Assembly: GCA_964016885.1 (NCBI GenBank)
Contig: OZ024756.1
Span: forward strand, 40,982,001 to 41,046,000
Origin: Eledone cirrhosa
Taxonomy: Eukaryota
Length of the DNA: 64,000 nt
Reading direction: 5' to 3'
A program made the translations under genes and the position numbers. Under the pieces are notes generated by a model. It saw only the letters and a program-made list of their open reading frames with translations, did no database searches and was not told the origin of the DNA. Every line of letters begins with the position of its first letter. Position 1 is the first letter of the stretch. This document shows positions 1-64,000 of this stretch, in pieces.

Positions 1-1262
1 ATCCTTATGTAAATCAAGAATATTTCACAAGAGTCCAAAGTTCACCATCACCATATATAACTTCAACTAGCTTGCAAGCTGGTAGGCCTATTGATCTTTA
101 ATACTTCAAAGATTAATAAGATTATAAGTAACCCCACAATATGCCTAATATACAATTCTCCATAGCATAGTTCTGTTGGAAAGTTAGAGAAGCATGTGCA
201 GGTGAACAAATCAATCAACATTTGATAAATTAAGCTTGGTAGTGATGGCAGCTACTTTGGTGCTATTTTTGTCTTTCTCCAAATGGTTTATGAAGCATCA
301 TTGATGTCAATTCACAACAAGCCAAAGAAAACAAATGATGTTTTGGTTACCGGTGTTGGTAAATCCTTGTTAACTTCTTACTAGTTATCATAAATGTATT
401 ACAAAACTAATAAATATATTAATCATAATTAAACAGCTGCCACAAACAATCAAGTATAACTTGGTAGTTCACTGAGGGTTTTAGGTGTTGATGATGTCAC
501 AAGCAGACACAGACACCCTCTCAACAACTCGCTCACTTAATCTAATGAAATATCCAGGATGTGACAGCTGGAGTGAGAGAGGGCTGTACCAGCAGTGGGC
601 TGGTACTTTCATTATTAACCCCAAAATCATGAAAGACAAAGTTAACCTCAGCAGGATTCAATTTGAGAGTGTAGATACCCAACACAATTACCCCAAACTC
701 TGATGACTCTGTTACATCAATCAGCTTATATTAGTCATAGTACTTGGATATATTTATTTATTAAATGTGTAAATGTAAGTTAGTGTTCTGGTGAGGACAG
801 AGACCAAGCTGTTAAATTTCACTCTATAACCTAACCTTTTAGGGGTAAAAGATGGGGCAATTTTTTCCATGGTTTTTCTCATGAGCCAGGAAATATAATA
901 TATATATTTAATTAACTAACTCTTTACTTACCAACATCCCAAATATATATACATTTATACACACATATGTGTATATATGTGCATATACATATTTATGCAA
1001 ATGGTTATATGTGTTGCTTTTTGGTACTGGTGGTGAGTACAAACACAAATATTAAAAAGTATATGATACCTAACTATATATTGTAGAGTAACAAGTGTAT
1101 GTACAGCATACTCACACATACGTGTATGTATATGTATATGATTGTGTACATATAATTATACATAAAAGTGCCCCAATTATGTGAGATATTTTCCACAATT
1201 CTTATGTATATGTTAACTAATTTATTGAGCATGTATTTGTCATTTATTACATCTGTTAACAA

Positions 1263-1510
1263 ATAATATTTACATCTGTTTTTATATAATATTTACATCT
1301 GCTAATATATAATATTTACATCTGTTTTTATATAATATTTACATCTGCTAATATATAATATTTACATCTATTTCTATATAATATATACATCTATTTCTAT
1401 ATAATATATACATCTGTTTCTATATAATATATACATCTGTTTCTATATAATATTTAGATCTGTTTCTATATAATATATACATCTGTTTCTATATAATATA
1501 TACATCTGTT
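1263..1510. repeat. 23-bp minisatellite, ~11 copies
   Basis: Unit ATAATATTTACATCTGTTTTTAT with variants, repeated head-to-tail. Confidence 0.9.
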
Positions 1511-1924
1511 AAGAAGTAGTATTTACATGTGTTACATAAGTAATCTAGTCGTACTGCAGCAGTGCTGTAAGTGTTCATTTAGACACCAAGATCTATAACT
1601 CATTACTTCTATTGATTCTTTCACTTCACTAGAAAACAATAAGTTGCAAAGGAAGTAGAAAATATCTTTTACGGAAAGATAGCAATCAATAGCTGGCCAG
1701 CTTTGTTAGGGGTTAGGGAAAGATTACAAACAATAGTTGGCTATCTCTGTAGAGTTAAAAGGTTAGGGTTGAGGTTAGTGAAAGACAACAGTCAGAAGTT
1801 GGTCAGCTTCAATAGAATTATGGGGTTATAAGCATGAATAAAAACCAAAAACAACTTGCTTCCCTCCTATTAGTTTCACAGGGAATCCATTTAATTATTA
1901 CTAATTGAAAAAAAGAAATACTCA

Positions 1925-2140
1925 ATCATTATCATCATCATCACTGTTTAATGTCTATTTTCCATGCCTGTATGTTTGTCACATACTGAGATTAGACAAG
2001 TTAGATGACCATGTCCACCATTTGTGGCTTGGTTTTTATGGTTGGGTGTCTTTTCTAATACCAACCACTTTACAGCATGTACTGGGAGCATTTTATTGTA
2101 GAACAGAGTCAGATGGGTGCTTTTCATTATAACACCAACA
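1925..2140 (-). mobile_element. Old SINE 3' part with (TGA)n RTE-type tail
   Basis: TCATCATCA...TTTAATGTCTATTTTCCATGC and CCAACCACTTTACAG..TGTACTGGG match the reverse complement of the 3' part of the SINE at 63630-63968. Confidence 0.65.
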
Positions 2141-2410
2141 CTACCACTTTACAGAGTGCACTGGGTGAATTTTACCAGTTACTAGCACTACCGCTTTACA
2201 GAGTGCACTGGGTGAATTTTACCAGGCACTAGCACTACCACTTTACAGAGTGCACTGGGTGAATTTTACCAGGTACTAGCACTACCATTTTACAGAGTGC
2301 ACTGGGTGTATTTTACCAGGTACTAGCACTACCATTTTAAAGAGTGCACAGGGTGAATTTTACCAGGTACTAGCACAACCACTTTACAGAGTGCACTAGG
2401 TGAACTTTAT
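2139..2410. repeat. 47-bp minisatellite, ~5.8 copies, derived from a SINE segment
   Basis: Unit ACTACCACTTTACAGAGTGCACTGGGTGAATTTTACCAGGTACTAGC; its core matches SINE sequence at 2061-2090 and 62575-62610. Confidence 0.9.
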
Positions 2411-2445
2411 CATGACACTAGAGTGTAAAATTATGGATTTAAATT

Positions 2446-2672
2446 TTACCTTTTTATTATTGAAATACACTGCCTATGAAAATAACCAAACATTTTAAGG
2501 AACTAAATAAAATAACTAAGCTTTTTATTTATTAAGTGATGTTTAAAACATTACTTAAACATTTCTAAAATTATGATGAAAGGAGTCAATATAAAGATAA
2601 ACAGTTTAAAATGGGTAATTTTCTATCATAAATCCAGGGTGATTTCAGGTGGGTTGGTGTTAAAAGGGTTAA
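2446..2672. mobile_element. Degenerate TTAA/CCC-ended MITE (piggyBac-like)
   Basis: Ends in GGTGGGTTGGTGTTAAAAGGGTTAA; related copies begin TTAACCCTTT at 14552, 27649 and 61638. Confidence 0.55.
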
Positions 2673-2918
2673 AAACAACGTTTTAAATGCTGAGAATTTT
2701 TGTTTTTATGTAAATCAAATTTGTAACCAACTATATGCTATATCTGGATGAAATATTTAAATATTTAAACATTATTCATTTTATAACTCACTGCCTCTTT
2801 ATTATTATGATATATAATTTGAAAGTAAAAAAAATAAAGATTAGAAAATGGAAATAAATTATATTAACCTTCTACTGAAATAAATATGAATGTACAGTAT
2901 ATACATTCATATTTATGT

Positions 2919-3006
<88 letters not shown>

Positions 3007-3025
3007 TATATATATATATATATAT
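2919..3025. repeat. Compound (GCAC)n-(CA)n-(TA)n microsatellite
   Basis: Directly visible. Confidence 0.95.
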
Positions 3026-5004
3026 TGTTAAAAATAAGGGTAAAGTTCCATACAATTCGAAGACTATAAGTAAAAAATAAAAGTGGAAATTCACAGAAGT
3101 GTATTTAAAGAATCTCTTTTTATTGTTGTAATCCAACAAAACAAATATTTCTATATATGGCACGTCAAGTAAATTGAAGTTTTATCAAATATTTTTACCG
3201 GTATCAATTAATCACAACAATCTTGTTGAATAATAATTAGTTTATTTTAACAAATTATTTTCTCATATTTTGCATGTTATTAAACATATAAAGATATATC
3301 ATCATCATCTAGCATCCATTTTAGCTGATATATATATATGTGTGTGTGTGTGTGTTTAGATGTGTATGTGTGTGTGTAATTACATGGTATAATCCAAATA
3401 GAGAGCCCTCTCTGATTTGGATAGCTACCAGACTCACCGAGTATGGTAGTGAGCTTGGTAGGTAGCTAAAATAGGAAGGGCCCTTCATTACGATTATATC
3501 CTGTTTCTCTATCTACCTTTCAGCTAAATATATACTAAGTACTACCCTGATTTGTGGGCTTCCTGGTCGATAAACCATATTATCTAATCTATGCATACAC
3601 ACAAATATATTCATACATATATACTTTGATAAATGCATTAGTATACATACACATACACACACACACATGTATACACACACGCACATGCACATATACATAT
3701 ATATATATAAAACATAAAAACCTCAATATTTCAAAATCAGACTTAAGATAAGAGACAGACATAAAAGAGACCCAGTGTAATTATAAAAAGACAAAAGAAA
3801 AATTAATTTTTTTTCTTTTTGTTAAATTAAAATAGTTTGGCGTTCTACTAAGTGAAGTAGTAAAGCCAGTAAATAGTAGTAAAATAGAAAGAGAAGTAAG
3901 GTAGTAAAGATAAAAATATAGCTTTTTTTACTAGTGCAAAAATGTCACTTAAAATAGCAGCAAAGTGCAGAAGATAATATAAATATAAATAATCAAAATT
4001 GCGTGTAATATTAGGGAGAAAAATATGAGAATGTGAAAGAAATATTTTGATTAGATTTCTAGAAATGAAAGGAAAATAAGATGACAGCAACCGGAGGAAT
4101 ACTACACAAGAACATCCACTAACATTTAAGAATAGAGATTTTATAAAGTGAAAGTGAAACTACAGTGTAGTGAGAAATTAGGTCTGCTATATCTAGATGC
4201 ACGTGTACTAATAGAAGTAATCTTTTGCATTACTGTGTGCACACATTAACATACATATAGAAACTCACCAATGTATTTACATTAGGTGATGCACTAGTGT
4301 ATTAAAAATATTTTACCTTTCTTCTTTCTTCTAGAAAAACCATCAGTAATCCTCGACACTCTATTACCCATAATTTCAATTAATGTCTAACACAGCAGGT
4401 ATCAAATATAGCAAGGAAACACCTAACACACAATAATAAAAAAAAAAAGTTGCTAGCTAAAATGTCAAGCTAGAGATGATTGTTTCTAGTTAAAGCTGAA
4501 AAAGTCAATGCCCAGCAGAGAAGAGTGCATCGTCTGCAGTCAACAATATATTTCTACTGTATGGTAGCAGTGGTCAGTGTGAGTATTCAGCTTCTATCAA
4601 GTAGTATATTATTGATAAGGCTGGATACTACACAGCAGAAGGGATGCAGTGATGTGTAACCATACAATGGATCAGCTAGAGAAGCGTGATATCCACTAAG
4701 TAACATTAACTTCATGAATATCCAGTCATCCTGGCCTTCTCTCTAAATATGGATGAGAAAAGTGTTACAGTTGCTGAAACCAGCCTCATTCTCAACAAAT
4801 TATTGATTATTTTGGAAAATATCAATAACAGGGATATGAAATAACAGCTGGGGAACTTTTGATACTCATTTTCTCTCTTTTTCTTTATCTTTCTTTCTTT
4901 CTGTATCTCTATTTTATTTCTTTTGCTTTTGACAGAATAGTAAGCACTTGTTTCACCAGAAAAATCCACTTTTTTTTATTTTTATTTACAACAAAAAAGC
5001 AATA

Positions 5005-5094
5005 GATGATGATGGTGATGATGGTGGTGGTGGTGGTGGTGATGGTGGTGGTGGTGGTGGTGGTGGCGGTGGTGGTGGTGGTGATGATGATGAT
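5005..5094. repeat. (GAT)n/(GGT)n trinucleotide microsatellite
   Basis: Directly visible. Confidence 0.9.
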
Positions 5095-6840
5095 TTTTTA
5101 AGAGATAAACATGAAAACAACCCCTCCCCCCCAAAAAAAAGATAAAATTAAAATTAAGGTATATTTAAATGAAAGATTATATTTTATTGAAACAATTTAT
5201 TTTTCGGGGGTGGGGGATGGGGGGTGGAGCAACCTATATGAACCTTAAATAAAATATTTCTATTTTTAACATTTAAGATAATACAGATTTATAAAAAGCA
5301 AATAAATAATTTTAAAAAATCAAAAAATCCAAAGAAGCTGTTGAATGGTTTCGGTGTAAAACATATTTTAATATCCTTCTCATTACAATATATATTTTTT
5401 AGAATAATTAATAAATAATTTTATCAGTTACTGTTACATTAGACATTCAGGGCAAAAAACATTTGGGAAATCAAACTTTTATGACAAATGATGGAAATAA
5501 ATTCACATACTAGTTCCAACCCCCTGACTTTTATTTCATCTTCCATCATCTAAAGCCATTCTTTTCTTGGTCTTTCTCTTCCTCAACTTCTTTCCACATT
5601 CATTTCATTCAATCACTTGTATCTCATTTACAATACATAAGACCATTTCTCTGGGGTGGCACCATCAAGTGTAAATCATCTCACAGAAGACCCCATGATG
5701 AATATAATTACATTATACTAGGAAAGAAATCATTAGATATGAAAGAATCTGATCCTAGGGTTGAATTATTAGAAACAGGAAATATTAGAAATTGAAATGC
5801 TATGGATGTTTTGTATTTAGTTTAGAATAAGTGCACTCTATCCCCTGCATGTCATAAGAAACAACTAAAAGGGTTGGTGTCAAGAAGGGCATCTGGCTGT
5901 AAAATATTGCCTCAAAACTTTCATCCATCCCAAGCCAGTGTGGAAAAGTTGAAGTAAAAACAATGATGACGACGAACTGGTGAGAACTAGTTGAATATAT
6001 TGAAACATCATCCTAATTAACACAACGGCCCAAAAGTAAGAAAAACAGCCACAGAATAAAATTACTAGGAATTTTGAAGTAAAAAGCAAATGGAATGCTA
6101 CTTGAAATGTTCTTAAATACAGTCTGTTGAAAATGATATCAATTTAAACATTCCCTACAGATATCTTTATTGATCAATAGTTTATATCAATAAGAAATAT
6201 GTCTGATAATATATTGAAAGGAGCTTATAAGAAATATCAATATTTAACACCTGCTATTAAATTAACAGAAATGTCAACCCAGAGTTGCAAAACTCCACCT
6301 GTAACTCTATAATGTATTCACATGAGCTGAGTTGCTTTACAATACAGGTAAAGTGAAGAATGATGATAGAGTAAAATATAGGAGTTGAATATTTTCCACT
6401 GCAAACAGCTGTTCCCTTCTTGGCAGTTAATGGTTAGATAAAATCATAATGATTAATAGGCATCTGAATGATAAAGTGCAGACTGAATGGCATCTGTTCA
6501 GAATAATATTCACAATTGTCAGAATGGCCTCTTGCTAATATCAACATGAGAAATTACTTTTAATGCAACAAAGTAAAAAACTAATTCAATCACCAAACAT
6601 ATATCTTCTTATAACTCTGCAAAAGGGTTTGACTTCCATCAAAGTTTGTCTGAACCACATAACAGGTCTCAAATTGTCTCAGAAAACAGTCACAGATAGA
6701 TCTGGAAGGATTCTTCTATCTTGTAATATGACAATAGAAGTAAACTGACCCTGATTGGTTTCAATGACAAGTGTTTCTGTTAATCAATGGAACAACCTGC
6801 TTGTTAAATTCACATGAAAGTAGCAAAGTATTCTATAGAC

Positions 6841-7746
6841 CAGTCATGGGAAACCTGCTTTCTAAATGTCTCGCCTAAGTCACCTAAGTGAAATCTTTCT
6901 GAATGTCTCACCTAAGTCACCTAAGTGAAATCTTTCTAAATGTCTCGCCTAAGTCACCTAAGTGAAATCTTTCTGAATGTCTCACCTAAGTCACCTAAGT
7001 GAAATCTTTCTGAATGTCTCACCTAAGTCACCTAAGTGAAATCTTTCTAAATGTCTCGCCTAAGTCACCTAAGTGAAATCTTTCTGAATGTCTCGCCTAA
7101 GTCACCTAAGTGAAATCTTTCTGAATGTCTCGCCTAAGTCACCTAAGTGAAATCTTTCTAAATGTCTCGCCTAAGTCACCTAAGTGAAATCTTTCTAAAT
7201 GTCTTGCCTAAGTCACCTAAGTGAAATCTTTCTAAATGTCTTGCCTAAGTCACCTAAGTGAAATCTTTCTGAATGTCTCGCCTAAGTCACCTAAGTGAAA
7301 TCTTTCTGAATGTCTCGCCTAAGTCACCTAAGTGAAATCTTTCTAAATGTCTTGCCTAAGTCACCTAAGTGAAATCTTTCTGAATGTCTCGCCTAAGTCA
7401 CCTAAGTGAAATCTTTCTAAATGTCTTGCCTAAGTCACCTAAGTGAAATCTTTCTGAATGTCTCGCCTAAGTCACCTAAGTGAAATCTTTCTAAATGTCT
7501 TGCCTAAGTCACCTAAGTGAAATCTTTCTGATTTTTTTACCCCAACTTTTCAGTCATAATTTATCTTTCTATCATTTTTACGATTGAGGAAAATGTGTAT
7601 GAATTTTGTAGAAACAAATCAAAACAACCGGAGTTACCGCACTTTTTTTAAAATGTGGGCACAAATGTAAATTAGCGATTGTGGTCCGCCTGATGATGAG
7701 CCATATCTCATGTGGCCCAATTCTCAAAAAAGGTTGCCCATGCCTG
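6841..7746. mobile_element. Non-autonomous hAT-type DNA transposon (MITE) carrying a 37-bp tandem array
   Basis: TIRs CAGTCATGGGAAACCT / reverse complement CAGGCATGGGCAACCT (14/16); 8-bp TSD CTATAGAC (6833-6840) / CTACAGAC (7747-7754). It interrupts a SINE whose uninterrupted relatives lie at 24650-24785 and 56075-56220. Confidence 0.85.
6858..7529. repeat. 37-bp minisatellite, 18 copies
   Basis: Unit CTTTCT(A/G)AATGTCT(CG/CA/TG)CCTAAGTCACCTAAGTGAAAT; no spacers. Confidence 0.95.
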
Positions 7747-8205
7747 CTACAGACCTTTAGCATAATTTTCAAGGATCTTCAGCATAACACAGTGTGTGGT
7801 AAGAAAGACTGGTCCTTTGAATTACAGAAGCACTCCATTTGCCAGTCTTCAAAATATTTTCTGTCAGCCCAATTTCACTCACAAGTATTGAATCAATGGA
7901 AAGGTACTTTAACTAAGATGCTATGCTATCAGATCAAACTTAGAACCCTGGTTGTTAAGCTAAAACTTCTTAACTATACTACCATGCTGTGAATAACATA
8001 ACTATTATCTAAAATTAAGATCAAAAATTCTTCAGAATTTCCTCCCACTCTTCTAGAAATATCATGAGGGATTACTTTGAACTATAAAGTATACTTCTTC
8101 TTGCACTTAATTAAAGAATAAAACAAAGTTTGATTAAGTATTGATAGAAAATAATTGGATATAGAAAGAGAAAGTAATTCTTACAAAATGAACAGATTTC
8201 AGAAC

Positions 8206-8303
8206 AATAACGTGAGGGGGTTTCATGTGAATATCAATTAAATTAATAACGTGAGGGGGTTTCATGTGAATATCAATTAAACTAATAATGTGAGGGGGTT
8301 TCA
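8206..8303. repeat. 39-bp tandem repeat, 2.5 copies
   Basis: AATAACGTGAGGGGGTTTCATGTGAATATCAATTAAATT starting at 8206, 8245 and 8284. Confidence 0.85.
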
Positions 8304-9119
8304 AAGCCACGGAGTCAGCTTCCTTGTTTTAGAATAATGTAAGATAAATACATAAATATCATAGAATTATCTTACTAGACAATATTTGATGTGTCCTACC
8401 TAAATAGCTAATATATTAACTGGAAATCTATATTATAGAACACATGAAGATGTCCATAATATAAATAATATTTCTCTGTTTTAAGCCAAACTTCTCTTTG
8501 AGAAAGTCAGTTTCCATTTGTGTGCAAATATGATGCAAATTTGGCAGAGAAAATGTTAAATGTGCAGAACAAGTGAAATATACTAAAGGCAAATGTTGGT
8601 ACTTCATATTCCATAAGTAATATGATTTAAGTTGTTGGCAACTTATCAGAGCTTCCTGACCGATGTGATAATTGTATGTTTCTATTACAGCTGCTACTCA
8701 AAATGCAATAATGAATAAATAAATAGATAAATAAATAAACAAACAGTCACATTAACTATTTAAATGTAAAGTAACAAATACCTAACTACTAATAATGAAA
8801 TCATCTTCACTGTTGATTTAATATTACTGTGTAATTGCAATCTGTGTTGAACCAATCTAAATACTTCCTTTTTTATATTCTCTTATTGCTAGAAGATATT
8901 GCACTGTACTGGAGTTTATTTAAGCATTTCTCGCATCAAGACAATGAGAAACACATCTACTCCAGGTAAGATGCTAGCCCACTGTCAGTTATTTCCAAAG
9001 AAATATTTAAATTTAACATGCAATCTAAGAGAACATTCATAAATTGCAGTGTTGCTTCGGTTTCCAGCAACAAAACAATACATTACACATGGAACACATT
9101 TTAAACAGCATGTGACGGA

Positions 9120-9427
9120 TCATTGAGGGGTCAGTGCCTTTCTCAGGGTAGTGGTGATTAGATACCTATGGGTCATTGAGGGGTCAGTGCCTTTCTCAGG
9201 GTAGTGGTGATTAGATACCTATGGGTCATTGAGGGGTCAGTGCCTTTCTCAGAGTAGTGGTGATTAGATACCTATGGGTCATTGAGGGGTCAGTGCCTTT
9301 CTCAGGGTAGTGGTGATTAGATACCTATGGGTCATTGAGGGGTCAGTGCCTTTCTCAGGGTAGTGGTGATTAGATACCTATGGGTCATTGAGGGGTCAGT
9401 GCCTTTCTCAGGGTAGTGGTGATTAGA
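9120..9427. repeat. 53-bp minisatellite, ~5.8 near-identical copies
   Basis: Unit TCATTGAGGGGTCAGTGCCTTTCTCAGGGTAGTGGTGATTAGATACCTATGGG. Confidence 0.95.
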
Positions 9428-9514
9428 CAGCACAAACTAACTTTGTACACTTTGTACTATCTAAATTACTAGTTTCATCAGATGTTAGTGTTTCACTCAT
9501 TTCACTGACTCAAC

Positions 9515-9670
9515 CTGCTACAGCTTTCATTGATTAAAGTACTAACAACAAGTAGCAAAAGATGTCCACACAAATTAACAGATGATTTAGTCTGCTACAG
9601 CTTTCATTGATTAAAGTATAACAACAAGTAGCAAAAGATGTCCACACAAATTAACAGATGATTTAGTCTG
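9515..9670. repeat. ~77-bp direct tandem duplication
   Basis: CTGCTACAGCTTTCATTGATTAAAGTA...GATTTAGTCTG at 9515 and 9592. Confidence 0.9.
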
Positions 9671-10269
9671 AATTGCACAGAAATTCTGCCTTTTATGAGC
9701 ATTTCCACAGGTTCATTGTATAGAAATTGGATTTTCTTAAATCATATAAACATATGATTTAAATTAATAGTGATTAATTTTTATCATCTAAAAAATAAAT
9801 AATACCTGATCGCAGGCTCTGACTTAGAAAACCTAATTTTTTTTTTATATATTCACGAACAAAATAGAACATTCATAAACTAGTTACAATCCTTCCATAT
9901 ACAATGGTTGTGTTATTGTGTTGAGTTGTAAAACTTCCATTTAAATTCCACATACTCTGGTAGACAGAATGTGAGTACAACCGTTATGTAATTAAAACAG
10001 ACCTCCTTTATTTATCACACTTTGGAGAGATGCCAAACTTTACAAAAACAGATCTATTTGACCTATGGTGGCATGGAAAAATAGATTTATTTAGAATGCT
10101 TCTTGTAACATACTGTAAATTTTAAACAGCCAGTCTATAATGTCCAAACTTCTGTTAATTGAACTTGATATTCTATTTCTTTATTATTTGGTCAATAAAC
10201 CATTCCTTTTGTTGTTTTCACTGTGGTTTTGTTTATTTCTTCTTTTTTATCATTCCATATGTGAAAATA

Positions 10270-10520
10270 TGGGGCTTAATGGTTAGGGTGAATGGCTCAT
10301 AATTGTAAGATTGTGAGTTTGGAATCAAACTCACAATCTTACAATTATGAGCCATTCATTTAATAAAAGACACTTTATTTCACATTGATCCAGTTCAACG
10401 AGCCAGCTTTGTAACACACTGTGTCGAGCTGAATCTCCCTGAGAATTACTTTGAGTGCACACATTAATTTCATGATCAGGCTGTTCTGTTGTTTGAACAA
10501 GTGAAACAATCATCAGAAAC
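10270..10520 (+). mobile_element. tRNA-derived SINE with an internal fold-back
   Basis: GGCTTAATGGTTAGGG A-box-like head and AAGACACTTTATTTCACATTG core; 3' part matches the reverse complement of 56075-56220. Confidence 0.7.
10289..10358. repeat. Perfect inverted repeat, 33-bp arms, 4-nt loop
   Basis: TGAATGGCTCATAATTGTAAGATTGTGAGTTTG-GAAT-CAAACTCACAATCTTACAATTATGAGCCATTCA. Confidence 0.95.
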
Positions 10521-11919
10521 AATGGCGGTCCAACATAGACATTATTATTTCATTGATTTATTAACATTTCAGCAACTCTCACAAATTGTCTTTAGTACTG
10601 TTTGGTAATGGATTGATTTGTTAATATTGCGGTTGTAGTACAGTGTATTAAGACTGGTTAAAGCATTACATATGTAGACATGTTGTTACAAAATGATATT
10701 ATAGATGGATTGTATATATGGATAGAGTGAGGCAAGGTTAACTTCTGCAGGATTTGAACTCAGAGAGCACAAGAGGCACAAAGCATCATTCTATGTGACA
10801 TTCTAATGACTCTGTCAATTTGCCACCTACTATAAATAGGTTATGTCTTTGATTTTGTTCTATAATTCAAGTAATATTACATATCTAACTCCAAGCAGAA
10901 TATAAGAGATAACAGTTTACACAGTCTGGTAGGCAGACAAAACATTTGTTTCCTCTCGTTTTTATTTTTGACTTACATTTGTGTTCCCTGAATTCTAAAT
11001 GAAAGTTTTTGATAATTTTTGTGAGCTTTCAGTCAGACTAAAAATTCATTACAATCATTATTATAACAATTTATTAAATGTTTAATAAAGCAAACTCTTA
11101 GTTACTGGTTAATCTATAACACTAAGGAGACTAATTTCTGAAGCAGATGATAGCTCCACCTTAATAGTTAACATTTTTTTTTTTAGCCTTTGTATTAATA
11201 ATTACACAAGTGGCTAACTTTAGTAAAACAGAGCAATTACAAACAAGTTAAGAGCCTCTGATCAAAAGCAGACTGTTTAACTATAAGCTACAAGTTCCTG
11301 TTTGCTAGCAAGTTAACAAATAATCATATGTTTTACACTAAGTGAACAGTCAGAGTTATAATTAGATTTTATGAATGATTTGTGTGCAGCCTGTGTTTAG
11401 AGAAATCAAAGCTAAGAATTTCCTATACAAGAATGAAATAACAGTGCTGGTGACTCACAAAACTGCTCTATTCATTGTCATCAGCAAATTATCTACATGC
11501 CATGCACATGTGCTTTAAGAAGGAAATCAAATCATTTGATTTTAAAAAAATAACAATAATAAAAAGAAGAGTTATATCGAAATTATAACATTTATGAATA
11601 CTTCAGTGTGTTGGGAGATAAGTTTTTATATAGATTAATTAATATTTTACAAATGAGAACTATAATTGAAACAATATAATTCACAAACATCTTAGCTCTC
11701 ACTTGTTAATCACTTCCCTGTTTGTCTTATATATCAGTTTAACACTCTTCAAAAGCATGAAACTCTGTTTATTCATCACTAAAAGTAAATAAATTCTAAA
11801 TTAAACTATTCAGGTTACAGATTGTCAGAAAGCTAGTTTTGAATTCCATTAAAAACATTGTGAATTAATTAATCAACAAGTAAGTTTGAATGTCTTCTAA
11901 GAAGGTAACAAGAAGGTAA

Positions 11920-12156
11920 CATATGGATGATGATCATTGGATGATGATCGTTGGATGAAGTGCCAAGAAATTTCAGTGAAAGGAAACTGTGGTAGAGAGA
12001 GACCAAGAAAGACCTTGGCAGACGTCAGAGCAAATCTTAAATTACTGAAGTTCACAGAGGATATGATGAAGAATCGCAACAAATGGAGGGGTGCTGAAAA
12101 AGATCCAATCACCTCGTACAAGTATGGAAGAGCAGATGTAAAATAATGATGATGAT
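11920..12156 (+). mobile_element. RTE-clade LINE 3' end (5'-truncated)
   Basis: Translation KCQEISVKGNCGRERPRKTLADVRANLK...EDMMKNRNKWR resembles the RTE C-terminal G-R-RGRPRKTW...DR..WR motif; followed by a short 3' UTR and (TGA)n tail. Confidence 0.8.
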
Positions 12157-13459
12157 TAAGCAAGTATATCATGACTGAATGCAACATGTTTTTTCGAAAG
12201 GCCATAACAAAATGTTACATGCAATGAAAATTATTAATATATTTGGAATTTTAATAACCTAGACTAAAAATTCATGAATATGAGGCATTAGGGAATTAAA
12301 TGTGATGAGCTTCATCAATTTTCTGAATTTTATTCAATTTATGTTACATTAATGTACCTATAATGGAAACATAAATATATAGTTTTTTTATGTTTGCTGA
12401 TTATCTAGAAACAAACATTAAATTGAAAAAATGATGGACACACAATAAATATAAATACTTTGTATCCTATAAACATAAAAGCTATAAAATATTCTATAAT
12501 ACGAACAGTGAAATTATTACCAATAATGTGTGTATACTGAAGCTATTGTAAATATTTCAGAATTATTATTAATCTAGATATTGAAATTGATGCCATGTAA
12601 AAACAAAAACTGATTCAATGAAATATTGTTTTATAAAACCATTACAAACATTTTCTTTCTTTTTAACACAATATACTAAACACAGAATGCACACAAATAC
12701 TAGCAGTTTTAATTTTAAAAATATATTAAAAGCAAAAACTACCAAAACATCATCAAGATAGCATGAGTTACAAAAATACTTTTCTCTGCTTTCTTAAAGA
12801 TACTTCAAACAAACTTTTTTTTAAAAACTTTTTATTAAAAAAGGCATCACACACACAACAACAACAACAGCAATTTGAAAAATTAAAAGGAAAATAATTT
12901 CAAATAGTGATATATATATATAGAGAGAGAGATTGATTTGAAGAAAAAAAGTCAGTAGCAATATAACATCCCAAAATTGAAATCTAAATGTGAACTGACA
13001 TTTTTTAAGCTAAATTGAATATTAATAAATAAAGACCAGTTTCAATCAATACCACTGAATTTGATTTCTGATCCTGATATAAGAAGGAATTTTTCAAGAC
13101 ATGATTGTTGCATACAAAGAATTTCAAAAAAGTATCTTGTGAATGAAATAACTTTTTCACAAAATAATAATTCCAATATTAGGAACATATTATTTTTAGT
13201 CTGTGATGTTTACTGTTTTGTATCACAGAACTTCATTTATTGTAAATTTAAACATTTCACATTTTAAAATAATGTTCTCATCTAATTTCATCCCTGATTC
13301 TTTAACTACTCAGTTAAAAAGTGGACAACGAATCCGTTATCACTCAACTAAACTCCAGTAAGAAGAGGAGTCTGTTTTTCAGGAGAGGACACATTAAGTT
13401 GTAGTATCACCATTTAATCACTAGTTCTGTTTATTGTTTGATTAAAACAATAACCAATA

Positions 13460-13645
13460 ATGGGTTAGCAGAATTGTTACACCACCATTTGCAGGATTTA
13501 ATTGCAGTCCTTCATGTTCTGAATTCAAATCCATCTAGGGTTATCTTTGGCTTTCATCTTTTCAGGGTTGATAAAATAATGATCTAGTCAATTACTGGGG
13601 CTAATTTAATTGACTAAACTCCTTCCCAAAATTTTTCAGTTTGTG
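13460..13645 (+). mobile_element. Old tRNA-derived SINE (CTTTCATC...GATAAAAT core family)
   Basis: TTAGCAGAATTGTTA head, CTGAATTCAAATCC B-box, CTTTCATCTTTTCAGGGTTGATAAAAT core. Confidence 0.7.
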
Positions 13646-13895
13646 CCAACCCTTACCTATGGTCATGAATCTTGGGTAATGACTGAAGGAATCTTATCGT
13701 GAATACAAGCAGCCAAAATGTGGTTCCTTTTGAGTAATGTTCTTTGATAGAGTGTGTAGCTCGGAGATGAGACGCTCCAGGTAGAGCTGCTACTTCTCCA
13801 AATTGAGAGATCTCAGCTCTGATAATACAGGCATGTGGTTAGAATGCCTCAGGACAGAATCGCTGGACAGATTTTATGGGCAAAACCACTAGGTC
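13646..13895 (+). mobile_element. RTE (Expander/Rex3-like) LINE ORF fragment with stops
   Basis: Translates to PTLTYGHESWVMTE..IQAAKM and LLLLQIERSQL**YRHVVRMPQDRIA, matching RTE post-RT motifs (LTYGHE-W; SQLRW-GH--RM). Confidence 0.8.
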
Positions 13896-14367
13896 AATTA
13901 ATGGTTGACATGCTGACATTTTTGTAGTGGTGACTACAATCCTAAAACAAGAGAAATGTATCTGGTACCTGACTTGGAGATATAGAAGAATTGCAATAAA
14001 GGAGAGGGGGGGAAAAAGTGGATGTAATCAAAATTAACTTTTCTATAGTAATTATAAGGTTTCTCTGAAAAATATTCACCCTACACATTTACAGAAATGA
14101 GTGGAGCATGATCTGTTAGATGTGTAGTATTAACGAGAGACAAAATAGTGATTTGCTATCTCTTAACTTACAATTCTATTACACCCTTTATCTACAGAGG
14201 ATTGAATTTCTACTATCATCTGTCCTACATACCAAACATGGTCATCATCTTGATTCAGTAGCACTGTAGGGATCCTTAACATAAGCCTGCCAAATATTGA
14301 GACACAGCTATAAATTTACTACTAAAACATTATTTACTGTTAGATAAAATGCCTTAGGAATAATGTT

Positions 14368-14705
14368 TCAACCGTTTCATTACAACATTTCTAATGAAAG
14401 ATACAGCCTAAGATTTTCAAATAATTTTGAAAATACTTCAGAATTTGAAGGGATTTAGTAACATGACTAGCTTCCTCATTATTAAATCAGTATTTAATAA
14501 AAGTTCTTACAGAAAATTATAATGGAAGATTTTTAGATAAATATAAATACTTTAACCCTTTTGTTACTATATTTCTAATGAAAGACACAGCCTATGACTT
14601 TCAAATAATTTTGAAAATATTTCAGAATTTGGAGGGGTTTAGTAAGAGAACCAGTGTTTAATAAAAGTTCTTACAGAAAATTCAGATAAATATAAACACT
14701 TCAAA
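14368..14705. mobile_element. Two tandem partial copies of the TTAA/CCC MITE
   Basis: TTTCTAATGAAAGA.ACAGCC...TTCAAATAATTTTGAAAATA duplicated about 184 bp apart; the second copy starts TTAACCCTTT. Confidence 0.6.
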
Positions 14706-15189
14706 ATAAGCTGTTGGTGAATGACAACAGGTATAGTGAACCTAAACAGGAATGAAGCTCAGAGTGTAAAGTGACATAGTGAAACAATGAAATACAGTCT
14801 GTCACTCTACAACTTCTGCCAATTCACCACAATAACATGAATTCCTCCTTATATGTTGAGATGGGGTAGGAGAGGAGGCCTATATTAACTATCGTTCTCA
14901 AGAGCACTAACATTAAATGAAATTAAATAACACCATTGACAAGAATGGCAACAATTATAAATAATGGAAATATATACTATGATAACAAACTAATGAATTA
15001 AGAAGGATAAAAAAATAATAGATTCATAAAGAAGCTAAAGTGTAAACAATTTATTAAAGGGGACTGAAAATGAAAAAGTATAAAGGCACAAACACATGTA
15101 ATATATATATATGTGTGTGTGTGGGAGGGGGGTATATATATATATATATATGGGGGGGGGTAGTTGTGTTGCGTGTGTATATATATAAA

Positions 15190-15333
15190 ATTGTTTCTAC
15201 TTTTGGCACAAGGCCAGCAATTACCCAGTGTATTACTGGTACTTTATTTTATCGACCCCGTAAGGATGAAAGACAAAGTTAACCTCGGCGGGATTTGAAC
15301 TCAGAATGGCAAGGGCCGTAACTATGTGTCAAA

Positions 15334-15371
<38 letters not shown>

Positions 15372-15462
15372 GTTTCTACTTTTGACACAAGGCCAGCAAT
15401 TACCCAGTGCATTACTGGTACTTTATTTTATCTACCCCATAAGGATGAAAGGCAAAGTTAAA
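15190..15462 (-). mobile_element. Two 5'-truncated copies of the young SINE subfamily separated by (TA)n
   Basis: Closely match 50624-50810 and 60878-61059. Confidence 0.85.
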
Positions 15463-15699
15463 TGGCTTTGAATTATGAATTTTTCATAAAAGTGAACACA
15501 GAAATTAACATGTTTAGATTAAATTAACTAACATAGATCCACACATACACAACACACCCATTCTTTCTTTTTCTTCCTCTCTCTCTATGTGTGGTTGTAG
15601 TTGATGCTTGTTCATAGAATGAGATCAACTACACCATGTATGCAAAAGACTCAATGCCAGTTAGTGAAGTGAGTTATATAATCTAATATATAAAACACT

Positions 15700-15790
15700 A
15701 CACTTGCACACCTGTTTCTCTCCAAAAATGGAAGGTTATCAAGATTCTTGATAACCTACCATTTTTGGAGAAACACAGGTGTGCATGTGT
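15700..15790. repeat. Inverted repeat, 45-bp arms (41/45), 1-nt centre
   Basis: ACACTTGCACACCTG...GGTTATCAAGA-T-TCTTGATAACC...CAGGTGTGCATGTGT. Confidence 0.9.
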
Positions 15791-15806
15791 CACACTTTAC
15801 GCTTTT

Positions 15807-15810
<4 letters not shown>

Positions 15811-15862
<52 letters not shown>
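15811..15862. repeat. (GA)n microsatellite
   Basis: Directly visible. Confidence 0.95.
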
Positions 15863-15864
<2 letters not shown>

Positions 15865-17580
15865 TTCATGCAGATACAGACATTACTACACATACTTTCA
15901 TACAAATTTAATTACTAGTCTCTCAGGGAATGTTAAGAAAACAAAAATATACTGGAATCAAAGAAATGTGCTGGCATGTGTAATTTAATAAAGATGGGAA
16001 AAAAAGTGGAAAAAGACATTTCTCAATAAGATGTTTCCACAATCAATTTGATGCATGTCTATTTATAGAAATACCATTAATACTTTCAATCAAATGTTAA
16101 AAGCCATTATTTCATACGAAGATAGAAAAATGTTATTGTGAAATATTTGCCATGCATTATTAACAGGTTGAAACACTTCTAAAACAAGAGTTATATCAAA
16201 GTAAAATTAGAAAAATTAAAACTGAAAGAAAAAAAAATCAATTTAATGAAAATAAAAGATTATAAAACATATTTGAAATGTTTAATTAAGTTGTTTCACA
16301 GATTAGTTGCAATTCTTCTCTATATTTTTTTACTAAGATATTGGAAATAAGCCAAAGAAAAATATTGTCAGTTTAACCTTTATATAACAACCATCAACAT
16401 GCAAGAAGACAGGGTTGAAGCAAAAAGGGTGAACTCATTTTTTATTTTTATTTTTATTTCTTTAGGTTAATTAGAATCTAGCTGCCATTAACAATACATG
16501 AGAAAAAATATTTTCAATTAATAAGTTCAAGCTAATTTTTATTTTTAAGATATCAATTAAGACTAAACATGAAATAATTATTGAAAAATTTACCCAGAAA
16601 CTATTTTCTATATCAAATATATCTGGGAATAGCTGTGCTTGCTTAACAAAGTTCTTAACTGGTCAGAACTCAAAAGAAAATCTCACAAATTTTATTACAA
16701 GAATCTTTATTGCACAGAACAAAACTATAATTTCTAAAAAAAGTCAGTAACTTTGAGGTATGAGTTGTTTACAATCTTTCATTAACATCTGTGAAACAGG
16801 GTTTACTTAGCTAAATTATCTCATTTTACTGATGTATTTCTATATCTATTCAGTTATGAAACATTAATGTTTTTGAAATGATACTGGAATGATTATTATT
16901 ATTCATTTGGCGTTATAATAATAATTTCGTTATTGACCAATAGGGTCAAAAACATTGAAGACTTTACAATAAACAGGAACAGCAGGGATTTTTAAACGAA
17001 TGTCTAAGGCAACAACACCATCTTGTAAACAACAGAATTCCCCAATAAGATGAAGGTACCACCCAGGGAGTAACTTAAGAACCACACAGATCCAAGATCA
17101 TCCAATCACCAAGAGCACAATAGGAAAATAGTAATGACGACAACAACAACAATAATAATAATAATAATAATAATAGTAATTTTTATTATCATTATTATTT
17201 TTTATTTTATTTTATATTTTTTTAAATAAACTATTTTAATAGTTATCCTTCAAACGATTGCTGTTCATAAACATATGTTATTGGCAAACAGGAAATATTG
17301 ATTAAAGTGCCCACTAGAGAAGAGTACTGTTTCCTCTCAACTGAACCTCTTCATTCTTCCCCATTATCAAACACACACAGTCATTCATCAAATGAATATA
17401 TTAACAAAAGTCATCTAAACCTCCCTAATTGATGTGGTATTCACTAGTAGATATAATTGATGACAATAGTATTGCTAACAAATATGGTTTTGATATAACT
17501 GTATAGAGTGACAGAAAACTTTTGTTGTCAACAGCTTCTGGTCATCTTGGTTTCATGAACTCTTTTTTCCAAACTCAGTG

Positions 17581-17833
17581 ACAAAAACACACATGCACAA
17601 ACACTCACACATGCACAAACACTCACACAAGCACAAACACTCACACTCAAACATGCACAAACACTCACACTCAAACATGCACAAACACACACTAAAAAAT
17701 GCACAAACACACACACAAAGAAACACACACAAACACACATGGTCAAACACACATGCACAAACACACGAGCAAACAAACACACACGTATACACACAAATAC
17801 ACATGCCCACAAGAAGACATGCACACACACACA
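17581..17833. repeat. Degenerate CA-rich repeat
   Basis: ATGCACAAACACTCACAC-like units; explains the H/T/K and C/V ORFs here. Confidence 0.8.
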
Positions 17834-19644
17834 GATGTGACATTTATGATGCTGAAATTTGTTCCAAGGGAAGAAAATGTTGCTGTATTACCTTTAAAAT
17901 GACTTCATATTTACATATGTAAATGTTTAGACATATTTTAATAATGTGAAACTTTCTAATTGGAAAGAAAACAAAGTTCACCTCACTGGGATATGAACTC
18001 AGAGTACGGAGAGCTAGAACAAATACTATATTATATTTATGATTCATACATGTAACCTGTATTACCCTACCTTATATACATACATAGACATGATTAATAA
18101 AAAGCTTTTTATATCAATTTACAAATGATTATTAAAATAGATTTCAATATAAAATAAGCCAACAATCTGACTTGTAAGAACTAAGAAGTATCTTGTAATT
18201 AAATTACTTAAATATCTATTTATTCCTCTAAATGAACCTTGTTATGAGTATTATTATATCAACCATCTGGTAAAAGGTTTGTTGATGGACTGCCAGACTC
18301 AAGTACTTTAGAAAACAGACACCAAGTTCTATCTGCAAAACTACTCTCAACTAGACACAAATAGTAAAGTTATTTTATCTGAGACTTGTGGAATCCATTT
18401 TATTGAATTTAGGCCAGTTTTCTAAGAACTCACCATTGGCACCTATACAATAACCTCCCTACATGCAAACAATTATCACACACATAGCTACTTAAAAAAC
18501 AATAATGTTTCCTTAATAACAAGTGATAATTGACTAACTATATTATGTAACTAGAGAACCTCACCAAAAATCCCACCTGAAACTAATCACTTTCAAACTA
18601 TGTTCCTTGTAGGGATCTCACTAGTCACATTTTATTTCCAGTTGTGGGTATTTGGCATCATACATGTCCTTCACCTCACTGCCTAAATATCACAACCCCC
18701 AATTCAAATAAAAGACAAATCCCACTGATGAATACTTGTGATTAAAAGTTGTAAAGGAATTGAATATGAATAGTAAAATATTGATTGGCTGATATGACAA
18801 TGCTAAATCAGGAGCCAGAAAAATCGATACCTATCTGTTAGAAGATCTGAGTCAGATGACCAATACTATATACGTTTTCTAAGCTATTATTACTATCACT
18901 TATACTATTACTACCACTTACTCTCCTGCTACTCTTTCTTCCTTTTGTCATATAATCACAGAGTTAGAAGAAAGAAGCTAACATACCAAGACTATAGAAA
19001 ATCTATCTTTGTAATTTCAATAACACTTCTTTTGTAAAATATTTCACATTGTCTGATAAATGAAATCCAACTATACTAAATATACCAACATTGTATAACT
19101 ACTTCACTTACAGACTATTTTGGTAACTTTAAAAATTCTAAAATGGCCAACTCTTACTTGCAGGAAAAGTAGACATTAAATGATGATGAACTTTTCATAA
19201 CAATTTCACTTAATTATTTCAATAAAATTTTATATAAAACTATATTCTAACAACCAGCCAATTCATAGATTTCTTGGTGTTTTGAAATTTCAATCTCACA
19301 CGAACAAATAAATATATATATATACATCTAAAAATATAATTTTCTTTAACTCTTTCTAAGAAAGTTCAAAAGAAGCTAAAATTGATATTTTCTAGGATTG
19401 TTTGATCTCTGGTCAGAAAGCCTCCCCAACAGACTGCACAGAATACATTTACAGCTCTTCTGTCATTTAACATCACAGAAGCCATAACATCATAGCATCA
19501 AACATTCAATTTCTCAAGTAAAATTTCTACTTGAGTCATCCAGTGTAAATTATATAGTAATCTGATTACATACAAATTAAAATCTAACAAATATTCACTT
19601 TAATCAAAATATAATTTAGACTAATTGCTTTACTTCCTTAATAC

Positions 19645-19835
19645 TGATTTCAAATTTATGCAAAAGATCAGCAAATTTAGGGGAAAGGCAAAGTTGAGTA
19701 AATCAACAGCAGTACATGACTGGTACTTTATTTTATTGACCTGAGAAGGATGAAAGGTAAAGTTGCCCTCAGTAGGATTTGATCTTAGAATACAGCAATG
19801 ATATTTTATCTGACACTCTACCAATTCTGCCAATC
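19645..19835 (-). mobile_element. Old SINE (same core family as 39911)
   Basis: CTGGTACTTTATTTTATTGACC..GGATGAAAGG and AATTCTGCCAAT motifs. Confidence 0.7.
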
Positions 19836-20276
19836 CATTCTTAATATTTATACCAAATGAGTCTTAACAATTTTCATCTTGATGATGAGATCCATAAAGC
19901 AGGAGTAGAGCCAAACACACAATGTCTGATTTGAAGCTATTTTACTTCACTTATATTCTTAATGTTTCCAATTTTCTTTGGAAACTTTCTTTTCTATAAA
20001 AATATTGGACTTTTGTGTCTTATCTAAAAAAAACAAAATCCAATAATTCTTAACTTAATATTTATAGAAATATTTGATAGAAATAGAAACTTATGACATT
20101 TGATGAGAAAACCCATGAATCCAAAAATTTCACAACTAATAAAATAGTAAATGGTGTACATCTGTGATATCTCCAAAGAAGTTTATATAAGAAGAAAATA
20201 TTCATTTTTTTCCATTCTCTCTAAATAAGATTACAGGTTCTTATGATGAAAAGTTGAACAGTTTAACTATATTATA

Positions 20277-20539
20277 TATATAAAGAGAGGGAGAGGTGGG
20301 TGAGCAATGTGGCAGCATGCTACTATATCCGTCTCTGGGTCAAAAACATAGCACACACTTTTTCCTCTCTGCTTGTTTCCTTAAAGTTTACCATCATTCC
20401 GTTGGTATACATCTATTGCGCGATTTACACCTGATGAGGTCACCGGGTCCTCACGCAACCTGGCAACTGAAATATGCATAGTGTTTACAGTAATAAAAAA
20501 TTAAGGAAATTCAACATATTTGGCCCCGTCATTTCACTT

Positions 20540-20540
<1 letters not shown>
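20277..20540 (+). mobile_element. TA-embedded short element with a hammerhead motif (Penelope-like pLTR/retrozyme remnant)
   Basis: About 260 bp, GC-richer and CpG-containing, lying between TA runs; contains a type I hammerhead core followed by AATAAA. Confidence 0.55.
20427..20484 (+). ncRNA. Minimal type I hammerhead ribozyme motif (CpG-decayed)
   Basis: ACAC-CTGATGA-GGTCACCGGGT[CCTCACGCA]ACCTGGCAACT-GAAA-TATGCATA-GTGT: core CUGAUGA/GAAA, 11-position stem II, palindromic stem III, AUA cleavage triplet, stem I ACAC/GTGT. Confidence 0.7.
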
Positions 20541-20576
<36 letters not shown>

Positions 20577-20604
20577 CCATCTGTAACTCTTCAAACATAT
20601 ATAC

Positions 20605-20806
20605 CAGGCATGTCAAACTGAGGATCCCCCCCGAGGACCACATGGGTCACATATGTGTTGTCTAAGGGCCACACACAACAACTAATTGCGCACATTACAA
20701 CACATTTTTTTATTTTATATTATGAAGATAAAACATGCTCGTGCTGTAAAAACCTTTGTGTGGGCTACAGGTGTGCTTGTAAAGGGCCACATGTTTGACT
20801 TGCCTG
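20605..20806. mobile_element. 202-bp hAT-type MITE
   Basis: TIRs CAGGCATGTCAAAC / reverse complement CAGGCAAGTCAAAC (13/14); perfect 8-bp TSD ATATATAC at 20597-20604 and 20807-20814. Confidence 0.9.
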
Positions 20807-21530
20807 ATATATACAATACATTTCCTATATCAGTCATGTTCCTACAATAAAAGTTTTCTTTCCAATCACAAGGGCCTGGTTTGTCCCCATAAATAATTCT
20901 TTCTCCAACGTTACTTATGTCATTTCTACATACATACTGAACATTGTAATTATCCTATAAATATTATTAAAATATTTTTTATCTTTAAACACTTCAATGC
21001 ATCAGTAACCAACATAAACTATAGGGTTTCTCTTATGTAAATCCTCAATGTATCAAATTACCAATTTTCCAGTTTGTTCATATATCTGGCTATGGTATTT
21101 CAATGTTGAACTGCAAAAGTTAAAAAATCATTCCCTGCTTTTACCATCATTATATACAGAACTGGTCAACAAGTCCTGGTATATGTATGACATAACAATC
21201 ATAGACTCCCAAAATTAAATGCATTCATCATTGACAACACTGGTCCACTAGTATGATATAATGGAGTTGACCAACTTAAAGAAAAACTATGACATAGTAT
21301 CAATTTGAAATTGTTTTATATTTAGAGACAGTGGAATGTAAAACTGTCATATATGTCAGTTGGGGGGTCAATGAAATAATGTTGAAATATCACAATCCTC
21401 AGTTGTATTATTTTCAAAGCATTTGTATGGTATGTCTGTTATAATAATGTAGCTGCTCATGTGTGTATATAATTATGTATAGATAAAGTTGTGTGTATTC
21501 ATGAAAGCATTATATATATATATATATATA

Positions 21531-21775
21531 TATCACCTTGAATCACCTTGACCGCCCAGTCTGTCGGGCGGCAATCGGTGCCGCTGGTCACAGCACATCG
21601 TGCTGTTTTAGCCATAAGATAACGCCATCCCACTGGCTGGGCGAGCAGGCCGGTACTCATTTCTACAGTTGAGTAAGCTGGAGCAACGTGAAATAAAGTC
21701 TCTTGCTCAAGGAAACAACACATCACCCGGTCCGAGAATTGAACTCACAACCCTTCGATTGCAAGCCCAATGCTC
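21531..21775 (-). mobile_element. tRNA/CORE-like SINE with a (CAAGGTGAT) tail variant
   Basis: Head nearly identical to 63650-63772 (GAGTTCAATTCTC B-box; CCTTGAGCAAGA.ACTTTATTTCAC); different GC-rich 3' half. Confidence 0.8.
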
Positions 21776-22149
21776 TCTCTCTATATATATATATACATGG
21801 ATGTTAAACTATGATGATATAATATCACATTATCATAGTCATTTTACATAGTTTTCCAATGTCACCACAGTTTAAACCTGTTGTCAATGTCCGTACCATC
21901 TTGCACATACAACAACAGCAGAGACAACCCACCAACTTATGTTTTTATGTATTGTCTTGCAGTGTATACTGGGTTCATTTCCCAGGAGTGACATGTCTGT
22001 CAACAAGCCATAATATACTGACAACTCTGGCGTTGAAAGAGAGAAAGGAACCAGCTGAGAAGTGACATGTTCTCAAGTCGGTGATATTAAAATGACAGCA
22101 TTAAAAGAAACAGAAAAGATTGACAGAAGACAACAACTACAAATAATAA

Positions 22150-22297
22150 TAATGGTTTCTGATTTAGACACAAGGCCAACAGTTTTGAGGGGAGGGGAAA
22201 GTCGATGAAATTGATCCCAGTACATTACTGGTACTTTATTTTTTCGAAGACCCCATAAGGCAAAGCTAAACTTGGTGGGACGTCAAGGGCCGTAATT
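22150..22297 (-). mobile_element. Older, longer form of the 39911 SINE family
   Basis: CACAAGGCCAACAG-TTTTGAGGGGAGGGGAAAGTCGATGAAATTGAT-CCCAGTACATTACTGGTAC; contains a ~30-bp segment absent from the young copies. Confidence 0.75.
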
Positions 22298-23284
22298 GTT
22301 AGAAAGGAAGTGATGAAAAGAACAACAACAACAAACTAGTTTTAAAATTCACAACTAATGAAACTGTTGATACGTTTGATATTTGTGAACATGGGTGAAT
22401 GTTAAGAGATGGGATGTAGAAAGAGAGATGCCCAGACTCCAGTTATCAGCCATTGTTGTAGAAATATGAGGAAGAGCTGTTTTAGTGTAGGGTGTGCTGG
22501 GCACCTTCACAATTCTCCTGAGCAACATCAAAGGGTGAAGTCATTTAAATATAACAGTTGTTGCAGTAAGATTTATTGGGTTAGCAGAAAGGCAATATTA
22601 GAAAATAATAAGAGCTAATTGGTAGAGATATAGGACCAGATCATTAGTTAGTAGGAGGTGTTTGTTACATGTCGAAGCAATTAACATAACTACTTAAGAA
22701 CCACTTTGCATACTACATACTTAGGTGTAATATTTTATTAGATCTAATTGTTTTCAAGTATTTTTTTATTATAAATAAATATGATGTGGTTTCAGTGGTT
22801 TATGTGTTATGTTACACAACAATATTTTTGTAATTCAATTGTTTGCATTTAGATCTATTTCTCTAGCTTCTGGAGATCTTCATTACATAAACATGTATTT
22901 ACATACATGTCTGTATATGTATATATGTGTATGTGTATATGCATATATATATATGTGTGTGATATTAAAGGACTTGGCTAGGGAGAAAGTTATCTATCAT
23001 ACGTAGTTGCTATAACAACCTTCATGTAGACTACTTAGTGTCAGTGGAAATAACAACATTGAAACTTGGCTGAGCTACATACAATAAACTTACAGGATTT
23101 CAAACCTTCTTCAGGGATATATATATAATGAATTGAGGTCCAGTAGAGATATGTCACAGAACAGTTGTATTAGTCATATTTTTGGACTCAATCTGCAAGT
23201 CCTCGCCTTCATTGTTAAGCCAATAAAAAGGATACACATACATACAGACACACACATGTGTGTGTGTGTTTAGAATATATACAC

Positions 23285-23398
23285 TGTATCCCTGCATGTC
23301 ATATGATGCAACTAAAAGGGTTAGTGTATAAAAAAAAAAAAGTCCCATCCAACCCATGCCAGCATGGAATGGTTGATGTAAAAATGATGATGATGATA
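23285..23398 (+). mobile_element. SINE 3' end with RTE-type (TGA)n tail
   Basis: CATCCAACCCATGCCAGCATGGAA...GATGTAAAAATGATGATGAT; similar copies at 5840-5970 and 45250-45385. Confidence 0.7.
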
Positions 23399-24040
23399 TA
23401 CACCAAATTTTAACTTACAACCTTCTATCACTGACTTGCTATCATCTGTAACAGTATATCAATTAGAGTGACAGAGTGTATCTAGTATTCGACAGACTTT
23501 CCTCTCTAGACAAGAAATGTGCTGGTAAATCAACAAAAAGCAGAACAAAGGTCTTCTGTCCAGTACTAAAGGGTTCAAACCTAGGATAGAAGGGTTTTTG
23601 TATATAGTTGAATCAATTAAATGTTTTTCGCTTGGTATCACTTATGACCAAAAACATTCATTAATTATTTTCTCTCATTTATACATGATAAAAAATAGAA
23701 GAGTAATTTAGGTTAAATGTTTTCAACTGTTGATAGCAAAGGTCATAGGTTCAACTCTCTTCAAAGGCAGCGTATTTCATTCTTGTTTAATGTTCAATCT
23801 ATTTGCTTCGGTCAAGGTACCATTAGAAAGTAAAACTTGCTTCAATGTAAGCAACTGTTGAAATTTTTCCAAACAGCTAACACTAGACAAATAAATTCGA
23901 ACATTCTCAGACTGAAAACCACCTAGGCTAGCATAGGAAAGAAATGTAAAGACCTACAATGAGAACTATATCTTTAATGGTATATAATGTTCATTTGGTT
24001 TGATAGTTTCTTTGATATATTATATATATATATTAAAATG

Positions 24041-24118
24041 TATTAGAAGGAAGCTTCTTGTGGCATGTGATTGAGTATGCATACTCAATCACATGCCACA
24101 AGAAGCTTCCTTCTAATA
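24041..24118. repeat. Perfect 78-bp palindrome (39-bp arms, no loop)
   Basis: TATTAGAAGGAAGCTTCTTGTGGCATGTGATTGAGTATG|CATACTCAATCACATGCCACAAGAAGCTTCCTTCTAATA. Confidence 0.95.
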
Positions 24119-24639
24119 ATTTTTAAGGCAAGCAAACCAACACACAACATTGCTGCAATAGTGAGGCTAAGGCACTGGAATAACCAAACACTCTCACCAG
24201 GAACATCACTTGATTGCTTTAGACGTGCATTAAAGTGAGTCAATTACATGACTACATGTAATCAGAGATATCCATTGATCAGCATTCAGATGAGGGATGT
24301 ACATATCTTTTCTAATCCTAATAGGTACTGGTAGTTTAAGGAATATGAAATAGCTACAACCAAAAATCAAAGCTAAATTTGAGACAAATAGGGACAACAG
24401 ACCCATTGATAGAACTCAAACCAGATATATATTGCTTGCCAGGTGATTATAGTATCCTTTACAGGCATCTTGTAGTGTAATTGATAACATGATCACCTGC
24501 CAAGTAATACATGGTTTGAGTCCAATCAGTGGATCTGTCCCTCTGTTCTATCTCAAATTAGTGTTTATGATGTCTCTTATCATTAAAATCTTAATAGATA
24601 ATTCATTGAAAAATCATTTAAGGCTGAGAAGGTATTTCA

Positions 24640-25090
24640 GTTATTTCATCAACAAAATGGCCTACTCATGAAATTAACATGTAAGTGGTTGAGTATTCCA
24701 CTTTTATACACATGTAGCCTTAATGTAATTCTCAGGAAGATTTAGCATGACTCAGTGTGTGTCAAGGCTGGCCCTTTAAACTACAAACAGTTGATCTGAT
24801 AAGCTTCCAAACAGTTTTCATTTCCCCAATTTCACACACAAAGCTTGGATCAACCTGAAGTTATGATATGAGACACTTGTTCAATGCTTGGATCAACCTG
24901 AAACTATGATGTAAGACACTCAAAGCTTAAATCACCATCAAACTATGATGTAAGACACTTGCTTAAGGCTTGGATCAACTTGAAGCTATGATGTAAAATA
25001 CTTGCTCAAGATGTACTGCAGTGGGACTGAACCAGCAACCTCATGATTGCAAAGTGAACTTCTTAACCATTCCTCTAAGCTGTAGCCATG
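24640..25090 (-). mobile_element. Old SINE fragments with an internal 4x~43-bp amplification
   Basis: GCAGTGGGACTGAACC (reverse B-box), AAGACACTTG core; GCTT-starting units at 24843, 24886, 24925 and 24968. Confidence 0.7.
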
Positions 25091-25717
25091 TTAAGCATTA
25101 TAATTTTGAGTTCACTTTTGGGACTTAAAGAATTAGTATTATGACAACAGCTATTTCTTCTTCTTTTGTCTTCTTCTCCTCTTCCTTCTTCTTGAACTTC
25201 TTCATCACGACAACACACAATCTTCAAGTAAGTCCTTACATTACTACAAATTTCTTAAGTCAATTACATAAACATTTCCCCAATTATTACAACTATTGAA
25301 GATACTTCACATTGTTTCTATAATTGTCAACTATTCTACCATTCTCACCTTAACCAAATAGAACGAAATACTTCCTTTTGTTTTTCATAATTCTTGAATA
25401 TACATTAAATGTTGAATGTTAAACATAGGGGGTGGGGTAAAACTACAAAAAGTAGCTACACCCTGACTATTTTCATATTCAAAATCATACTTTGTTTAAA
25501 TATTGATTAATGTGTCTAGAATGCTTTCAAAGGTAACATAATTTAATCAATACTATTGTATTGTGATGACAAGACTACCTACCTATATTGATTTAATAGA
25601 CACATAACCAGAGATTAATTGAAGAGGGATAAGTGAGTGTTATGGCATTCACACTTTTCCCAGAAAAATTAGAAACCTTGGGAGAAATCGCTTCAACAAA
25701 AATTGAAATGAAACTGG

Positions 25718-25830
25718 CATTACTCCAAAGACCTTTCAGAGGAACCCCATTTGGCTGCTTGTATTCATGATCGTATTCCTAAAGTCACTACCCAAGATTC
25801 ATGACCATAGCTAAGGGTTGGCACAAATAC
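25718..25830 (-). mobile_element. RTE LINE fragment, same family as 13646
   Basis: Minus-strand translation VPTLSYGHESWVVTLGIRS*IQAAK; DNA aligns with 13641-13740. Confidence 0.8.
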
Positions 25831-27648
25831 CAAATTAAAGATAACAAGTTTGGCTTTTACACCTGCCTCCCTTCTTTTAATGAACAAATATTAAGGTAAT
25901 ATACCTAGGTGGAGGCATATCTGTATGGCTAAGGTAATATATCAGATAACATATTTTATAGAAGAATTAAATGAGCTTACAATACTTTGTATGGCACATC
26001 TGAACTTTCTAGATTGCCCTTTACAGTGTATAAAGAAAGATTTAACATCATTTCCAGCCATAAATATCAAATTAAAATGTGAAGATGCTCTAAAGGGATC
26101 ATGTGTCACTGTTTATAGTTAAGTAGAGCAAAACATTTACTCAATCAAATTCAAACAGAAAACTATCAAAACACATGTACTATTAAGGAAGGTAGCAGTT
26201 TTGTTTACTGTAAACTGCAGTTAATAATATATATTTATATCAGGTCACTCTTGAGTGCTACTGGTTGCATATAACTAAATACAACCTGTCACAAGTTGTC
26301 AGCAACTAAACTGGCAACCCTATCAAGCTTGCTTGATGAGGAAGGTGATTTTTGGACACCCCACAGGATGAAAAACAAAACCCGTCAAAGGGCAGAGGAA
26401 CTCAGGTGAGTCAACGGGCAGAGGAACTCAGGTGAGTCAACGGCCATCCAATAGTGTGATAGCTTGTTAGCCTTTCTTGTCAGTCTGTCTAAGAGAAGGA
26501 TCACTGATTTCAAAACCAGGATAGATGGGACTCCATATCCTTAGTCCCCTTAGTGACAACCTTCCAAGTGGCCAATGGCTCCATCCTTGTGTTGTTTACA
26601 AATGGACAGATTTTCATAAAAATTTCCAGTAAGTTAAAGTAAAGATTTCAAATTTCAATAAGAGGCAGTTATAGTGCTGTTTTATACTTTTCAAGAATGC
26701 TTTGTTAATGTGGTTTCATGCAGTACAGGATATTAACAGTTAGTCTAATAAAAATCAAATAATTAATTTGAGTGGTTTTTGCTTTTTTCTATATTTCCCC
26801 ATATCAGTTCTTACAGGTGTTTCGATGATTAACAGATGTTCAATAGTTATCTAATCACAACAAAAAGAAGAAAATGTTTCTATAAATGAAAATGAATGAT
26901 GTTAGAGAATTTAGTCATTAACAGTTAAAATGTTAGTGAAGAAATGAATTAAAATAAAAGGCACCTTTGCAGAAATAATTAGGAACCTCAATTAACTAGA
27001 TTGTAGTTTATAAACATCTGATCTAATTATTTTTGGTTTGTTTGCTGTTGTTGTTTTTATTTTAAAAATATCTCTCTCATATGAAATTAAAGTTCAATTA
27101 TTGATATGATTTAAAGTAATGTGAAGACTCCCTAAGAACTACAAAGTATTTACAAGCTTAGCTCTGGTTTCATGCTATTAAGTGGACAAGAGATCAATTT
27201 TCCTCTGTGCAGGACACCAATTTATTACAGGTACTACTCCCAGGTGATCAGATACCTGCTCCTGAAATGAAATCACATCATGTAGAATAAAGTAACCTGC
27301 TAAGAAACAACAAAACACTTGCAACAAATATGTGTTGACAGTCTAATACTTTACCCACTTAACAATCTACCTTTAAACTGCTCAAATCTTGGTATATAAT
27401 CAGTTGAATTTGATTTTTATCTGTATTACCCCCCCCCCCCCCCCCCAACTTCTCATGCCGCTAGTCAAAGAAGTGGGGTTATATCTGGGTGTCTATTGCT
27501 AATACTAACCACTTCACCCCAAAGGATTGTAATGCATATTTCCAGAAAGGTAAACTAAGACAAGCAGAATAATTGTTTTGTACAAGATTACAATTCAATG
27601 GTTACACAGAGATCCCAGCAACAATCATACTATTAGGGTCAATAAGAT

Positions 27649-27822
27649 TTAACCCTTTCATTACCGTATTTCTAAAGAAAAATACAGCCTATGTTGTAGT
27701 AAAATAGCAAACATTCTCATTACTAAGCTAGTATTTGGAGCATAACTTAAAAGCTCTTACATCAAATTATTAATGCTTTAAAACAAATAGTGGTGGTTTC
27801 AGGTGGCTAAGCAACAAGGAGG
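27649..27822. mobile_element. Degenerate TTAA/CCC MITE
   Basis: Starts TTAACCCTTTCATTACCGTATTTCT; ends near GGTGGTTTCAGGTGG, as in the copy at 2640. Confidence 0.55.
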
Positions 27823-28842
27823 TGGATATACTGTTAACTTTACAACAATGTATATATTTTTTTAATGGGAATCATTTGTAGATCAAAAAGAGACACTTCT
27901 TCAATGATGAATACCTACATATGTTCAGTTTAAGGTGGAATATTATTGTATGTAACCTGTAATAAGAAATAGAGTTCAACTTATATAGCAGGTCAAGTTG
28001 AGGTGACTGGTGAACACTGGTCTAAAGGCTGAATACTGAAGTGACTTCACCAGACACAATAGATCAGTTCAATAGTGTATAAGCTAATGAATCAGTTGAC
28101 AATTTTAAGACACTGCTGTTGCTACAAATAACAACCAGTTGAATCTAACATTGCCTAGTTTTTACACCTAGGTAGACTGGGTTATATGAGAGTGAAGTGT
28201 CCTTGCCACAGACACAAAGCAGTGCCAATGACAGACTATGATCTGCAGACCCCACCTCTCTTCTCTCTCTCATATTCTCATATCATCATCATCGTTTAAC
28301 GTCCGTGTTCCACGAGAGAGAGAGAGAGAGAGGGGGGGGAGGGAGAGAGGTACAAAGCCAATCAAATCAGATCGGATCAAGGAAACAATGCTTCCATTGG
28401 TCTTTCCATTGCTGGTAGCATTAACTGGTATCAACTCCTGGAAGAAAGGAGCAGAATTTGAACTCAGAACACACAAAGCCAGGTGAAATACTGCAAAGCA
28501 TCCTGTTGGGCTCATTAGCAATTCTGCCAATCCATAATAATACCCCTTAACTGGTACTTTATTGACCCTAAAAGGAAGGCAAAGCTAGCCATGATGGAAT
28601 TTGAACTCAGTGTGCAGTGAACTACAACAAATAAAGGTATTTAAACCCAATGCTTAACAACTTTGTCAATTTGCTGCCGAATCAAACCATTGAAGAGACT
28701 GATAAGAGTTTTATTTTTTTATTTTAACAAAGGAGAAACTTAATTGTTGTGCAAGGCAAGGGATTATCTGAATGAATAAATATCAGTACATTACTGGCAC
28801 AATTTAATGTTCTTCCCATAAATGTAATATTAATTCAAGAAA

Positions 28843-29100
28843 GGCTAGTGGATACAGTGTTGGACTTATGATCATAATGTCAGGTTCAATTCCTGGACTG
28901 TGTTGTGTTCTTGAGCAAAACACTTCATTTCATGTTGCACCAGTTTACTCAGTTGAAAATGAGTACCAGTAGTAGCTTAGGGATTAACCCTGCAATGGAC
29001 TGGTGTTCTGTCCAGGGGGAGTGTTGTACTCTCAGTCACTTAACATCAAGGAAACTGGGATAAACCCCAGCCTAAAGTGCCTCAATGCTTGAAACAGACT
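28843..29100 (+). mobile_element. tRNA/CORE-like SINE with a V-domain-like 3' module
   Basis: GGTTCAATTCC B-box, CTTGAGCAAAACACTTCATTTCA core, then AACCCTGCAATGGACTGGTGTTCTGTCCAGGGG. Confidence 0.7.
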
Positions 29101-29419
29101 TTAGACATTTTTTTGTATTTAATGATAGGTACCAAACTAGTGACAGTAAATCCCTAAGTCATTTGTATTTTACTATCAATGCCATTATCACACACACTCT
29201 AGAAATATATATCACTAAAGTTAAGTCAGTTTGTATAAAGTTAAAGCAGGCTTCAGACAAAATCTGTGGTGTTTATATCAATTTAGATTAAATGACATAT
29301 CAAATCTCTTTCTTGAGAATTTAACCTTTGAAAACCTTTGAAAGTTAACATCATCTGAGTGACATGGATACTAAATACAACAAATGGGTCAGGACTGCTA
29401 CAACAAATTACACTTTAGC

Positions 29420-29757
29420 TCTACTATATTGTTTGAAAGTATCCGGAAATGAACCTCTACATAGTTTCTTGACCTGCTAGAGATAGGAGTCAAATCTCCC
29501 TCTAATCACACTATCATCTCAAAAATATATAAAGAAAGAAAAAGGACAAACACTGAATAAACAAAAAAAAAAAAAAGACAAATAAAATGAGATATCCACA
29601 GCTGGAATGTTTTTGAAAAAAAATCTGGTTGATCAGAGATGACTGAACATATGCCTCAAATCAGGACACACATACAGATAGGATAACCATAGCTAGAATG
29701 TATTTTTGTTTTTAGGAGCCCTGATCAGGGCTGACCTGGAGTTATAAACAACAACAA
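29420..29757 (+). mobile_element. Old retroposon 3' part with a (CAA)n tail
   Basis: GACCTGCTAGAGATAG...GCTGGAATG...GATCAGGGCTGACCTGG..AAACAACAACAA; a related copy is at 60340-60500. Confidence 0.55.
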
Positions 29758-30769
29758 TTAAGACAACAAAACACAGATTAAAGAAGAGACTCACAGAGGA
29801 GACAAAAGAGAAAGGAACAAGAATTGGTTTCAAATACTTTTCAGATTTTATTATATTATATATATATTTTTTAATTGAATCCTAATTTTGTTTTCTGTTG
29901 AAAATTTATGACTTTAATAAATTTCATTTATTATTATTTTTTTTTTTTTTTAAATTTAAACAGGATGTCGTTGATCAATTAATTTTTCAATTTCGGTACA
30001 AGACAAATCATTTTTAAAAGTAATGCTCTAAAAACGAGTTTATACACTTTAATGGGTTTTTTCTTTTTTTTTTTTTTTTGCAAGTTTTCAATTAAGATTG
30101 CAATGGTTTAATAAGAACCATGTTATTTCATAGCAAAATGGAATTGTAAAAAAAAAAACCAACAGAAAAACAAATACATCATAAAGCAAGTAAGCAGGGT
30201 GGGGGGGATAAAGGAGTATAAATAGCAGCACAAGCTAAAATCAAGCAACAAAAGATGACGAAAAAAAAAAATATTGATAATAGATGATGATGGCAATGAT
30301 GATGATGGTTATGGCGGCAGGGGGGGGGGGGGGACAATAATGATAGGGGTGATGATGATGATAGTAGTAGTAGTAATAGTAGCGGTGAAAATTCACCATT
30401 ATTGGTCATGGTAGTCTTTTGATATATTGACAATATGATGATGATTATGATGGAGATGGAGGGGTTCAGCAATCTTGTTAGTAACAGAGGCAACTGTCGT
30501 TATTTGGTAGGGATGTTATGTTAGATTTCTTTCTGTTAGATTTTTTTCTGATGGTGTTGAAAAACTAATAAGCTCAACTGCCATAAATCTGGGGAAGAGA
30601 AGGAACATAAGTAGTGATGATAATAAAAGCCATCAATGCTGCTTGGTCTTGAGTTGAGGAACTGGTTCAAGAAGAGGAGGAAGAGGAAGATATGGAGATT
30701 GGAGGGAGTTATGATTTCAGTAGTCTTGCTAATCATCACAAGAGGGGTAGCAGATGGAACTAAGTGTTG

Positions 30770-31072
30770 TAGTAGTGGTGCTCTATATAGTAGTAGTAGT
30801 AGAAATAGTAGTAGTGGTAGCAGAAGTAGTAATAGTGGTGATAGTAGAGGTGGTGGTGATGGTGGTAGTGGTGGTGGTGGTAGTAGTAGTGGAGGAGGTG
30901 GTGGTGGTGGTAGCGGTAGTAGTAGTAGTATTAATGGTGGTGCTGGTGATAGTAGTGAAGGTAGTGGTGATGGTGGTGGTGGTTTGTGAAAAGAAATGAA
31001 AATGATGTCAAGAGAAGTAATGGCAATGCTACCAAGCAAAGGTGACAGCAGCAGCAGCAGCAGTAGCAGCAG
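30770..31072. repeat. Mixed (AGT)n/(GGT)n/(CAG)n low-complexity tract
   Basis: Directly visible; source of the poly-G/S/V/P/L ORFs. Confidence 0.85.
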
Positions 31073-34000
31073 AGCTAACATGCTGCTGCTTCTGATGCTG
31101 CTTACAATCATTTTTATAATTAATGTAGTGCAATGTCATACAATTTTCAATCCCCCACAGCCCACCCCACTCCCCCACCTCCAAGCACCTTTATTTTATC
31201 TTTTAATGACAACATCGGTAACATGACAGGAAGTGAAGGGAAAATGTTGTAAAGAAGTATTGGTAGTAGGATGAATCATATCAAGAGTTTTAATGTCAAC
31301 ATAAACAAACAACAGTAGGAAGGTGTAAGATTTTACAAGAGCCTCCTCAATGTTAATGTTTTCAAGGGAATTTCAAAACTTTGCAAGCAACTGCTAAAAT
31401 AATAAAGGTCTATGCAATGATTAAAATAGTGTTTATTATTATTTTGTACACAACCTATTTTAGAGAGTTCTGCTAATAGTGTCATCATAAATTTACTGAT
31501 GGGTTTCATTTAGTTCTGAAATCTCAAATCCATGTTCAAATGGCATCCATCCATTGATAAATTTCTAAAAATATAATTTTCCCCTTTTTTAAATTTTTTT
31601 CACTTTTTTTTTTTCATTTTACTCTTTCAACTGTGTGGTGACAAATGTTTGTGTAACTATGATGGATGTGTATATGCAAAGGTATGCGTGTGTGTGTATG
31701 GATATAATATATATATATATATATATGATAGAGTGAAAGAGAGAGAGAGGTGGAAAGAAAGATTGTGTGTGTGTAACTATAATATTTTCTAACAAATGTA
31801 TTAATCAGCATCTTTAATATGAGCGTTGATTAGCTCAATTGAATTGATATCAAAAGATATATAGGCTCTGAATTAATAGAAGAAATGGAACAGATGAAAA
31901 AAAAAATTGTGAAAAATGTATGTATCACACATTAACTACAAATGGAAACACGCATTTTCTTTTTTCATGAGTATTATCAAATTGAAAAAATAATATCTGA
32001 AATCAGTTGACAACATTTAATTAAGACAATAAAAAAATATAAATAAAGAGCTGAACTTTAATTATGTCTCTTTAAAAGTTTTAATTTAAGCTCGAAGATG
32101 TTCAATGTACATATTTTTTTGTTTGCTTTTGGGGAAAAAAATGAAAACTTGATCAAATCAGTTTTTAGTAGCGACTGAAATTTTAGCAAAAAAAAATAAT
32201 AATAGTGATAAGTAAAATAAGAAACTCAATAAGCTGTGTGGTTATGACATACTTATTAAGAAGTTCTATGAAATAAAACTGAGCAAAAATCAAGTTCTCT
32301 CTCTATATATAACATCCTCTATGAAGTATGTCTATTTGAGATGTTTTAAAACTAGAGAAAAGGAAGAATTAAATTTAACAAAACTAGGTATCTTGAAAAA
32401 TATATATATATATATTAGCTAATGTTATAAAGTATTTTCTGCTTTGTTTCATCTGTTTTTAATTGCACAAACTAAATAATGATTTCTCAATAATTTCATG
32501 ATATTATTGCAATAAACAGTGTTTCAAATGTAATATTCTTTGAAATGATATCAATATCTTAGAGTTAGAAGAATAAAAATGAAGATCTGTATGAGTTGGT
32601 TAATATGTGCCAATCTTGTTAATGCATAGATAAATGGACACCATTTTCGTATTAAAAATATACAAATGGGTATATTAACCAATATAATATACAGGTATTA
32701 TTAATTTTTTTTATATTTGTAAATGATAAGTTCTGTTGATCTTATTTGACAAAATGATCAGCACTATTATAGTGACAAACATTACTGTCAAGGACAACTA
32801 GGAACATCTTATTGGGTTTTGAATAATGGTAAGGAAATTGATGAAATGTTCAAATATTACATACAGGTAAGTGGGAAATCATTTCACTGTCATCATTCAC
32901 CAACATGCTACCAACAAGACAATTAGTACTGTGAGTGTACCAGGAGTATATCAAGAGGCTCACATCTACACAATGATTTATAGAGATTAACTGAGACTGC
33001 AGTTAACAGTAACTAATTAATAAAAGAGTATGTACAAATGATGAGAGTTACCCAAATTAGAAACAATTGATATAAATGTTATAACAATTTTTTTTTGGTT
33101 TATTTTATTATAAGGACAGTTTCATTTAGTTTTTGAACAATCTGCAAAGATCAAAGGTTGCAAAGTAATTGTGTCTTAGTTAAAATATGCTACAAATGTA
33201 AACCAATATGGTTGGAAGTGAAGATCAATTTGTCGGCTTCAAATTCACAGTACATACTTAAAAGTAATCAGCAAATTTATAGTACGTACTTCAAATTTAC
33301 AGCACATACTTAAACTATAGGAGAATAATTACTATTTAAAGGAAAATGTTAGAAAAATCTAAAAATAAGAAGGTTAGTCGAAAACTAATCAAATTTTAGT
33401 CCTCTAATAATTGATTTTACAATATAAATTGGGCTTTGTCATTTTAATTTCAGATAAAAATGTTTTTTTAATGTTCAGGAAATGACTTATCAAATAATCT
33501 TTTAGAAAGAAGTTATGTATTTTAGGCCTACATAAGAAAATGAAATTTAGCATAAATAATTAAAAATGTAAAATCATAAATACTATAAATATATAATTGA
33601 AAATTAGAAATCTTAAATAAAATATTTAAAAACAAGAATTAAATTCCACTGGAAGTGCAAGTTAGAATCGAAAACTAAAAAACAAAGCAGCAAAAGAATT
33701 TGAATAAAAATTGAAAGTTAATTTTATTTTTAAATAATACTCTGCAGAAAATGTTTGTAATATGATGTCAAATTTCCCCCCCATGTACAGGTATGGAAAA
33801 CATTAAAAATAGTTCAATAAAAATCTAAAAGTTAACATAGTCTTGCTTTATTTATTACCCCAACCCTCTCTTTTTAAGTAGATGATTGTGTTCAAGTTGC
33901 TGGCATGCTTTTTAGCCCACAAATAGGAAAGGGCCAAATGTTTAGAACAATTCCGAGCATGGACAATGGACTTCTCTGCAGGGTGTCACCAAATAAAATG

Positions 34001-34457
34001 CATCACACACAATTTTACAAGTAAAAAAAAAAAAATCATTATTTCCTTTTTGAGAAAATAACATTTAGAGTTGATGTCTATTGATAATGATAGTTAATGT
34101 GAAGAAATATTGTCACATACAAAATACTATAATGTCTTTAATAGAAAATACTTAGAACCAAGATTGTCAGCAGTTATTTTGCTAACATCTATTCCAAATG
34201 TCCTGCATGTGTCTTCTTGAGTTTGCACATTTATCTTCAAACTGTATATTTCATAATTTTATGTAAAGAATTCTAGAAGTGTGAGAGTCTTAAAGATCCC
34301 CTGCAGCAAGTCCCAATAATAGAATCCAGTGGCAAGGAGTTTGCATGCGAACATTCAGGCTAATGGTAGTAGTAGAAATGTAAGTCTGTCGTAGAAAGCT
34401 TTTGAGGAGGGATAACTCCAAATATAGGACACACCAAAATACAAAGCAGTTAAACAA

Positions 34458-45536: not shown

Positions 45537-46044
45537 ATCCCGGGTACAATCGGGGGTAACCACAGTAAGTAAGGTACTCAATACATAGCAGAGAATAAGA
45601 AACCATATATATATATATATTCAGCTGTGTTGAAGACATGACAACCTTCCTAGTGCAAGTATCACATTAAAATGCACCCAGAGTTTGCAAAAATGCCAAT
45701 GAGATGCAGCTGTCTGGTCAATCAGAGAGGTCAGTAACACTGATTAAGTATGGATTTGATTTGTGACAACTTCTCCAACCCTTGCTAGCAAGGAAAAATA
45801 GATGTTGTTGATGATGATGATATACATACAACAGAAGCACTACTAGAACATATATTGGACTAACAGAAACACATTCAAAGTCTGCTTCACACAGCATCTA
45901 CGCATGCTCAGAAACAAACATATGAGAAACTTCACATCTTTTTTTGAAATACATCTGGCACCTCAGAGCAGCACCAGCCCCCTCGCCCACCTCCACCAAA
46001 TGAAGTACAGTTGCAAGAACAAAAGCCTATAATAGACAAAGTAC

Positions 46045-46240
46045 TAGATGCGATATTCGTTCTTGCAAACATCTAATTCCTCTTATACCCAGTTCTTCTT
46101 TCATCTGTCCTCCATTGTTCAGGCACACTAACATTACACATCCTATAGAGTATGTTCAGTTCCCTTTTCTAGCTTTTGCACATCCTTTGCATTCAATAAC
46201 CATGTCTCACTGCCATGCAACATCACACCATGTACACAAA
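46045..46240 (-). mobile_element. Degraded RTE LINE ORF fragment
   Basis: CVHGVMLHGSETWLLNAKDVQKLE and EELGIRGIR resemble the RTE post-RT region (MLYGSETW). Confidence 0.7.
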
Positions 46241-49021
46241 TAGGAGAGAACATAAATCTACACACATACACTGTATACAGAATCCTCATACACATAGTTA
46301 TCTGCATGTCAGAGTGTATGTATATGTGTGAGTGTATGTGTACATTCATGTGTATGCATATATGTGTGTGTGTGTGTAATGTGCAGAAACTATTTATTTG
46401 TAAATGTCACCAGAAACTCAAGCAGTAAAAGCCAAATATTATGCAACAAGTTTGTTTTGTAATTATGTTGAAGTGAGAGTTGACTGGGTGATATTTTAGA
46501 AAAAGAACCTAAATCACAAGACAATGTAGAATGTAGAGAAACTTCTTGTGTAACATATGGATATAAAATATAATGGATCTATTGTGAATAGGAGAGATAA
46601 ACTGTTATTCCTCCTACACCACCATCACCACCACAAACACACATGGCTCACACTTGAAAGAACACAGGGAAGCAACTGTTATTGTTGTATCCCAAGTAGG
46701 GGTGGGAACTCAGAAGAGAATTGATCAACATTGAACTGAAGGCTGAGTGGTGTCTGTATATATGTCAATGGAAATCACAATGGATGAGATATATTGTAAG
46801 CCAAAAAAAAAAAAAGTTATTACTAACACTAAGTTATAAACCTCCCCCCCCCCCCAACTCATACTCCCATTTCACTCAACCATGTGTGGTGTAGCAGCTT
46901 TGTGTTCATTGTCAGCTGGTAGTTGACAGCAGCTGGGACAGACAGAGGTAGGCCAATTAAGAGTTAAAAAATGAAGTGGTAGTTAGAAGTGACCACAAAA
47001 TATATTAAGTTGGTCTTCTCTTCCTCCTCCCTAAAAAAAAAAATCAATGAAAATAGGGATAATGAACCATAAAAACCTGTTAGTGATAATTAAGGTTGTG
47101 ATGCTGGTGGAGGTGTTGTTGGTTGTGGCTATGGTGAGAATGAAGATGATGCTAATAATGACAATCATGAAAATGGTGGTAATGGTAGTGGTGGCTAAAT
47201 TGTGTCCCAAGGCTTTAAAACACTCTGGGTACTTTTCTTAAGTCCAACATAAAAAAGAAAGTAAGTGGTACTTAGGCTGACCTCTAGCTAAACAGTAGCA
47301 GCTTCAATTATACAAGAAAATTTCAGAAACCACCAAATACAGGCATTAAAACTGTGAAAATATATAATATGCATTTAGTTTATATCATTTTTTTTCTGGA
47401 AAATTCTCTTTGCTTTTTATTAATTCAACAAATTTCAATTGAATTATGTAATGTTTGCATAAAGAGGGAAAAAAATGAAATAAAGTAAAGTAAAGCAGGG
47501 AGTAAACAGCAGACTCGCATGAGTGAAAACTGGCTGTTTTGAATGAAAGAACAAGATCTTTCCAAGTTGGATTGGTAAGAAAAGGATTAATAATTCACTT
47601 TCAAATAACTTATACTTGTAGTATTTAAAAGACTTTGTCTAGAATACAGATCTTTGTTACAAAATGGAAGGCAAATTTATAAAAGATATTGTATGTAAGA
47701 TTTAAATGACATCTAGAGAGGTTAAAAATTTAATTTGGATTCTAGTAATACTGTTGAGAAGAATATTTAAGCTACATGTTTATTGAAAGAAAGGCAATAT
47801 CTAATTAGCACCCATAATAAACAGTATTATTTTATTATTCCCAGTGAGGTGTGATATAATGCTGAGACAGTCTAATCTAACACAGCTAAACCTCCACTTC
47901 TGGATCATCAATACCATTGCTTCATTTAACATCTGCTCTTCAATGTTTGCATGACTTAGACTAATATTACAGACTATATCTGTCACCAGGGCAACTATAC
48001 AGAAATCTGATAACATTTTCACTGTTCCATCCAATACAACTGGAGCAAAGATTGATATGTGATTAGATATTCTTTGGACTATCGGCCACAGTATTGATGA
48101 AAGAGAAATGATGAAAGAACGGGAAGGGTTAGAAGGATTTAGTGGAAAATGGAAAGATAGAAAGAGAAATGAACAAACAAGACAATGAAAAAGAAGGTAG
48201 AGAAAAGGATGTGAAGGAGAAAGTAAAGAGTGTGAATAGGGAATAGAGAGAGGAAGTAAAAAGAGATAGGGGTAGAGAGAGAGAGAGAAAAAGGGGTGGA
48301 AAGAGAGAGAAGTAAAAGTGATGAAAAAGAATATCAAAAGAATCCTTTCTGTTGAGTTCCTTGTGTAGTTCCACTCTGTAAAGAATGTTAAAAGCTGACT
48401 TCTCCAAACTAGAACTATGCAGATATAAAATTTAGAGAGTTAGGAAGGAAGAGAAGTGGGAGCTTCTGTGAAAAGATATCTACAAGTTGCTATAAAAGAC
48501 AAGAAAGATTTATTGGCTATAACCTGTCACTGTATTATGTGTATAGTTAACAGTATATCAATTCAACTGTTTATAATTTACAGCTTAGCACTGATTTACA
48601 TATACTATCAACATATAATTAGTCATTTCATTTTATTTGAAGTCTTTCAGGTGGTGGTGGGGTTCTTCTCTCTCTGTCATTTATCATCCCTCCCCCCTCC
48701 CAGATAATGTCTGTAATATTATTATATTTAGTTGAAATTATTGAATAATACTTTGATAGATGAATTTCCTTTTTCTTTTTTCCTTATCTATTTATTTCTA
48801 CTAACTGAAAAAAGAAATAACTTATTAAAATGAAGTGGTATTATTCCATTTTGAAAAACAATTTATCAATATCTGTGTGTTAAAAACCTTTGTTTACAGG
48901 AATGTAATAGAATATGATAAATAATAATAATAGGTTTTCTTCAAAATAATTTAAATATGAGGTCAATACAGTTTTCTCTAATCAGATCAATACCAGTAGT
49001 ATATTGAGACAAGTAAGGAAT

Positions 49022-49171
49022 GGTGACCCCAATCTAAATACAAATAGAGAGGTCTTATTAGACTTCCGTTCTAGCAATGGACTCTCTTTTACGAACACTT
49101 TCTTCCAGCACAGAGACATCCATAAATATACATGGTATAGGTGGAATCAGCAACAGAGATCAATAATTGAT
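49022..49171 (+). mobile_element. LINE (RTE-like) AP-endonuclease fragment
   Basis: Translates to GDPNLNTNREVLLDFRSSNGLSFTNTFFQHRDIHKYTWYRWNQQQRSIID, with the NTFF-H---HKYTW---S-ID APE motifs. Confidence 0.85.
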
Positions 49172-49419
49172 TGAAGTAAAGTTTATAAATATAAAAAGTT
49201 TAATTCTCAGAACCAGTCAAAGTTACTCAACAGCAACTGTCATTTAAGGTCACAAAGAAATAAATGCTAACATAAATAAAGATTTATCAGATGCTATTAA
49301 GTTAGGCATGGCCTGGGCCAATACTGGCCGAAACCTATCAAAGTTATCTTTAACATTTTTCTTTGCACTACATAATGATCGAGATATTCTTATGTCACTT
49401 TTTTCACATAATATTGCCA

Positions 49420-49920
49420 AGCAGTGAAAAAGGTTTTCAGATGAGAAAGGCGTTTGCTTGGTCAGCATGCCACAAGTTGAAAAGGATATGGACATCATGG
49501 ATGAGCAGAAGGCTTAAAGAAAGATTTCTTATTGCAACAGTGGAGTCTGTAAGCATGAAGCATAACAAAATAACTAGAAAAGAAAATTGATGGTTGCTAT
49601 AAAAGAATGTAGTGCATGATACTTAATTTTTCATGGAAACAGAAACTCCCCAGCAGAGAATTGTATCAGCAGCTTCTGACAGTAACAGAAAAGATAAAAT
49701 GAAACTTGCAGGTCACTGTGTTTGTCACCATGAGGAGATAGCAAGTGATATTGTTTTGTAGGAACCATCAGATAGATATACAAACAGGGGTGGAAGGAAA
49801 ATAAATTACATTGATAACCTGCTGGAAGATACCAGAATGGATAGTATAACAAGAGCTCAGAACATTGACGATGGATAGCTTTGGAGGGCACGTGTAAAGA
49901 CAGATGGCTGACCTGGCAGT
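49420..49920 (+). mobile_element. RTE LINE 3' fragment followed by (GATA)n
   Basis: SSEKGFQMRKAFAWSACHKLKRIWTS...LIATVESV, then LAGHC and YIDNLLEDT with frameshifts; (GATA)n/(GA)n at 49924-50000. Confidence 0.8.
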
Positions 49921-49923
49921 CTG

Positions 49924-49957
<34 letters not shown>

Positions 49958-50623
49958 AATAGATGGATAGATAGATAGATGGATGGATAGATAGATAGAT
50001 TTCCTTAGGCTATTATTTTATTGATGTTTACAGTAGTTTAAGATTCCTATCGCCAACTGTGTGGTATCGCATACACAAGCACATACAACACCAAAACTTA
50101 CTGACTCGTATATATAAACACACAAATAGAACTAATGTTTAGATTCAGATTGTAGAACTAGATAAATACTTCTGCAGGAGGATTAATGATATTATTTAAA
50201 GTGTTTAATGAAATAGAACAAAACTCTTTAAATAAGTTCTTTCAGGTGAATAGACAAAAGCAGATAGTTCAAAATGTTTTTTTATGACAGAAATACTGAT
50301 TTCATGACATTTATATCCAAAATAAATATCTCATAATTATTCAGTAAATATTTAGAGACCTAATTTATTGGTCTCAACATCATAGGACAACCTAAATGAC
50401 ATTGAATATCAATCTTACATCTCAATATATGGCATGCGGTCACTATGAAATCATTATTCTCACTTTGATCTGGCATATGCTCTCTTTGAAACCATTCTTC
50501 TCACTTTGAATTGATATATCCTCACTTAGAATTACAAACATTGCATTACAACAGCATCATGAGTCTTTTGTCTTATTATTTGGCTGATAACAGCTAATCA
50601 GCTAAGTTTTCATTATAAATAAT

Positions 50624-50810
50624 TGTTTCTACTTTTGGCACAAAGCCAGCAATTATCCCAGTGTATTACTGGTACTTTATTTTATCGACCCTGTAAGGAT
50701 GAAAGGCAAAGTTAACCTCGGCGGGATTTGAACTCAGAACTCAAAGGGCCGTAACTATGCTGCAAAGCATGGTGTCTGATGCTCTACCGATACTGCCAAT
50801 CCACCGCCCT
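50624..50810 (-). mobile_element. Young full-length tRNA-derived SINE
   Basis: Same family as 39911; 17-bp TSD TTTTCATTATAAATAAT at 50607-50623 and 50811-50827. Confidence 0.95.
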
Positions 50811-53800
50811 TTTTCATTATAAATAATGTTACTGAGTTATTTCATGTTCAGCTCACAAAATACTATAGTCAAATCTCTATCAGTTAATCTCACTTTGATA
50901 TCAGTACTCTCACTTTCAACCACTTACCATCTAATTCATTGAATGGTAATAACACAGATTGAACAAGTGGAATGCTCATCCTCCCCCTCCTCACCATCAT
51001 CTTCAATATCTTCATCATATAAATGGTTTTATTCATTTTTAATAATATGATCTTGATAGATATTTTATGGGGAAAGTAATCTTATTTTCATTGTTCAGTC
51101 ATTAATGAGAGAAAACATCTAGTATAAGGTGTCAATTCTATGGATTCCATCAGAAGTTTTACAAGAAATCAATACCATTTAGTAAAACTAAACAAACCAT
51201 TTTATCCAATGAACTACTCACTAATGTACAATGGAATGATAGATTTTAATATATTACACTCTTTGTTATGATTAAATCAAATATTTCATCTATAGATATT
51301 TTTTGTCTTTTTTTATTACAGTTTTCTTCTTTTTTTTTCTTTTTATAAATCATAAAATAACACAATTCTCATGGATATTAAGTTTATGAATTTAAACAGG
51401 TTCTGACAAAACCGTGAGTAAATCATTGACCAAACTGATCAATTATATCTTTCAGATTGGTTTACATAATCTATATGCTGTAAAAACAAAAACTGACATT
51501 AAAAAATTATGTATAATCCAACATATATGAATATTAGGAGATAATAAACAGCCTTTGTACAAATTTGTACACAACATTTTGTTGGATTTCATAGGATAAT
51601 ATTATATACTTTTCTCTATCCTCTAGTAGCTAGTCATTTCAACAATAATAGAGCTTTAATGCTCTCTACTGATACTTCAGTCTTTGTGTATTATATGCAT
51701 GTGTGCATGCATGCATATCTTTTATGATAAAAAGGTGCATTTGACACATTTCATAAAGTGGTCTACGTTTCAATATTTTAGCCTTGAACTTGAAGATTTT
51801 GAACAATTACAGATACAATTACAATACATTGCCACTAAAAATAAAATCACTTCAGACAGAAAAAGGAAGAAAAAATAACTAACCAAAACAGCCTGCTCTC
51901 AATAGTCTATAGGAGGGTAAAGAAATGTTCAGTTAAATCATCATCATCACCACCACTATGTCCATTTTCCCATACTGGCACTGGTTGGATGGTGGGATGG
52001 TTTGAGACAATGTTTTACAGCTGAATGCCCTTCTGAGCTCCATCCTCCCAAATGAAATAATTTCAATTTACAGTTTAGCAAGGAGAGAACCCTAATTTAT
52101 AACACTTCTAGCTCTGGCCACACTAAGAAAATTACTAAGACTACACAGTCCACATACACCCACACCAAATCATGCTATATATTCCTTTGTAAAGATCATA
52201 TTTTTTTTTAAAGAAGATTTAACTACAAAGATTGTAATATTTAATAGTTAAGGTTTCTTTATTTGATATTTTAAATAATTGTATTTTAGTGTTTGTCAAT
52301 AGACACACACTAAAAAGGCAACATACACACCTAATATCAATTGTATTAACAGCATTACCATTAGACACTAGGGTTTGGGGATTCCTAATAATAAAAACTC
52401 TTAAATCTTTTAGCATTCCTTTAACAGCAGCTAAGCCTTATGAAAAGGTTTTTTAGAGGGGGAGGGGTATTAAAAATCTTGAAGATATTGCAAATAAGAG
52501 AGACCACAACTGCCTGAATGTCCAAATATAATATACGCCTATTTACAAAAATTTTCATGGAAAATCACTTGTTAGTGATTTAATTTATTGTAATATAATC
52601 TTTTATTTAACCATTATTTGTAGCTCAATGCATAAAACATTAAGCAGAAATAGGTTTGATGTAATTTGAAGAAAATTCTTCCTTGTATAATATTCACTAA
52701 CATATAAACAGTGTACCAGCATATTTTCTGTTTTCAGTGGTGAAAGATGAATCTGAGGGAGAGACTAAGATTTGAAATAAGAACCTTATAATTTCTAATT
52801 AGATGCTTTTCTAGTAAATGAAGCTTTTAGTATTTGGGAAGAAATAAAGTAAAGAATGAATAAAGTTAAAATAAAGTGGTTCTTTAGAATGTAAGATAAG
52901 CAAACTGAAAGTATATGTTCATTCATTATCGACACAGCCATGAGAGAATGAATAACTGTGATTTTCTTTCAATGTTGAAACGGAAGTAAAGGTCAGGCTG
53001 GGTTGGAACTTGATGTTCTATGATTAAAAACATCAATAGACTCTTTGATAACTAAGAATAGCAAGGTTGTTGTTTCGATTTTTGTTATTACTGCCAGTGT
53101 CTTCTTTTCAAATGGCTCTTCTTCCTTTACAAAAGTAAAGCAAAGGAAGAGCCAGATTAAATGAAAAAGAGCTTTGTTATTCATATAGGATATAATGAGA
53201 AAAATCTATGGAATGTTTGAAGAACAAAAATACTTCAGTATTTATCAAGAGAAGCAATGAAGAAACCATATACATGGAATTTAATTAATTAAACATCCAG
53301 CTAGGGTAAACAGTTTAATTCAACATACATGTAACTAAAACAACCCCATTTTCTAAGTCACTATTTTCTTCCTCCTTAACTTAAATTTTTTAGTTTTTCT
53401 TTAGTTTTACTTCTTTTTTACTTTTTTTAATGGACATGTTTGGATTATTATTTTTGTCCATATTGTAATTTATTTTTAGAATAAATCTTGTTACACAGTA
53501 ATCCTTCCTATTGCCAAATCCTTAATAACAATATGAGATACTTAGGAAGGGTTTTAAATTATCAGTGAATTTGGTAGATGGTAACTCTGTAAGCCTTGTG
53601 TTTGTGTGTGTACATCTTTGCTTCTAAAACACCTCAAAATAGTTGCAATAGTAACATACTCAACAAGACCAACACCAACAGTACCACCAATACCACCACC
53701 CAAAACAACTAAATTACAGTCTACAGTAACAAGAGTAGCAAGTAAAGAGAAAGCCATAAAACACAACAGTTGAAAGAGTAAATGACAATAAAATCATTGC

Positions 53801-56026
53801 TCAATTGAGGCATTGATAATCATCAAATGTGTACATCTGATAGATGGAAGAATAAACATGAAATAAAACAATAACAATGCTATGTGATTATATTACCAGT
53901 TATATGTTATCCCTGTTTCTCTTTCTAATTTATTATCTATTGAAACTGTCTATAAATACTTTCTTAACAGCCTTAAACCTAGAAAATAACTTATATTTCT
54001 TTACTCATTCCATTAGATATTTTCTTAGCATAGCTTGTTTTTTTTTTCTGTTCAAGATTCAAAGATAAGACATGTATGCCACTTAGTTCGTTTAAACAAA
54101 TGAGACACATTCAGACTAAATGTTTTATCCAGGATACACATCACATCATCCATAATGTAAATTGAGACCAATAAGCAGACAATTTATGCACAACTATATC
54201 TTCACAAATTAAATGTTAATTATAACAAATGAGTTTGATCTTTCTCAAAATTTCCCTTATTTCAGTGCAGTAAACTATAGACACAGAGGAAATTCCTGTT
54301 ATAGGAATAGCATAAAGAATTTATCTGCACAATGTGGATGTTCCAAGAGAAATATACAACAGTTATAAATAAGTCTTTCTGAAGCCACTGCATATATGGC
54401 TTTCTGAAAGGAGACTCCAGTCTAATCTAACATAACTGCCTCTTAAAGTTTTAATTTCTCAGTTATGAACACTGAATTTAAGATATTTTGATTCTGGTTT
54501 CAAGATACATATACATAAGCATTTACTCTGTCTAAAGAATGCTGCTTTCCTGAAGAAATAAAAAAGAAGACACTATTTATTGTAGCTGTATGTTAGCATA
54601 ATTTCCAAGTGTAAAAAGTATCATAAGAAATTGATAGATTAAACTATTTATTTTTTGTTTATCTCTTACAAGCCAAATTACTGAGTAGAAGCAGGTTCAG
54701 AGAAAGCATGTATTGTTTAACTCAATGTAATTTCAATTTTAAACAGAAAGAAAAAGATGTAGTAGTAGTAGTAAAGATGAATAGAAAGTTAGCTTAAAAC
54801 AACTAAACTTTTGAAAGCTTTGTTTTAAAGTTGTTAAATATTATATATCACCACCTACACTGTACTATATATATACATATATACTCATTAAATATATCAC
54901 ATCCTATGCCACTGCACTATACACACTTCTCCATTAATTATATATCACACATTAAGTTACCTTTTTTGAAATGCCAGGAATCACATCTCCTTCATAAATT
55001 CTAAATTTTGGTATAGTTTCTATGATTTGATGCTTTCCTATTGCCAGCTACTTTACAGAATATACTGGGCACATTCTATCATGGCACCAACACAAGAGAG
55101 GTTGTTTTCCTAAGTATTCTAAAGATTCCTCTCCAACATATATTATCGCTCTGTTGATTCATTGGCACCAGAAAGGTTGTTTGTCCACAACAAGACTAAA
55201 ATCATAATGTTACCAATGGGGGAGACAGACAAACACTAACCAGCTATTTATAAGATATATTGTATGCTATATCCAGTAGTAGAAATGTGTACGTGCAGCT
55301 ATAGTGTATGCCTGCTTCTCAATTTCAAGGGGTTTTATTTTTATTGTATGTTCAATGCCTACCAATGAAGACATTATTAGCTATACTTAGGGCAGTAGAT
55401 TGGCAAATTGTTCTGGCTTTATATATTAAAAAAAAACATGAGACAAGCATCACTGTACTGCTTTTGATAATGGGTCCACTTAATCAGAGCTGCTCTAAAT
55501 CTAAAAGTCAACAACTATTCACATCTAGTTAAAGGCTACTATTTCTAGCAGGTTAAGTAAGCACATAGAGGCTCCCTTGTCTCATATACATTTAGTCTAT
55601 AATATCTCATCTCTAAAATTAGGTATAAATGTTGACCTGCTCTAGCAAAAAATTTACTTCCACAAATTTCTCATTAGCTTCACTAAAATTATCTTCCAGT
55701 AAAAATGATCTCCCCAGTTTAACATGGTATGGGCCTACATCACTGGAATTCTCTTTATATATTGAGAGAAAGATTACCCACTTAGTTTAACATGGAGTTG
55801 GCTGTTGCACACCAGTTATTATATGCAGTCCATAATTAAAACTACATATTCACATTTAATAGCAATGACTGGTAGACAGTTGACTTGAGGCTAACATTCC
55901 AGATGATTTGTAACCTATTCCCAACCATTACATGAACTGTCAAAATAAATTATTCTATGTCAGCAGGAGATTTGAAACCACAACCCATCAGTGTGTGTGT
56001 ATACACACACACATACACACACATAT

Positions 56027-56320
56027 GTTGTTGTTGCTGGACCTCTATCAGTTCCAATGATGAGTGCTTCAGTTAACTCAATCAACTGAACTACCTGCTC
56101 ATGAAATCAAAATGTATGTGGCTGAATATTCCACAGATATGTACACATTAAATGTAGTTCTCAGGGAGATTCAGAATGACACAATGTGTGACATGGCTGG
56201 CCACTTGAATTACAGGCACAACTAATTTTTGAGTTGCCTGAAGCAATGCACCCGGGATCAAACTCGTGACCTTTCAATCATGATCTCTGCACCCTAACTA
56301 CTATGCCATGCAACTTCATA
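56027..56320 (-). mobile_element. Old tRNA-derived SINE with a (CAA)n tail
   Basis: GGGATCAAACTC reverse B-box and ACCCTAACTACTATGCC reverse A-box; the body matches 24650-24785 and the flanks of the 6841 MITE. Confidence 0.7.
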
Positions 56321-57629
56321 TATATATATCACTCACAAAGTGATAAATATATTGATATATAGACAAACATGCATGCATATATACATTTTATTAGAGAATA
56401 GAAATTGATTCTGTTGCAGGAAATTTTAATAAAATTCAGTTTTACGAGGAGAAAGTAACTGTTGTCATGTCCCCAGTGATTTTATGTTTCCAATATTCAG
56501 ATTTATTTTAGCAGCTATGTAGAACTAATTTTCTAAATATACTTGGATAGAAGGGGAGATATTCTGAAAATGCTATAATATCAGCATATTATTATTTGGG
56601 GATATTAATAGAGTAATAATAATCATAAAAAAGAAGTTCCCTATCATGTTTAAACTATATTTATATTTTATATAAACAAAGAAAAATACTTTTAAACATT
56701 GCATATATATTTTTTTAATGGCTGAAGTTTATAAAAAAAACATGGTTTTATTAACAATTTTGTTTTCACAATTCTGTAAGACATAACAGCCAATCATTTT
56801 CTGTCTCTCATTACTATGGTAACACACAAATTTTGATAAGGCTCTGCACAGCAGAATTTGAAGTGTATTTATAAATAGTGTCCTGATATTTTGTTATCAT
56901 TCCATAGGTCACTAACGAAGTATGAAAAAAAGATGTTTTCTCAACAGTTCTCTAGTAAATTTCTCTGGCACCACAAACAAAATATTAATATAGTCAGTAG
57001 ACACTAATATATGTCCAACAAGCATTCCTTAAATATATAAGATCTTACGAAAAACAAAATAACTCTTTAAAGGGAGTCAACAAAAAGCAAGCATTGTAAG
57101 CCCTTTTTTCCAGCTAAAGCAGGTGTTATCCTTACAGGCCCCATTATTTGAGTTTACAATAACTTAAAGTTTACCAAACCACATGAAACCTTCCCTGGTT
57201 CATGGCTACAAAACTGTTTATTTTAAAGTGTTTACATCTATTTAAAAACACTTCCATCATAATTTTGTGCAAGAACTTTTGTTTAACCTATCCTCCAAAC
57301 ACCAGATAAATTATAAGAAAGTTTACCAAATTCTTGATTATTTTCAAAATTATTTGAATATCATAGGCAGTTTCTGTCATTAGAAATATGGTAGCAAAAG
57401 AGTTAAAAATGAAGTTCCCACCATTTCTATAGACATTAATAGCATGAATATAATAAAATAGCTCCAACTAAGAATCAAAATTAGGTCATGTACTCAGCTT
57501 GTCAGTTTCTTCTTATCTTACCTCAATTTACAGCAATCATCAACCAACCAACCCACCCAACAAAATATAAATCATGATATGAGGGATTTTTGCTCCCTAT
57601 TTGCTAAATTCTTTGTTTTCTTTTTTCTC

Positions 57630-58037
57630 TCTCTTATTCGTTTACTGATTTCAGTCATTAGACTGTGGCTGTACTGGAGCACTGCCTTGAAAAGATTTAA
57701 TCAATCATATCAACCCCAGTTCTTATTTTTTCCAAGCTTAATACTTATTTTATTGATCCATATTGTTAAACTGTTAAGTTACAGCACACAAATACACACA
57801 CAACACACTGTTGCAGTCTCCGCCTACCAAATTCCACTCACGAGACATTAGTCAACCTGCGAGATTATAGTAAAAGATACCTACCAAAAAGTGCCACACA
57901 GTGGGAATGTACCTAAAACTACATGGTTGTGAAGTGTACTCCTTAACTACACAGCCATACCTGAACCTATATTGTGAAGTGAACTCCTTAACTACACAGC
58001 CATACCTGAACCTATATTGTGAAGTGAACTCCTTAAC
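57630..58037 (-). mobile_element. Old SINE with a tandemly duplicated 45-bp head segment
   Basis: CTACCAAATTCCACTCAC and GTGCCACACAGTGGGAAT motifs; TTGTGAAGTG.ACTCCTTAAC at 57927, 57972 and 58017. Confidence 0.7.
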
Positions 58038-59409
58038 AAAACAGTCAATTAAACACAAATATAAATGGATTGGTTGAGATGAAGATGGAATTAATTTCAA
58101 CTTATATTTACAGGCATTTCTTCAGATACAACCTAAGTAACTTATAACCACACTTGCAGTTATATTTTCCTGTGCAGACACATTTTCTCTTACTTCAACA
58201 GCTACATTATATTTCACTTAAATTCAAATATTCCTGCAATTCAACATATATATACGCACAGGCCAAACCTATGCCTGGGTAAATACATACTGGTTAAATA
58301 CATCTAATAATGCACAAAAAGGATAAAATAAAATGTATTAGCTATTTAGTGCAGTACATATGAGCAATGCATATAAAATACCTGCCCCCACCAATATGTC
58401 ATAAGTGTAGGTCTTCAAGTTACATATATATCAACTTAACGACGATTGGTTAGAATGGAATCTGATAAATACCTGTATTTTAAATCAAATAATAAAATCC
58501 CTGACTATTAATAAAACAGCTATCATCAATATAAAATAGAGAGCAAATATTATAATATTTACAAAACAAAAATATATAGAAATCATTCTTGTAATTGCAA
58601 GCTTAACTCAAACCTATGAGGATTGACTTAGTCTTTCATCTTTCAAGACTGATAAAATAAATGGCATCTTAGATTCCAGGATAAGCAGCTAAATATATAG
58701 GACTTGTGGGAGTGTCAGCCATTTCTATACATCAGAGAGGGATGGGAAAACAAAAGAACATGCATGGAAATTATTAAGTTGAAAAACATTTTTGTTTACT
58801 ATTTTATTATAGTTGATAGACCAGTTTAAAGACATTTTAATAAGCAGTATATACTATTTAAAAAATATGGAAAATATCAAGAAAGGAAAATATTATAAGA
58901 GTATGCAATAAATGTAGTTTCTTGTTACAAAATTGGGCTGCACTTGGCTTAGGGTGCGCTTGTATGTGTAATCTATCATGCATACTGCAATTTTAACAGA
59001 TATGTCAAAGCAACCTAACAGCAAGATATCAGCAGCAATGTTTATATAGAATTTAGAGAAGAAAAAAATGTAATCTTTATTGTATGGAGTACATTGTATG
59101 ATATATACTGAGGATTTTAAAACAATCTTTAAAAAAAAAAAGAATTCAGTCAATAAAGATTTTCTTTTTTTTATACATTTATTTTTATTTTTATAAATTC
59201 TGTTTAGAAGTGACATATTTCATGCCTAACATCTTGAATATGACTTTAACAAAATACTTTTATGTAATAAAGTTTTGATAAAAGATATAACAATAGCAAC
59301 AACAAAGTATAATTCTCCAAACATATGTTACATTGTATTGGCTAATAAAAATGGGGGGGGGGGGGGCTCTTTCATTTAAAGTTCTTTGTTATAACATTAA
59401 TATTAATAA

Positions 59410-59935
59410 TTCTTTCTAATGTTGGTACAAGGCCAGCTATTTGAGATAAAAGAGAACTTGGTTATATCAACCTCAGTATTTAACTAGTACTTAATTTTAT
59501 TGAACTATGAAGGATGAAAGGCAAAGTAGACCTTGGCAGAATTTGAAATCAGGATGTAAAGATCCGGAATAAATGCCGCAAAGCATTTTCCCTGACACTA
59601 ACAATTCTGCCAATCACCCTTATAATAATAATGATGATGATGATTTCTACTATAAGCACAAGGCCAGCAATTTAGTGGGAGGGGAAAGTCAATTAAATCA
59701 ATCCCAGTGTGTTACTGGTGCTTTATCATCATCCTCAAATTTCAGGCCATTTATTATAATTAAATAGAAAACCTATTATACAATATACACCATAACTGAC
59801 ATATAGATTTGGTGGTGGACTGGCAAAGTCATTACAATGTTGGAAACAATGCTTTGCAGTATTTGTTCTGGCTCTCTGCCTTTCCTCCTTTAAAAGTTGA
59901 TAAAAAAAAAGTACCAGTCTAGTACTGGGGTTAAT
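59410..59935. mobile_element. Cluster of three old copies of the 39911 SINE family (two minus, one plus)
   Basis: ACAAGGCCAGC at ~59428 and ~59658, GGATGAAAGGCAAAG and AATTCTGCCAAT motifs; plus-strand TGGCAAAGTC...GATAAAA..AGTACCAG at 59820-59935. Confidence 0.65.
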
Positions 59936-60069
59936 TCTTCCTTTATATCTTTTCTCACTTTATATCTATTCTCACTTTATATCAATTTCTCACTTTCTCT
60001 CTATCAAATCGGATGTGTTGAGACTTGGAGAGGAGATGAGCTCTGCTAAGTTTAAGATGCCCAAGAAAT

Positions 60070-60145
60070 ACAGTATGTCATTACGGCACCTCTGCGACCC
60101 CACAACAAGACAGTATGTCATTACGGCACCTCTGCGACCCCACAA
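60070..60145. repeat. 40-bp tandem duplication
   Basis: ACAGTATGTCATTACGGCACCTCTGCGACCCCACAA occurs twice. Confidence 0.9.
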
Positions 60146-60758
60146 GAAGTTATGGATTGAGAAAGAAGAACATATAGATTGAAAATATTTTTTTAATTAA
60201 GGAAAATATACAAAAGTGAATCAGAATTTATGAAGTGGTGGATGTGAGATGAAGTGGAGACTAATGTTTCTGGCAACACCCTTACTTATATCACTAGTCT
60301 AACAATGCTAGTGACTATAGTTTTACATGAGCCAATGAAAGAAACCTATATATGGTTAACCGACATACTAGAAATAGCAGCCAAATATCTCTAGAATCAC
60401 ATCCAGCTCTCTTTAAAAAAAAGATGATATGGCCATGCCTGGAATGACTTTGATCATGGGGTCTACTCAGTCTGGGCTGACAAGGAACTAAAAAGCAGCA
60501 TCACATGTTCTAACCCTCCTACTGTGTTCTTTACTCTATAGAAAAAGAGATACTACTTACATTTCATGGTTGAGTGATTAGAACCAGGAGAATACATTCA
60601 ACAGTAAAAAATACCACATTTCAAAGACAAATAAAGGAATTCTTTGCAACCATACACACAGTATAACATCAATATAAACCAGACAAACTATATATATATG
60701 TGTGCTTGCGTGTGTATACATAAATATATACATTCATATACATACATACATACATACA

Positions 60759-60794
<36 letters not shown>

Positions 60795-60877
60795 TATACA
60801 TATATATAAATATAGATACATATATAAAATTATATATACATACATAAAACACACCTACACACACAAAGACAAATAAT

Positions 60878-61059
60878 TGTTTCTACTTTTGGCACAAGGC
60901 CAGCAATTACCCAGTGCATTACTGGTACTTTATTTTATCGACCCCGTAAGGATGAAAGGCAAAGTCAACCTCGGCGGGATTTGAACTCAGATCGTAAAGG
61001 GACGTAACTATGCTGGAAAGCATGGCGTCCGACCCTCTACCGATACTGCCAAACGACCG
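60878..61059 (-). mobile_element. Young full-length tRNA-derived SINE
   Basis: Five mismatches in ~181 bp against 39911-40091; TSD (C)AAAGACAAATAAT at 60864-60877 and 61060-61073. Confidence 0.95.
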
Positions 61060-63629
61060 CAAAGACAAATAATGAAATTCTTAACAGCCAAACACAATAA
61101 ATTATAATAAAATAAATATTAACCAGAAAAACAAACTAGCTATTTCATACAGAAAGAGAGAGAGGGGGGTGGGGTGGGGGAGACACATATCACATTGTTG
61201 TGCTTATCTGTTTAACCATTTCATCTCCCATCTAAAAAAAAGTTTACACTTGCATGGTAAATGTTGAGACAGTGTTGTTGATAACAGCAAGGAATGTGCC
61301 AGATTATTCTGTTTCAAGAAGTAATGAAAGATGGCTGTGAATTTACTGTAAACTGGGTGGCTACTGAACAGCCAAAATACAGAGTATCCTAACCATAGCT
61401 TTATAGTTTAGAGGAAATGCTTGATGAAAACAACACATATATAAGTTAATGAGTTAGTTGCAAGTATTTCTAGGAGGAAAAGTATCAAATTTTGCTTATG
61501 GGGTTATGTATAATACGTGGAAAATATTCAGCCTTTTATTTTGTTGACTATTAACAGATGAATTAGATACCAAGCCCAACAATGGAGGGTAAAAAAGACA
61601 TGTATTTGTGGAACATTCTGTTCTGTACTGGTCATATTTAACCCTTTCAATACCAACCTGCCCCCAATCCCCTCTGCTTCTATGGAACAAAGCCATTCAT
61701 TTAAAAGGTCTTATTTAAATTTAAAATGTTCCAACATAATTTTGTATAAAACCTTTATGCCATGTTACAAATACCATCTTAATAACTGGAATAATTTACA
61801 ATGTAAGCATTCCCCCGGAGGATAGCAATGAAGACATGTTGAAATAACAATTCCCACATGCAGGGCTCACTCCTGCATGTAGTCAACACTGCCCTGACAA
61901 CAGCAAATTGGGATGTGACTTAGGATCTCAGAATGACAGAAGTTTCCACTATTATTTTTAATTCCAGAGTATTTCAAGACAATAAATGTTTAAAAATACA
62001 GTTTATATATAGAAATAATTGGATATATGCCTCCATTAGACTTCACCTGCTGAATTAAAACAAATCTGTAGCATACCTTTACAACAGTAAATAATCTTTT
62101 CTAACAGGCATACATTTAGGAGCAATGACTTGTGAATTCAGATCTGGCTGAAGGTGCTGGTAACTCTGGCAGAGAGCCAGGGTCCCACATCAGGTTTTTA
62201 GGGTCTTCCAAATACAAAATGAAAGATGTGGAAATAATAAATAAAATTAAATAAAAACAAAATGTGAAAATTCCTTGAGATTCGTTACATCTACTGAATG
62301 GGTAGGAATTTTTAACAAAAATGTGTTGAGATAATTAGCAGTAATTCACACACAACACTCTCTCTCATATTAATGAATTAAACTCTCATGTATTTGTTCC
62401 ATTCCCTTTAGCTTGTATATTTTAATAAACACTTTATTTTTATATTTGTAATTTTTCCTTAAACAAAGATATACTTATAAGCATTCATCTTGCTCAGGGT
62501 TAGGGGACCATATTTTGCTTTATAATGTCCCATTATTTTAGTAAGATTTTTATGGCTAGATGCCCTTCTTAATGCCAACCACTTTAAAGAGTGTACTGGG
62601 TGAATTACCACTAGAGAGGGTATATCATTGGCAATACTAGGTGGATCCTTGCAATCCTATTTTGTCTCTATTCAATATGTGTGTGTGTGTGTGTGTGTGT
62701 GTACATAAAATCAATATATCAATATTCCAGAATCAGATAGATCAACAAAAAAATAACCATCTTGAAAACCATAGTAACAAGCAAAATATATCTATATGTG
62801 TGCATGTGCAAGTGTGTGTGTGTGTATGTGCATAGATATATTTATATATACATTTGCATACATTATTACATTCACAAATACACACTGGAACTCACATGCA
62901 TAGACAGATAGGCATCCACTTAGTGTAACAGTATGTATGTATAACTGCTCATGCATTCACTTATGTATATATGTATGTATGTGACTATATATGTATGTAT
63001 GAGTGTTTGTATGTATGTACATATGAGTGAGTGTAAGTGTATTTCTATGTATGTCATAGGAACATGCTTTTTCTATTAAATATCTGATAAATTGCTAGCA
63101 GCCAATATATCATACATCATATACATCTATAAATATTATACTACATTCAAAATAGATGTAGGTAGTATTTTCTTTCCTTAATCACTTCAAAAATATTTCA
63201 AATCTGACTTATAATGATAACCAGGTTTAGAACTTCATAGAAACACCAACACTGGCGCTCAGAATTAGTAGACTTTTTACTGGGTTGGAACCATTGTCAT
63301 AATAGCTGACACCACCCACAATAACACCACAGCCACAACTACCAACACTGTCACAACCACCACTACCACTACCAAAAAAATGAAATAAAGAAAAAAGGAG
63401 AGAAAAATGGGCAAAAATGGAATGGAGCAAAGTGTAAATTCTTGTCTGTGACCCACAGACAAAATAGTGAAAGCTTTGTTGCAGAGAACAGCCAGTAATA
63501 TCTGCTGCATTGGTCATTCCATCTCCTTTTTCTCAATTTGGTGGAGGAAAACAGCAGCCCCTGGAGGTTAAGAACACCAGAGGTCTCAACAGTGATATAT
63601 GATGATGATGATGATGAATATATATACAT

Positions 63630-63968
63630 GGAGGCACATGGCTTAGTGGTTAGAGCATTGGCCTTGTAATCGAAAGGTTGTGAGTTCAATTCTCAGACCG
63701 GGTGATGTGTTGTTTCCTTGAGCAAGACACTTTATTTCACATTGCTCCAGTTTACTCAGCTGTAGAAATGAGATGATAGGGAGTGGGGTCCCTATCATTC
63801 CACAGTAAAGTGGTCGTGGAGGTGCCACGGCAAAAAAAGCACCCAGCACTCACTGTAAATGAGGTTGGTGTTAGGAAGGGCATCCAGCTGTAGAAATCAA
63901 GCCAGAATCAGTTCCCGTCCCACCCTTGCAAGCAGGGAAAAGCGGACGTAAAATGATGATGATGATGA
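63630..63968 (+). mobile_element. Full-length tRNA/CORE-like SINE with RTE-type (TGA)n tail
   Basis: A-box TGGCTTAGTGG, B-box GAGTTCAATTC, core CCTTGAGCAAGACACTTT, 3' end GGAAAAGCGGACGTAAAATGATGATGAT. Confidence 0.85.
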
Positions 63969-64000
63969 TATATATATATATATATATATATATAGTGGCG

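What the first reader, a model, noticed from the sequence alone, without database searches (positions are those of the whole stretch)
20427..20484. Minimal hammerhead ribozyme whose stem II defects are all CpG-type
Seen: intact CUGAUGA, GAAA and AUA core. Stem II has 7 Watson-Crick pairs, 2 G-U pairs and a CA/CA mismatch; restoring CG at each of these positions gives a perfect 11-bp stem (GGTCGCCGGGT/ACCCGGCGACC). Stem III is the palindrome TATGCATA and stem I is ACAC/GTGT. Known: short palindromic stem III hammerheads are characteristic of Penelope-like elements and can cleave as dimers. Predicted cleavage is after 20480.
Basis: partly seen in the sequence, partly recalled or inferred. Interest (0 to 1): 0.75.

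Follow-up and report, generated by a model that had tools for sequence, protein, structure and literature searches.

The report
Hammerhead end of 2-kb Penelope parasite
This self-cutting-RNA motif is a worn end piece of an abundant, protein-free 2-kb jumping element that likely borrows a Penelope-type enzyme, and its mismatches are mostly family features rather than decay of this copy.

Summary
The copy (20292-20543) is the end repeat of a ~2.1-kb non-coding element with at least four subfamilies. The loose motif has 356 exact matches genome-wide, control 0. Of the four proposed CpG 'repairs', two exist separately in sister subfamilies. The other two are almost absent (3 of 133 and 1 of 133 sampled copies). 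A C·C mismatch and a U·U/G·U base of stem II are kept in all subfamilies. TATGCATA is off-register and private; the family's in-register stem III palindrome varies by compensatory change, as expected for a dimer-cleaving ribozyme. Insertions look Penelope-made: (TA)n targets, partial tandems, and inverted arms using two fixed 3' ends ~148 nt apart (14 of 15). Short copies stop at the first base of a conserved 53-nt hairpin ~200 nt upstream of the cut, likely the RNA's 5' end. No ends pile up at the cut site (0 of 58). This copy is probably dead. Cleavage, expression and the partner enzyme are untested or unfound. The scan noted similar two-armed hammerhead families in this genome before.

The parts
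20292..20543 (+). Solo end repeat (pseudo-LTR type) of a ~2.1-kb non-coding Penelope-type element, subfamily A; runs from the family's usual 5' stop to the short 3' end
   Evidence: only piece of the unit in the window
20292..20337 (+). 5'-terminal hairpin (53 nt in the family; this copy lacks about the first 3-4 bases and is weakened)
   Evidence: majority folds of four subfamilies, z -5.0 to -8.1, paired through changes on both arms; window copy z -0.86
20427..20430 (+). Hammerhead stem I, 5' strand
   Evidence: paired in 38-40 of 42 A copies
20431..20437 (+). Catalytic core CUGAUGA
   Evidence: majority letter in all subfamilies
20438..20468 (+). Stem II with loop: G·U closing pair (U·U in other subfamilies), conserved C·C at 20441/20465 (private C>A here), distal 6-bp helix
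20469..20472 (+). Core GAAA (G12-A15.1)
20472..20479 (+). Stem III octamer; self-complementary in the family, broken here by a private G>A at 20474
20480..20481 (+). Predicted cleavage site (after A17 of AUA)
   Evidence: hammerhead numbering applied to the sequence; cleavage not tested
20481..20484 (+). Hammerhead stem I, 3' strand
20485..20543 (+). Tail up to the short 3' end (inferred first start site of reverse transcription, about +65); the second site (+215) is absent from this copy
20540..20576 (.). (TA)n microsatellite at the 3' junction (insertion target)
   Evidence: the same junction in most copies

Best explanation
The motif is the type I hammerhead in the end repeat of a ~2.1-kb non-coding repeat family that is likely copied in trans by a Penelope-like reverse transcriptase/endonuclease, and this copy is a solo, probably inactive end piece. 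Shown: unit length and lack of a reading frame, head-to-tail partial tandems, inverted arms, (TA)n junctions, two fixed 3' ends about 148 nt apart used one per arm, a 5' stop at the first base of a conserved hairpin, and conserved hammerhead pairing with a fixed C·C mismatch. Inferred: transcription starts at the hairpin's first base in an upstream end repeat. The enzyme cuts both strands of a (TA)n target and starts reverse transcription inside the RNA at +65 or +215 from the cut site. Starting in the first end repeat runs off after ~270 or ~420 nt and gives solo copies like this one; starting in the second gives long copies. The copied RNA is uncut at the hammerhead. The hammerhead would cleave only as a dimer, perhaps with protein help, to process tandem transcripts. 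This copy would cleave poorly or not at all.
For: Unit: pile-up of 26 long loci gives 2143 nt, longest stop-free frame 100 aa of low complexity. Tail-to-body junctions in L061, L100, L102 and L105. Sister family C has two hammerheads about 2.05 kb apart in L155. Ends: 3' ends cluster at about +65 and +215; in 14 of 15 two-armed insertions the arms use different sites (one arm read). 5' stop: about 26 of 28 copies that reach -177 end by -214 (58 copies from tail-only queries); in E only 3 of 45 go past the homologous base (counted by eye). Hairpin z -5.0 to -8.1 in four subfamily majorities. Hammerhead: stem III columns 96% paired with changes on both sides; covariation score above 500 of 500 shuffles and all slid controls. 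Literature: internal initiation at two sites, AT-rich targets, uncut RNA as the substrate and a protein-assisted hammerhead (PMC11167929, main text read); start site in the upstream pLTR (PMC6765202 and PMC8557442, passages). This copy: stem I pairing probability 0.02 against 0.15-0.96 in family majorities; off-register duplex -7.3 against -5.1 kcal/mol.
Against: No autonomous partner found: one endonuclease family checked (30 loci of 62,237 first-look candidates) shares no terminal sequence. The proximal 2-3 pairs of stem II have probability at most 0.08 in every subfamily fold, and the pair next to the core is not the conserved G-C. 0 of 58 copies begin at the cut site. A variant with a broken stem III still has four copies. 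The covariation controls do not correct for relatedness, the alignment was selected for an intact core, and two of the two-sided changes in stem II could arise from CpG decay alone. The transcription start has no RNA support and the cap-G test failed. Samples are best-scoring hits, not random draws.
Confidence: 0.72

Rival explanations
1. The element is as described, but its hammerhead no longer cleaves; the fold is kept as a binding or folding platform for the Penelope protein.
For: Non-canonical U·U/G·U next to the core, fixed C·C, marginal proximal stem II. No pile-up of ends at the cut site. Variant D copied with a broken stem III. Ribozyme mutants did not affect insertion in vitro (PMC11167929).
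Against: All core letters are the majority in all four subfamilies, although C lies about 24% from B around the motif. The dimer palindrome is kept through a non-CpG two-sided change. Two copies start exactly at the cut site (L061, L118), though this is within chance.
Confidence: 0.17
2. The unit is an eroded autonomous Penelope-like element whose reading frame is no longer recognisable, not a non-autonomous passenger.
For: Length of 2.1 kb is near short PLEs (Hydra under 3 kb, PMC8557442 passage). Pfam also misses true PLE fragments, so its blank is weak.
Against: The majority of 11-27 overlapping copies per position has no frame over 100 aa on either strand. The sense strand is T-rich. Local PLE protein pieces give no tblastn hit (best E 0.33). 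B and C bodies share only patchy 62-73% identity.
Confidence: 0.07
3. One reading: a once perfect 11-bp stem II was inactivated in this copy by CpG deamination at four sites.
For: Two of the four CG states exist in sister subfamilies. Real CpG decay is evident in the family (17% change at CpG sites against 5% elsewhere). Three E-type copies have a fully paired 9-bp stem.
Against: C, which CpG decay cannot produce, is at 20465 in 120 of 133 copies; T at 20468 in 131 of 133; 356 against 6 and 3 genome-wide. The two real CG states are not together in any subfamily majority.
Confidence: 0.04

Closest known systems
Minimal hammerheads in pLTRs of metazoan Penelope-like elements (Cervera and de la Pena 2014, PMC4209133; abstract, results and discussion read)
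   Same: Type I topology, short helix I (4 bp), long helix II, palindromic helix III fit for dimers, mostly solo truncated copies.
   Different: Pair next to the core is U·U or G·U rather than the conserved G10.1-C11.1 (or there is an extra base on both sides). Helix II spans 11-13 positions with a fixed C·C. The carrier has no reading frame.
Metazoan non-LTR retrozymes (PMC7229834, passages; bioRxiv 10.64898/2026.07.22.740005, parts 1-3 of 5)
   Same: Non-coding, one type I hammerhead per unit, head-to-tail arrangement, low GC, proposed dependence on PLEs.
   Different: Mostly solo end pieces and partial tandems, not arrays. Circular RNA not shown.
PAc (Poseidon, Anolis) insertion mechanism (Frangieh et al. 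2024, PMC11167929; main text read)
   Same: Two internal 3' start sites downstream of the hammerhead, AT-rich targets, both strands extended, hammerhead copied uncut.
   Different: Spacing of the sites is ~148 nt against a 30-40-bp tail. No ORF follows the hammerhead. A hairpin-defined 5' stop is not described there.
Non-autonomous Chlamys elements such as MRC1 (PMC8557442, passages)
   Same: Non-coding PLE passengers forming pLTRs and head-to-tail insertions.
   Different: Algal, mostly without canonical hammerheads, and similar to a known partner at the 3' end; no partner was found here.

Membership tests
Type I hammerhead ribozyme | Core CUGANGA, GAAA and UH in order around three helices | tested here: met
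   majority in A, B, C and E
Type I hammerhead ribozyme | Helices I and II supported by pairing across homologues | tested here: met
   86% and 72% of cells paired, slid controls 22-43%; relatedness not corrected; fixed mismatches in helix II
Type I hammerhead ribozyme | Score against Rfam hammerhead models | tested here: not met
   no hammerhead hit at gathering or at E up to 10
Type I hammerhead ribozyme | Self-cleavage | not testable with these tools
   needs an assay; genomic ends at the cut site not enriched (0 of 58)
PLE minimal hammerhead (PMC4209133) | Palindromic helix III in register with A15.1-U16.1 | tested here: met
   family: 96% of cells paired, two-sided changes; the window copy itself fails it (G>A at 20474)
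PLE minimal hammerhead (PMC4209133) | Conserved G10.1-C11.1 closing helix II directly before GAAA | tested here: not met
   base before GAAA is T in 131 of 133; C in 3 genome-wide matches against 356
PLE minimal hammerhead (PMC4209133) | Extra nucleotide between 9 and 10.1 | tested here: inconclusive
   20438 varies G/U by subfamily and can be read so, but then a second extra U lies before G12
Autonomous Penelope-like element | ORF with reverse transcriptase and GIY-YIG endonuclease | tested here: not met
Penelope-like insertion pattern | Partial tandems forming pLTRs, inverted 5'-truncated arms | tested here: met
Penelope-like insertion pattern | Optional tail between two fixed 3' ends; (TA)n targets | tested here: met
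   ends at about +65 and +215, different site per arm in 14 of 15
Penelope-like insertion pattern | Shared terminal sequence with an autonomous partner | tested here: inconclusive
   one endonuclease family, 30 loci, no similarity; other families not examined
Metazoan non-LTR retrozyme | Non-coding unit with one type I hammerhead | tested here: met
Metazoan non-LTR retrozyme | Short units (under 1 kb) in tandem arrays | tested here: not met
   unit ~2.1 kb; longest seen about 1.5 units (L102) and one ~1.06-kb deletion form (L105)
Metazoan non-LTR retrozyme | Linear and circular monomer RNAs in vivo | not testable with these tools
   no RNA data could be laid

The most novel reading that the evidence does not exclude
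The family is a ~2.1-kb animal retrozyme, more than twice the largest published unit. It carries an active hammerhead variant in which a U·U/G·U pair replaces G10.1-C11.1 and a fixed C·C mismatch in a long helix II is a tertiary or protein contact. Its end repeat is a portable ~270-nt module, bounded by a 53-nt 5' hairpin at the RNA start and an internal reverse-transcription start, that makes any upstream transcript mobile (variant D).
Probability: 0.3. Interest if true: 0.7.

Novelty: new variant of a known kind. Interest (0 to 1): 0.45.

Why it matters
This copy is an ordinary decayed repeat, and hammerheads in Penelope-type ends are known. The family is more useful. It offers four natural versions of a hammerhead that departs from the consensus at the base of helix II, directly testable in vitro. 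It shows in genomic ends what one in vitro study proposed: two internal start sites, one per target strand, on uncut RNA. It marks a candidate RNA start by a conserved hairpin. It also suggests that animal retrozyme-like elements reach 2 kb and are missed by searches capped at 1 kb. For the scan it is a caution: repairing one copy on paper gave two right and two wrong ancestral letters.

Tried and rejected
Rfam: nothing relevant. 5' ends made by ribozyme cleavage: two copies start at the cut site (L061; L118, 1 of 5 matches of a pattern built to find them) and contigs in three runs of one sample start at 20482, but 0 of 58 copies from tail-only queries do: not enriched. Cap-derived G at the 5' stop: 7 of 19 starts have G, but by eye 5 of the 7 are templated by the inverted arm: rejected. 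Expression: no RNA holder listed, no evidence either way; the contigs laid only confirm letters and repeat depth. Coding origin: Pfam on 21 stop-free frames of L100 and L155 gave nothing below E 0.016 (weak, as true PLE pieces were blank too); tblastn blank. Partner: one PLE endonuclease family without terminal similarity; PLE pieces beside L008, L155 and L158 are separated by microsatellite and taken as neighbours. A slipped stem II register is favoured by folding in A, B and C but leaves 3-4 bases before GAAA and is not kept by pairing in C: not adopted. Long-range pairing of loop II with the tail: the pairing letter is in only 8 of 82 motif matches (loci not deduplicated): dropped. A TATA-like box lies ~55 nt upstream of the 5' stop, too far for a usual promoter: not used. 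PMC5785218 (dimer cleavage of PLE hammerheads) was not held; only its title was seen in a reference list. The octopus repeat paper PMC13282606 has no 'hammerhead' or 'ribozyme' in its main text. Five paper searches listed no description of this family; Repbase, Dfam and supplements were not seen and may hold it.

Full report
1. Observation. The sequence at 20427-20484 is as described for the core, stem I and stem II. Positions below are also given relative to the predicted cut (20480 = -1, 20481 = +1). A 104-nt contig from public runs is identical over 20392-20495, so the letters are real. On its own the stretch is weak: no Rfam hammerhead hit and fold z -0.14. One point is wrong. In hammerhead numbering A15.1 is 20472 and U16.1 is 20479, so stem III is the octamer ATATGCAT. 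The palindrome TATGCATA is one base out of register and includes the cleavage-site A.

2. It is one copy of a repeat. The genome has 3.0 Gb; an octopus-like host is my inference from repeat content and earlier scan notes. A search with 20330-20520 gave 1067 first-look candidates, 40 scored. A loose hammerhead pattern has 356 exact matches, reversed control 0; with 30 fixed letters this suggests a few thousand copies (estimate). The window copy runs 20292-20543 and ends in (TA)n. It is the only piece of the family in the window.

3. The unit. Walking upstream shows that the tail of one unit joins the body of the next. A pile-up of 26 long loci gives a 2143-nt unit, 38% GC, T-rich on the hammerhead strand, with no stop-free frame above 100 aa. 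L100 and L105 have the end repeat at both ends and L102 holds about 1.5 units. Pfam on 21 natural frames and tblastn with local PLE pieces found nothing; the Pfam blank is weak, because true PLE pieces were also blank. Four subfamilies were sampled: A (window type, 42 copies), B (31), C (30) and E (30). C also has a ~2.05-kb unit with two hammerheads (L155). All samples are best-scoring hits and include their query copy; the C-type rows were dropped from the A/B count.

4. The CpG idea. Counts: G at 20442 in 0 of 73 A/B, 21 of 30 C, 1 of 30 E. C at 20461 in 0 of 73, 1 of 30, 27 of 30. G at 20465 in 3 of 133, where C stands in 120. C at 20468 in 1 of 133, where T stands in 131. Genome-wide, 6 matches have G at the third place and 3 have C at the fourth, against 356 (the three patterns differ slightly in free places). 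So two states are real in sister lineages and the changes are CpG-type, but they were fixed in source elements. The other two are not ancestral as far as this genome shows. CpG decay does occur in the family (56 of 333 CpG-site letters changed against 440 of 8092 others in A), at other places.

5. The family hammerhead. The core is the majority in all subfamilies. The pair next to the core is G·U in A and U·U in B, C and E, not the G10.1-C11.1 called highly conserved in PLE hammerheads (PMC4209133). C·C at -40/-16 is kept in 39 of 42, 29 of 31, 24 of 30 and 25 of 30 copies, even in E, where the other 11 positions pair in 25-30 of 30. Pairs -39/-17 (A·C, G-C, A-U) and -36/-20 (G·U, A-U, A·A, G-C) differ between subfamilies. 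Stem III is ATGTGCAT in A, B and E, ATGTACAT in a few older copies and ATATATAT in C, always self-complementary. On 58 of 109 gapless intact-core copies (aligned at 88) 80% of cells pair against 22-43% in slid controls, and stem III 96%. Limits: rows were chosen for an intact core, relatedness is not corrected, and stem III pairs are meant between two molecules. Against activity: the proximal pairs of stem II have probability at most 0.08 in all four majority folds.

6. This copy. It differs from the A majority at 20418, 20422, 20449, 20452, 20465 and 20474 around the motif. The G>A at 20474 puts two A·C mismatches into the in-register dimer and favours the off-register duplex (-7.3 against -5.1 kcal/mol), which would trap the cleavage-site base. 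Stem I probability falls to 0.02 (0.15-0.19 in A, 0.8-0.96 in B and C). It is solo; the nearest close relative listed is 105 kb away on the other strand. It is probably inactive (inference).

7. How copies are made. 3' ends fall at about +65 and +215 and join (TA)n. Where an inverted arm is present it uses the other site: 5 of 5 for short-ended main arms (one read) and 9 of 10 for long-ended ones; four more tiny arms agree by eye. This matches the tail and inverted pLTR of Penelope-like insertions (PMC8557442, passages) and the two internal start sites and two-strand extension shown in vitro for PAc (PMC11167929), with a longer spacing (~148 nt against 30-40). Earlier scan notes gave this lead for other families of this genome; I tested it here on this one.

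8. The 5' stop. Among 58 copies found with tail-only queries (two query copies dropped), about 26 of the 28 that reach -177 stop by -214 (seven rows taken because split them at an indel, one end read by eye, two are variant D). In C, 13 of 19 that reach -166 stop by -203. In E, 3 of 45 pass the homologous base (by eye; 20 loci were found with a 5' query). The stop is the first base of a 53-nt hairpin present in all four subfamily majorities (z -6.0, -5.0, -8.1, -5.7; 16, 4, 10 and 9 copies), with different letters on both arms. Consensus folding of the raw alignments was much weaker for A and C, as copies are decayed. A structure that blocks reverse transcriptase would be expected to stop copies at the 3' foot of the hairpin; a stop at the 5' foot fits the end of the RNA (reasoning). 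PLE transcripts start in the upstream pLTR (PMC6765202, PMC8557442, passages), so a start site is my best reading. Nuclease trimming to the hairpin is the alternative. A cap-G test failed. No ends pile up at the cut site (0 of 58), in line with uncut RNA being the template.

9. Variant D. Four loci on four contigs carry the same end repeat joined at about -204 to a different upstream sequence of ~1.5 kb without long frames. All four have a broken stem III and end at the short site; two share a deletion of the cut site and their downstream flank, so they may be one event. This suggests that a solo end piece like the window's can make upstream sequence mobile, and that a working ribozyme is not needed for each jump.

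10. Verdict. A real hammerhead motif in a decayed solo end repeat of a non-autonomous Penelope-type element (confidence 0.72). It works like a PLE pLTR hammerhead and like an animal retrozyme, but fails membership features of both: G10.1-C11.1, a reading frame, and short tandem units (published 170-400 nt and 51-972 bp). New variant of a known kind; interest 0.45. Not shown: cleavage, expression, circular RNA, the partner enzyme. Supplements, Repbase and Dfam were not seen.

Noticed in passing
window 34458-37010, - strand: 850-aa stop-free, Glu-rich frame, probably a large exon of a host gene; Pfam gives only CTD6 at E 0.051.
   Followed up: partly
L281-L284 (G000 C12:24.17 Mb, C4:83.32 Mb, C14:23.35 Mb, C28:46.74 Mb): Variant D: the same end repeat joined to a different ~1.5-kb upstream sequence, with a broken stem III; possible capture of host sequence.
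   Followed up: partly
L030, about 590 nt downstream of the long 3' end of the element (output): A different small hammerhead-like motif on the opposite strand, apparently of another Penelope-type family.
   Followed up: no
L048 oriented 2529 and L059 oriented 286: A third hammerhead-like family with CUGAAGA and a 5-bp stem II.
   Followed up: no
L063 oriented 7462-7931: A 103-bp stretch of the element's body is tandemly repeated about four times in one copy.
   Followed up: no
L232, L275, L280, about 55 nt upstream of the 5' stop: TATA-like box followed by a C run at a conserved distance; a similar motif stands in A/B. In E a CUGAYCA...GAAA stretch lies between it and the stop.
   Followed up: no
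L293-L322: Very abundant recent Penelope-like family with a C-terminal GIY-YIG domain (62,237 first-look candidates); no canonical hammerhead within 420 nt of the frame's end.
   Followed up: partly
window 6858-7529, 41659-42803, 42847-43709: Young minisatellites with 37-, 35- and 21-bp units.
   Followed up: no
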